Shown here piece after piece: positions 1-64,000 of a stretch of 64,000 nucleotides of DNA (position 1 is its first letter; each line of letters starts with the position of its first letter). The translations under genes were made by a program, and so were the position numbers. The notes under the pieces were generated by a model, which was not told the origin of the DNA, did not search any database, and saw nothing but the letters and a program-made list of their open reading frames with translations. This DNA is from an uncultured Gammaproteobacteria bacterium. Lineage in GTDB: Bacteria > Pseudomonadota > Gammaproteobacteria > JABCZS01. The stretch is from assembly GCA_963848305.1 (NCBI GenBank), contig CAWKDC010000001.1, forward strand, positions 544,001 to 608,000, read 5' to 3'.

Positions 1-300
1 CACGTCTTTATCACCCTTCGTGTCATACACGCTGATTTTAGGCAATTCAACCGTTTTGTTTTGCGCATGCACGTAATGGGCCGCGAAAAAACCTTCCCGC
101 ACCGCAGCCCCTTGAGCACCCAGCTCTCCCTGCAATGGCAAAAGAAGTGCAATTCGCTTTGGATGAGTCAGCGTATCAGCCGCAGAAGGAAACGTTTCCT
201 CTCGTGGAGAGGGTGTGTTCTGGCAGCCCGACAACATAAAAATGAGGCATGACAAAGTGAAACCTGCTAGAATGCGAAAAACCCGATAAGATCTTTTCAT
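1..300 (-). CDS. lpoA: Penicillin-binding protein activator LpoA/LppC-family lipoprotein, 5' part only (runs off the window)
   Basis: Not in the ORF track. Manual translation from ATG at 300: MKRSYRVFRILAGFTLSCLIFMLSG-CQNTPSPREE...PKRIALLLPLQGELGAQGAAVREGFFAAHY...ISVYDTKG. Lipobox LSGC, LppC-type IALLLPLxG..G..VRxGF motif, divergent from rsmI as in yraL/yraM. Confidence 0.85.
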   Translation of the reverse strand, partial: MKRSYRVFRILAGFTLSCLIFMLSGCQNTPSPREETFPSAADTLTHPKRIALLLPLQGELGAQGAAVREGFFAAHYVHAQNKTVELPKISVYDTKGDKDV

Positions 301-327
301 AAACAATTCCCGTATTGTGAGTAACAA

Positions 328-1158
328 ATGGTTGAAACAGGCACGTTATACATCGTTGCAACACCGATAGGTAATTTAGAAGACATTACCCTCCGTGCTC
401 AACGCATTTTACACCAGGTTGACACAATTGTGGCAGAAGATACGCGCCACACAACCCATTTATTGAAACATTTTGGTATTACGCGTCCTTTGCTGGCCTA
501 CCATGCACACAATGAAGATGAAAAAACAGCAACCCTCATACATCTCTTGCAACAAGGAAAAGACATTGCTCTCGTGAGCGATGCCGGTACACCTCTCATC
601 AGTGATCCCGGCTTTCCCCTCGTTCATGCTGCACAAGCCGCAAATATCACGGTTGTGCCCATTCCAGGCGCTTGTGCACTCATCACTGCTTTATCTGTCT
701 CCGGCTTATCTCCCATCCCCTTCTATTTTGCGGGCTTTTTATCCCCCAAACAGGGACCCAGAATCGCACAGCTCGAAGCCTTGAAACCCCTCACCGCTAC
801 CCTTGTTTTTTATGAAGCCCCGCACCGTTTACTCGACAGCCTGCAAGCGATGGCGCTTGTCTTTGGCAATCGACAAGCCTGTCTCGCGCGTGAGCTCACC
901 AAACAATTCGAAACCGTGATTCGCCTCCCCTTGCCAGACTTGATCAACCGCGTGGAAAGTGACCCCAATCAACAGAAAGGCGAATCGGTTGTTTTGATAG
1001 AAGGCAGTCAAGCGGCCATTGCTTCCTCTGATACCGATCGCTTTTTAACAATATTACTGCGTGAATTACCTTTAAAACAAGCTGTCAATATCTGCGTTGA
1101 ACTGACCGGAGAGCCCAAAAATAAGGTGTATGAAAAAGCACTGACAATGAAAGGGTGA
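328..1158 (+). CDS. rsmI: 16S rRNA (cytidine1402-2'-O)-methyltransferase
   Basis: GTLYIVATPIGNLEDIT, AEDTR, VSDAGTPLISDPG, FYEAPHR, RELTK motifs. Confidence 0.97.
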   Translation: MVETGTLYIVATPIGNLEDITLRAQRILHQVDTIVAEDTRHTTHLLKHFGITRPLLAYHAHNEDEKTATLIHLLQQGKDIALVSDAGTPLISDPGFPLVHAAQAANITVVPIPGACALITALSVSGLSPIPFYFAGFLSPKQGPRIAQLEALKPLTATLVFYEAPHRLLDSLQAMALVFGNRQACLARELTKQFETVIRLPLPDLINRVESDPNQQKGESVVLIEGSQAAIASSDTDRFLTILLRELPLKQAVNICVELTGEPKNKVYEKALTMKG

Positions 1159-1213
1159 CAAAAATGCACCCCTGCGTTACAATCCCAATTTCTTGTTCCA
1201 TACATAAAGGTGA

Positions 1214-2584
1214 ATGATGTCAAACCAACGTTCCGTTTCTGATTCCATGGGCACATTGTCCATCCCCGCTGATGCACTCTATGGCGCACAAACAGAACGC
1301 GCCCGCCAGAATTTTCCGGTCAGCGACATGAAAATGCCGCAACCTTTCATTCAAGCATTAGGCTTGATCAAAGCCGCCTGCGCCCAAGTCAACCAAGAAC
1401 TTGGCCTGCTCGACCCCTCCCTTGCCCAACCCATCATTGCAGCAGCCACTGCCATTGCGGATGGTCAATATGCCGATCAATTCCCCCTCGATGTCTTTCA
1501 AACCGGCTCCGGTACCAGCACTAACATGAATGCGAATGAAGTGATTGCCACATTGGCCAGCCAATCCTCAGGCAAAACCATTCACCCGAATGATCATGTC
1601 AACATGGGGCAAAGCAGTAACGACGTGATCCCTACCACCATTCACGTCTCAGCCGCATTGTTGGCGGAAACGCGCCTCATTCCTGCCTTGAAATACTTAT
1701 CACAAACGTTAAAAGAAAAAGCGAAATCCCTGCACCATATCACCAAAACAGGTCGCACCCATTTAATGGATGCCATGCCAGTACGTTTTGATCAAGAATT
1801 GGGCGGCTATGCACAACAAATCGATTACGGCATTGCACGCATTCAAAGCACCTTACCCCGATTACTTGAATTGGCTCAAGGCGGAACGGCAGTCGGCACA
1901 GGCATCAATGCTGATCCGCGCTTTGGCAAAGCAGTCGCCAAAACATTAGCCGAAAAAACGGGTGTTGCCTTTGCCGCGAAACCCAATTACTTTGAAGCCT
2001 TGAGCGCACAAGATGCCGCTGTTGAAATGTCCGGCCAATTGCGCGTGATTGCCGTTTCTCTGATGAAAATCGGTAATGATGTGCGTTGGATGAATTCCGG
2101 CCCCCTCGCTGGTTTGGCGGAGATTCAACTGCCCGCGCTCCAACCGGGCAGCAGCATCATGCCGGGTAAAGTCAATCCCGTCATTCCTGAAGCTGTTTGC
2201 ATGGTGTGCGCACAAATCATGGGGAATGACACCACGATTGCCGTTGCAGGGCAATCCGGTAATTTCCAATTAAATGTGATGTTGCCTGTCATTGCGTACA
2301 ACTTGATTCAATCACTCGAACTCTTGACCAACAGTTGTTACTTGTTGGCTGATAAGGCGATTAAAGGGTTCACTGTCAATGAAGCGCAAATTGAACGTGC
2401 GCTCGATCGCAACCCCATTCTCGTGACCGCATTGAACGCAGTGATCGGTTATGAAAAAGGCACGCAAATTGCGAAACAAGCGTACAAAGAAGGCCGCAGT
2501 GTGAAAGATGTCACGCGTGAAAATACGACGTTGACGGATGAGGAAATTGATCGGTACTTAGATCCAAGGAATATGACGGAATAA
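1214..2584 (+). CDS. fumC: Class II fumarate hydratase
   Basis: FQTGSGTSTNMNANEV, GRTHLMDA, GSSIMPGKVNP signature. Confidence 0.95.
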   Translation: MMSNQRSVSDSMGTLSIPADALYGAQTERARQNFPVSDMKMPQPFIQALGLIKAACAQVNQELGLLDPSLAQPIIAAATAIADGQYADQFPLDVFQTGSGTSTNMNANEVIATLASQSSGKTIHPNDHVNMGQSSNDVIPTTIHVSAALLAETRLIPALKYLSQTLKEKAKSLHHITKTGRTHLMDAMPVRFDQELGGYAQQIDYGIARIQSTLPRLLELAQGGTAVGTGINADPRFGKAVAKTLAEKTGVAFAAKPNYFEALSAQDAAVEMSGQLRVIAVSLMKIGNDVRWMNSGPLAGLAEIQLPALQPGSSIMPGKVNPVIPEAVCMVCAQIMGNDTTIAVAGQSGNFQLNVMLPVIAYNLIQSLELLTNSCYLLADKAIKGFTVNEAQIERALDRNPILVTALNAVIGYEKGTQIAKQAYKEGRSVKDVTRENTTLTDEEIDRYLDPRNMTE

Positions 2585-2592
2585 AAATCGCT

Positions 2593-2618
2593 GTAGGAGC
2601 GGGTACTCCCGCCCCTAC
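2593..2618. repeat. GTAG-type REP-like palindrome between convergent fumC and mscK-like genes
   Basis: GTAGGAGCGGG-TACT-CCCGCCCCTAC inverted repeat; its CTA (2615-2617) is the stop codon of the minus-strand gene. Confidence 0.75.
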
Positions 2619-5600
2619 AATTTATCTGTGTCTATTTCCACCGTCTGTCTCGGATACGGCATCACAATGCCTGCTGCGCGGAAATGATCCCAAATCATCA
2701 GCAATATTTCCGAACGCACCATCGGTCTTGTTTTGCCCAAATTGAGATCGATGTGGTAGCGCACTTCAAATATTTGTGCATAGCTGGCAAATTCACGCAG
2801 CAACACATTAGGCTCTGGATGTGACACCACTGATTGATGCTTACGAATGATATGCAATAACATTGCTTGAATTTGATGCGGGTTTTCATTGTACTCTACC
2901 ATGATATCAAACGTTGTACGCACAATCGCGTCATGGTGAGTCCAATTGGTGAGCGGCTGGCTGACCGTTTCCGCGTTCGGAATAATCACTTCCATGTTGT
3001 CCCATGTGCGGATAGTGGTGGCACGAACCCCAATGTGGGTAACCTCCCCTTCATTGGCGCCCAATGTGATGATATCGCCTGCGCGGAATGGACGTTCAAT
3101 CAATAACAATAAACCGCTGACCAAATTGTTGGCAATATTTTGCAAACCAAACCCGATACCAACCGCTAACGCTCCCAACACGACGGTCAGTGTGGTTAAA
3201 TCAATCCCCACGACACGTAAAATCACAAAGGCGCCGATCACAATCGTTGCATATTGCGTGAAGACTGAAAAGGAATTGCGCAACCCTTTGTCTTTGTATT
3301 TGGCAAACAAAAATCGATACGCAAATTCACGGCTCCATTTGGCTGCCCAACGAATGACAATCAAGAGCACGATGAATTGAAAAATATGTATTGAAGCAAT
3401 TTGGGTGGTGCCAATACTGAACAACGGATTGAATAACATCGCATGAATTTTTTCTTTGAGTATTTCATTTTCTTGTAAACCATAAATGCGCAACAAAATG
3501 CCCGTTGCCGATAAAAAAATCAGGATATGCAAAATGGTATTCAAAGGTTTGAGAATGGACTCTGTCCACACCCAACCGCTTTTCAAGTGGCGAATCGACC
3601 ATTTCGCCGCAAACTCCATGGCATCAGACACGACACCGCGCACCAATACCCATCCCGTTAGAATTAATAAAAATTGCCCTTCTGCAATCCAAATGATCCA
3701 AGCCAAATTGACGTATCCAATCAGTCCAATGATCGCATTTGAAAAAATGGTGAGAGGAATCAAAAGGCCTAACAATTCCACTGCACGACGAACATAAGGC
3801 TTGGTTCTGTCTTCAGCGGCAATGATGCTGGGTAATACTCGCCATCCCCTTAATAGTGGGATCGATACAGCCAGCAACACCAACATGAATAATCTATCGA
3901 ATGATGCAACAATATCCATGGGAATAGGCAACTCATGGGCCAACACCGTGAGGGCGATGATCACGCTGCCAAAACCCATACTCCATAATAACCCACGGTA
4001 TAAAGACACATCTTTACCCGATAAGTCCCATATATTTTCAAACAATGAAATTCTTGCCAATCCAATGGCAATACGATAAGCAAACCACACCACGCCCAAA
4101 CACAATGGCACCACAAAATGATTAGCAGACACATCCATTAACAAGAGTAAAATCATGAGTGCACCAAAAATGGCCACGCCCATCATATTCCGATAAAATA
4201 GTTGCGCGATCACCACCACGGTGTTCGCAGAAAAACTCATGCCTTTACTTTTCGCGCGCAATAAGAATTTTGATAACGTGCGGGATAGCCAGACTGATAA
4301 ACCAGCCCAGACGATCAGCAGGGTAAACGTCGCGAACCACAAAAAGGCTGAGGCCTGAGACAGATGCTCCACGACTTGATTGTACGTCGCGACAATTGAT
4401 TGATAAACCAATTGCGGCAACGTCCATAAGTCTCGTCCAAATTGCTCCCATTCAGCGACGGTACGTGGCAGTTGCTGACGTGACCGCCAGGTTTGCTTCA
4501 CCCCCACAAGAATTTGATTTTGAAAACCAGAAATGTCAGTCATCAATGCATTCAGTTGAATATTCACACCTGCATATTGTTTTTTCAAATCTAGGAATAT
4601 CGATTGTTGACGCTTGCGAGATTCTGTGGATAAGACTTGCCGTGCGCCAGGTTCATCAAGGATCGCCAATTGACGATCAATCAGCACTTCTTTATTTTCA
4701 ACTTGAATTTTATTTGCAATCAATTCTTCTCTCAAGCGATCCAAACGATCCTTGATTTCAATCGCGCGGCGGGAAGGATCTCCCGCATCAACCCTGCTCT
4801 TATAAACATGGATCAGTGCATCAATACGTGAGAGCGTTAATTGCATTTTCAATAAATCCAAATGCTCTTCTGCTTCCATGATATCGTTTTGCAATGCTTG
4901 TTGATCTTCTGTCGGGGTTTGTGAGATCGGACGTAATTTGTCTAATGCAGCACGGGATTTTTCTAAATTAGCTTCCCATTGCAATTGCAAGCCAATCCAT
5001 TTCTTTTCATTTTCTTGTTGCGCTTCCCAAATATTAGACACTTGTTCCAAACGGATTTGTTCCGTCATTTGGGACATCCAGGCTTGTTCCAATTTTAAAA
5101 TATCTTCTGCAACACTCAATAAATCGCTCAAAACGCCCACGCGTTCTTGTTCAAGCTCTAGCTTACGGCTATCGACTGAAACACGTTCTTCCAAACGCAA
5201 GGCTATGACGCTTTCGCCATGGGCTTTGGCATTGATAAGTTGATTTTCATATTGCGTCAGGTAATTTTTGAGAAGTCGAATATTCTTGCGAGCACTGGCC
5301 AATTCGAGACTGATTTTACCCAACTGCACACTCGCCAAGTCCACCCGAAATGAGGCCTCTTCGGCCATGGCGGGGTCGAAACCGGATGATGTCTCTTGCG
5401 CATTGGCCTTCAGGGATTCAAGATATGCTTGACTGCTGGCCAAACGATCTTTTTCGTCCCCTAGTTTTTCTTCAAGGATATTGATCTCTGAATAGCGGGC
5501 TGCACTTTCGTACATATTTTCGCTCGATGGAGCGGCTGCCATACCCACACTGACCCAACACAACATGCATAACACGAGGACTCGTAACATGATCTTCACC

Positions 5601-5626
5601 CAAGAAACCCATTGATTATTTGACAT
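2615..5626 (-). CDS. MscS-family mechanosensitive channel with long N-terminal periplasmic coiled-coil (MscK/MscM-like)
   Basis: Signal peptide, coiled-coil region, many TM helices, C-terminal GALAVGIGFGLQNIANNLVSGLLLLIERPFRAGD and IIPN motifs. Confidence 0.9.
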   Translation of the reverse strand: MSNNQWVSWVKIMLRVLVLCMLCWVSVGMAAAPSSENMYESAARYSEINILEEKLGDEKDRLASSQAYLESLKANAQETSSGFDPAMAEEASFRVDLASVQLGKISLELASARKNIRLLKNYLTQYENQLINAKAHGESVIALRLEERVSVDSRKLELEQERVGVLSDLLSVAEDILKLEQAWMSQMTEQIRLEQVSNIWEAQQENEKKWIGLQLQWEANLEKSRAALDKLRPISQTPTEDQQALQNDIMEAEEHLDLLKMQLTLSRIDALIHVYKSRVDAGDPSRRAIEIKDRLDRLREELIANKIQVENKEVLIDRQLAILDEPGARQVLSTESRKRQQSIFLDLKKQYAGVNIQLNALMTDISGFQNQILVGVKQTWRSRQQLPRTVAEWEQFGRDLWTLPQLVYQSIVATYNQVVEHLSQASAFLWFATFTLLIVWAGLSVWLSRTLSKFLLRAKSKGMSFSANTVVVIAQLFYRNMMGVAIFGALMILLLLMDVSANHFVVPLCLGVVWFAYRIAIGLARISLFENIWDLSGKDVSLYRGLLWSMGFGSVIIALTVLAHELPIPMDIVASFDRLFMLVLLAVSIPLLRGWRVLPSIIAAEDRTKPYVRRAVELLGLLIPLTIFSNAIIGLIGYVNLAWIIWIAEGQFLLILTGWVLVRGVVSDAMEFAAKWSIRHLKSGWVWTESILKPLNTILHILIFLSATGILLRIYGLQENEILKEKIHAMLFNPLFSIGTTQIASIHIFQFIVLLIVIRWAAKWSREFAYRFLFAKYKDKGLRNSFSVFTQYATIVIGAFVILRVVGIDLTTLTVVLGALAVGIGFGLQNIANNLVSGLLLLIERPFRAGDIITLGANEGEVTHIGVRATTIRTWDNMEVIIPNAETVSQPLTNWTHHDAIVRTTFDIMVEYNENPHQIQAMLLHIIRKHQSVVSHPEPNVLLREFASYAQIFEVRYHIDLNLGKTRPMVRSEILLMIWDHFRAAGIVMPYPRQTVEIDTDKL

Positions 5627-5640
5627 CTCTTACGCCACTT

Positions 5641-5684
5641 GTAGGGGTCGCGAGCACACCCATCTTTACAAATCGCGTGCCTAC
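5641..5684. repeat. Degenerate GTAG-type REP-like element
   Basis: (TT)GTAGGGGTCGCGA...TCGCGTGCCTAC(AA). Confidence 0.55.
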
Positions 5685-5795
5685 AATACTTCTGAACGTT
5701 TGCGATCATCATTAGTATAATCCTATTTCATGCAATAAAAGAGATTTCTGCGAAAATCTGTTACAATCCCGGAATCATCTGAAGGGGCTCCATGC

Positions 5796-6410
5796 ATGAA
5801 AACCCATAAACAACTGAACAAGCGTTTTCGCGGATACCTTCCCATTGTTATTGATGTTGAAACCGGTGGCTTCAATCCTCAAACGGATGCATTATTGGAA
5901 CTGGCTGCGATCAGCGTTCACTACAATGACGAGGGCTTGCTAGTCCCCCATCATGCCTGGCATTATCATATCAAACCCTTTGAAGGGGCTCATTTGGATC
6001 CTAAAGCCCTTGAATTCAATGGTATTGTGCCAGATCATCCTTTTAGGTTGGCAATGACAGAAGCAGATATGCTGAAAGATTTATTTTCGAAAATTCACGA
6101 TGCACTGACGGAATCCCAATGTCAACGCGCCATTTTAACAGGACATAATGCTGCGTTTGATCTCTCATTTCTGCAAGCAGCCATCACCCGAACAGGGATC
6201 AAGAAAAGTCCCTTTCATGGCTTCTCTTGCCTGGATACCGCCAGTTTATCAGCAGTTGCCTATGGGCAAACCGTCCTGGCCAAAGCCTTGCGGGCAGCCC
6301 ATATTCCTTTCGACATCGACAATGCCCACAGCGCCCTGTACGATGCAGACAGGACAGCATTATTATTCTGCGAGATCACCAATCGATGGGATGCTGCCAG
6401 GGTTGACTGA
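5796..6410 (+). CDS. rnt: Ribonuclease T
   Basis: RFRGYLPIVIDVETGGFN, GHNAAFD, GQTVLAKA, AHSALYD (DEDDh). Confidence 0.96.
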   Translation: MKTHKQLNKRFRGYLPIVIDVETGGFNPQTDALLELAAISVHYNDEGLLVPHHAWHYHIKPFEGAHLDPKALEFNGIVPDHPFRLAMTEADMLKDLFSKIHDALTESQCQRAILTGHNAAFDLSFLQAAITRTGIKKSPFHGFSCLDTASLSAVAYGQTVLAKALRAAHIPFDIDNAHSALYDADRTALLFCEITNRWDAARVD

Positions 6411-6466
6411 AGTCCTTTAACGCGATACTCTAACTCTCCTCTTTTTGATTGTAAGCGAGTTGTCCC

Positions 6467-7681
6467 ATGTTAACCCTTCTGAAAAATAAAACATTCGGCA
6501 GCATTTTCATGATTGCAGGCACCACGATTGGGGCTGGCATGCTCGCATTGCCTCTTAAAACGGCTGCGGGTGGGTTTTTCCCCAGTATTGGGCTATTCAT
6601 CATTTGCTTTTTGTTCATGTTTTACACGGTTTTTTTATTGTTGGAATCTAACTTAATGTCCAATGATCCGAATGCCAATATCATTTCTATGACGGGCGAA
6701 CGGTTGGGTAAAACAGGGCAGATAGTGGCATGGGTCACCTTCTCGCTGCTGTTATACAGTGTTTCAGCGGCTTATATGTCGGCAGGCGGCTCACTGATCG
6801 CCACATTATTACAACATGAAGTCTCCAAAGAAACGCCCATGTGGGTCGGCATGCTGATTTTTGCAGGGGTTTTCGGCGCACTGATTTATTTCGGTACCCA
6901 TGTGTACGATCACGTCAATAAGCTATTGATGGTTTGTTTGATCGTCAGCTTTTTGGTGTTAGTGGGCAGCATGACGCCTCATGTTGAGAATGTCTCTTTC
7001 ACTGAATCTCACCCATTATTGCTCCTGGGTGCTGTGCCTGTCGTGGTGCTGTCGTTCACCTCACACGTGATTGTTCCCAGCCTACGGACCTATTTGAATT
7101 CCAACGTTCCTGCCCTGAAAACATCCTTATTCTATGGGATGATCATCCCCCTGTTCTTCTATGTCTGCTGGGAATACCTGATATTCAGCCTGGTGCCACC
7201 AAACGGCCCTGAGGGCTTATTGGCCATTGCCGCGGGCGATCACCCCCTGGCTGCCCTGACCAATGTACTGGAAGACAACCTGGGATTGCGCTTTTTTGCG
7301 ACGGTGATTGGCATTTTCTCATTTTCAGCGCTGGTGACGTCGTTTATTGCCGTAAACGTCAGTTTGCGGGACTTTTTGGCGGATGGATTGTCGATTTCTA
7401 AGAAAACCTTGGGCGGTAATGCGTTATTGAGCCTGTTAACCCTGGGCGCTCCACTGGTTTATGCATTGGCCTTCCCACGCGGCTTTACGGTCGCCATTGG
7501 TTATGCCGGCGTATTTGCATCCATTCTGTACGGTATCCTGCCTGCGCTGATGGTTTATAAAGGTCGGTACATCCAACACATCCCTAGTCAGTATCGAACA
7601 CCCGGCGGCAAAGTAGGGATTGTGATCGTGGTGCTGTTTTCTGTGATGGTGATGGGGCTGGAAGTGTATAATTCGCTTTAG
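6467..7681 (+). CDS. Aromatic amino acid permease, HAAAP family (TyrP/Mtr-like)
   Basis: IAGTTIGAGMLALP N-terminal motif, ALVTSF motif, about 11 TM segments. Confidence 0.88.
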   Translation: MLTLLKNKTFGSIFMIAGTTIGAGMLALPLKTAAGGFFPSIGLFIICFLFMFYTVFLLLESNLMSNDPNANIISMTGERLGKTGQIVAWVTFSLLLYSVSAAYMSAGGSLIATLLQHEVSKETPMWVGMLIFAGVFGALIYFGTHVYDHVNKLLMVCLIVSFLVLVGSMTPHVENVSFTESHPLLLLGAVPVVVLSFTSHVIVPSLRTYLNSNVPALKTSLFYGMIIPLFFYVCWEYLIFSLVPPNGPEGLLAIAAGDHPLAALTNVLEDNLGLRFFATVIGIFSFSALVTSFIAVNVSLRDFLADGLSISKKTLGGNALLSLLTLGAPLVYALAFPRGFTVAIGYAGVFASILYGILPALMVYKGRYIQHIPSQYRTPGGKVGIVIVVLFSVMVMGLEVYNSL

Positions 7682-7758
7682 AACCATATGGTTTCGAAGC
7701 CGAATATGCTGTCATCGATGAGAATGGAGAAGCGTATCAAGCATTGACTTACGGCCCC

Positions 7759-8295
7759 CTACAATGGCTTAACCCAAGCGACATATTTATCCATCCATTT
7801 CTGCAAAAACTGAATGCTAGCCGGGCCGATGTTGCCTTTATCATCAAAAAAACCTTCCTTCATTTGAAGAAATGCTTCAGGTTGGCACAAGACATCCACA
7901 TCCAAATAGGCCAATATATTGCGTAAATGTTGTTGGGCCAAAGCGGTACCGATATTTCCTGGCGAAATGCCGATCACACCAGCGCGTTTACCACCCCAAG
8001 CATTTTTCCCATAAGGACGTGAACCCTGATCCAGTGCATTTTTCAACACACCCGGAATAGAGCGATTGTATTCCGGGGTGACAAACAATAAAGCATCGGC
8101 TGATTCAATCTCCTTTTTAAGACGCAGGACAGGTTCAGATTGATGCTCATCATTATCCTGATTGTAAAGCGGCAAGTCATCAATGCGAACATGCTTGAAA
8201 GTCAACGAGGAGGGCGCTAATGTGATCAACGCCTCAGCCAACTTTTTATTAAATGAATCTCGGCGTATGCTGCCGACAATGATAGCGATGTTCAT
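7759..8295 (-). CDS. NAD(P)H-dependent FMN reductase (ChrR/YieF-like flavoprotein)
   Basis: VGSIRRDSFN and TPEYNRSIPGVLKNALD motifs; start placed at MNIAII after GGAG. Confidence 0.9.
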   Translation of the reverse strand: MNIAIIVGSIRRDSFNKKLAEALITLAPSSLTFKHVRIDDLPLYNQDNDEHQSEPVLRLKKEIESADALLFVTPEYNRSIPGVLKNALDQGSRPYGKNAWGGKRAGVIGISPGNIGTALAQQHLRNILAYLDVDVLCQPEAFLQMKEGFFDDKGNIGPASIQFLQKWMDKYVAWVKPL

Positions 8296-8333
8296 CTCTT
8301 TCTCTCCAGAATTCATGTGAATAGTAACCAATC

Positions 8334-9677
8334 TTACATTGAATGCACCAATTGAAGCCCTACAAAGTTAGCAGTGTTCTGAAAGCTACCCTGAGCAGTG
8401 ACAATGTCAAGCTGTTCAATGGGAATAACCCTATATACTGGGTTATTTTGGCTGAACGTGCCATCTTTAAAGAAAGTATGCATGTAAGCAAAGTCGATAT
8501 GGGTCTTTCCCCATGCTTTGGGCTTATACATGAGCCCTATAGCCACATCAAACTGATCAGCATCCGGCGCTTGCAGAATCCTATTGGCATCCGTCACCGG
8601 GCTTTGATCATACGCAAAACCACTGCGTAATTTTATTTCTGGTGTCACATAATAATTGACCCCTAATCCCACGCGCCACGTATTCCTTAAATCAACGTCT
8701 GTATCGATAGGTTCGTGACTTGCAATAATTGGCTCAAAGAGGTTTACACTCACAGCCTGCATCCGACTCCAATGGGTATATAACACATCCGCCAATAATT
8801 CGACTTTTTCATGTGGACGATGAAAAAAATTCAGTGAAACAATGTCAGGGAACTGAAACTGTGAGTAAGCAGGGTAATTTCCTATGTCTGAGACGCCCGA
8901 ATCACGCTCTTTTACATCAAGTTCCAATACAAAATTTCCTTTTGTTTCTTGATCAACAAACATTCTATAATTAAGCCCTACCCTGGTATTATCCGTAAAC
9001 TCATAAATGGCGCCTAAATTAGGGTAAAAAGCGATATTATCCCCTGAGTATTTGCTTTCCCCTGACAAGAACAAGACAGGGTCATCAACTGGTATAGATG
9101 CGTCAAGTTCTGCGCTGAGTTTTGCCTGAAAATATTGCAGATTGGCGCCTAAACCCAGCAATAATTTGTCCGTCACTGCCATGGCCAGCGTGGCGTTGCC
9201 TGTATAAGCAATGAGTTGCGTGTATTTTGCGGTATTGTTCACCACAAAGTTACCATAATCGGATGTTAGCTCATAAGGGGCGTTCAGATTGAGACCAAGC
9301 ATGAACGTCTCGCCCAACGGCGCTGCAAAATATAGCGCGGGACTGAATTGATTGGGCAACGCTGAATATTGTTGTCCTGTAGCACAAGGAATAGGTGTCC
9401 CAAACGAATTTGCGGCGGAATCGACAGTCAGTTGGGCATCAATCGCTGCATAGATACCTGATAGAACGAGCTGTCCACCCTCCAACAACATCAAACCTGC
9501 AGGATTATAGAAACTGATACTGGCATCATCCCCTGCCACACCCGCACCGGCAAAGGCATTACCCATCGCAGAAACACTCTGCAAATCATTATAAACACCT
9601 GCTGCAAAGGCAGATGGAAATAGCGAGGCACAACACAACATCATGAGTGCATTTAAAATCCTGGGAAGTTTTTTCAT
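8334..9677 (-). CDS. fadL: Outer-membrane long-chain fatty acid/hydrocarbon transporter, FadL/OmpP1/TodX family
   Basis: Signal peptide, then AG...SAMGNAFAG..DDAS..FYNPAG hatch motif; LRSGFAYDQSPV. Confidence 0.88.
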   Translation of the reverse strand: MKKLPRILNALMMLCCASLFPSAFAAGVYNDLQSVSAMGNAFAGAGVAGDDASISFYNPAGLMLLEGGQLVLSGIYAAIDAQLTVDSAANSFGTPIPCATGQQYSALPNQFSPALYFAAPLGETFMLGLNLNAPYELTSDYGNFVVNNTAKYTQLIAYTGNATLAMAVTDKLLLGLGANLQYFQAKLSAELDASIPVDDPVLFLSGESKYSGDNIAFYPNLGAIYEFTDNTRVGLNYRMFVDQETKGNFVLELDVKERDSGVSDIGNYPAYSQFQFPDIVSLNFFHRPHEKVELLADVLYTHWSRMQAVSVNLFEPIIASHEPIDTDVDLRNTWRVGLGVNYYVTPEIKLRSGFAYDQSPVTDANRILQAPDADQFDVAIGLMYKPKAWGKTHIDFAYMHTFFKDGTFSQNNPVYRVIPIEQLDIVTAQGSFQNTANFVGLQLVHSM

Positions 9678-9709
9678 ATCAAGATATCCTTATCAAGCAT
9701 CGTGATGCA

Positions 9710-10447
9710 TTAAAAATAAATGTTGAAGCCAACACCCAATTGCAAGGCACTTGGATTAAAGCTGAGCTCTCCCACGGGCACCAATATAATTGTACTCTGA
9801 TAATTCTCATTGATGAGCGATATTTCTTTGTCTTGATACCAAGTATAAGCCACTTGGCCATCAACACCGATATGGTCTGTCACAAACAGCTCCATGCCCA
9901 ACCCCAAGCGCAAACCAGGTAAGAAAAATTTGTCTTCTTGGGATACCTGAGCACTGTAATCGGGTATCTCGATATTAAAATAGTTGGTGCTCAACTTATA
10001 CTGAGTATAAACTGAACCTACCGTCAAATATCCTAGAAAATTTTCCAGAAAAAGATAACCTTGTTTAAATTGACCACCTAAACTATATGAGGCCTCAGCA
10101 GTTTGTATGAAAAAATCTGACTCATCAACTACGGCGATCCCGATGGCTTCGTCATGTATAAAATATAAATCATTAGGCTGCCCAATCAATTCAAGGGCAG
10201 TGAAAAAACGATCCCGCCAGCCCCAGCGCACATAGGTACCAAAACGTCCCATGGCACTAAAATCCCAACCTGTGTCATCATAATTCACGTTAGACACGTT
10301 GAAAGGCTTCTCAAAAGTAAGATCAGATTGTAAATGCCACAGAGTGCCGGTCGCATCAATGCCAGCATAAAAGCCATAGCGGTCTATCGCTTGAGCAGGA
10401 GAAAACCAGAAACCAAAGAGTAAAGTTGATAAAACTAATTTTTTCAT
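9710..10447 (-). CDS. Outer-membrane beta-barrel protein (OmpA/OmpW-like 8-stranded type)
   Basis: Signal peptide, GFYAG first strand, amphipathic strands, C-terminal LGVGFNIYF BAM signal. Confidence 0.75.
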   Translation of the reverse strand: MKKLVLSTLLFGFWFSPAQAIDRYGFYAGIDATGTLWHLQSDLTFEKPFNVSNVNYDDTGWDFSAMGRFGTYVRWGWRDRFFTALELIGQPNDLYFIHDEAIGIAVVDESDFFIQTAEASYSLGGQFKQGYLFLENFLGYLTVGSVYTQYKLSTNYFNIEIPDYSAQVSQEDKFFLPGLRLGLGMELFVTDHIGVDGQVAYTWYQDKEISLINENYQSTIILVPVGELSFNPSALQLGVGFNIYF

Positions 10448-10492
10448 CGCAAATCCTTTTGCTGGGACAAACCTTGGGTGAAATTATAACAC

Positions 10493-11206
10493 ATGATATG
10501 CTACAATTCCTGTATGGAAACCAAGACACTGATACAGATTATCTTGCTACTGTCTGCAGGGAGGGTGCTTGCTGTATTCTCCCTAGAAGCCTTTTGTAAA
10601 ACAAGCTGGGCCAAAGCTTGGCAGATTTACCCTGTGCGCCCCATCCCCCATCGGCGCCTTGAAGTGTTGATGTACATCACCGGTGTCATGATAGAAGCTG
10701 GGCTCTTAATATTGACCTTACAATACTCGGTGATCACATTTCATTCACCTTCTCTCTGGGGCATTCCTGTACTGATACTGTCGTTTGCGTTGATCGTTGA
10801 ACCCATTTACTATGGTTACCATCGTTTGTTACACACGAAATGGCTGTATAAACACTACCACATCCACCACCATAGAACCACCGTGCCTAAACCTTTGTCA
10901 GGGTTTTATTTTACACTGACAGAGCGTCTCTCCTACACAGCGTTGTTCGTGCTGCCTATTTATATATTATCATCCTTTCAGTTACTGTCCATTCCTTTAT
11001 TATTTTTTTATGTCATCGGGTTTGATATCATCAATGCATTGGGACATACCAACGTTAAAATATTTTCAGACAAATATGAACAATCGATCACACATTTATT
11101 TTTTTATTCGCCGCGTTTTCATGGTGATCACCACAAATATTTTCGCACCAATTACTCATTATTCATGCCGATTTGGGATAAGTTGTTTAAAACCTATCGT
11201 TCATAA
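10493..11206 (+). CDS. Fatty acid hydroxylase/sterol desaturase superfamily di-iron enzyme, CER1/CER3-like
   Basis: His boxes HRLLH, HIHHH, GHTN, HGDHH; C-terminal FRTNYSLFMPIWD; alternative start 10514. Confidence 0.85.
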   Translation: MICYNSCMETKTLIQIILLLSAGRVLAVFSLEAFCKTSWAKAWQIYPVRPIPHRRLEVLMYITGVMIEAGLLILTLQYSVITFHSPSLWGIPVLILSFALIVEPIYYGYHRLLHTKWLYKHYHIHHHRTTVPKPLSGFYFTLTERLSYTALFVLPIYILSSFQLLSIPLLFFYVIGFDIINALGHTNVKIFSDKYEQSITHLFFYSPRFHGDHHKYFRTNYSLFMPIWDKLFKTYRS

Positions 11207-12262
11207 AATGCTTTATCGATATAATTTAATGTTTTTTCCAATAATTCACTGACATTCATGCAAGTCAGCTGATACTGCGTTAAACAGTGTTGAGTATATT
11301 CATTTGAAAACTGTGGGTTCTGAGACATATACGATTGATAAGGTGCCTGCGGCCTGTACAATGTATCGCCCTTGTCGGGTCAACGAAAAAAATTGCTTTA
11401 CAATATCCCAAGTCCAAGGAGGGATGATGATCGTCTTCAAATGATATATCTGTTTAAATAGGCGAAGTTCTTCCCCCACAGTCATTTCATGTCCCAGTCC
11501 ACAGGTTAAATGAAACACATGTCCGATAGCCGTTGAATCCATTAACAAATAAAACATAGCCTGGGCAACATAATCTACCCCGACCATGTCTAATCGACAA
11601 TCAGTATTGCAGGGGAAAAACTTGGGTTGACATTTTTTCACCACTTGCACCAGCGGGAAAATAACATTGCTGCGTGTCACCACGCCCGTCTGACTGTTCC
11701 CTAAAATAATAGAGGGACGAAAAATGATCACGGGTAATGTACCTTTAACCGCATGAACAAGCGCTTCTGCTGCAAATTTTGTCGATTCATAATGATTTTT
11801 AAACCCATGATCCGCGGTAAGATCGTTTTCAGTCACCACGCCCCGACATTTTCCTGCAACATATGCCGTGCTGACATGTCCATACACGTGAAAAGTTGGA
11901 TTCAACGTGTGGCAGGTCTTCGCAAAGTTCAACACGTTTTTCGTGCCCGTCACATTGATTTTTTCGAGTATTGCCTTTGGTTTTTCAAATTGAACCATGG
12001 CTGCGGTATGAACAACATGTGTTATTTTTTGAGCCAGTTCTTTGTATGCCTCATCGGTCAAACCCAGGTTATCTTGAGTGATATCTCCCCGAATAATACA
12101 AACCCGCTCATCTTTGAGTAGACGTCGCTCTGCTGATATGTTTCCTTGATCACGAACCAAACAGTAACATTGCGCAAAAGGATCCCGCTCTAATACGGTG
12201 CGCAGGAATTCACCACCTAAAAAGCCAGTAGCACCCGTGATAAAATAGTGATGAGTTGGCAT
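11194..12262 (-). CDS. Fatty-acyl-CoA/thioester reductase-type extended SDR (NAD_binding_4), apparent +1 frameshift near 11345
   Basis: ITGATGFLG, GDIT..NLGL, HVSTAYVAG, YESTK, FRPSII. ORF track stops at 11300; removing one G gives ...AAAPYQSYMSQNPQFSNEYTQHCL...YER* ending at 11194. Confidence 0.82.
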
Positions 12263-12270
12263 GAACAGCC

Positions 12271-15200
12271 CTATTGTTTAAGAAGCCAGATATACAAAAC
12301 AGGGACAACACCCAATGTGAGTACTGTCGCGACAGTCAAGCCGAAAGCGATGACGCATGCCATGCCGTACCACATGTCACCACCGAAAAGAATCAAAGGC
12401 ACCAACCCCAAAACGGTGGTTAATGATGTCATGAGGATTGGACGGAAACGACGCATACAAGCAGTCACTATCGCTTGATGAGGTGATTGGCCCGCGCGCA
12501 ACTCTTCATCTGCCTGATCGATCAGCACAATGGCGTTGTTCACCAAAATGCCGCCCAGTGACATGAACCCCAGGATCGCAACAAACCCAAATGTTGCCTT
12601 CATCAAAACCAAGCCTAGCACACCCCCAATCATTAACAAGGGCAATGTTAAAAACACAATGCCCGCTCGCTTGACCGAATTGAATTGCCAAGTTAATAAA
12701 ATGAAACCAAGCACCAAACACAGCGGTAAATACGCAAACAAAGCACGTTGCGCTTTGACAGAATCTTCCACTTCGCCGCCCCATGCATAATGATACCCCG
12801 CTGGCAATGAGGCCTTCTTCAGTAAAGGCAACATCTCATCGCGCAATTCAACGGCATACATATTGGGATTGCGCGCACTGACAGTGATTGTATGTTCAAA
12901 ATTCCGGCGCTTTAATTGTCCGAATTTCCATGCGGGCACAAATTGGGCAATTTGTAATAACGGCACACTTTTACCTGTCGCATTAGAATAAACATTAACG
13001 GTACGAAGATTGTCAATTTCCCCTCGCTCGGTACCCTGGGCACGCAATACCACAGGAATGATCTTGTCATGTTCGTAATAATCGGTGACGGCATATCCTG
13101 AATAAAATGCATTGAGAGATAAGGCCACATCCACCGGTGTCATGGCATTCCGACCGGCTTGAGTGGCATCGATGTCGACAAAAACAGTCGCTGTTTTATT
13201 CCCCCAATCATCTTCAATGGACACGGTGCCTGGAATACTTTGAAAAAGCCCTTTCGCTTGATCGGCTAAAGCGTACAACACATTGGGATCAGTACCGCTG
13301 ATCCGCAATTGCACCACACCTGTTTCAGAAGGACCCAAAAATAATTTTTTCACATCCGCATTAGCATCGGGTAAATTTTCAAGCACGTAGCGTTGTGTTT
13401 TTTTGATCAAAGCATCAACCTCGTTGATATCTTTGACATCAACCAACACGAATGCACGGTGTGGGTCTGGATCAAACGGAGATAATGACAAAAAGAAACG
13501 TGGACCGCCTTCACCGACATAAGCTACCGTATCGAGGACATCTGGATTTTCTTTTTTATCCAATAACCAATTGTTTAATGTTTGAACGACTTTTTCAGTT
13601 TGTTTGATGCTAGCGCCACGCGCTAAGTCCAAATAAATTGTATATTGCGCACGATCAGAGGGTGGAAAAAATTGCCGCGGCACCGTTTTCATCAACAAAA
13701 ATGACAATGCAAACATCACTCCCATCGTCATCATAAACACTTTTGCATGTGCCAACACCCACTCAAGCGCCGTGTGATAAATCGTATAAAAACGCGTGGG
13801 ATGTGTGATCGAATCTTCTTCAAAGCCTGTATCTGGAACGCGCATGAAATAAAAACATGCCAATGGTACAATTGTCACAGCGAGAAACCACGAACCTAAT
13901 AAAGTGATACTGACGACTTGCGAGATCGCGTATGTGTATTCTCCGGCACGGTGCTCAGCCAGCATGAGGGGTAAAAAAGCCAATATGGTAGTGAGTGATG
14001 AAGTTAATAATGGGATCAATAAACTGTCGCCTGAATGAATGCAGGCATCCATTCGGGGTTCACCGCGTTGCAAACGAGTCCTAATATCTTCTGCAACAAC
14101 AATGCCATTATCGACCAACAATCCGAGTGAAATGATCAATGCTGCAATGGATACACGGTGCAACGGAATTCCCAACACATACATGACAATCAAGGTGACT
14201 AATAACGTTAATGGAACGTTCAAACCGACAATCAAACCCGTGCGCAAACCTAAAAAGATAATGACGACACCCAACACAATCGCCAAGGTTTGGTACAAAT
14301 TCCCAGTGAATTCGCCCATGCTGGCAGCCACCCAATCCCCTTGAAACGTGGCAAATGCCAATTGATATCCAATCGGCAGCTGTGCTTCGATATTTTTTAC
14401 TGAATCGACAAGACGGTCGCTCAGTTCTAATATATTCATGCCTTCTGTCATGGATATCGCAATCATGATGGCTGGGCGATTGTTCCACAACGCTGCCGTT
14501 TTAGGCGGATCCTGATATTCACGTGTCACATCGACAACATCTCGCAAATAGAACACATGGCCATTGGATGGATTGGTGATTTGTAAATCACCTATATCTT
14601 CAAGTGTCATGAAGTGACCCGACGGCTCAATGACCAATGTTCTGTCCATCACTTCCATTTTGCCACCTGGCAATAATGTATTGGAAGCTCGCAAAGTCTG
14701 AACCAATACCTGCGGTGATATTCCATATTCTGCCAATCGGGCATTGGAAAAATTCAAATAGATGGTTTCATCTTCAACGCCATATAAGGTGACTTTTTTA
14801 ATCCCTTTGATATTGTACAAACTGCGTCGAATATCCAATGCCGTATCGTGCATTTGTGCGGGCGTAAAGCCATCACTGGTCAATGCAATCGTTGCCACGG
14901 TTACATCGCCGTAATCATCATTGACAAACGGCCCTTTCACGCCTGCCGGCAAAGTGTTACTCACAGACTCTACTTTATTGCGCAATTCATCCCAAATCGG
15001 TTGCAAATCAAAATAACGATCGTAGACCGTCACGTGAATGATAGACATATCTGTTCGAGAAGAGGAGCGGATATATTCGACTTCAGGAATTTCACGAATT
15101 TTTTCTTCAAGCGGACGCGTGACCAAATCTTCAATACGCTCTGCTGACATCCCAGGATAAAACGTTGTGACCACGGCTTCACGGATTGTGAAGGAGGGAT

Positions 15201-15309
15201 CTTCTTGGCTGGGAAAATGCCAGTAGGCCCAAATACCCAAGACCAAAGTCAGCACTAAGACGACTGAAAAAAGCGCGGTATTTTTTAACGCGAACCGGGT
15301 GAGTGTCAT
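12271..15309 (-). CDS. RND efflux transporter permease subunit (AcrB/AcrD/AcrF family)
   Basis: EDP.FTIR, GLLVDNGIVV, GILVNNAIVL, RFRPILMTSLTT; start at MTLTRFALKN. Confidence 0.93.
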   Translation of the reverse strand: MTLTRFALKNTALFSVVLVLTLVLGIWAYWHFPSQEDPSFTIREAVVTTFYPGMSAERIEDLVTRPLEEKIREIPEVEYIRSSSRTDMSIIHVTVYDRYFDLQPIWDELRNKVESVSNTLPAGVKGPFVNDDYGDVTVATIALTSDGFTPAQMHDTALDIRRSLYNIKGIKKVTLYGVEDETIYLNFSNARLAEYGISPQVLVQTLRASNTLLPGGKMEVMDRTLVIEPSGHFMTLEDIGDLQITNPSNGHVFYLRDVVDVTREYQDPPKTAALWNNRPAIMIAISMTEGMNILELSDRLVDSVKNIEAQLPIGYQLAFATFQGDWVAASMGEFTGNLYQTLAIVLGVVIIFLGLRTGLIVGLNVPLTLLVTLIVMYVLGIPLHRVSIAALIISLGLLVDNGIVVAEDIRTRLQRGEPRMDACIHSGDSLLIPLLTSSLTTILAFLPLMLAEHRAGEYTYAISQVVSITLLGSWFLAVTIVPLACFYFMRVPDTGFEEDSITHPTRFYTIYHTALEWVLAHAKVFMMTMGVMFALSFLLMKTVPRQFFPPSDRAQYTIYLDLARGASIKQTEKVVQTLNNWLLDKKENPDVLDTVAYVGEGGPRFFLSLSPFDPDPHRAFVLVDVKDINEVDALIKKTQRYVLENLPDANADVKKLFLGPSETGVVQLRISGTDPNVLYALADQAKGLFQSIPGTVSIEDDWGNKTATVFVDIDATQAGRNAMTPVDVALSLNAFYSGYAVTDYYEHDKIIPVVLRAQGTERGEIDNLRTVNVYSNATGKSVPLLQIAQFVPAWKFGQLKRRNFEHTITVSARNPNMYAVELRDEMLPLLKKASLPAGYHYAWGGEVEDSVKAQRALFAYLPLCLVLGFILLTWQFNSVKRAGIVFLTLPLLMIGGVLGLVLMKATFGFVAILGFMSLGGILVNNAIVLIDQADEELRAGQSPHQAIVTACMRRFRPILMTSLTTVLGLVPLILFGGDMWYGMACVIAFGLTVATVLTLGVVPVLYIWLLKQ

Positions 15310-15310
15310 A

Positions 15311-16387
15311 TCAATGCCCTTTGTATAAAGTGACTGATTGGCCGTCAGTGAGGAAATGCACGCCCGCTGTGGCGATAATATCACCGGGTTGCAAACCAGC
15401 AGTCACCTCGACACTGTTGGCGCGAATATCTTTTACAGATACTAGTGTTTTTTTCACAGTTTCTGATTCGGGGTGATAGACAAACACATACGCTTGGCCT
15501 GCATTATCAGCAGGAGCCATGGCTGACGCGGGGATCAAATAACTCTGCGCACCAGATTCGCCCCCCCATTCAAACCACACTTCAGCAGTCAAACCGGGGT
15601 ACAACCCTTCCGTCTGATTCACTTTGATTTTAGTCACAAAAGCATTACCTTCTTCTGTGGAAGCAGCCAATTCAACGACTTCACCGCTGCGACGCTCTTG
15701 ATTAATACTGGGAAATAATACTTGAACAGGAGATCCGAGTTTGACAGCCTGACGCAAACTTTCAGGCAAGGCCACAGAGACTTCAAAACCTTCTTTGCCC
15801 AATAAACGGAATAATGCTTGCCCCGCCACCACATTCATGCCCGCATCGACTTGGCGTGCAGCAATATCCCCCATAAAGGGGGCTTTCAAGACGGTATGTT
15901 CTACATCACGCAAAGCCAACGCTTCTTTTGCATTGGCAGCCTCGAGGTTTTGTTGCGCTGCTTCATATTCGGCAGTGGCGGCATCCATCATGGTTTTGGC
16001 AATAAATTTCTTTTCAAATAACGTCAACTTGGCGTCATAATCCGCTTTTTTTTGCGCCAAAACCGCGCTGGCTTTCGTGACTTCCGCTTTTGCTGCATCC
16101 ACATTCAATTGATAAGGTTTACTGTCCAATGTGGCTAATATTTGACCCGCTTGAACTGTGTCACCCGAAACCACGTACACGGATGCCACGTGCCCAGCAA
16201 CTTGAAACGATAATTCGGCTTCTTGACCAGCCTCAACCACCCCTGAAATACGGCGCATTTGTCCTTTCCCAGGTTCAGAGACTTCGATATATTGAATGGC
16301 ACGACGGGGAATATCTTTTTCTGATTTTCCACAAGATAATAATAAAAGAATAATAAACGGAAATATCCATTTCTTCATGATGCGCAA
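15311..16387 (-). CDS. RND efflux periplasmic adaptor (membrane fusion protein), probable lipoprotein
   Basis: LLSC lipobox, LSFQVAGHV..V.V..GD.V..GQ lipoyl half-motif, LKAPF.G, GLQPGD. Confidence 0.92.
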   Translation of the reverse strand: MRIMKKWIFPFIILLLLSCGKSEKDIPRRAIQYIEVSEPGKGQMRRISGVVEAGQEAELSFQVAGHVASVYVVSGDTVQAGQILATLDSKPYQLNVDAAKAEVTKASAVLAQKKADYDAKLTLFEKKFIAKTMMDAATAEYEAAQQNLEAANAKEALALRDVEHTVLKAPFMGDIAARQVDAGMNVVAGQALFRLLGKEGFEVSVALPESLRQAVKLGSPVQVLFPSINQERRSGEVVELAASTEEGNAFVTKIKVNQTEGLYPGLTAEVWFEWGGESGAQSYLIPASAMAPADNAGQAYVFVYHPESETVKKTLVSVKDIRANSVEVTAGLQPGDIIATAGVHFLTDGQSVTLYKGH

Positions 16388-16398
16388 CCCGCTGCAGT

Positions 16399-16818
16399 TT
16401 AGGAGACTACGTGCAGTTTCACTGAAGATGACAAAAAAGTCAATCGTCCTTGCGCATTCACGTAAAATCTGACGATATCACTCAGCTCACCTAAGGGTTT
16501 GAAACACATTTTCAAATCATTGCGATGTGCAGGATGATTGATTTTAACACCAGACTGTTCCAATGCTTTGGCCAAGCGTGCGAGGATCAACGCATTGTCC
16601 GCTTCGGGATTGATGCGCACATGGTTGAACTCGAATAATCGTCCTGTCAACATTTTGACAGGATCGGTGATGTGTCGCAAACGATTTTGTGAAAGTGATT
16701 CGATACACCCACATTCGACGACTTCTAACCCAGGTCCAAGGACAAACTCGTAAAAAGTGGCACTCACTTCTTCCGTCAGCAGGGTTGAATTTATGACTAG
16801 TTCAGTTGCTTGTTTCAT
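16399..16818 (-). CDS. Hypothetical protein
   Basis: 139-aa ORF with GAGGGG SD, co-oriented between nadE and the RND adaptor; no recognised motif. Confidence 0.6.
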   Translation of the reverse strand: MKQATELVINSTLLTEEVSATFYEFVLGPGLEVVECGCIESLSQNRLRHITDPVKMLTGRLFEFNHVRINPEADNALILARLAKALEQSGVKINHPAHRNDLKMCFKPLGELSDIVRFYVNAQGRLTFLSSSVKLHVVS

Positions 16819-16863
16819 ACCCCCTCTTATCGGGAAGGGGAAACGAAACTTTAGGTTCCGCCT

Positions 16864-18450
16864 TTATCCTTTGAACCCATTCGTCATGGCATAGCGTCTA
16901 TCCCGCCCAAATGCCAATGTGGTGACTTTAGGGCCAGGAGGCGCTTGTTGGCGTTTGTATTCGTTTCGATACAACATATTGATAATCCTTGAAATATCAA
17001 TGTCGAGGTCGCTGGCAGCGACTATCTCAGAGAGATCTTCTCCGCCCTCAATATGCGCTTTTAAAATGGCATCCAAAACTGGATAAGGCGGCAAGTCATC
17101 GACATCTTCCTGATCCGGCGCCAATTCAGCGCTGGGCGGACGGGTGATCACGACATCTGGAATGATGGGTGAAACGCCATTACGATAACGCACTAAACGA
17201 TAAACATCTGTCTTATAGACATCCTTCAATGGTGCAAAGCCACCGCACATATCCCCATACAACGTGGTGTAGCCCACCGCAAATTCACTCTTATTGCCCG
17301 TGCTGATCAGCATGGCACCGATTTGGTTCGATACCCCCATCATCAGCATCCCGCGTGCACGGGACTGAATATTTTGTAGGGTAATGGATGACAGATCACC
17401 CAAAGCAGAGGATAATGCCCCATTCACCGCGCTGACTACCGTGTCAATAGGCACAATTTTCAGAGGAATACCCAGGGTATCACATTGTGCTTGTGCACCC
17501 TTCAAACTGATATCGCGCGAATAGATCGAGGGCAAATAGATAGGATGAACGGCTGAGGATCCCAATGCATCACTTAAAATCGCCAATGTCAGGGCAGAAT
17601 CAATGCCACCAGACAATCCCAGTACAACGGAGTGAAACCCATTTTTCACACAATAATCACGTGTGGCCAGTACAATCGCACGATACATAAGCTCAGGCGT
17701 GCTCGGTTCTGGCGTGATCGTGCCCATTTCGCCCAATGTGATAGGCCACAAACATGACTCGAACCATGGCGCTTGTGAGATACAGTTGCCTGTTTTGTCG
17801 AATGCACAAGAGCCGCCGTCAAACACCAATTGATCTTGCCCACCGACCAAATTCACATAAACAATGGGATGTTCTAAATAAGCTGCTGCTTCCGCCAAAA
17901 TCTCGTGGCGCAAGCGAGGCTTTTCATCTGAAAAGGGTGAGGCATTGGGGACCAACAACACATCAACCTTTAAACGTTTTACTTTTTCAAGGGTTTCGTT
18001 ATGCCAAATATCCTCACATATCACCACTGCGTAGCGCACTCCTTTCAAAGTGAACATAACATCCTGTGAGCCGGGCTTGAAATAGCGGTATTCATCAAAC
18101 ACTTGGGTATTTGGGAGACACTGCTTGCAATAGCGCGCGATCAGAGATTGGTGATCAAACACGCTCACAGCATTGTACAGTGCGCCATCATGACGATAAG
18201 GGTGCCCCACCACCACCGCAATCCCCGTGGCGGCACGCTCGACTTGAGAAAGCGCTTGATCCACTTCGTCCAAATAAGCTTCACGGTACAAGATATCTTC
18301 CGGCGGATAGCCTGTGAGGGACAATTCAGGGAAGACAATGATGTCTGCGCCAGCTTCTCGAGCAGATGCTATTGCCGCTAAGATGGCGTGCGTGTTCCCG
18401 GCAGTATCGCCCACACAGAAATTGATTTGTGCACACATAATTGTCGTCAT
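16864..18450 (-). CDS. nadE: Glutamine-dependent NAD+ synthetase
   Basis: N-terminal nitrilase domain (FPELSLTGYPPED, ICEDIW) plus LGLSGGIDS, GNKSE, PPSAEL. Confidence 0.96.
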   Translation of the reverse strand: MTTIMCAQINFCVGDTAGNTHAILAAIASAREAGADIIVFPELSLTGYPPEDILYREAYLDEVDQALSQVERAATGIAVVVGHPYRHDGALYNAVSVFDHQSLIARYCKQCLPNTQVFDEYRYFKPGSQDVMFTLKGVRYAVVICEDIWHNETLEKVKRLKVDVLLVPNASPFSDEKPRLRHEILAEAAAYLEHPIVYVNLVGGQDQLVFDGGSCAFDKTGNCISQAPWFESCLWPITLGEMGTITPEPSTPELMYRAIVLATRDYCVKNGFHSVVLGLSGGIDSALTLAILSDALGSSAVHPIYLPSIYSRDISLKGAQAQCDTLGIPLKIVPIDTVVSAVNGALSSALGDLSSITLQNIQSRARGMLMMGVSNQIGAMLISTGNKSEFAVGYTTLYGDMCGGFAPLKDVYKTDVYRLVRYRNGVSPIIPDVVITRPPSAELAPDQEDVDDLPPYPVLDAILKAHIEGGEDLSEIVAASDLDIDISRIINMLYRNEYKRQQAPPGPKVTTLAFGRDRRYAMTNGFKG

Positions 18451-18535
18451 GATGTAACCATTATGCAACAAGATTAATGATATGGCGAGGATTTTATGGT
18501 AATTTATCCTTTCACAATAACAACAAGGTTAACCG

Positions 18536-18964
18536 ATGCGCGGATTCACACTGCTTGAATGCTTGATCGTCTTGACGATAGGCGCCCTGATGTCTGTCAT
18601 GGCCATCAGCTATTGGGATGGGCTATTGGCGAATAAAGCGGTTCAACAAGATGCCCTTTTATTGGCAGATACGTTTCGAACCAGTCAAATGCAGGCCCTG
18701 GCATCACATCAAACGATTCGCATCGTCATGGATGAGGACTCTCTCAAATTGAGTGGTAAAACCCATCTGATCATCCGCGCCTTTCCTGCACACAAACAAG
18801 GGCAATTCACGTTCACTCCTTATGGCATGACTGATTTTCAAAACGCCAGTATTTATGTTTGTTCTAAAACAAGCCCGATCGCGCGGCATTTGCGGGTGAA
18901 TCAAGCGGGGCGTGTGTTGATTGCAGAAGGCAATGCGTATGATCAGTGTGAGATCAGTTCATGA
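18536..18964 (+). CDS. FimT/GspH-like minor type IV pilin
   Basis: MRG|FTLLE prepilin cleavage motif, hydrophobic helix, FTPYG and NQAGRV C-terminal strands. Confidence 0.8.
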   Translation: MRGFTLLECLIVLTIGALMSVMAISYWDGLLANKAVQQDALLLADTFRTSQMQALASHQTIRIVMDEDSLKLSGKTHLIIRAFPAHKQGQFTFTPYGMTDFQNASIYVCSKTSPIARHLRVNQAGRVLIAEGNAYDQCEISS

Positions 18965-19318
18965 GCATACCGTATTGAGATCATGCTGTTCGTTCGTTTC
19001 GTAGGCATCACAGGGTGCATGTTGACGACGTTCAGCGGGACGCAATAATAAACGATACGTGAATGCCGTCGCCTCCGTTTCTAACACATGCGGGGAAGGC
19101 GCCTCCAGTAAGGTGGCACAAACGTCATAATCTCTGCGCTCTGTATAACAGGCCTCAATCTGAGTTTGTAGACTCAGCAATATCGCAAGCCGTTCTCGTG
19201 CACGGGCTTGTTCGATAAACACACCATAATGGGGCACTGCCTGCTGTACAAGCACGCCGACGATGACTAAAATGATAAGAAGCTCTAAAAAGGTGGAGCC
19301 CTGCGAATGATGTTTCAT
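18959..19318 (-). CDS. PilE/ComE-like type IV pilin
   Basis: QG|STFLE with E+5, hydrophobic helix, AVPHY motif, C-terminal Cys pair. Confidence 0.7.
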   Translation of the reverse strand: MKHHSQGSTFLELLIILVIVGVLVQQAVPHYGVFIEQARARERLAILLSLQTQIEACYTERRDYDVCATLLEAPSPHVLETEATAFTYRLLLRPAERRQHAPCDAYETNEQHDLNTVCS

Positions 19319-19383
19319 AAAATGGTACTCATGCTATTATTATGCCCACATCGTAACATATTTAAAGGAATAAGGCTGACCAC

Positions 19384-19629
19384 ATGATAGACATACAAAA
19401 AGCAATGCTTGACCCAACTTCTGTTTTCGCCCATCCTCACGATGTGGTCAACCATCCGGGTTTAACCCGCGAACAAAAAATTGAAATTTTGCGACGCTGG
19501 GCATACGATGCGAAAGAACTTGAAACAGCCACTGATGAAAACATGAACAGTAGCGCCACCACTGAAGATCACCTGGCTGCGATATTGCACGCGCTTCAAG
19601 AATTGGGCGCGGGGTTGATGAAGGGATAA
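19384..19629 (+). CDS. Small hypothetical protein
   Basis: 81 aa, DP.SVF.HP.DVV...LTREQKIEILRRWAYDA; AAGG SD. Confidence 0.7.
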   Translation: MIDIQKAMLDPTSVFAHPHDVVNHPGLTREQKIEILRRWAYDAKELETATDENMNSSATTEDHLAAILHALQELGAGLMKG

Positions 19630-19636
19630 TATTTTT

Positions 19637-19684
19637 GTAGGGGCGCAAGGGCGTTTACCCCGGCTTTCGCCGGGGCGCACCTAC
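19637..19684. repeat. GTAG-type REP-like element with internal GC hairpin (likely bidirectional terminator)
   Basis: GTAGGGGCGCAAGGGCG...CCCCGGC-TTTC-GCCGGGG-CGCACCTAC; CTA at 19681-19683 is the fadD stop. Confidence 0.7.
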
Positions 19685-21344
19685 ACGTTACGCAATTCTC
19701 GGCGCAAAATCTTCCCCACATTTGATTTAGGCAAATGCTCGCGAAAGACAATCTCTTTGGGCATTTTGTAGCGTGTTAAACGCGTTTCACAATAATCCAG
19801 GATATCTTGTGCGGTTAATTTAGGATCTTTCTTCACCACAAATAATTTCACCATTTGCCCCGCTGATTCACTGGGAACGCCCACGGCAGCCACTTCTAAC
19901 ACACCAGGAACGCCCATCACGACATCTTCAATTTCATTCGGATAAACATTGAATCCTGAAATTAAGATCATGTCTTTTTTGCGATCAACAATATACAAAA
20001 AGCCCTTTGCATCGATTTTGGCAATATCACCCGTTTTCAACCAACCGTCTTTGTCGAGCACGTTCGACGTCTCTTCGGGATTATGCCAATAACCTTTCAT
20101 GACTTGTGGGCCTTTCACACACAACTCCCCCACTTCTGAAATATCCAAGGTATTCCCTTCTTCATCGATGATTTTCACATCCGTTGAAGGAATAGGCAAC
20201 CCAATGGAACCCGTATAGTCTGTAAAATTAAAAGGATTGATGGCCACAGCAGGTGAAGTTTCGGTTAAACCGTATGCTTCCAGAATGGGCTTACCCGTCA
20301 CCGCTTTCCAAGATTTTGCCACGGCATATTGCACAGCCATGCCACCGCCCATCACGAGTTTTAAATGACTGAAATCAAGCCGATCAAATCCTTTGGTATG
20401 CAGCAATCCATTGAATAATGTATTGACGCCCGTGATCACGGTGAATGGAATACCGCGTAAGGTTCGCACAAATCCTTTCATGTCACGCGGGTTGGTGATC
20501 AACACATTCAATGCACCAAACTCGGTGAAAATCAAACAATTCGCCGTGAGCGAAAAAATATGGTACAGCGGCAATGCCGTGATCACGATTTCTTTTCCCG
20601 GCTCTAACATGTGGCCAATCCACGCATTTCCTTGCATCATGTTGGATAACATATTGCCATGCGTCAGCATTGCGCCTTTGGATATGCCCGTTGTCCCACC
20701 AGTATATTGTAAAAATGCGATATCATCTTGAGAAACTTTCACATCATTCAAGGACAAGCTCTGCCCCATCTTTAGCGCTGTTTTAAAATACACAGCACCC
20801 GGAATATGATAACTCGGGTAGGGGTTCACAACATATTTGCTCGCAATATTGACAATAATCCCTTTCAATGAAGGAAATAAATCACCCACGCGTGTGATGA
20901 TCACATGCTTAATCTCTGGACATTCCGGCAATGCTTCTTGTAGCGTATGCGCCATGTTGGCCAATATGACAATGGTCGATGCGCCTGCATCTCTTAACTG
21001 TCGACCGGCTTCGCGCGGCGTATACAAGGGATTGACATTCACCACAATCAACCCTGCACGAAATGCGGCATACACAGCCACCAAATATTGCAACAGATTG
21101 GGCATCATGATGGCGATGCGTTCACCCTTTTTGATTTTCAGGCCTGTTGAAAATAAGCGGCGAGATCGCGGGTCAGCGCGCCTAATTCGCTGAACGTGAG
21201 TGTCGTTCCTAAATTCGTTGCGGCAGGATGATCTTGAAAGCGAGATACTGCGCTGAGAAACAGCTCGGCAATGGATGCATGGGGGCTAGGCGTGATCTCT
21301 GCGGGTACGCCGGGGGGATAGCTGTTGAGCCAGATCTTTTCCAT
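19681..21344 (-). CDS. fadD: Long-chain-fatty-acid--CoA ligase, split by an apparent 1-nt deletion near 21141
   Basis: MEKIWLNSYPPGVP N-terminus (21138-21344) joins LKIKKGERIAIMMPN...LQYTGGTTGISKG...YGLTETSP...GKILRRELR. Confidence 0.92.
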
Positions 21345-21429
21345 GTGTCTTCCTTGACTAAAAAAGGTTTGACTATTGTGACTGAAAAACGGGGAAATGG
21401 AAAGTACATTCCATGTTATTTTAAAAACC

Positions 21430-21445
21430 GCCCTGCGCCCCTACA
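21430..21445 (-). repeat. REP-like half element upstream of fadD
   Basis: Minus strand TGTAGGGGCGCAGGGC, nearly identical to the arm at 19636. Confidence 0.6.
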
Positions 21446-21514
21446 TCGCTGTAGCCTCGCGAATAGTGCAATACCTCCTTGTACATGACAACGAATTACC
21501 TGTATGATGTCATC

Positions 21515-22651
21515 ATGAAATTCGTTCTTAAACTCCTTGCCGGCATTGCGCTGGGTACTTTTATCGGGCTTGTATTGCCTGATGAAGCTGTTCGCCCTTT
21601 TATTACCCTTAAAGTATTGATAGGCGATTTTATTGGTTTCGTCATCCCTTTCATCATTATTTTTTATATCACCCACGGCATTGCCGGCTTAGGCCATCAA
21701 TCAGGTCGCATTGTAGGTTTGACAGTGGGGCTCACTTACATTTCCACCATTATCGCCGGCGCCATGGCCGCTATTGTGGCCATGGCAATTCTCCCCTCGC
21801 TGTCCACTAAAATGACTGTTTTGGATGCATCTGCTGGTTTAACGCCCTATCTCAGCCTTAATATTCCCCCTATCATGTCAGTCATGACGGCTGTCTTCCT
21901 CGCCTTCCTCTTTGGCCTCGGGATCAGTAAAAGCCACGGAACTGTGTTGAAGGATGCCGTGGCTGAAGGTAAAAACATCATGGATCGCTTACTAAGCCAT
22001 CTGCTGATTCCTATCCTACCGTTCTATGTCGGCTGTATTTTTGTTGACCTGGCGGCCAATGGGTCTGCCTTGAATACCATGAAAACCTTTATCTTGGTTC
22101 TTGGACTCGCTGTGATGCTACATGCCATTTGGTTGACCATTCTCTACGCATTGGCGGGCTTGATATCAGGCCGTAGCCCTATTCGCCTCTTCAAAAACAT
22201 GATCCCTGCGTATATCACAGCAGCCAGCACCATGAGCAGCGCGGCCACCATCCCGGTGACCTTGCGGTGCATTAAAAACAATGGCATACGCCCCTTTATC
22301 GCCGAATTTGGTGTCCCCCTGTGCGCGACCATTCATATCTGTGGCAGCATGATCACCCTGACCAGTTGTGCAGTAGCTGTTTCGCTGATTTCACCCAACC
22401 TCCCCGCCCCGACATTCGACTTGATGTTCCCGTTTATCCTGGCATTAGGCTTTGTGATGATTGCGGCTCCCGGCGTGCCCGGCGGTGGCGTTATGGCTGC
22501 CTTGGGTCTGCTCACCAGCATGCTAGGCTTTGATCAAACGGCGATTGGCTTAATGATCGCCCTCTATGTCGCCCAAGACAGCCTGGGCACCGCCACTAAT
22601 GTCACCGGCGATGGCGCCTTGCTCATGATCGTCGACAAAATCGCCCCTTGA
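21515..22651 (+). CDS. Dicarboxylate/amino acid:cation symporter (DAACS, SstT/GltP-like)
   Basis: TMSSAATIP, PLCATIH, APGVPGGG, DSLGTATNVTGD. Confidence 0.9.
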   Translation: MKFVLKLLAGIALGTFIGLVLPDEAVRPFITLKVLIGDFIGFVIPFIIIFYITHGIAGLGHQSGRIVGLTVGLTYISTIIAGAMAAIVAMAILPSLSTKMTVLDASAGLTPYLSLNIPPIMSVMTAVFLAFLFGLGISKSHGTVLKDAVAEGKNIMDRLLSHLLIPILPFYVGCIFVDLAANGSALNTMKTFILVLGLAVMLHAIWLTILYALAGLISGRSPIRLFKNMIPAYITAASTMSSAATIPVTLRCIKNNGIRPFIAEFGVPLCATIHICGSMITLTSCAVAVSLISPNLPAPTFDLMFPFILALGFVMIAAPGVPGGGVMAALGLLTSMLGFDQTAIGLMIALYVAQDSLGTATNVTGDGALLMIVDKIAP

Positions 22652-22674
22652 AAATGATTTAAATGTCCCCATTT
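22647..22674 (+). promoter_or_regulatory. Sigma32 (RpoH) heat-shock promoter of htpG
   Basis: CTTGAAA-N13-CCCCATTT, matching the RpoH consensus, about 75 nt before htpG. Confidence 0.88.
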
Positions 22675-22747
22675 TGAAGTACATGGCTCGTATGGATGGC
22701 GCATTTTCGGCGCCACACAAAACCGTAACATTATGGAGATAAACAAC

Positions 22748-24616
22748 ATGCAAATTGAGAAACAGACCCATGTCTTCAACACCGAAGTGAAACAACTTCT
22801 AAAACTCATGATCCATTCTCTGTATTCAAACAAAGAAATCTTTCTACGCGAACTGATTTCTAACGCATCCGACGCACTCGAAAAATTGCGCGTGGAAGCC
22901 CTTCAAAATCCTAATATACATCCCTCATCACCCTTCATTCGCGTGATACCTGACAAAGCAGCGCGCACGATCAGTATTTCAGACAATGGGATCGGGATGA
23001 GCGAAGCTGAAGTCATTGAACATTTAGGCACCATTGCCAAATCTGGTACAAAATCTTTCCTTGAAAAATTGACTGGCGAACAATCTAAAGACGCGCAGCT
23101 CATTGGCCAATTCGGCGTTGGTTTTTACGCCAGCTTCATGGTGGCTGATAAAGTCACTGTCCTCACGCGTCGCGCTGATGCCCCTGCTGATCAAGCTGTT
23201 CTATGGGAATCAAACGGCGAAGGTGCTTACGATGTGTCACAAGCGCATAAAAATGAGATTGGCACGACGATCACCTTGCATTTAAAATCTAACGAAGATG
23301 AATGGCTAGAAGATTGGAAGTTGCGCGAAGTCATCACGCGATATTCTGATCATATTTCCTTCCCCGTTGAAATGGAGTTACATCAAGCGGAAGAGGATGC
23401 TGAACAACCCGTCTTTGAAGCCGTCAATAAAGCCACAGCGATCTGGACTCGACCAAAGTCGACCTTGACGGATGAAGAATATCAAGCTTTTTACAAACAT
23501 GTTAGCCACGATTTCGACGATGCACTTTCCTGGACACATAATCGCGTAGAAGGGAAAACAGAATATATCAATCTGCTTTACATCCCCAAACACGCCCCCT
23601 TCGACTTATTTCAACAAGGCATGAAACGACGCGGCATCAAATTGTATGTCAAACGTGTATTCATCATGGATGAGGCAGAACAATTCATGCCGAATTATTT
23701 GCGCTTCGTGAAGGGCGTGATCGACGCTGCGGATCTACCGCTCAACGTGTCGCGTGAAATTTTGCAGCAAAGCAAAGTGGTCGATACGATTCGCGCGGGC
23801 TCCGTGAAAAAAGTATTGGGCCTATTGGAAGATCTCGCTAAAAATCACCCAGAGAAATACCTGGCGTTCTGGGCTGAATTTGGCAATGCCTTGAAAGAAG
23901 GTCCGATTGAAGATCACGCGAATAAAGATCAAATCGCTGGGCTGCTGCGTTTCTCAACGACTTTCAAAAATGACAAGACGCAAGCAGAATCTCTCGATGA
24001 TTATATTGCTCGCATGAAACCTGAACAAAAAAATATTTTTTATGTCACCGCTGAAACTTTCCAAGCTGCGAGCCACAGTCCTCACCTTGAAATTTTCCGC
24101 AAAAAGGGCATTGAGGTATTATTACTGTCTGATCGCGTGGATGAATGGTTGGTCGCGCATTTGCCGGAATATAAAGGACATCCTTTCCAATCCGTCGCCA
24201 AAGGTGATTTGGATTTGAGTGAATTAAAGGACGAGGATACCGCGCCAACGCCTGATGAAAATGAATCATTCACCTCTTTGATCGCTGCGTTCAAATTAGC
24301 GCTCGCGGATCAAGTGAAAGATGTCCGATTAACACACCGGTTAACGGATTCTCCTGCCTGCGTGGTCGCAGATGCCAATGACATGGGGCTACAATTGCAA
24401 CGGATTTTCAAGTCGGCTGGGCAGAGCGTGCCGGGCAGCAAACCAATTTTGGAATTAAACCCCACGCATCCATTGCTTGTTCGTTTGCGCTCACAAACAG
24501 GAGATCCGCGTATCACGGATTGGGCACAAGTATTATTCGGTCAAGCCATTTTGGCTGAAGGCGGACAATTGGATGATCCCGCTGGGTTTGTGAAGAAGAT
24601 GAATGCATTACTGTAA
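22748..24616 (+). CDS. htpG: Chaperone HtpG (Hsp90)
   Basis: IHSLYSNKEIFLRELISNASDA, DNGIGM, IGQFGVGFY, LNVSREILQ; start after GGAG. Confidence 0.98.
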   Translation: MQIEKQTHVFNTEVKQLLKLMIHSLYSNKEIFLRELISNASDALEKLRVEALQNPNIHPSSPFIRVIPDKAARTISISDNGIGMSEAEVIEHLGTIAKSGTKSFLEKLTGEQSKDAQLIGQFGVGFYASFMVADKVTVLTRRADAPADQAVLWESNGEGAYDVSQAHKNEIGTTITLHLKSNEDEWLEDWKLREVITRYSDHISFPVEMELHQAEEDAEQPVFEAVNKATAIWTRPKSTLTDEEYQAFYKHVSHDFDDALSWTHNRVEGKTEYINLLYIPKHAPFDLFQQGMKRRGIKLYVKRVFIMDEAEQFMPNYLRFVKGVIDAADLPLNVSREILQQSKVVDTIRAGSVKKVLGLLEDLAKNHPEKYLAFWAEFGNALKEGPIEDHANKDQIAGLLRFSTTFKNDKTQAESLDDYIARMKPEQKNIFYVTAETFQAASHSPHLEIFRKKGIEVLLLSDRVDEWLVAHLPEYKGHPFQSVAKGDLDLSELKDEDTAPTPDENESFTSLIAAFKLALADQVKDVRLTHRLTDSPACVVADANDMGLQLQRIFKSAGQSVPGSKPILELNPTHPLLVRLRSQTGDPRITDWAQVLFGQAILAEGGQLDDPAGFVKKMNALL

Positions 24617-24633
24617 GGACGGCATAACGCGCC

Positions 24634-24667
24634 ATTGACAGGCATCACTGGTGCCTGTCAATCTTTT
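24634..24667 (+). terminator. Intrinsic terminator after htpG
   Basis: ATTGACAGGCA-N7-TGCCTGTCAAT perfect stem followed by CTTTT. Confidence 0.75.
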
Positions 24668-24699
24668 GTGCGCTGGAATAAAACAAACGCTTACAAAAC

Positions 24700-25077
24700 C
24701 TAAGGATTCACCTGATTCTGCAATGACTGATACCCGGTTAAACAGTTGCCATGGGCGTATGTTGCCGAGGGACCACAACATACATAAAGACGATACGAAT
24801 ATAGGTTACGTGCTCCCGTCGGATCATAGGTCAAGCATACATTACTGGCCTTTTTTAATGCTGCATACATGTCACTATCTGATGCATTATCCGGCAAAGC
24901 AGTACCCCCCATACTCGACAGTGTCACTGCACCACCGCAACTATAATCATAGTTTGCTGAGAAAGGTGTTGCAGTTACCGCATCTTGGGTAAAATACGGG
25001 GTACACTGTTCCGCCATCGCCCCTGCACATACACCCATCAGTACTGCTGCCATTATCGTGAATTTCACTTTATTCAT
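24700..25077 (-). CDS. Small secreted cysteine-rich hypothetical protein
   Basis: GAGGAG SD, MNKVKF...AMA signal peptide, 6 Cys in the mature part. Confidence 0.75.
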   Translation of the reverse strand: MNKVKFTIMAAVLMGVCAGAMAEQCTPYFTQDAVTATPFSANYDYSCGGAVTLSSMGGTALPDNASDSDMYAALKKASNVCLTYDPTGARNLYSYRLYVCCGPSATYAHGNCLTGYQSLQNQVNP

Positions 25078-25121
25078 TTCATTCTCCTCAAGTAGGTTGA
25101 TAAACGATATCATTATGATGA

Positions 25122-26411
25122 TCATAGACCATTCATCAACAATGCCACCCGCTTTGCATTAACAGCCAAGGTCGGCACATCTAGCGTTTCAGCATCTGTG
25201 TGCATGCCGCGGCCAATAGGCCCCAGACCGCCCATGCAAGCTGGCACAATGTGAACAACATGAGACAGATCACCTGCCCCGCGGGTGGCAGGGTCAACAG
25301 CCTCGACCGACCCAAAGCCCAGGTGTTGGCTGATGTCACTGTACTGTTTGAGCAAGGCTTCATTCGCGGGGGTGGGCGGCATGGGTGGTGCGGAATCCAC
25401 AAACACCACTTCGCCTGATGTACCTGGTAAATGCTCAGACACGGTATGGGTGATCAACGCTTTCATCGCCTCTTTTTGAGAGATAGAAATATACCGTATA
25501 TCCCCCTGAGCCACGGCCGTCTGTGCAACAATATTTTTTTTGCCAGAACCTGTTGCAGTGGTTGTATCCGGGGAAAGGCTTGCTGTTGTGCCACCCACCA
25601 TCAGCCCGGGATTGAATGAAGCATATTGTTCATCAACGAATTTTTCTCGTAATGTATTCAATATGCGCGCCATTTCAAAGATGGCGCCATCACCCACATG
25701 AGGCTGAAAGATCACGGATGAATGCGCTGAATGCCCTGCTGTGTGCAGCGTCCAATTACTGGTTCCACGCCGCGCTGTTGTGACACTATTAAGTTGAAAT
25801 GCTGGCTCAAAATCAAGCGCAACCTCCCTGTCTTGAGCGGCATCGATCAGAGGCGCACGAGAAATGCTGAGGGGTTTTCCAGAATTTTCTTCATCCCCGG
25901 TCAGCACGATTGTAATATCACGATGTTGCAATTCACCCACATCATACAAGGCCTTCAAAGCAGACCACATCACGACAATGCCGCCTTTGTCATCAATCAC
26001 ACCTGGACCAGTTGCGATGTTACCCTTCATGTGGATGCGTTGATGTGGACTTTCTTTTGAGAACACGGTATCCAAATGACCTATCAATAGTAATCGCTTT
26101 CCCTTGTTTCCATCATGCGTGAGAATAAGCGTGCCTGCACGGTTCATGTCAGGCGGAGGCGTGACCCACGTGGCTTTAAACCCAAGCTTTTCAAAGGCTG
26201 CTTGAACAACAGCCCCGACTTGTTTCACTCCATCGATGTTTTGTGTGCCACTGTTTATGTTGACTATTTTTTCGAGCAACGCCAACGCTTCAGCCTGATG
26301 TTTGTCGACCGATCTTACCACCGATGTTTCAAGAGGCGTCAACGTTGTTGCATGCAGCGAACCGCACGCAAAAAAGCAGAGTAGCATGGTGTGAAGGCAA
26401 TATTTGAGCAT
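25122..26411 (-). CDS. Exported M20-family metallopeptidase (glutamate carboxypeptidase/CPG2-like)
   Basis: Signal peptide; GHLDTV, GVIDDKGG, GDEE, GHSAHS, MHT. Confidence 0.88.
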   Translation of the reverse strand: MLKYCLHTMLLCFFACGSLHATTLTPLETSVVRSVDKHQAEALALLEKIVNINSGTQNIDGVKQVGAVVQAAFEKLGFKATWVTPPPDMNRAGTLILTHDGNKGKRLLLIGHLDTVFSKESPHQRIHMKGNIATGPGVIDDKGGIVVMWSALKALYDVGELQHRDITIVLTGDEENSGKPLSISRAPLIDAAQDREVALDFEPAFQLNSVTTARRGTSNWTLHTAGHSAHSSVIFQPHVGDGAIFEMARILNTLREKFVDEQYASFNPGLMVGGTTASLSPDTTTATGSGKKNIVAQTAVAQGDIRYISISQKEAMKALITHTVSEHLPGTSGEVVFVDSAPPMPPTPANEALLKQYSDISQHLGFGSVEAVDPATRGAGDLSHVVHIVPACMGGLGPIGRGMHTDAETLDVPTLAVNAKRVALLMNGL

Positions 26412-26462
26412 CGTGGGTTCCCTACATCAACTTAATCACACGGATTATACAATAAAACCAAT

Positions 26463-26490
26463 GTAGGGGCGCAGCATGCTACACCCCTAC
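26463..26490. repeat. GTAG-type REP palindrome
   Basis: GTAGGGGCGCAGC-AT-GCTACACCCCTAC; a further half-site CCCTACAA at about 26505. Confidence 0.8.
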
Positions 26491-26568
26491 AATACGTTTG
26501 ACATCCCTACAAAAAAATGCCAATCTAGATTGATAGATATTGTTTATTCCTATTGAAAAGGAGCTTCC

Positions 26569-26996
26569 ATGGATAACCCTCTTCATTCAAATCCACAAGC
26601 AGAGTACGATGACGATTATGATCTTGTATCAGACAACAGTTCCATTGGCAGCAATATTGTTGAAGATGACAATTTCGATTTACCAGCTGATGATGATGAC
26701 GATGACACAATCAGTTTCGACATGATTGATGTCCTTCCCCACAACCCTCTCCCCCGACACGTCAAGGTGCACATTCCCCGCTGCAGCCTTTATTGGATTT
26801 GAATAATGTACCTGCGAATGAAAGTACAACGGCATTCTTGGTAAGATTACAGATGGCAATGGAACCTGTAGGCTTGGCGGTTGCGGCCTACTCAAACAAC
26901 GTTAACAGCACCCTCAATCCTCTCTTTCTCATGAGAGAGCCGAGACAAACGCTTCACACGACGGAACGATGCCCAAGGGAAAAGAGAAAGAAGTGA
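26569..26996 (+). CDS. Acidic low-complexity hypothetical protein, probably one gene split by a frameshift near 26735
   Basis: AAGGAG SD; Asp-rich ORF 26569-26802 overlaps an open frame reading PSPQPSPPTRQGAHSPLQPLLDLNN...REKRKK* to 26996. Confidence 0.55.
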
Positions 26997-27062
26997 TTTT
27001 TTCCTTCATCCCCTGAGCTGAACACCCCCATGAATAAATCACCACGCTAAAAGGAAAACCAC

Positions 27063-27542
27063 ATGAAAGCCATCGCAACCCTACTCGCAGCACTAGCCCT
27101 CGCCGCTTGCACGCCCCAACCAACAGCATCGCCTGAAGCTGAAACCCTTATTATCCCCTTTACAGTCCTTGATGAAGGTGTTCAAAGCGGTATCCATCCT
27201 GACACACACACGCTCACCCTGATTCAAGACAACAAAGCCTGGCAGTCTCTGTGGTCCCAGCATAAAACGATCACCCCCATCCCCAGCGCTCCGCATATTG
27301 ATTTTGCGACCCAAAATCTCATCACTGTGATTGACAGCGACCAGCCCAACAGCGGATACACGCTTCATATGGATAAAGTGGAACAACACGGCGATGAGTT
27401 ATGGGTCTACGTCACCCGTGAACAACCTGCCTCTGCTTGCCTCAATATGGGGATGGTGTCACAGCCCTACGTGTTTGCAACGATCCCCAAAGGCCCTGTG
27501 AAAACCAAGCTGTTGTTTTCGACCCATATGTATGAATGCTAA
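27063..27542 (+). CDS. Lipoprotein with PrcB C-terminal-like domain
   Basis: LAAC lipobox; W..LW..H....P.IDF, P.SGY, V....P...C..MVSQPY pattern. Confidence 0.72.
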   Translation: MKAIATLLAALALAACTPQPTASPEAETLIIPFTVLDEGVQSGIHPDTHTLTLIQDNKAWQSLWSQHKTITPIPSAPHIDFATQNLITVIDSDQPNSGYTLHMDKVEQHGDELWVYVTREQPASACLNMGMVSQPYVFATIPKGPVKTKLLFSTHMYEC

Positions 27543-27584
27543 GGATATGCTACACTCTTGCGAAGAATAAGGAGTTCTCACAAG

Positions 27585-28169
27585 ATGCGCACTATTACCT
27601 ACGCTTGGGCATTTGTCCTGGCAATGCTTTTCATACTACCGGGCCACGCGGCGACAGCCCCCGCGCCGCCTGTTCTGGAGCACCATAAAATTTATGGCCG
27701 TGTTGAAACAGCCTTGGTGACCGACCATCAGCTGAAAGTTCGCGTTCGCATGGACACGGGTGCCAAGACATCCTCATTGAATGCAACGCACATTGAACTC
27801 TTTGACAAAGATGGCAAGCAATGGGTTCGTTTCATCGTGGGTCTCGACACCACAGATAAACGTTACCAAATCGAAGCCCCCTTGGTTCGACAAATTAAAA
27901 TTCGCAAACGCACTGCAGAACTACCCAATGGCAAAGAAACGCCGGATGAGGAAAAATTTGATCTCCGTCCAACGGTGAATATTCCCGTGTGTCTGGGCAC
28001 ACAAGAAAAGATGGTTGAAGTGTCTCTTACAGATCGCTCTCATTTTCATTACCCAATGCTGTTGGGACGTTCAGGCATGGAAGCGTTTGATATTTTGATA
28101 GACCCAAGCCGCGTGTTTACGGCGAAACCCAAGTGTTCATCCTCTACCACCCAAGAGAGCAAACCGTGA
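27585..28169 (+). CDS. Exported retropepsin-like aspartyl protease (RimK-associated, so-called ATP-dependent zinc protease family)
   Basis: Signal peptide, GRVE, MDTGAKTSSL, LTDRS.F.YPMLLGR. Confidence 0.88.
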   Translation: MRTITYAWAFVLAMLFILPGHAATAPAPPVLEHHKIYGRVETALVTDHQLKVRVRMDTGAKTSSLNATHIELFDKDGKQWVRFIVGLDTTDKRYQIEAPLVRQIKIRKRTAELPNGKETPDEEKFDLRPTVNIPVCLGTQEKMVEVSLTDRSHFHYPMLLGRSGMEAFDILIDPSRVFTAKPKCSSSTTQESKP

Positions 28170-29725
28170 ATTATAAAAAACATTTGATCATACTGTCGAT
28201 TATTTTAACGTCACTGTCGTTATGGTCATTCCTGTATAAAACCACCGTATTACAACTCCCGTTATTATCCGGCGGCACCAGCACACTCTGGACGGTCGAA
28301 GCGCGCGTTCACTTTGAAGCACAAAATAAACCGGTCAAACTGAATTTTTCTGTCCCACCAGAGCAACCGCATTTTGCACGACTGAATGAAAGTTTTGTTT
28401 CACGCAAATATGGATCAAGCATCACCAAACTTGGCGACAACCGTTTAGCCACCTTGAGCATTCGTCGCGCTGCTGATGCACAAACCTTGTATTATCGTGC
28501 ACAATTTTACGTCGATGAATCCCACTTGGGGCCGACACCTTCAGGCCGCGGCATCGACATGCGCACGGTGTATGAAGGCGCTAAACAGACAGCCTCCCAT
28601 ACATTGGTACAACAAGTGCGCGAAACCTCCGCAGACAGTGTCACTTTTGCGGCAGGGCTAGTGCACAGTTTATTGAACACAACAGACGGCAATGTGTCCA
28701 TATTGCTTGACAGGAATTTTTCCACAGAAAACATTGCCAAGACCGCACAAGCATTATTATTAGGCCCCACGAAGATGGAGGGGCCGAATATTACCAGCCG
28801 TTTGGTGTATGGGTTCAAATTAACAGATGATGTTGAAACACGGAAAAATATCCCACTTGATATTTATTTAGGGGTGTGGGATCCAACCCATAACACCTGG
28901 CATTATATCAACCCAAACACCGCCGCCATTGGTTTGCCCCACAATTTCTTGATCTGGCAATACGGCGATCAACCTTTCGTACAAGTTGAAGGTGGAAGAG
29001 ATCCTTCCATTTCTTTTTCATTCACGCAACAATTACAACCGACACTCAGCATTGCACAAGAAGCAGCCTTCAAATCCCGCTCCTTTTTGATTGATTTCTC
29101 TCTATTCGCCCTGCCCCTTCAAACACAAGAACTTTACCAAGTCCTCATCATGATCCCACTCGGCGCACTGGTGGTGCTCATCATGCGCAGCTTTGTCGGC
29201 ATGCAAACCTTCGGCACTTTTATGCCCGTGCTGATTGCGTTGGCATTCCGCGAAACGGATTTATTATCCGGCATTTTATTATTTACCTTGATAGTGGCGA
29301 TTGGTTTGTCATTGCGTTTTTATTTAGAACATTTGAAACTCCTGCTCATCCCGCGCCTCAGCGTTGTACTTTCGGGCGTCATCTTGATCATGATGATTTT
29401 GAGCATTGTGTCCCATAAAATGGGGCTCAGCCATGGCGTGTCATTCGCCTTATTCCCCATGGTGATCATCACCATGACCATCGAACGGATGTCGATTGAA
29501 TGGGAAGAACGTAACCCTTGGGAAGCGATTCAGCAAGCGCTCGGCAGTTTAGTGTGCGCTACGTTGTCCTATCTTGTCATGACCAACAGCGTTGCAGAAC
29601 ACATTTTATTTGTCTTTCCTGAACTGATTTTATTGGTGGTGGTGATCATGCTGTGGATTGGCCATTATCATGGCTATCGCTTGTCTGAGTTGTTGCGATT
29701 CAAAGATCTTGTGGGTAAACAATGA
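28166..29725 (+). CDS. Inactive transglutaminase fused to 7TM domain (UUP1/7TM_transglut family)
   Basis: GTG start overlapping upstream TGA; ESFVSRKYG, GMQTFGTFMPVLIALAF, LFPMVIITMTIER, GYRLSELLRF. Confidence 0.88.
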   Translation: MNYKKHLIILSIILTSLSLWSFLYKTTVLQLPLLSGGTSTLWTVEARVHFEAQNKPVKLNFSVPPEQPHFARLNESFVSRKYGSSITKLGDNRLATLSIRRAADAQTLYYRAQFYVDESHLGPTPSGRGIDMRTVYEGAKQTASHTLVQQVRETSADSVTFAAGLVHSLLNTTDGNVSILLDRNFSTENIAKTAQALLLGPTKMEGPNITSRLVYGFKLTDDVETRKNIPLDIYLGVWDPTHNTWHYINPNTAAIGLPHNFLIWQYGDQPFVQVEGGRDPSISFSFTQQLQPTLSIAQEAAFKSRSFLIDFSLFALPLQTQELYQVLIMIPLGALVVLIMRSFVGMQTFGTFMPVLIALAFRETDLLSGILLFTLIVAIGLSLRFYLEHLKLLLIPRLSVVLSGVILIMMILSIVSHKMGLSHGVSFALFPMVIITMTIERMSIEWEERNPWEAIQQALGSLVCATLSYLVMTNSVAEHILFVFPELILLVVVIMLWIGHYHGYRLSELLRFKDLVGKQ

Positions 29726-30675
29726 TGATCAAAAACCCTTTTGCCGTTTTAAAATCACTGAAACAAATGGGCATTTTGGGGATGAATCAACGCAATGCTG
29801 AATTTATCCAGCTTTACAATCCACGCAAAAATTTCCCTTTGGTTGATAACAAAATTTTAACAAAAAAACTGGCGCTTCAGGTGGGTATCGGTGTGCCTGA
29901 ATTATATGGGGTCGTTGAAATTGAACATCAAATTGCTCAAATGCATGAACTGCTCAAACAATACTCCAGTTTTGTGATCAAACCTGCACACGGCAGTGGC
30001 GGCACGGGCATTGTGGTCATCAAAGGAAGACGCGGCGTAAATTATTTACGTTCGGATGGCACCATCATGACACCGGAAGATCTCAGCTTCCACGTGTCAA
30101 ATACACTCAGCGGATTGTACAGTTTGGGTGGATACCCTGATTCAGCCATGATTGAATATTGTGTCGAATTTGATCCCCTCTTTCAAGACGTGAGTTACCA
30201 AGGCATTCCTGATATCCGCGTGATTGTCTTCTTGGGATACCCCGTGATGGCGATGGTCAGGTTGCCTACCCGTCAATCCAGTGGTAAAGCGAATTTGCAT
30301 CAAGGGGCCATTGGCGTGGGCGTGGATATTCAAACTGGTTTCACTCGAACAGGCGTACAACATAACCAAATTGCCACATTGCATCCCGACACGGGCTTCC
30401 CAGTCGAAGGCATCACCATCCCTCACTGGGAAAACTTACTGGTGTATTGCGCACGCTGTTATGAATTGACAGGCTTGGGTTATATTGGCGTTGACATTGT
30501 CTTGGATAAAAATAAAGGCCCCATGATGCTTGAAATGAACGCCCGCCCAGGCCTGGCCATCCAGATTGCGAATCAGAGGGGATTATTACCCCGTTTGGAG
30601 CGTATTAAACAGGAGGTGACGGTGAAACGCACGCCAGAGGAAAGGGTGGGTTTTGTGTTAAAAGTGGCTTTTTGA
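29722..30675 (+). CDS. Alpha-L-glutamate ligase-like ATP-grasp protein
   Basis: GILGMNQRN, KPAHGSGG.GI, GIPDIRV, ANLHQGAIG, LEMNARPGLAIQIAN; ATGA coupling. Confidence 0.92.
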   Translation: MMIKNPFAVLKSLKQMGILGMNQRNAEFIQLYNPRKNFPLVDNKILTKKLALQVGIGVPELYGVVEIEHQIAQMHELLKQYSSFVIKPAHGSGGTGIVVIKGRRGVNYLRSDGTIMTPEDLSFHVSNTLSGLYSLGGYPDSAMIEYCVEFDPLFQDVSYQGIPDIRVIVFLGYPVMAMVRLPTRQSSGKANLHQGAIGVGVDIQTGFTRTGVQHNQIATLHPDTGFPVEGITIPHWENLLVYCARCYELTGLGYIGVDIVLDKNKGPMMLEMNARPGLAIQIANQRGLLPRLERIKQEVTVKRTPEERVGFVLKVAF

Positions 30676-30760
30676 AAATAGAAAAGCATTGGATTTAGTG
30701 AATAAAGGATTAGCTAAGGTAGTTTTTCAAAATCCCTAACAATCATGTTACGATACGCGT

Positions 30761-31636
30761 ATGAACACCCCAGAATCCCTCATGAACACTTTTCTCGAAC
30801 GTCTCTGGCTGGAAGAAGGCAAAAGCTCGCACAGTCAAGCAGCGTATAAGAGCGATTTGCTGCAATTTTTTCGCTGGCTTGATGCATTGGCAATTTCATT
30901 TGATAACGTATCCTCCAGTGATATTCAACGTTTTTTCGCGCATTGTCTCGACAGTGGCAAAACGCCCCGCACCCTCGCCCGTTACCGCTGCGCGTTGCGG
31001 AAATTTTTCACCTGGTTAGTGCGCGATCATCGTCTGTCTGATAATCCTATGGAAGGCATTGAAGCGCCAAAGATTGGGCAACCGCTGCCGCACAGCTTGA
31101 GTGAATCACAAGTTGAAGCGCTGTTACAAGCACCGGATGTGAACACACCGATTGGGTTGCGCGATAAAACAATGCTGGAACTACTGTATGCCAGTGGGCT
31201 GCGTGTCACTGAGCTGGTTGGTTTGCAAGCACATCAAGTGAATCTCAAACAAGGCGTGGTGCGCATCATGGGAAAAGGCAATAAGGAACGCTTGGTTCCA
31301 CTGGGCGAACATGCTTCGCAGTGGTTAACCCGTTACTTGGCAGAGAAAAGAGAGATTGGTTCTGTTTTATTTCCCGGACGTGAAGGCAACGCCATGACAC
31401 GTCAAACCTTTTGGCATCGCATCAAATATTATGCCATCGTTGCAGGAATCACTGCGCCTTTGTCACCTCACACCTTGCGCCACGCATTCGCCACACATTT
31501 GCTGAATCATGGTGCAGACTTACGTGTCATTCAATTATTATTGGGTCACAGCCAGATTTCAACCACACAAATTTATACTTTTGTCGCTAAAGAAAGGCTG
31601 AAATCGCTGCATGAAAAACATCATCCCCGTGGCTAG
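30761..31636 (+). CDS. xerD: Site-specific tyrosine recombinase XerD
   Basis: LYASGLRVTEL, GKGNKERLVP, SPHTLRHAFATHLLNHGADLR, TTQIYT, HHPRG; upstream of dsbC. Confidence 0.95.
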   Translation: MNTPESLMNTFLERLWLEEGKSSHSQAAYKSDLLQFFRWLDALAISFDNVSSSDIQRFFAHCLDSGKTPRTLARYRCALRKFFTWLVRDHRLSDNPMEGIEAPKIGQPLPHSLSESQVEALLQAPDVNTPIGLRDKTMLELLYASGLRVTELVGLQAHQVNLKQGVVRIMGKGNKERLVPLGEHASQWLTRYLAEKREIGSVLFPGREGNAMTRQTFWHRIKYYAIVAGITAPLSPHTLRHAFATHLLNHGADLRVIQLLLGHSQISTTQIYTFVAKERLKSLHEKHHPRG

Positions 31637-31687
31637 TATTTATGCTATGCTCTCACAACCTTGAACTTTTTTTCAGAAGGAATCAAC

Positions 31688-32404
31688 ATGAAATTATCCA
31701 CTATACTTGCCACTGCTTTGTTTGCTCCCTTGTTGTTAGCTGCACCCCAAGAGGATATTAAAGCCAGTTTAAAAGTCATTTCTCCCACCATGACCATCGA
31801 TGAAGTCACCGAATCTCCTGTGTCGGGTGTTTATCAAGTCGTCGCTGGCTCCACCATTTTGTATTCTGATAAAACAGGCAAATACTTTTTTGAAGGGCCA
31901 CTTTACCATTTAAATGCTGATAAGAAGTTTGAAAACCTCACTGCAAAACGTCAAGCAGTGATCGTGAAAAAGGCGATCGACAGTGTTGATCCTTCCACTT
32001 TGATCATTTTCAAAGCACCTCAGGAAAAAACGTATATCACTATTTTCACTGACATTGATTGTGGATATTGCCGCGCATTGCATAAAGAAGTGCCTGAATT
32101 AAACGCAGCTGGTATCACGGTTCGTTACATGGCCTTCCCACGCGTGCCTGCAGGCCAGCCTTCATTCATCAAGTCACAGTCAGTCTGGTGTGCACCTGAT
32201 CGCAATGCAGCGCTCACCGCAGCGAAAGGTGGCGCAGAACCCACACCTGCCACGTGCAAAGACCCTGTGTTAGAACAGCAGAAACTCGGTCAGTCGCTGC
32301 AATTCACTGGCACACCTGTGATCATTTTCAAAGATGGTACCGTATCACCTGGGTATATGCCTGCGAAGGACTTAATTAAAGCCGCTTTCGGGAATGCAGG
32401 TTAA
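31688..32404 (+). CDS. dsbC: Thiol:disulfide isomerase DsbC
   Basis: Signal peptide, FTDIDCGYC, GTP, PGY; xerD-dsbC synteny. Confidence 0.93.
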   Translation: MKLSTILATALFAPLLLAAPQEDIKASLKVISPTMTIDEVTESPVSGVYQVVAGSTILYSDKTGKYFFEGPLYHLNADKKFENLTAKRQAVIVKKAIDSVDPSTLIIFKAPQEKTYITIFTDIDCGYCRALHKEVPELNAAGITVRYMAFPRVPAGQPSFIKSQSVWCAPDRNAALTAAKGGAEPTPATCKDPVLEQQKLGQSLQFTGTPVIIFKDGTVSPGYMPAKDLIKAAFGNAG

Positions 32405-32413
32405 TGTATTGTA

Positions 32414-32440
32414 AGGGGTGCAGCAGGATGGCTGCACCCT
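32414..32440. terminator. GC hairpin between convergent dsbC and iron permease (REP-related)
   Basis: AGGGGTGCAGC-AGGATG-GCTGCACCCT preceded by TTGTA. Confidence 0.6.
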
Positions 32441-32450
32441 CTTCCAGCCG

Positions 32451-34161
32451 CTAGGCGCTTTTTCTCAACCCCAGATACACTGCTCCCGCCAACACAGCGC
32501 CCTGCAACATCAGGCCGAACAGGTTCGGGTAAATACCGAGCATATCAATCCGAGGGAATGGCACTGTCCACACAGGCACTTTGCCCGCTTCTTCCAACCC
32601 GTGAATACCTTGGCCAATAAAAACAATCGCAAACAAGAAGATCAACCACGCGCTGACCTTGAAGAATGATTGAAGCGGTAAACGTAAACCATATCGTGCC
32701 ATTAAAAACACGATCAACAATAACATGGCCAATGCCACGAGAATGCCGAGCCATATCATGTTCATGCCTTGTGAACCGACTTGCAAGCTCAAGGCTTCAT
32801 AGAACAATACTGTTTCAAATGACTCGCGATACACTGCTAAAAATGATAACGCGCCCAAGCCCCAACGAGCTTCTTCTGTCACTTGCTTGCTGAATTTTTC
32901 TTTCAAGTAAGTGCGCCAATCATGCGCCAATTGATGACGATGGATCCAAATGCCGACGTACAATAACATCCCCGCAGCAACCAATGCCGTCACACCTTCC
33001 GTTACTTCACGCGCTGCACCACTGATGCTGATCAAGGTATGAGAAACCCACCAGGTTAAACCGCCAGCGAACAATGCGAGGCACCCAGCCTGCATGAATA
33101 GCGGGCAACAATGTGCGTTTTTCCGCTTTGATCAACATGACGATCAACATGCCCACGATGAGGATAGATTCTAACCCTTCGCGCAATAAAATCACCAAAG
33201 AACTTAAGAAGATTGCTGGACTTGAGAATTCGGTTGTTGGCAATGTGGTTTGAACATCAGTTAACACCATCCGCAATGCTTCATATTGTGTTTTTAACGT
33301 TTCTATAGGCACACCCTTTTCAATGGCTGCGCGGAAATCCATCATTTGTTTTTCAATCACAATGCGTTGCGTGCGATCCAATACATCTAACACGGCTTCC
33401 GCAGTTTCAAAACCATCTAAATAGGCTGAGAGTGCGTATTGATAGGCCGCTTTCGGATCTTGTGCGGCGTAACTTTGCATGCTCAAGGCCAATTTGTTGA
33501 GCGTGATGGAAAAGGGATCGCTACCAGTGATCCCTTTAATATAATACGCCAAGTTCCAACGCTCTTCTTCAGTAAACGCTTTTTCATACGATGCCATTGA
33601 TGTGCCTGCGACACCCAGCGTGATTGTATTATAAAGTGCAAAGGGACTGAGCTGATCCATGCGATTGTGATCGGTAAAATTGGTCGGCGCAGGCTCTAAG
33701 CCTTTGGCCAATGGGCCATCCCCAGCCCCGGTGGCACCGTGACATGCCACGCAGTTGGTTTCATAAAGCGTTTTACCCATGGCAAGATCAGGTGCTTTAG
33801 CAGGGGCTAAGGTGACATTGAGGATGGATTGAAGATCTGACGTCAACTTCCCTGTTTGTTGGCGTACGTCTTTGAGCGGGGCACGTTCGTTGACCAATTG
33901 TTTTAAATGCTTGGCTTGCTTGATCAGTGAAGCTTTCTGGGCATGATCAGGCAATGCGTTAATAGCACCGAGAATAATCTCTGAAAATTCCTGCATTTCT
34001 TCGTATTCTGCAGGGTTTTTGATATGTTGTTTGTCGTCAATCGCTTCTTCATAGTCCACACCGACATAATCAACCAACTGGAGCAATTGTGCATCTGAGA
34101 TTGGGTTAGCCCACAGCGGGAGCGTCAGGAAAAAAGCCACGAGAACAGACAGTAAACGCAT
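32451..34161 (-). CDS. Cytochrome c/FTR1-family iron permease (PbrT-like), split by an apparent +1 frameshift near 33080
   Basis: Signal peptide, DYVGVDY, EYEEMQEF, CVACHG heme motif, LREGLE and YRESFE REXXE motifs across the two ORFs. Confidence 0.9.
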
Positions 34162-34188
34162 GGATGAGCCCCTTGTGTGAGTTCGGTA

Positions 34189-34234
34189 AATAAGAATGAT
34201 TCTCAATTATACGGAAAGAAAGGGGGATTGACAA
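34189..34234 (-). promoter_or_regulatory. Sigma70 promoter with adjacent Fur box for the iron permease
   Basis: Minus strand TTGTCA(34229-34234)-N17-TATAAT(34206-34211), immediately followed by TGAGAAT-C-ATTCTTA (34191-34205), a 7-1-7 Fur-type inverted repeat. Confidence 0.85.
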
Positions 34235-34975
34235 CTAAAATGTACGCCTGACAACCTCCGCCACGTGATGCGTGGTAGCCCCTACAATTCGCCATACTCC
34301 CCTCAAAATACTGATCTCCGTCTCATCAGGCGCAGCCCGCAACAGCAAACGGCGCAAACGTTCTTTGAGTAATCGGGGATTCTCGGGGTCTAAAAACTGG
34401 GTTGCAATCAAGGTCTCGTATAAATGCTCCATCATGCGATCGAAATCGGCCATCGGCGCAGGGACATGATCCACAACAGGCAACATACCCGACGATTCAC
34501 GCAGCGTCATCATGATTTCATAACAAAGCACCTGAACAGCAGACGCTAGGTTGAGCGCACGGCAATCGGGAGAGGTGGGGATCTCCACGTGATAATGGCA
34601 TTGTTGTAATTCTTCATTATATAGCCCTCCCCGTTCGCGCCCGAAAACGAGCGCAACCGTTTGGCCACTCGCGGCCACTGAACACACCTTAGGACCCAAT
34701 TCGCGTGTGCCAAGCATGGGCCAAGGCAAGTGGCGCGATTGTGCGCTGGTGCCAATGACCAATGAAGCATCTTGTATGGCTTCTGATAACGTGGCAACAA
34801 CCCGCGCATTCGTTAAAATATCGACGGCATGTTCAGTCGCGCGCGCAGTGGCGCGATCATCGGGGAAAAATTTGGGATTGACGAGGATAAGGTTTGCAAA
34901 CCCCATGGTTTTCATGGCACGCGCAGTGGCGCCAATGTTGCCAGGGTGAGAGGTTTCGACGAGAACGATATTCAC
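34235..34975 (-). CDS. trmJ: tRNA (cytidine/uridine32-2'-O)-methyltransferase TrmJ
   Basis: IVLVETSHPGNIGATARAMKTMG, VFGRE..GL.NEEL, LNLASAVQV. Confidence 0.93.
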   Translation of the reverse strand: MNIVLVETSHPGNIGATARAMKTMGFANLILVNPKFFPDDRATARATEHAVDILTNARVVATLSEAIQDASLVIGTSAQSRHLPWPMLGTRELGPKVCSVAASGQTVALVFGRERGGLYNEELQQCHYHVEIPTSPDCRALNLASAVQVLCYEIMMTLRESSGMLPVVDHVPAPMADFDRMMEHLYETLIATQFLDPENPRLLKERLRRLLLRAAPDETEISILRGVWRIVGATTHHVAEVVRRTF

Positions 34976-34977
34976 GA

Positions 34978-35745
34978 TTAACCATTCAATACTGATAAAA
35001 GTGCAGGCATCAACTTCATATTACATCCGACAAAACTGCCCGTTTTCAAATAATCGTCGCCATCTAAGCCGACAATCGCGCCGCCTGCTTCTAAGATCAT
35101 CAAAGTGCCGGCAGCAATGTCCCATGGTTTCATGCCCCATTGAACACATCCATCGGCATAACCTGCCGCCACATGCGCCAAATCAAGGGCCGCAGAACCG
35201 CTGCGACGAATTGCTCCCGCTTGCAACGTGAGGTGCATCATTTTTTGAACATGATCAGGCGTGAGATCGCGTTTGTTGAAGCTGATTGTCAGCAATGCTT
35301 TGGGCAATAACTTAATGGTACGGACGCGGATGCGATGATCATTGCAAAATGCGCCCGCGCCACGGGATGCCGTGAACAATACATCGCGCACGGGATCATA
35401 AATCAAACCATGTTCAATGCGCCCATTTTCTTCATATGCCATCGAAATGCAAAAGTTAGGATAACCATGGATAAAATTGGTGGTGCCGTCCAACGGGTCT
35501 ATGATCCAGCGGCAATCTTCCCGGCCTTCCGTTTCACCAGACTCTTCGCCCAAAAAACCATGGGTGGGATAAAATTGAGCGAGGGTATCTATAATAATTT
35601 CTTCTGACTTGCGATCCACGTCGGTGACATAGTCGTTCGCCCCTTTAACACTCACCTTGACATCTTCTAGGCGCTCGTAAGCACGCATGATATGTTGGCC
35701 TGCTTTACGTGCGGCGCGGGTGGCAATATTCAAAAATGGATGCAT
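34978..35745 (-). CDS. suhB: Inositol monophosphatase / Nus factor SuhB
   Basis: MHPFLNIATRAARKAG, WIIDPLDGTTNF, RRSGSAALDL, PWDIAAG. Confidence 0.95.
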   Translation of the reverse strand: MHPFLNIATRAARKAGQHIMRAYERLEDVKVSVKGANDYVTDVDRKSEEIIIDTLAQFYPTHGFLGEESGETEGREDCRWIIDPLDGTTNFIHGYPNFCISMAYEENGRIEHGLIYDPVRDVLFTASRGAGAFCNDHRIRVRTIKLLPKALLTISFNKRDLTPDHVQKMMHLTLQAGAIRRSGSAALDLAHVAAGYADGCVQWGMKPWDIAAGTLMILEAGGAIVGLDGDDYLKTGSFVGCNMKLMPALLSVLNG

Positions 35746-35883
35746 GGCAGACCTCTGGTACGACAGGCGAGCATGATACCATGAAAAGGTGGGGACGCGC
35801 CAATACAAAATGTCCCCGTGTAGATGACAGAATGGGCGTATGTGGTATGATTCTTGCAAATACCCCACGTTTTAGGAGGAAGA

Positions 35884-36315
35884 ATGTCCGATCTAGGGAA
35901 ACAAAATGAAGCGGTTGATACTGTTGTGGGCCATTATGCCACTACCCTGATGGTGATGGCAGCATTTGGCACCTTGATTGGCTTTCTGGTCGCTGCTTCC
36001 CTGGGTGAAACATACAACGTTATAGTTGAACACAATGATTTCTCGGGTGAAAGGCAGGTGGGGACATCTCATTATCCAGATGATGGCGGCTTTACCACAA
36101 ATAAAATACGCCTCACCCATACGGGCGGAAAATGGGTCGGTGGGGGTGCAGGTGTGGGTGCGGCGCTGGGTCTTTTGTTCGCGTTTATTTATAGAAATTT
36201 TTGGATGGGGCCGGCGAGTGATACGTCATCTAAAGCGACCGCCGGGTACGATTCATCATACGACAAAACGATTGGAACAATGACAGGCCGCGAGCCTTTA
36301 AGTAACGGCACCTAG
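35884..36315 (+). CDS. Hypothetical two-TM membrane protein with Gly-rich second helix
   Basis: AGGAGG SD; two hydrophobic segments; GGGAGVGAALG. Confidence 0.65.
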   Translation: MSDLGKQNEAVDTVVGHYATTLMVMAAFGTLIGFLVAASLGETYNVIVEHNDFSGERQVGTSHYPDDGGFTTNKIRLTHTGGKWVGGGAGVGAALGLLFAFIYRNFWMGPASDTSSKATAGYDSSYDKTIGTMTGREPLSNGT

Positions 36316-36384
36316 ACCCTGGGCTATGTAATAAGGGGAGGTTTCTTAGATCCCTTGCAGATCGTTTTCCTTGCCCATAGTCAG

Positions 36385-37299
36385 CTACATCCCTGGCTCG
36401 AGCTTATGTGCCCCGCTTCTTGCGCCCAATGCTTTCAAGTGTTTGACCACCTCAAGCTGACTATTTTCTTGCGCGTGATCCAAGGCCGTTCTTCCTTCAT
36501 TGTCTTTAACATAAAGATTCGCACCCTGTGCCAGCAGACATTTAACCCTTTCGATAGAGCCAGATCCTGCAGCAACCATCAACGGCGTTACGCCATCATG
36601 ATCCGCCTTATTCACAATATCCACTTTTTCTGCAACTGATTTGTTGATCAATGCCTCTAAAATCGCAACATCATCCGCGCCGTGCATGCAAGTCCACAGC
36701 AAAGCCGTTCTTTGATGATGATCATGGCACTTGATATCAGCGCCCCGTTTAAGCAGCAGCTTAACGACCTTATGATGTGAGTAGAAGCAAGCCAGGATCA
36801 ACAAAGTTTGTCCATTGACATTTTTCACATTGGGTGAAGCACCTTTGTCAAACAACGCGGACAGCACCTCAACTGAGCCTTTGTGGGTTGCCGTGGTTAA
36901 TAGTTGCGTGAGATGCTCAGGCTTGAAAATCCGCTGCCAGTGTTTCTTGCAAGCGAACACTTTATCGTGAAACTGCTGAATCATGGCAGTTGATAACGGC
37001 TCATCAGGACGACACACTGGCAGCTCAGTTCTCAATATGGCGACGCGTGAGTTAATATTTCTGGGGTCAATCAGGTTAGCATTCATGCATGTCAGCACAG
37101 GTCTGAGCGTCCTGATCTCCTCATGCTTTGGTATCGTGAAGCAAAAGTAGCGAATCAAGGCGAGGACATGCCTAGGCAAGGCAGGTTTTCGACTTCCTTC
37201 AGGCATGGCCAACATCGCGGTAATGATAAGTGTTTGAAAATAGTCGAATTCAGGGGTAGATGCCCGCGGGGAAACAACGATATTCCCTTGATTTTGCAT
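36385..37299 (-). CDS. Ankyrin-repeat protein with possible N-terminal F-box-like motif
   Basis: About 4-5 ANK repeats (NGQTLLILAC...LLKRGAD, DGVTPLMVAA...LLAQGAN, EGRTALDHA); LPRHVLALIRYF near the N-terminus. Confidence 0.85.
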   Translation of the reverse strand: MQNQGNIVVSPRASTPEFDYFQTLIITAMLAMPEGSRKPALPRHVLALIRYFCFTIPKHEEIRTLRPVLTCMNANLIDPRNINSRVAILRTELPVCRPDEPLSTAMIQQFHDKVFACKKHWQRIFKPEHLTQLLTTATHKGSVEVLSALFDKGASPNVKNVNGQTLLILACFYSHHKVVKLLLKRGADIKCHDHHQRTALLWTCMHGADDVAILEALINKSVAEKVDIVNKADHDGVTPLMVAAGSGSIERVKCLLAQGANLYVKDNEGRTALDHAQENSQLEVVKHLKALGARSGAHKLEPGM

Positions 37300-37302
37300 G
37301 AT

Positions 37303-37331
37303 ATAACCTCTTGTTGACGACAAGAGGTTAT
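37303..37331. promoter_or_regulatory. Perfect 12-bp hairpin covering the SD of the ankyrin gene
   Basis: ATAACCTCTTGT-TGACG-ACAAGAGGTTAT. Confidence 0.6.
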
Positions 37332-37377
37332 TTTATCATAATAAGTTAGAAGGTTCAATGGCTAATTATTGAGCCCA

Positions 37378-38811
37378 TTAAGATTTCTTTGGCATATACA
37401 AGTCTGTGATTGTCCCTTCGAAAATCTCCGTGGCCATGGCCAAGGTTTCAGCCAGGGTGGGATGAGGATGGATCGTCAGGGCGATATCTTCAGCGGTGCA
37501 GCCCATTTCAATGGCCAATGCCGCTTCTGCTATCAAATCACCGGCATGAGGACCCACAATGCCCGCACCCAACAAGCGGTGTGTCTTCTTGTCGTAAACG
37601 ACCTTGGTCAAACCCTCTGGGCGATCTTCACACAAAGCACGGCCACTCGCGGCAAACGGGAATATCCCCACGCCGACGTCATAGCCCTTCTCTTTCGCTT
37701 GGGCTTCCATCAAGCCAACCCATGCCACCTCAGGATCTGTGTAAGCGACGCTCGGGATACATTGAACATCGAAATAATGTTTTTTGCCCGCAATGACTTC
37801 AGCCGCCAAGCGCCCTTCTGGAATCGCTTTATGCGCCAACATGGGGTTACCATTGATATCACCAATGGAAAAAATATGCGGTACGTTAGTGCGCATTTGA
37901 TTATCCGCAGCAATGAAACCGCGATCGTCAACTTTAACGCCCGCTTTGTCGGCGCCAATCAACTTGCCATTGGGAATGCGTCCCACAGCGGATAATAATT
38001 TATCAAAACGTTCTGCTTTGCCAGGCGCATATTCACCATCAAATGTGACCCACAAGCCGTCCTTTTTCGCTTCCACGGCAGTGACTTTTGTTTTCAAATG
38101 AATCGCATTATAACGCGTCGACACATACTTCATGAAGGGTTTGAGCAAATCTTTATCGACACCACCGAGCAAACCATCAGCCAATTCAACCACAGTAACT
38201 TCGCTGCCCAGGGCGCGATAGACGCAAGCCATTTCCATTCCGATAATGCCGCCACCCATGACCAGCAATGATTTAGGAATGTCCTTCAATTCAAGCGCAC
38301 CGGTAGAATCCATCACGCGGGGATCGTCGTTTGGAATGAAAGGCAACGCGACAGGACGTGAACCTGCAGCAATGATCGCATAATCAAATGTGATCGTTTG
38401 TTTTGTGCCATCGGGTGAAGTGACTTGTAGTGTATGGGGATCAGTGAACACACCTTCGCCGTGCACGATCTCGACTTTGCGTTGTTTGGACAACATTTTC
38501 AAACCGCCGGTTAAGCGGGAAACAATGCCGTCTTTCCAACCACGCAAGGCGTCGATGTCAATCGTGGGTTTACCGTAACTCACGCCATGTTTGGCGAGCT
38601 CATTGCTTTCTTCGATGTGTTTGGCCACATGTAACAATGCTTTCGAGGGAATGCAACCGACGTTCAAGCACACACCGCCGATGCTTTCGTAACGTTCGAC
38701 AAGAGTGACTTTTTTGTCAGACTTTTGTTCTGCAAAAAGATCCGCTGCGCGGAATGCTGCTGAGTAGCCGCCAGGGCCGCTGCCGAGGACGAGAAGGTGT
38801 GTGTGTGACAT
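37378..38811 (-). CDS. lpdA: Dihydrolipoyl dehydrogenase (E3)
   Basis: GSGPGGY, GGVCLNVGCIPSK, GGGIIG.E, HPHPTLAE. Confidence 0.97.
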   Translation of the reverse strand: MSHTHLLVLGSGPGGYSAAFRAADLFAEQKSDKKVTLVERYESIGGVCLNVGCIPSKALLHVAKHIEESNELAKHGVSYGKPTIDIDALRGWKDGIVSRLTGGLKMLSKQRKVEIVHGEGVFTDPHTLQVTSPDGTKQTITFDYAIIAAGSRPVALPFIPNDDPRVMDSTGALELKDIPKSLLVMGGGIIGMEMACVYRALGSEVTVVELADGLLGGVDKDLLKPFMKYVSTRYNAIHLKTKVTAVEAKKDGLWVTFDGEYAPGKAERFDKLLSAVGRIPNGKLIGADKAGVKVDDRGFIAADNQMRTNVPHIFSIGDINGNPMLAHKAIPEGRLAAEVIAGKKHYFDVQCIPSVAYTDPEVAWVGLMEAQAKEKGYDVGVGIFPFAASGRALCEDRPEGLTKVVYDKKTHRLLGAGIVGPHAGDLIAEAALAIEMGCTAEDIALTIHPHPTLAETLAMATEIFEGTITDLYMPKKS

Positions 38812-38836
38812 ATGTTGCTCTCCAAAAAATATTCTT

Positions 38837-39043
38837 CGTCATCCTAGAAACAATCTGTTTCCAGGCGGTGGCTTCCGGTTCACGCTGTGTGCGACCGGGA
38901 CGCTTACGCGGTTATCGGGAACCCAGTTGCAATTCGATATCAAAGGGCTCACGATCTTGGATCGTATCCTGGATCCCAAATATAAACGCGCAATGTGTCA
39001 ACCCATTTTAAACAATCCCGAGCGCGCTTATTCCGGGATAACG
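38837..39043. mobile_element. Degenerate CGTC-type palindromic MITE/REP-like element between aceF and lpdA
   Basis: Ends CGTCATCCTAGAA...TTCCGGGATAACG (imperfect IR); inner IR CGCGGTTATCGGGAACCCAG...CTGGATCCCAAATATAAACGCG. Confidence 0.6.
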
Positions 39044-39048
39044 GGTTA

Positions 39049-40302
39049 TTATAATAATACCCTTCTTAAATCCGCCAATAATCCTGTTAAATACGTGATA
39101 AACCGTGCCGCTTGGGCGCCATCGATCACGCGGTGATCGTATGACAATGACAAAGGCATCATCAAGCGCGGCACAAATTGGCCGTCTTGATACACCGGTT
39201 TCATCTGTGATTTTGACACGCCTAAAATAGCGACGTCAGGTGCATTGATGATCGGTGTGAACGCTGTGCCGCCAATACCGCCCAAACTCGAAATGCTGAA
39301 GCAACTGCCTTGCATTTCGCTCGGTGTTAATTTACCGTCGCGGGCTTTTTGACTGAGTTCTCCCAATTCTTTCGCCAAATCGAATAAACCTTTTTGATCC
39401 ACATCGCGTATCACAGGAACAACTAATCCATGGGGTGTATCAACTGCCACTCCGATATGAAAATATTTTTTGAAGATCCATTCTTGGCCATCTGGCGATA
39501 GTGAAGAATTGAAATCAGGAAATTGTTTTAACGCAGCCACGACAGCTTTCATCAGAAAAACCAGTGGCGTTAATTTAAACCCTTGTTTTTCCGCGCGGGA
39601 CTTCTGGCTTTCACGGAAAGCTTCCAGCTCGGTGACATCGGCTTCATCAAATTGCGTGACATGAGGAATCACCACCCAATTGCGGTGCAAAAATGTGGCG
39701 GATAATTTTTTAATACGTGGGATCGGTTTGATTTCAAATTCACCAAACTGCGAGAAATCAACGACAGGCATTTGTGGCAAGCCTGTGCCAGTACTTCCAC
39801 CACCACCTTCCAAACGTTTTTTCACATAGGCGTGTAAATCAGACAATTGAATCCGACCCTTGCGACCAGATCCACCCACCAGGGACAACTCAATCCCCAA
39901 TTCACGCGCCAATCGACGGACAGCGGGACTGGCATACACATCAATACCGATTGTTGCAGGCTCAGTTGCCGCAACAGGCGCAGCGGACACTGCAACAGGC
40001 GTGACTTGGACAGGTGCAGGCATGGGGGTTGATACAGGCGCTGGAGCTGCTGGAGCTGCTGTGGTTGCTTCACCCATTTCTAACGTGTAAACCAAATCCC
40101 CTTGTTTGACTTTATCACCTACTTTTACAGCGACTGACGCCACCACGCCGCCTTCGCTCGCAGGTACATCCATCGCAGCTTTGTCGCTTTCCAGCGTCAT
40201 GATCGTGTCATTCTTGCGGATCACATCACCAGGTTTAATATTCACTTCAATAACACTGACCGCATTGGCGGTGCCGATATCGGGTACAAAAACTGATTTC
40301 AC
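39049..40302 (-). CDS. aceF: Pyruvate dehydrogenase E2, single lipoyl domain
   Basis: LESDKAAMDVP lipoyl Lys, ASPAVRRLARE, LSYDHRVIDGA. Confidence 0.96.
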   Translation of the reverse strand: MKSVFVPDIGTANAVSVIEVNIKPGDVIRKNDTIMTLESDKAAMDVPASEGGVVASVAVKVGDKVKQGDLVYTLEMGEATTAAPAAPAPVSTPMPAPVQVTPVAVSAAPVAATEPATIGIDVYASPAVRRLARELGIELSLVGGSGRKGRIQLSDLHAYVKKRLEGGGGSTGTGLPQMPVVDFSQFGEFEIKPIPRIKKLSATFLHRNWVVIPHVTQFDEADVTELEAFRESQKSRAEKQGFKLTPLVFLMKAVVAALKQFPDFNSSLSPDGQEWIFKKYFHIGVAVDTPHGLVVPVIRDVDQKGLFDLAKELGELSQKARDGKLTPSEMQGSCFSISSLGGIGGTAFTPIINAPDVAILGVSKSQMKPVYQDGQFVPRLMMPLSLSYDHRVIDGAQAARFITYLTGLLADLRRVLL

Positions 40303-40317
40303 GGGCCATCCCTCATA

Positions 40318-42965
40318 TTAAACAGTGACTGGATTGGGTTTTTCTGGATCAATTCCCAATGATTCGATGGCTTTCGCCACAACCTTGGGTTCGATTTTCC
40401 CTTCATCGGCTAATGCCTTCAAGGTACTGATCACAATGTATTTTGCATCAACTTCAAAAAAGTGCCGTAATTGCTTGCGCGAATCACTTCGACCGTAACC
40501 GTCGGTGCCGAGGGTCACAAATGTGTGGGGCACAAAGGCGCGGATTTGATCCGCAAAACTGCGCATGTAATCGGTAGCGGCAATGATCGGGCCTTCAGAT
40601 GAAGCGAGCGTTTGCGTGACATAAGGCACGCGCGCAGTTTCCATGGGATGAAAACGATTCCATCGTTCACAATCCAGCGCTTCGCGGCGCAATTCAGTGA
40701 AGCTGGGTGCACTCCACACGGTGCAAGCAACACCATATTCTTTTTCTAATATTTCAGCCGCTTTGATCACTTCCAACATGATTGTGCCCGAACCCATCAA
40801 TGAGGCTTTGATGCGACTCTTCGATTCAGAAGATTTGAATAAGTATAATCCTTTCAAAATGCCTTCGCGTGCATTCGTAGGCATGGCAGGATGTGCATAA
40901 TTTTCATTCATCACGGTGATGTAGTAAAAAATATTCTCTTCCTGTTGATACATGCGAACCAAACCGTCTTGCATGATCACGGCCAATTCATAAGCAAATG
41001 TGGGGTCGTAAGAGACGCAATTGGGAATAGTGGCCGACATAAGGTGACTGTGCCCGTCTTGATGTTGCAAGCCTTCACCCGCCAATGTGGTACGGCCCGC
41101 TGTAGCGCCCAATAAGAAGCCTCGCGCCTGCGCATCACCGGCGGCCCAAGCCAAATCGCCAATGCGTTGAAAACCAAACATCGAGTAGAAAATATAAAAG
41201 GGCATCATGGGGACGCCGTGATTGGCATAAGCAGTTCCCGCCGCAATCCACGATGACATCGCGCCAGCTTCAGTGATCCCTTCTTCTAAAATTTGGCCCT
41301 GTTTATCTTCTCGGTAATACATGACTTGTCCGAATCCATGGGTTCATATAATTGACCGACAGATGAATAAATACCCAGTTGACGGAACATGCCTTCCATC
41401 CCGAACGTACGGGCTTCATCAGGAATGATGGGCACGATATACTTGCTGAGGGCAGGATCTTTCACCAATATATTCAATATCCGCACAAACGCCATGGTGG
41501 TTGAAATCTGGCGCTCGCCTGTGTCTTTCAATAATGCATCAAATGCTTCAAGTGGCGGAATTGGCAATGACACTGCGATAGGTTTACGCGCTGGCAATGC
41601 GCCGCCCAGTGCTTCACGACGTTCTAAAAGATAAGTGACTTCTGGACTGTCTTTGCCAGGATAATAATACGAGACGGAGGAAACCTGCTCATCCGTCATC
41701 GGCAATTTGAAACGATCACGGAAAGCGATCAACGCACTTGCATCCATTTTCTTTTGTTGGTGCGTGATATTTTGCGCTTCGCCCGCTGCCCCCATGCCAT
41801 AACCTTTGACAGTTTTAGCGAGAACCACTGTGGGTCGACCCGTGGTGTGCACGGCTTTATAATAGGCAGCGTACACTTTTTGAGGATCGTGTCCTCCGTG
41901 GGTGAGGTGGAAAATCTCATCATCTGTCCAGTCGGCGACCATGGCCCTGGTTTCAGGATATTTACCGAAAAAATGTTCGCGTGTATAAGCGCCGCCACGT
42001 GCTTTGAAATTTTGGTATTCGCCATCCACACACTCTTTCATGCGTTGACGCAGCATGCATGACGTATCATTTGCGAGCAAGGTATCCCAGTTTTTGCCCC
42101 AAATCACTTTCAGCACTTGCCAGCCAGCACCTTTGAACACACCTTCAAGTTCTTGAATAATGTTGCCATTGCCACGTACAGGCCCATCAAGCCGTTGCAA
42201 ATTGCAATTGATGACAAAAATCAGGTTATCAAGTTTTTCACGACCCGCGAGTGAAATAGCACCGAGTGATTCGGGTTCGTCCATTTCACCATCGCCACAG
42301 AAACACCAGACTTTGCGACCGTCAGCGTCTATCAAACCGCGGTTATTCAGATATTTCATGAAACGCGCTTGGTAAATCGCTTTGAGTGGGCCAAGCCCCA
42401 TGGACACGGTGGGGAATTGCCAAAAATCAGGCATGAGCCAAGGATGTGGATATGAAGATAACCCACCCCCATCGACTTCCTCGCGGAAGCGGTCGAGTTG
42501 ATCTGTGGTGAGACGGCCTTCCAAAAAAGCCCGGGCATAAATACCGGGAGATACGTGGCCTTGAATATAGAGCAGATCGCCCCCGACAGTGGGCGTTTGG
42601 GCGTGGAAAAAATGATTAAAACCAACATCATACAGCGTGGCACTCGATGCAAAAGAGGCAATGTGCCCGCCCAGCTCCGGGGCACGTTTCCCCGCTCGCA
42701 AGACCATGGCAAGAGCGTTCCATCGAACAATGGCGCGGATGCGCCTTTCCATGTCATCATCCCCAGGTTTAAGGGCCTCGTCTTCGACAGCAATGGTGTT
42801 CACATAAGGGGTATTGAGGTTTTCGACACCAAGGTTGGTGTTAGAAGCCTTTTCATTGAGTTTGGTCAGAATCTCGTGAGCGCGCTCGGGACCTTCATGT
42901 TCTAGCACATCTTCAAAGGCTTGGAGCCATTCTTGTGTTTCTTGTTGAATTTCCCAGTCTGCCAT
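40318..42965 (-). CDS. aceE: Pyruvate dehydrogenase E1 (homodimeric), split by an apparent 1-nt deletion near 41330
   Basis: ETQEWL, GGHIAS, GDGEMDEPES; the second frame continues ...(Q)VMYYREDKQGQILEEGITEAG to KPNPVTV. Confidence 0.95.
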
Positions 42966-42996
42966 GCCTGCTCCTCATTGCCAATCTAGTGTTGTT

Positions 42997-43071
42997 TGGT
43001 AGGCACGAGTGGGATCGAACCACCGACCACCACGATGTCAACGTGGTGCTCTACCACTGAGCTACGTGCCT
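42997..43071 (-). tRNA. tRNA-Val(GAC)
   Basis: AGGCACG acceptor, TAGCTCAGTGGTAGAGC D arm, CCACG-TTGACAT-CGTGG anticodon arm, GGTTCGATCC T loop, encoded CCA; 75 nt. Confidence 0.96.
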
Positions 43072-43098
43072 GTCTCCACACTAGATTCTAGTGGAGCG

Positions 43099-43127
43099 AA
43101 GATAACAGGAATTGGATTTTATTTCAA
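43099..43127 (-). promoter_or_regulatory. Probable sigma70 promoter for tRNA-Val (and possibly aceEF-lpdA)
   Basis: Minus strand TTGAAA-N17-TATCTT. Confidence 0.55.
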
Positions 43128-43164
43128 GTGATTTGGGGGTATTTGTGCCTTTAGGCATGCGATT

Positions 43165-44262
43165 TCAAGATTGATGTGCGTTGCACACCAAGGGCCAGAC
43201 CCTATCCACAAACGAATTCCGCACACCGTCTTTTCGCGCATACATCGCCACTGCTTCAGATGCGCCGAGTAACAATGAAGATACCCCCAACATCCCATAT
43301 AAAGACGCGAACAATCTATCCGTTCTGTTCTCCATCTGGAAGCCCTCCAAAGAAACTGCCTCCCCCACCGTCAATGCCCACACAGTGCTGGCAAAAAGTG
43401 CCGCGCAGCCGATGACGAATACCGTCCCGCTGATCCTGTCTCCCACGTTGATGTCCTGACGAGACACCTTTTTTGGGGACCAATATTTGGCCAGACAATC
43501 GATCAATACAACTGCTCCGACCATGCCGCCACCCATTGCAAATAAAATGAACGGGATATCATCAAAGGGGTTGTGATACTCAGTTGTGTTCTCCACAACG
43601 GGAATGAGTATACCAGAGACGCCTGCCACCAAAAACATAGAGGCTCGGAAAACGGTGATCCAGCGGGGAGGCTGTTTGAGGTTTGAGCTGCCATGCCTTG
43701 GTTGTATTGGCGTGCTATTTGAGGTATCGGGATGCATTGTCGTGAAGCTCGGTTGGATCGGAGTATAATTTCTATCTTCAGCAAGCTTTGCCTGGTGTTC
43801 CTTTTGGAATTGCATGAGCGCTGTAACATCATTATTATCTGGGAAGAAATTACCTTGTCCATTCACATTCCACTCGGGGATCCCTGAATCAGTAGACTTT
43901 ATGTAAGATATTACGTTCGCCACATCAGTAGGGGTTGCCCCCTTCAAATTAAACACCACACTTGTAGGTTTGGTTGCATTTAAAAATGCATTAATAATGG
44001 GGTATAAAGATAAATTCGATGTATAAAGACAGCCACAATCGATGTCTGTTGCAAGCCGATCACCATAGTTAGCATTGATCACAAGCAACACATTTTTATT
44101 CTTCGAAATAATGCCCTCGAAACCGAACACACTGTTAGCTGTTCTAACTTTCTCTGTCCATTGAGAGGTTTCAATGTTTTTCGTGAGCTCAAACAAAAAC
44201 ACTTTGTCCAGATCTTCAGTCAGGCCAAATGAAATCATGTGGATATCTGCAGTGCTTTTCAT
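43165..44262 (-). CDS. Hypothetical protein: soluble N-terminal domain plus C-terminal 4-TM domain (paralog of 46078-46739)
   Basis: GAGG SD; four hydrophobic segments in the last ~165 aa. Confidence 0.75.
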   Translation of the reverse strand: MKSTADIHMISFGLTEDLDKVFLFELTKNIETSQWTEKVRTANSVFGFEGIISKNKNVLLVINANYGDRLATDIDCGCLYTSNLSLYPIINAFLNATKPTSVVFNLKGATPTDVANVISYIKSTDSGIPEWNVNGQGNFFPDNNDVTALMQFQKEHQAKLAEDRNYTPIQPSFTTMHPDTSNSTPIQPRHGSSNLKQPPRWITVFRASMFLVAGVSGILIPVVENTTEYHNPFDDIPFILFAMGGGMVGAVVLIDCLAKYWSPKKVSRQDINVGDRISGTVFVIGCAALFASTVWALTVGEAVSLEGFQMENRTDRLFASLYGMLGVSSLLLGASEAVAMYARKDGVRNSFVDRVWPLVCNAHQS

Positions 44263-44332
44263 ATATTACCTCTTTGGCAAGCAGTTTATCTTGGCGGCTC
44301 GTCTTATTAAAGTGTCTCTCTCGCATTGACCC

Positions 44333-45118
44333 TTACTTGGCTTTATCCAGGGCCGCGTAGACCTTATCGAATGCATCTGAGCCCACTGAAAAGTCGCCCG
44401 CAAAAGGCAGATCAAAGCTGATCACAATAGCCAAATACATGCCTAACGAGAAACTCGTGAAGAACATCAATATTTTATGGGAGCGGGTATCCACTTCTGA
44501 CATGAATGCCGTTGTGACCACCAAAATCAAAATCAAAACAACAATCACTGCCATTAAAAAGGGAGGGATCAGTGGGTCAACCTTTTGCAAACGTGCATAA
44601 CGATCTTGATCAATTGAGTTCAGATTGTCCAGTATTTCCCTGTAAAACACCACATACTGATTGCTCATCAGCATATGTTTTCCAACTGTCATATAAAGGT
44701 TATCCAGGGCAGTGACAGTGCCGGGGTTCGATTGCCCTTGCTGCATGAGCCCAAATTCTGTTTTAACCACACTGTCTGTATAAGCGCGCACACCCTGATT
44801 GATGGCGACAGCTTCATTGGCAGGCAAGGATCTGCTGATCATGCTGATTTTTGCCAATGCAGCGGACTCATCCGACACTGAAGATGCAGCGGCCATGAAG
44901 GATTGCCACAAAATAACAATGGTAAATGCAATCAGCATGGTAGTACCATTGACCAAAATGTTAAATAGGGGCACTGAGTGAGTGATAAACTTGATTTGCA
45001 ACATCGGGTAACGCCGAGACAGACAGTACAGCGCTGCTGACAATACCACCATACCGATGGCGAATAACACTAAAAGGGTCAGTACGGAAAAGTCATTGAC
45101 AATCATTCTACGTATCAT
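44333..45118 (-). CDS. DUF4239 / bestrophin-like membrane protein, copy 1
   Basis: LIAFTIVILW...V..E..AL, Y..SVV..E, R.AR...P, DLPFAG...V pattern; 4 TM. Confidence 0.75.
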   Translation of the reverse strand: MIRRMIVNDFSVLTLLVLFAIGMVVLSAALYCLSRRYPMLQIKFITHSVPLFNILVNGTTMLIAFTIVILWQSFMAAASSVSDESAALAKISMISRSLPANEAVAINQGVRAYTDSVVKTEFGLMQQGQSNPGTVTALDNLYMTVGKHMLMSNQYVVFYREILDNLNSIDQDRYARLQKVDPLIPPFLMAVIVVLILILVVTTAFMSEVDTRSHKILMFFTSFSLGMYLAIVISFDLPFAGDFSVGSDAFDKVYAALDKAK

Positions 45119-46067
45119 GTTACCTATCCTTGTTTGCTTGATTTGCTCGATGCAGCCTTACGCACACGACGAAAAACAAGTATGGCTGCAGCACATTGCC
45201 CGGCTCCTACTTGGCTTTATCCAGGGCCGCGTAGACCTTATCAAATGCACCTGAGCCCACTGAAAAGTCGCCCGCAAAAGGCAGATCAAAGGTGATCACA
45301 ATAGCCAAATACATGCCTAACGAGATACTCGTGAAGAACATCAATATGTTATGGGAGCGGGTATCCACTTCTGACATGAATGCCGTTGTGACCACCAAAA
45401 TCAAAATCAAAGCAACAATCACTGCCATTAAAAAGGGAGGGATCAGTGGGTCAACCTTTTGCAAACGTGCATAACGATCTTGATCAACTGAGTTCAGATT
45501 GTCCAGTATTTCCCTGTAAAACACCACATACTGATTGTTTATCAGCATATGTTTTCCAACTGTCATATAAAGGTTATCCAGGGCGGTGACAGTGGCGGGG
45601 TTCGATTGTCCTTGCTGCATGAGTCCAAATTCTGTTTTAACCACACTGTCTGTATAAGCGCGCACACCCTGATTGATGGTGACAGCTTCATTGGCAGGCA
45701 AGGATCTGCTGATCATGCTGATTTTTACCAATGCACCGGACTCATCCGATACTGAGGATGCAGCAGCCATGTAGGATTGCCACAAAATAACAATGGTAAA
45801 TGCAATCAGCATGGTAGTACCATTGACCAAAATGTTAAATAGGGGCACTGAGTGATTGATGAACTTGATTTGCAGCATCGGGTAACGACGAGACAGACAG
45901 TACAGCGCTGCTGATAATACCACCATACCGATGGTGAATAACGCTAAAATGGTCAGTACGGAAAAATCATTGACAATCATTCTACGTATCATGTTACCTA
46001 TCCTTGTTTGCTTGATTTGCTCGATGCAGCCTTACCCATACAACGAATGACAAGTATGGCTGCAGCA
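44334..46067. repeat. Tandem direct duplication, period 874 bp (44334-45193 and 45208-46067)
   Basis: Gene plus about 75 nt of upstream leader duplicated; 17 of 261 aa differ by manual comparison. Confidence 0.95.
45207..45992 (-). CDS. DUF4239 / bestrophin-like membrane protein, copy 2
   Basis: About 93% aa identity to copy 1. Confidence 0.75.
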   Translation of the reverse strand: MIRRMIVNDFSVLTILALFTIGMVVLSAALYCLSRRYPMLQIKFINHSVPLFNILVNGTTMLIAFTIVILWQSYMAAASSVSDESGALVKISMISRSLPANEAVTINQGVRAYTDSVVKTEFGLMQQGQSNPATVTALDNLYMTVGKHMLINNQYVVFYREILDNLNSVDQDRYARLQKVDPLIPPFLMAVIVALILILVVTTAFMSEVDTRSHNILMFFTSISLGMYLAIVITFDLPFAGDFSVGSGAFDKVYAALDKAK

Positions 46068-46077
46068 TTGCCTATCG

Positions 46078-46739
46078 TCAAGCGTAGAAACGCCCTCGAA
46101 TGGAATCTCTTTCCTTCCCACACGCTGAAACAGTTTCGGAAACCACAGACCCCAGCGCCACAGCCCCAAAGACAGTGTACATGCCAGTGAACAAATGCTT
46201 GGTAAGCGAATCCGTCGACGCCATCGCGTCTGATGGGTCTGAATAGGCTGCGATCAGTGTCCAAGCGGCAGAGGCAAACAACAAGGCCAGGCCTGAGATC
46301 ATCACGGTGTCGCACGCTTTGCTTTTTAAATTCTTTTCTTTATCTTTTGTCCTGAAACTATCGTACAACGTTTGTCCTACAAAACCGATGAGAGCCAATC
46401 CAACACCTGCCCAAAAGACATGCGTGGCATCCAGATGTCCCCACTGTGCCTCGAAGGGATTATCGCTCACCTGATCGATAGCGCCCAAAATAGGCACGGC
46501 CAATGCAAACACCCCTGTCGCTGCCAGACATGCCAGACGCAACCAGGTCGGACCCGCCACTCGGCCGTCGATTTATCTGTTCCTGTCTCTCCATTTTTTA
46601 ACGTCATAAACTTACTAGGATCGTGAGCCACGCTTCGTTCTGTAAATGATGCCGTTGATGCAGATGCATATGAAGATGATGGTGCTGAAAGGTTAGAGGA
46701 TGAGGCGGCGGTTGCCTCTATTTCGGGTATCTTTTTCAT
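46078..46739 (-). CDS. Hypothetical protein: Ser-rich N-tail plus 4-TM domain, split by an apparent frameshift near 46562
   Basis: GGAGG SD before ATG 46739; MKKIPEIEATAASSSN...DKST joins VAGPTWLRLACL...RGRFYA*. Confidence 0.7.
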
Positions 46740-46794
46740 GCTTTTTCCTCCGGACAGGTTAACATTTTAACAAGTGAGTCTACCACACTACACG

Positions 46795-49515
46795 CTACGC
46801 ATTCAACTCGCCATGACAATGCTTGTATTTCTTGCCTGAACCGCAGAAACAGACCTCATTGCGGCCCATTTTGCGCAAACCGCGCTGATCGGCCGGAGCC
46901 GCATGATTGACCTCTTCATCGCCATTGGCGGGCAGCTGACGCACGGACAAGTTGTCAAACACGGTGCGGCGTTCCTTTTCCAGCGCGAGCAAATCTTGCT
47001 CTTCTGCAATATGGAAACGCAACAAACCGCGGACTGAATCTCGACGGTAATCTTGCAGCAAGCTGGTGAACAGGTAATAACATTCGCGCTTGAATTCTTG
47101 ACGTGGATCTTTTTGAGCAAAACCCCGCAAGCCGACGTTTTGGCGAATATAATCAATCGCGGATAAGTTTTCACGCCAGCGTGTGTCGAGCATTTGGAGC
47201 AAAATCACGCGCTCGTAACGGCGCATGATGTTCGCGCCTAATTGCGCCTCTTTCGCTGTCAACACGGATAAGGCATGATTGACGACACGCTGTGCAATAT
47301 CTGAAGGTTGTACATTCGGATCGCTTACCCATTCAACAATCGGCAAATCGATGTTGTATTCACTGAGCAGCATGCTTTGAAGGCCTGTGGCATCCCACGT
47401 GTCTTCCAATGCATTGCTGGGCAAAGCATGATCAACGGCTTCTGTCATCACTTCCGTTGTTAACTCTTTCACGTGTTGCGCCAACCCGTCTTCTGTGGCG
47501 GCGATCAAGTTATCGCGCAAGCCATAAATCGACAGGCGTTGCTCATTGATCACGTCATCGAATTCTAGCAGGCTCTTGCGGATATCAAAATGATACGCTT
47601 CCACGCGTCGCTGCGCTTTTTCAATCGCGCGCGTTAGCATGGGAGATTCAAGGCGCTCTTCTTCTTTCAAGCCCAATTTACCCAGGGTTTGTGTGACCCA
47701 TTCGCCAGCGAAAATTTTCAGCAGTGGATCGTCGAGGGATAAATAGAATTGGCTGGAACCGGGATCGCCTTGACGTGCAGCACGGCCACGTAATTGGTTG
47801 TCAATGCGGCGGGATTCATGACGCTCAGATCCCATCACATGCAAACCGCCTGCTGCAACCACCTCTTCATGACGCTTTTCCCAAGCATCAATCGTTTCGC
47901 GCATTTGGGCTTGTGTCGGCTCGGCGCCCAGCTTGTTCAATTCATGCTCTAGGTTACCGCCCAAGACAATGTCCGTCCCGCGACCAGCCATGTTGGTGGC
48001 AATCGTCACGGTGCCAGGTTTGCCCGCTTCCATGATGATATATGCTTCTTGTTCGTGGTATTTCGCATTCAAGACTTGATGCGGAATATTGGCCTTTTTC
48101 AGCATTCTCGATAAGATTTCAGAGTTTTCAATCGACGTGGTACCGACCAGCACAGGCTGGTGTTTATCACGACGGACTTGAATGTCCTTGATCATCGCTT
48201 CGTACTTATCCATGGTACGCTGGAAAATCAAATCGGGACTGTCAATCCGTATACAAGGTTTGTGCGGTGGCAACACGACCACTTCCAACCCATAAATTTG
48301 CTGAAATTCTGCAGCTTCTGTGTCGGCAGTGCCTGTCATCCCGGCTAATTTGTCGTAAATACGGAAAAAGTTTTGATAAGTCACAGACGCCAGTGTTTGG
48401 TTTTCGCTTTGAATTGCTACGCCTTCTTTGGCTTCCACCGCTTGATGCAGCCCTTCCGACCAACGGCGACCTTGCAAAGCCCGACCTGTGTTTTCATCCA
48501 CAATCACGATGTCACCGTCTTTTGAGACCATGTAATCCACATCACGTGTGTACAAATAATGGGCGCGCAACGCAGCATTGAGGTGATGCAAAAATAAAAT
48601 ATTTTGAGCGCTGTACAGATCTTCTTGAGGACTGATTAAACCTGCTTCGATCAACAGTTCTTCAGCATGAGAATGGCCTGATTCGGTGAGGTGGACTTGT
48701 TTGGATTTTTTATCGATCGTGAAATCCCCGACGAGAGCGGGATCGATCGGTTGATCTTTCGGTGTCTCAGGCTGCAGTTTGAGTTTGGGTACCATTGCAT
48801 TGATGGTGAGATAAAGGTTGGAGCTGTCGCCTAAATGGCCAGAAATGACAAGCGGCGTACGGGCTTCATCGATCAAAATCGAATCGACTTCGTCGACAAT
48901 GCCGAAATGATAACTGCGCAAATTCACGCGATCAGACATTTGCGTGACCATGTTATCGCGCAAATAATCGAAACCAAATTCGCTGTTGGTGCCGTAGGTG
49001 ATGTCTGCTGCATAAGCGTCACGCTTTTCTGTATTAGATAGGCCAGCGATGTTGAACCCCACCGTCAAACCCAACCCTTCATAAACAGGACGCATCCACT
49101 CTGCATCCCGCTTGGCGAGGTAGTCGTTCACAGTAATAATATGAACGCCTTTTTGCAGCAATGCATTTAAATAGGCAGGCAACGTGGCGGTTTGGGTTTT
49201 ACCCTCCCCTGTGCCCATTTCGGCGATACGGCCCATGTGAAGTACCATACCGCCCAATAATTGTTCATCGTAGTGGCGCTGACGCAAGGCGCGCTTCGCG
49301 CTTTCACGCACTGCGGCGAAGGCTTCTTCAAGGAGGCTGTCTACGGTTTCCCCTTGAGCAAGGCGTGCGCGGAATGCAGGGGTGAGACCCCGCAGCTCTT
49401 CGTCAGACAAAGCAGCATATTGAGCCTCCAGCCCGTTAATGCGAGAGACACGTTTTCTGAGTTGCTTCAAAATACGCTCGTTACGTGTACCAAAAAGTGA
49501 TGTTAATCCAAACAT
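46795..49515 (-). CDS. secA: Preprotein translocase subunit SecA
   Basis: MGTGEGKT, IVDEVDSILIDEARTPL, IATNMAGRGTDI, C-terminal GRNEVCFCGSGKKYKHCHG. Confidence 0.98.
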   Translation of the reverse strand: MFGLTSLFGTRNERILKQLRKRVSRINGLEAQYAALSDEELRGLTPAFRARLAQGETVDSLLEEAFAAVRESAKRALRQRHYDEQLLGGMVLHMGRIAEMGTGEGKTQTATLPAYLNALLQKGVHIITVNDYLAKRDAEWMRPVYEGLGLTVGFNIAGLSNTEKRDAYAADITYGTNSEFGFDYLRDNMVTQMSDRVNLRSYHFGIVDEVDSILIDEARTPLVISGHLGDSSNLYLTINAMVPKLKLQPETPKDQPIDPALVGDFTIDKKSKQVHLTESGHSHAEELLIEAGLISPQEDLYSAQNILFLHHLNAALRAHYLYTRDVDYMVSKDGDIVIVDENTGRALQGRRWSEGLHQAVEAKEGVAIQSENQTLASVTYQNFFRIYDKLAGMTGTADTEAAEFQQIYGLEVVVLPPHKPCIRIDSPDLIFQRTMDKYEAMIKDIQVRRDKHQPVLVGTTSIENSEILSRMLKKANIPHQVLNAKYHEQEAYIIMEAGKPGTVTIATNMAGRGTDIVLGGNLEHELNKLGAEPTQAQMRETIDAWEKRHEEVVAAGGLHVMGSERHESRRIDNQLRGRAARQGDPGSSQFYLSLDDPLLKIFAGEWVTQTLGKLGLKEEERLESPMLTRAIEKAQRRVEAYHFDIRKSLLEFDDVINEQRLSIYGLRDNLIAATEDGLAQHVKELTTEVMTEAVDHALPSNALEDTWDATGLQSMLLSEYNIDLPIVEWVSDPNVQPSDIAQRVVNHALSVLTAKEAQLGANIMRRYERVILLQMLDTRWRENLSAIDYIRQNVGLRGFAQKDPRQEFKRECYYLFTSLLQDYRRDSVRGLLRFHIAEEQDLLALEKERRTVFDNLSVRQLPANGDEEVNHAAPADQRGLRKMGRNEVCFCGSGKKYKHCHGELNA

Positions 49516-49561
49516 GCGCGACCTCGTCTGTGCCAATCATTGGCGTTTATGATAGGCTGTT

Positions 49562-49882
49562 ATGATAGCACGGTTTGGAGCGGATATGGACGATAAAGCA
49601 CACATTGCAGATTGGCTTCACAGCGGCGAGCTGGGCCAACTGGTTCGCCATTTAGAGGATATCGAGCTCGTCAATGAGGCGATTCAGTCCTTGCTGCCTG
49701 AGCCGTTTCAACATGGTTGCCATGTTGAAAATATCACACAAGGGTGCGTGATGTTGGCGGTGAAAGACGCTAACCTGATGACCTTGCTGCGCTATGAAAT
49801 CCCCAATCTATTGGCATCATTGAGGAAAAACTCCCGCTGGGCGGGTATCGCTTCCATCAAATGCCATATTCGGGCTAATTGA
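49562..49882 (+). CDS. DciA/DUF721 family protein
   Basis: LLPEP...C.V.....G.V.L.V......T.LRY..PNLLASL pattern; divergent from secA; likely start 49587. Confidence 0.72.
   Translation: MIARFGADMDDKAHIADWLHSGELGQLVRHLEDIELVNEAIQSLLPEPFQHGCHVENITQGCVMLAVKDANLMTLLRYEIPNLLASLRKNSRWAGIASIKCHIRAN

Positions 49883-64000: not shown

Follow-up and report, generated by a model that had tools for sequence, protein, structure and literature searches.

Could a bacterial protein confined to the di-iron half of the plant proteins CER1 and CER3 form hydrocarbons, and which partner would then supply its substrate? The question is raised by a gene at positions 10493–11206 of a 64,000-nucleotide stretch of gammaproteobacterial DNA, hereafter the window. 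CER1-type alkane formation supplies most of the hydrocarbon of plant cuticles, and we know of no purification or reconstitution of the CER1 enzyme, whose co-product, oxygen requirement and structure are, to our knowledge, still open. The best explanation of our results is that 10493–11206 encodes a four-helix-type membrane di-iron oxygenase that shares its lineage with the N-terminal domain found in the CER1/CER3 proteins of plants and the CER1/3 proteins of algae, and its position beside a fatty-acyl reductase gene points to a putative compact bacterial route from fatty acids to hydrocarbons.

A stand-alone relative of the CER1/CER3 di-iron domain

The open reading frame at 10493–11206 (+ strand) encodes a stand-alone CER1-type FA_hydroxylase of 237 residues, a predicted di-iron membrane protein, which matches Pfam PF04116 (FA_hydroxylase) with an E-value of 9.8e-23 and 81.5 bits against a cut-off of 31. 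Since its orthologs start near Met8, the ATG at 10514 may be the true start. The translation includes VEPIYYGYHRLLH, HYHIHHHRTTVPKP, FDIINALGHTNVKIFSDK and YSPRFHGDHHKYFRTNYSLFMPIWD, and it keeps all nine conserved histidines of the family: three His-rich motifs, HX3H (H110/H114), HX2HH (H123/H126/H127) and HX2HH (H210/H213/H214), plus H185. These nine residues are invariant across the clade of the query and conserved to 97% or more among the fused, CER1-like proteins; all 17 aligned clade members, down to 33% identity, retain them together with the clade-specific residues described below. The AlphaFold2 model is predicted to be all-helical (mean pLDDT 90.1, pTM 0.85). Using phmmer against PDB chains, we obtained chance matches alone (E 0.09 or worse), Foldseek searches of the PDB with the model found no solved structure at E≤1e-3, and an ESM Atlas search with the hydroxylase returned generic “sterol desaturase family” clusters only.

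The host genome is small (1.9 Mb, 92% complete) and contains a second PF04116 copy, an ordinary bacterial paralog at C1:712392-713204. GC content around the hydroxylase gene is 0.41, slightly lower than the 0.43–0.51 usual in the window. Presence within the family is patchy, with true orthologs in two of 11 other genomes and a remnant in one; in loci L006 and L026 the gene is reduced to a 28-codon remnant. Promoter and terminator scans around the hydroxylase and its neighbouring reductase gene gave no useful excess over shuffled expectation (10 against 7.2 and 4 against 2.4), and none of the 10 runs holding part of the stretch (word shares of at most 0.35; parts without contig cover) is RNA data.

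The open reading frame ends at residue 237, straight after the FA_hydroxylase domain, and lacks the WAX2 domain (PF12076, CER1-like_C) of plant CER1 and CER3. PF12076 had no match in the 92%-complete genome, where the control likewise gave no match in any genome, and our own profile built from the C-termini of fused proteins scored at most 17 bits in this genome, compared with E-values of 1e-34 to 1e-129 on true fused genes. The absence of the WAX2 domain, which the earlier note had asserted, is thus borne out, and because of it the protein falls outside the strict two-domain CER1/CER3 family. The fused C-terminal domain of the eukaryotic proteins is a homolog of AAR, the cyanobacterial acyl-ACP reductase (6jzq, E 6e-13), and a profile of the fused proteins matched the PDB through the C-terminal domain only.

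An exhaustive HMMER search of 1.84 billion representatives yielded 1239 matches at E≤1e-3. About ten short relatives ranked first, followed mostly by proteins of 560–810 residues; PF12076 is present in 36 of the 51 matches of at least 400 residues. The window’s protein is 35–46% identical to the fused proteins over about 140 residues, the upper value being reached with P0010 (678 residues, PF04116 plus PF12076; 46% over 136 residues, BLASTP E 9e-34). Seven positions (Y106, Y148, F152, F177, D178, Y205 and P226) are at least 80% conserved both in the short bacterial clade and in the fused proteins, the figure for 21 ordinary bacterial FA_hydroxylases being 25% or less. From 25 fused proteins we derived the consensus VEPxYYxxHRxLH...HSHHH...FDxMNxxGHCNxE...YTPxFHSLHHTxFxxNYxLFMP. 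The plant anchor of these proteins is Pfam PF12076 together with the JGI label “aldehyde decarbonylase” on P0008: a profile search from the 25 fused proteins gave 54 matches, no plant-named one among them, and no long match fits all six positions of the published AtCER3 and OtCER1/3 residue numbering, P0041 fitting the three His positions only. The best long matches appear to be protist, the P0010 group lying on contigs of about 2 kb and P0175 being a EukProt transcript.

Phylogenetic analysis placed the query accordingly. We computed a FastTree phylogeny of 175 rows (181 domain matches after removal of two duplicates of the loci L004 and L005 and of four rows covering under 110 profile positions) and an IQ-TREE LG+C20 phylogeny of 87 of these rows, picked once the FastTree result was known (29 from the short ingroup, 37 that are full-length fused or long, and 21 from the outgroup; short fused-clade fragments were left out). 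Fused proteins were recognised by PF12076 alone, and ordinary bacterial homologs served as outgroup. In both trees, the query, short proteins from Nitrospirales, Parachlamydiales and Legionellaceae, and all fused proteins form one clade with support 99, its bacterial members coming from at least three phyla, while ordinary bacterial sterol-desaturase-like proteins, including the genome’s second copy, form a separate group (67 and 21 rows).

These results support the earlier note’s proposal that this is a bacterial stand-alone protein related to the CER1/CER3 di-iron domain: the strings that it quoted are present in the translation, the pattern that it gave for CER1 and CER3 agrees with the consensus of the fused proteins, the likeness exceeds both generic His boxes and chance (46% identity and the seven clade-specific positions), the best long matches combine PF04116 with PF12076, and in the comparison with ordinary bacterial homologs for which it called, the query falls with all PF12076-bearing proteins in two trees. 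Grouping with ornithine-lipid hydroxylases, the contrary outcome named there, was not seen, the protein scoring 23.8 bits with NCBIfam OlsE (NF052566) against a cut-off of 475. As to origin, the note had considered both an ancestral-like and an acquired protein. The free IQ-TREE phylogeny unites the fused proteins in a single clade, without bacterial members, that lies nested among short bacterial clades (SH-aLRT 82); the alternative of joining the query clade to the protist-type fused sequences of the P0010 group, a group chosen after seeing the tree, was not rejected by an AU test (p = 0.215). An ancestral-like position outside the fused clade and an acquired one inside it are both compatible with these values.

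Reductase genes beside the hydroxylase

Convergent with the hydroxylase gene, on the − strand at 11194–12262, lies an NAD_binding_4 (PF07993) thioester-reductase-like gene. It matches PF07993 over positions 1–258 of 258 (E 3.2e-57, 194 bits) and is the one strong match in the genome, the others reaching at most 45 bits. As assembled, its frame breaks near 11345, leaving an open reading frame of 320 residues (11300–12262) and a conserved 47-residue reductase tail in another frame at 11194–11343, recovered by tblastn. A contig from run X1 (151 nt, depth 2.2) omits one letter at 11345, and without this letter the reductase has 355 residues and aligns with the L016 ortholog over positions 1–353 of 353 (57%); the frame repair rests on this one low-depth contig. 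If intact, the gene overlaps the 3′ end of the hydroxylase gene by 13 nt at its own 3′ end. The truncated 320-residue frame scored 150.6 bits with TIGR01746 (positions 3–285 of 371), under the cut-off of 213.35. A Rossmann motif (TGxxGFxGG) and a Y..TK motif are invariant in all eight aligned reductase partners. Complex prediction for the L016-type hydroxylase and reductase from alignments gave no verdict (score 0.00 against a mark of 0.32, in a run without controls).

We then compared 18 loci in which a stand-alone CER1-type gene is complete and has flanks that can be used, namely the window, 11 genome loci and six metagenome loci; on the metagenome side, 36 of 80 loci were analysed (L043–L078), the other 44 being matches of about 27–40 residues (L106 longer) that were left out. 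An NAD_binding_4 gene lies within 4 kb in 11 loci (the window, L015, L016, L018–L022, L025, L043 and L046), and in four more (L023, L024, L045 and L047) a gene of the HMG-CoA-reductase family overlaps the start of the hydroxylase gene. The remaining three (L017, L044 and L048) are without such a reductase gene, L017 having 808 nt upstream only, near a contig end. Related genomes are not independent, and the 15 positive loci amount to about five arrangements. Such a reductase was found in none of nine control loci with ordinary FA_hydroxylase genes, within flanks of about 1.5 kb.

The NAD_binding_4 domain of L043 closes a 1046-residue protein that also carries an AMP-binding domain, a carboxylic-acid-reductase-like layout, and the gene for this protein overlaps the start of the hydroxylase gene. 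At L015 the reductase gene comes first in a series encoding an acyl carrier protein, a FabA-like dehydratase and two ketosynthases; a search of the window’s genome for an L015-type cluster of this kind matched just housekeeping FabF-like and FabZ genes. P0033, a metagenome protein of 664 residues, is a natural fusion in which an NAD_binding_4 domain is joined to a hydroxylase domain sharing 42% identity with the query. For the HMG-CoA-reductase homolog we checked a single family bearing on a mevalonate-pathway reading, the HMG-CoA synthase N-domain, which was above cut-off in neither of two Parachlamydiales genomes and is weak evidence. Envelope-lipid genes stand near some loci: LpxA-like and ArnT-like genes in L043, a glycosyltransferase and an acyltransferase in L044, an MBOAT gene in L048 and LpxD upstream in L024. 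Because the fused C-terminal domain of the eukaryotic proteins is AAR-homologous and the bacterial genes have partners of their own, a reductase of some family appears to accompany this hydroxylase lineage wherever it is present. The hydroxylase–reductase pairing was not mentioned in the earlier note.

A candidate route to hydrocarbons and its alternatives

Because reductase genes recur beside stand-alone hydroxylases and the fused eukaryotic domain resembles acyl-ACP reductase, the pair can be read as a putative split CER1/3-like system leading from acyl-thioester through aldehyde to hydrocarbon; on sequence evidence, we consider the chances of this reading to be about evenly balanced. The reductase would take a fatty acyl thioester (acyl-ACP or acyl-CoA) and, with NAD(P)H, release a fatty aldehyde. 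The di-iron enzyme would then remove the aldehyde carbon, giving a hydrocarbon one carbon shorter, and the hydrophobic product, or the fatty-acid substrate, might pass the outer membrane through the neighbouring FadL-type channel. The suggestion that the protein acts on fatty aldehydes gains support from the way in which genes for acyl-thioester or carboxylate reductases recur next to the hydroxylase gene in different phyla, and from the one natural fusion, although stand-alone NAD_binding_4 enzymes may carry out a four-electron reduction to alcohols and release no aldehyde. More tentatively, the stand-alone bacterial CER1-type proteins could be true aldehyde-to-hydrocarbon enzymes and stand for the ancestral state of the N-terminal domain in eukaryotic CER1/3, a portable module coupled independently to at least four kinds of aldehyde-forming reductase: NAD_binding_4, carboxylic-acid-reductase-like (A-T-R), HMG-CoA-reductase-like and, fused in eukaryotes, the AAR-like WAX2 domain.

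Land-plant CER1/CER3 (PF04116 plus PF12076) and the bifunctional algal CER1/3 share with the window’s protein an FA_hydroxylase domain of the same lineage, with 35–46% identity, the three His motifs and the seven clade-specific positions, and in both settings a thioester reductase accompanies the di-iron domain. In contrast to these proteins of about 600–700 residues, that of the window has 237 and no WAX2/CER1-like_C domain in either protein or genome; its reductase is a separate gene of another family (NAD_binding_4 here, HMG-CoA-reductase-like or carboxylic-acid-reductase-like elsewhere), and its bacterial host has no ER and no cytochrome b5 that we could find in the genome. The window’s reductase keeps the Rossmann and Y..TK motifs of thioester reductase domains and carboxylic acid reductases (PF07993, TIGR01746), yet it is stand-alone, about 355 residues long and under the TIGR01746 cut-off; the L043 reductase domain shares the AMP-binding layout of carboxylic acid reductases. 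The proposed route would follow the two-step logic of cyanobacterial AAR and aldehyde-deformylating oxygenase (ADO), with adjacent genes for a thioester reductase forming an aldehyde and a di-iron oxygenase forming the Cn-1 alkane. ADO, a soluble di-iron protein of the ferritin-like type, has no relationship to PF04116, and the kinship of AAR is with the WAX2 domain of eukaryotes rather than with the window’s NAD_binding_4 partner; neither window protein belongs to the ADO or AAR families, and the likeness is one of logic only.

In the available portions of PMC13326499, algal CER1/3 expressed in yeast makes C15–C17 hydrocarbons, single His-motif substitutions in its N-terminal domain abolish hydrocarbon formation, and this domain uses aldehydes from the WAX2 domain of AtCER3. 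Aldehyde formation by CER3 is described in the literature consulted as having indirect support only, further experiments on the system being called for. In a review citing Chaudhary et al, 2021, the WAX2 domain is traced to bacteria and archaea and the hydroxylase half is called generically an “ERG3/FAH” domain. The CER1 N-terminal domain is described as resembling the catalytic domain of Scs7 (PMC13326499). The yeast sphingolipid alpha-hydroxylase Scs7p and FA2H, which provide a solved superfamily structure, likewise have a His-coordinated di-metal membrane domain; in contrast to them, the window’s protein has no fused cytochrome b5 and found no match in the PDB by sequence or by Foldseek (E≤1e-3). 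Our literature search found no account of a stand-alone bacterial CER1-type protein or of its reductase pairing; Chaudhary et al, 2021 and the supplements of papers, which lay outside the scope of that search, may include bacterial proteins of this kind.

If the clade is not hydrocarbon-forming, the protein could be a lipid hydroxylase or desaturase modifying the reductase product or a membrane lipid, for instance through hydroxylation of a fatty aldehyde, fatty alcohol or acyl chain, with hydroxy-alcohols, diols or an unusual envelope lipid as products; we regard this as possible, if somewhat doubtful. The FA_hydroxylase superfamily performs hydroxylation, desaturation, methyl oxidation and ether-lipid monooxygenation on one His scaffold, so that chemistry can change at 35–46% identity. 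The Pfam family is FA_hydroxylase, homologs are labelled “sterol desaturase family protein”, the nine histidines are common to ordinary members, the envelope-lipid genes of L043, L044, L048 and L024 fit a lipid-modifying role, and the reductase association would suit any aldehyde- or alcohol-modifying enzyme equally. The ordinary bacterial “sterol desaturase family” proteins and OlsE do share Pfam family, size (230–290 residues) and nine histidines with the query. However, the query is set apart from the ordinary homologs with support 99 in two trees, their loci lack a reductase neighbour (0 of 9), its OlsE score lies far under the cut-off, and the seven conserved positions are shared with fused CER1-like proteins only. 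Characterised members of the sister group form hydrocarbons, according to the portions of PMC13326499 consulted, which also argues for the split hydrocarbon-forming system.

Flux in the opposite direction is unlikely. Alkylglycerol monooxygenase, of the same superfamily, yields aldehydes, and by analogy the di-iron enzyme might cleave an ether or other lipid to an aldehyde that the NAD_binding_4 enzyme would reduce to an alcohol, with FadL importing the substrate; a reductase neighbour and an uptake channel would suit such a salvage route. Yet L043, with its AMP-binding domain and reductase, and L015, where a reductase is joined by an acyl carrier protein, ketosynthases and a dehydratase, have biosynthetic, thioester-releasing layouts, and both trees give the protein its affinity with CER1/3. 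Still less probable is a catabolic oxygenase that hydroxylates an imported hydrophobic compound such as an alkane, entering by a FadL/TodX channel, with the reductase acting as an alcohol or aldehyde oxidoreductase. FadL/TodX channels adjacent in two phyla and an RND pump on the reductase strand would agree with it, but the alkane hydroxylases known with this kind of membrane architecture are members of the FA_desaturase family, not of PF04116, genome size is low among the carriers (1.9 Mb in the present case), and the partners in L015 and L043 are biosynthetic.

Least probable of all is a recent acquisition from a eukaryotic host or prey protist that has lost WAX2 and is now a decaying or functionless relic: the protist appearance of the best long matches (P0010 group, P0175), the Legionellaceae and Parachlamydiales genomes among the other carriers, the AU result (p 0.215), the 28-codon remnants in L006 and L026 and the reductase frameshift as assembled would fit it, but the hydroxylase frame is intact, 17 members as distant as 33% identity keep the nine histidines and clade residues, each of the three or more phyla has its own reductase partner at tight or overlapping spacing, GC is just slightly under that of the window, the free tree keeps the fused proteins as a single clade without bacterial ones, and an independent contig restores the reductase frame.

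A bacterial CER1-lineage protein of 230 residues with a separate, soluble-type reductase and no need of an ER would be far easier to express, to solve structurally and to study mechanistically, and the short bacterial clades are candidates for the origin of the CER1/3 hydroxylase half. If the ancestral, portable-module reading holds, it would provide a 230-residue model for the CER1 reaction, and bacteria of three groups, Nitrospirales, Parachlamydiales and small-genome Gammaproteobacteria, would have a third alkane pathway, a membrane-bound one. In metagenome surveys, bacterial genes with a KO annotation as “fatty aldehyde decarbonylase” are already tallied among the alkane producers without test, as excerpts of one such study indicate (PMC10176705), and whether or not this clade makes hydrocarbons bears on the validity of those counts.

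Electron supply and transport genes in the neighbourhood

No electron donor is conserved across the loci, and cytochrome b5 (PF00173) had no match in the 92%-complete genome. An NADPH-dependent FMN reductase of 190 residues (7759–8331, − strand; PF03358, E 1.9e-37), directly downstream of the FadL gene, might speculatively serve as donor; it has no match in the 6-kb flank of L016.

On the reductase side, an RND efflux pump of the AcrB family (12271–15384, − strand; PF00873, E 7e-165) lies next to the gene for its membrane-fusion protein (15311–16387, − strand; HlyD families). Just 8 nt separate the end of the pump gene from the start of the reductase gene on the same strand, so co-transcription is possible. 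We treat the pump as context only; the same-genus locus L016 had no AcrB match, and the pump is not conserved there.

On the other side, a FadL/TodX-family outer-membrane channel for hydrophobic compounds (8334–9677, − strand, 447 residues; PF03349, E 3.4e-70) stays beside the pair in the same-genus genome (L004/L016 synteny). A FadL-family gene also follows the hydroxylase gene in the Parachlamydiales loci L023 and L024 and occurs in the metagenome loci L045 and L047, so that channels of this family adjoin the hydroxylase gene in two phyla. Between the window’s FadL gene and the hydroxylase gene, and divergent from the latter, lies a gene for an outer-membrane beta-barrel protein of 245 residues (9710–10447, − strand; PF13505, E 9.3e-8), whose ortholog occupies the same place in the same-genus genome (L004/L016).

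The hydroxylase gene and its CER1/CER3 likeness

The FA_hydroxylase gene at 10493–11206 (plus strand) is an open reading frame of 237 codons (PF04116, E 9.8e-23); because its orthologs start near residue 8 of this frame, translation may in fact begin at the ATG at 10514. All motif strings quoted in an earlier note, which had read the product as a stand-alone bacterial CER1/CER3-type di-iron protein, are present in the translation. The match to the NCBIfam model of the ornithine-lipid hydroxylase OlsE is far below threshold (23.8 bits versus a cut-off of 475). The genome holding the gene comprises 1.89 Mb in 4 contigs and is 92% complete. A second FA_hydroxylase gene in this genome (G000:C1:712392-713204, equivalent to L002:1492-2304, minus strand; 270 aa) lies directly downstream of a succinyl-CoA-ligase-alpha-like gene, a neighbor identified by eye; it falls within the ordinary bacterial clade, and four related genomes contain orthologs of it, whereas the CER1-type gene is patchy.

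Judged from database sequences, close relatives of the query are rare: a word-indexed search of 5.8 billion proteins returned nine of similar length at 65–40% identity, one of which (P0008) carries the JGI label 'aldehyde decarbonylase'. The single match among longer proteins was P0010 (678 aa), which combines PF04116 with PF12076 (CER1-like_C, the WAX2 domain) and shares 46% of 136 aligned residues with the query (BLASTP E 9e-34). When 1.84 billion cluster representatives were searched exhaustively with HMMER, 1239 matched at E<=1e-3, with about ten short proteins ranked first, followed mostly by proteins of 560–810 aa; PF12076 was present in 36 of the 51 listed matches of at least 400 aa. 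Nine histidines are common to the whole superfamily by column counts. Conservation at seven further positions (Y106, Y148, F152, F177, D178, Y205 and P226) reaches 80% or more both in members of the short bacterial clade and in the fused proteins, and does not exceed 25% across 21 ordinary bacterial homologs. The P0010 match, the HMMER ranking, the frequency of PF12076 and these seven clade-specific positions show that the likeness is real, 'CER1/3-type' here denoting proteins that carry the Pfam CER1-like_C domain, with fused proteins recognized by Pfam alone and without plant names.

A test for two-domain membership found WAX2 absent from the query, as had been noted earlier. PF12076 exceeded its cut-off in none of 401 sampled genomes of the window's phylum, the fused proteins nearest the query stem from roughly 2-kb contigs and one EukProt transcript, and two-domain proteins are reported in green algae, cryptophytes and diatoms in the available portion of a review (PMC13510223); on these grounds, we regard the fused proteins as predominantly eukaryotic.

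Phylogenetic placement

Two trees were computed without named plant or fungal reference sequences: a FastTree phylogeny of 175 domain sequences and an IQ-TREE LG+C20 phylogeny of 87 rows, selected after the first tree was seen. In both, a branch with support 99 splits off the ordinary short bacterial FA_hydroxylases, including the second gene of this genome and its orthologs. Grouping with such homologs, the outcome named beforehand as contradicting a CER1/CER3 affinity, was thus not seen, and the assignment of the query's lineage against ordinary bacterial homologs is firm. On the opposite side of this branch lie all PF12076-bearing proteins together with several short clades: that of the query (6 rows, support 100), a Nitrospirales clade (support 100), a Parachlamydiales clade (support 99) and a group containing a Legionellaceae MAG. 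In the second tree, the 37 fused or long proteins cluster as a single clade (SH-aLRT 82, not strong) that arises from among the short bacterial ones, and the backbone of this CER1-type part is a polytomy. An AU test did not reject uniting the query clade with the best-hit fused group (P0010, P0035 and P0026, likewise picked after the first tree was seen; log-likelihood difference 16.7, p 0.215). Evolution may have run in either direction: the eukaryotic domain may descend from the bacterial form, or bacteria may have gained the domain and then lost WAX2.

Reductase genes beside CER1-type loci

Convergent with the hydroxylase gene is an NAD_binding_4 gene ('male sterility', thioester reductase type; 11194–12262, minus strand; PF07993 E 3.2e-57 over the whole profile), the sole strong member of its family in the genome. 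In the assembly, an apparent 1-nt frameshift (11194–11345, minus strand) interrupts its frame 47 codons short of the end, with the conserved tail in another frame. A 151-nt contig from an independent wetland-metagenome run, at a depth of only 2.2, has one letter fewer at 11345; with this letter omitted, a 355-aa frame is recovered that matches the ortholog along its full length. Misassembly or strain variation is thus the probable cause of the break. On the same strand, RND pump genes stop 8 nt short of the reductase start; they have no counterpart at the same-genus locus. The pair is separated by 7 kb from an AMP-binding (acyl-CoA-synthetase-like) gene (19681–21108, minus strand), whose Pfam match starts at profile position 52 and whose true start may be further upstream.

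We compared 18 stand-alone CER1-type loci with flanks, namely the window, 11 genome loci from a pattern-limited scan of 185,579 species genomes and 6 usable metagenome loci; they are not independent, representing some five arrangements spread over three or more phyla. An NAD_binding_4 gene occurs within 4 kb in 11/18 (the window, L015, L016, L018–L022, L025, L043 and L046). It is convergent with the hydroxylase gene in the gammaproteobacterial genus; in L046 and each of the six Nitrospirales genomes it directly precedes that gene on the same strand. At L043, the domain forms the C-terminal part of a 1046-aa protein with an AMP-binding domain, a carboxylic-acid-reductase-like layout, and the stop of this gene overlaps the hydroxylase start. 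At L015, from a different-genus relative (G008), a run facing the hydroxylase gene (L015:4786-8961, minus strand) begins with the reductase and continues with an acyl carrier protein (DSL motif), a FabA-like dehydratase and two ketosynthases, one without a C-terminal domain match (chain-length-factor-like). This acyl-building set is dedicated, and the window's genome lacks it.

Four further loci (L023, L024, L045 and L047), from two named Parachlamydiales genomes and two metagenome contigs, share an identical layout in which an HMG-CoA-reductase-family gene (L024:4689-5870, L023:4689-5867) overlaps the hydroxylase start and a FadL-family gene follows. HMG-CoA synthase exceeded the cut-off in neither Parachlamydiales genome, so the reductase there may not serve the mevalonate pathway. 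No reductase was seen at the remaining three: L017, which begins near a contig end with 808 nt upstream only, L044, which adjoins a type I polyketide synthase, and L048, near an MBOAT gene. In a rough control, none of nine ordinary FA_hydroxylase loci (flanks of about 1.5 kb) had such a reductase. In P0033, a 664-aa protein from a metagenome, NAD_binding_4 is joined in one chain to a hydroxylase domain that shares 42% identity with the query.

Two related gammaproteobacterial assemblies retain no more of the CER1-type gene than its 3'-terminal 28 codons (L026:2253-2336 and L006:1504-1587; 86% identical), and an NAD_binding_4 gene, intact or partial, lies roughly 1 kb away; this suggests loss of the hydroxylase with retention of the reductase.

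A candidate aldehyde route and its parallels

A profile of 25 fused proteins matched the solved cyanobacterial acyl-ACP reductase 6jzq through the C-terminal domain (E 6e-13), in agreement with the likeness of WAX2 to this enzyme described in available sections of PMC13326499. The same sections report that an algal CER1/3 by itself yields C15–C17 hydrocarbons in yeast, that single His-motif substitutions in the N-terminal domain abolish hydrocarbon formation, and that this domain can use aldehydes from the WAX2 domain of AtCER3. The hydroxylase lineage is accompanied in each setting by a thioester- or carboxylate-reducing enzyme, the family of which varies; what these settings have in common is most simply read as the product of the reductase, a fatty aldehyde, which the di-iron protein would consume.

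We accordingly give about an even chance to a split route from acyl thioester through aldehyde to hydrocarbon. The NAD_binding_4 enzyme would reduce acyl-ACP or acyl-CoA to a fatty aldehyde, as suggested by its family, its conserved Rossmann and Y..TK motifs and the biosynthetic layouts of L015 and L043. The membrane di-iron enzyme would then convert the aldehyde to a Cn-1 hydrocarbon, a step to which its lineage and the activity of relatives point. More speculatively, a FadL-type channel (8334–9677) and a small beta-barrel protein (9710–10447), the genes of which are both conserved in the same-genus genome, might pass the hydrophobic product outward or fatty acids inward. No cytochrome b5 is encoded in the genome; an FMN reductase (7759–8331), not conserved beside the pair, could be the electron donor. 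In the main rival reading, the protein would have retained the hydroxylase or desaturase chemistry typical of the superfamily, with the product of the reductase or an envelope lipid as its substrate; this reading draws on the position of several CER1-type loci among envelope-lipid genes, and we consider it possible but rather unlikely.

In its sequence logic and its pairing with a reductase, the query resembles the N-terminal half of CER1/3, but it lacks WAX2, has a non-homologous reductase as its partner and comes from a genome without cytochrome b5. Given the missing WAX2 and cytochrome b5, we do not file it within the CER1/CER3 family; it is filed as a stand-alone bacterial sister form with a non-homologous reductase partner. 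We found no description of the stand-alone bacterial clade or of the reductase pairing in the article texts searched. In the portion of the review available (PMC13510223), a prokaryotic origin is traced for the WAX2 half alone, and a metagenome survey, in the part available (PMC10176705), counts KO-annotated, uncharacterized bacterial 'fatty aldehyde decarbonylase' genes as alkane producers. Cyanobacterial AAR/ADO parallels the pathway logic with unrelated proteins. If its function is confirmed, the query would provide a small bacterial model for the CER1 reaction, which is not known to have been reconstituted, and would point to a possible origin of the hydroxylase half of CER1/3.

Two very AT-rich, gene-dense metagenomic contigs carry intronless FA_hydroxylase + WAX2 fusion genes: L051:4713-6467 (GC 25%, 98-kb contig), with Peptidase_S74 and an AAA ATPase close by, and L058:4983-6713 (GC 18%, 54-kb contig), with a FAD_binding_6 oxidoreductase and a cytochrome-b5/fatty-acid-desaturase fusion as its flanking neighbors. 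The contigs may derive from giant viruses or AT-rich protists that carry a CER1/3-like gene plus electron-transfer partners. An unusual fusion was also seen in the 1098-aa metagenome protein P0073, which unites CER1-like_C, FA_desaturase and FA_hydroxylase.
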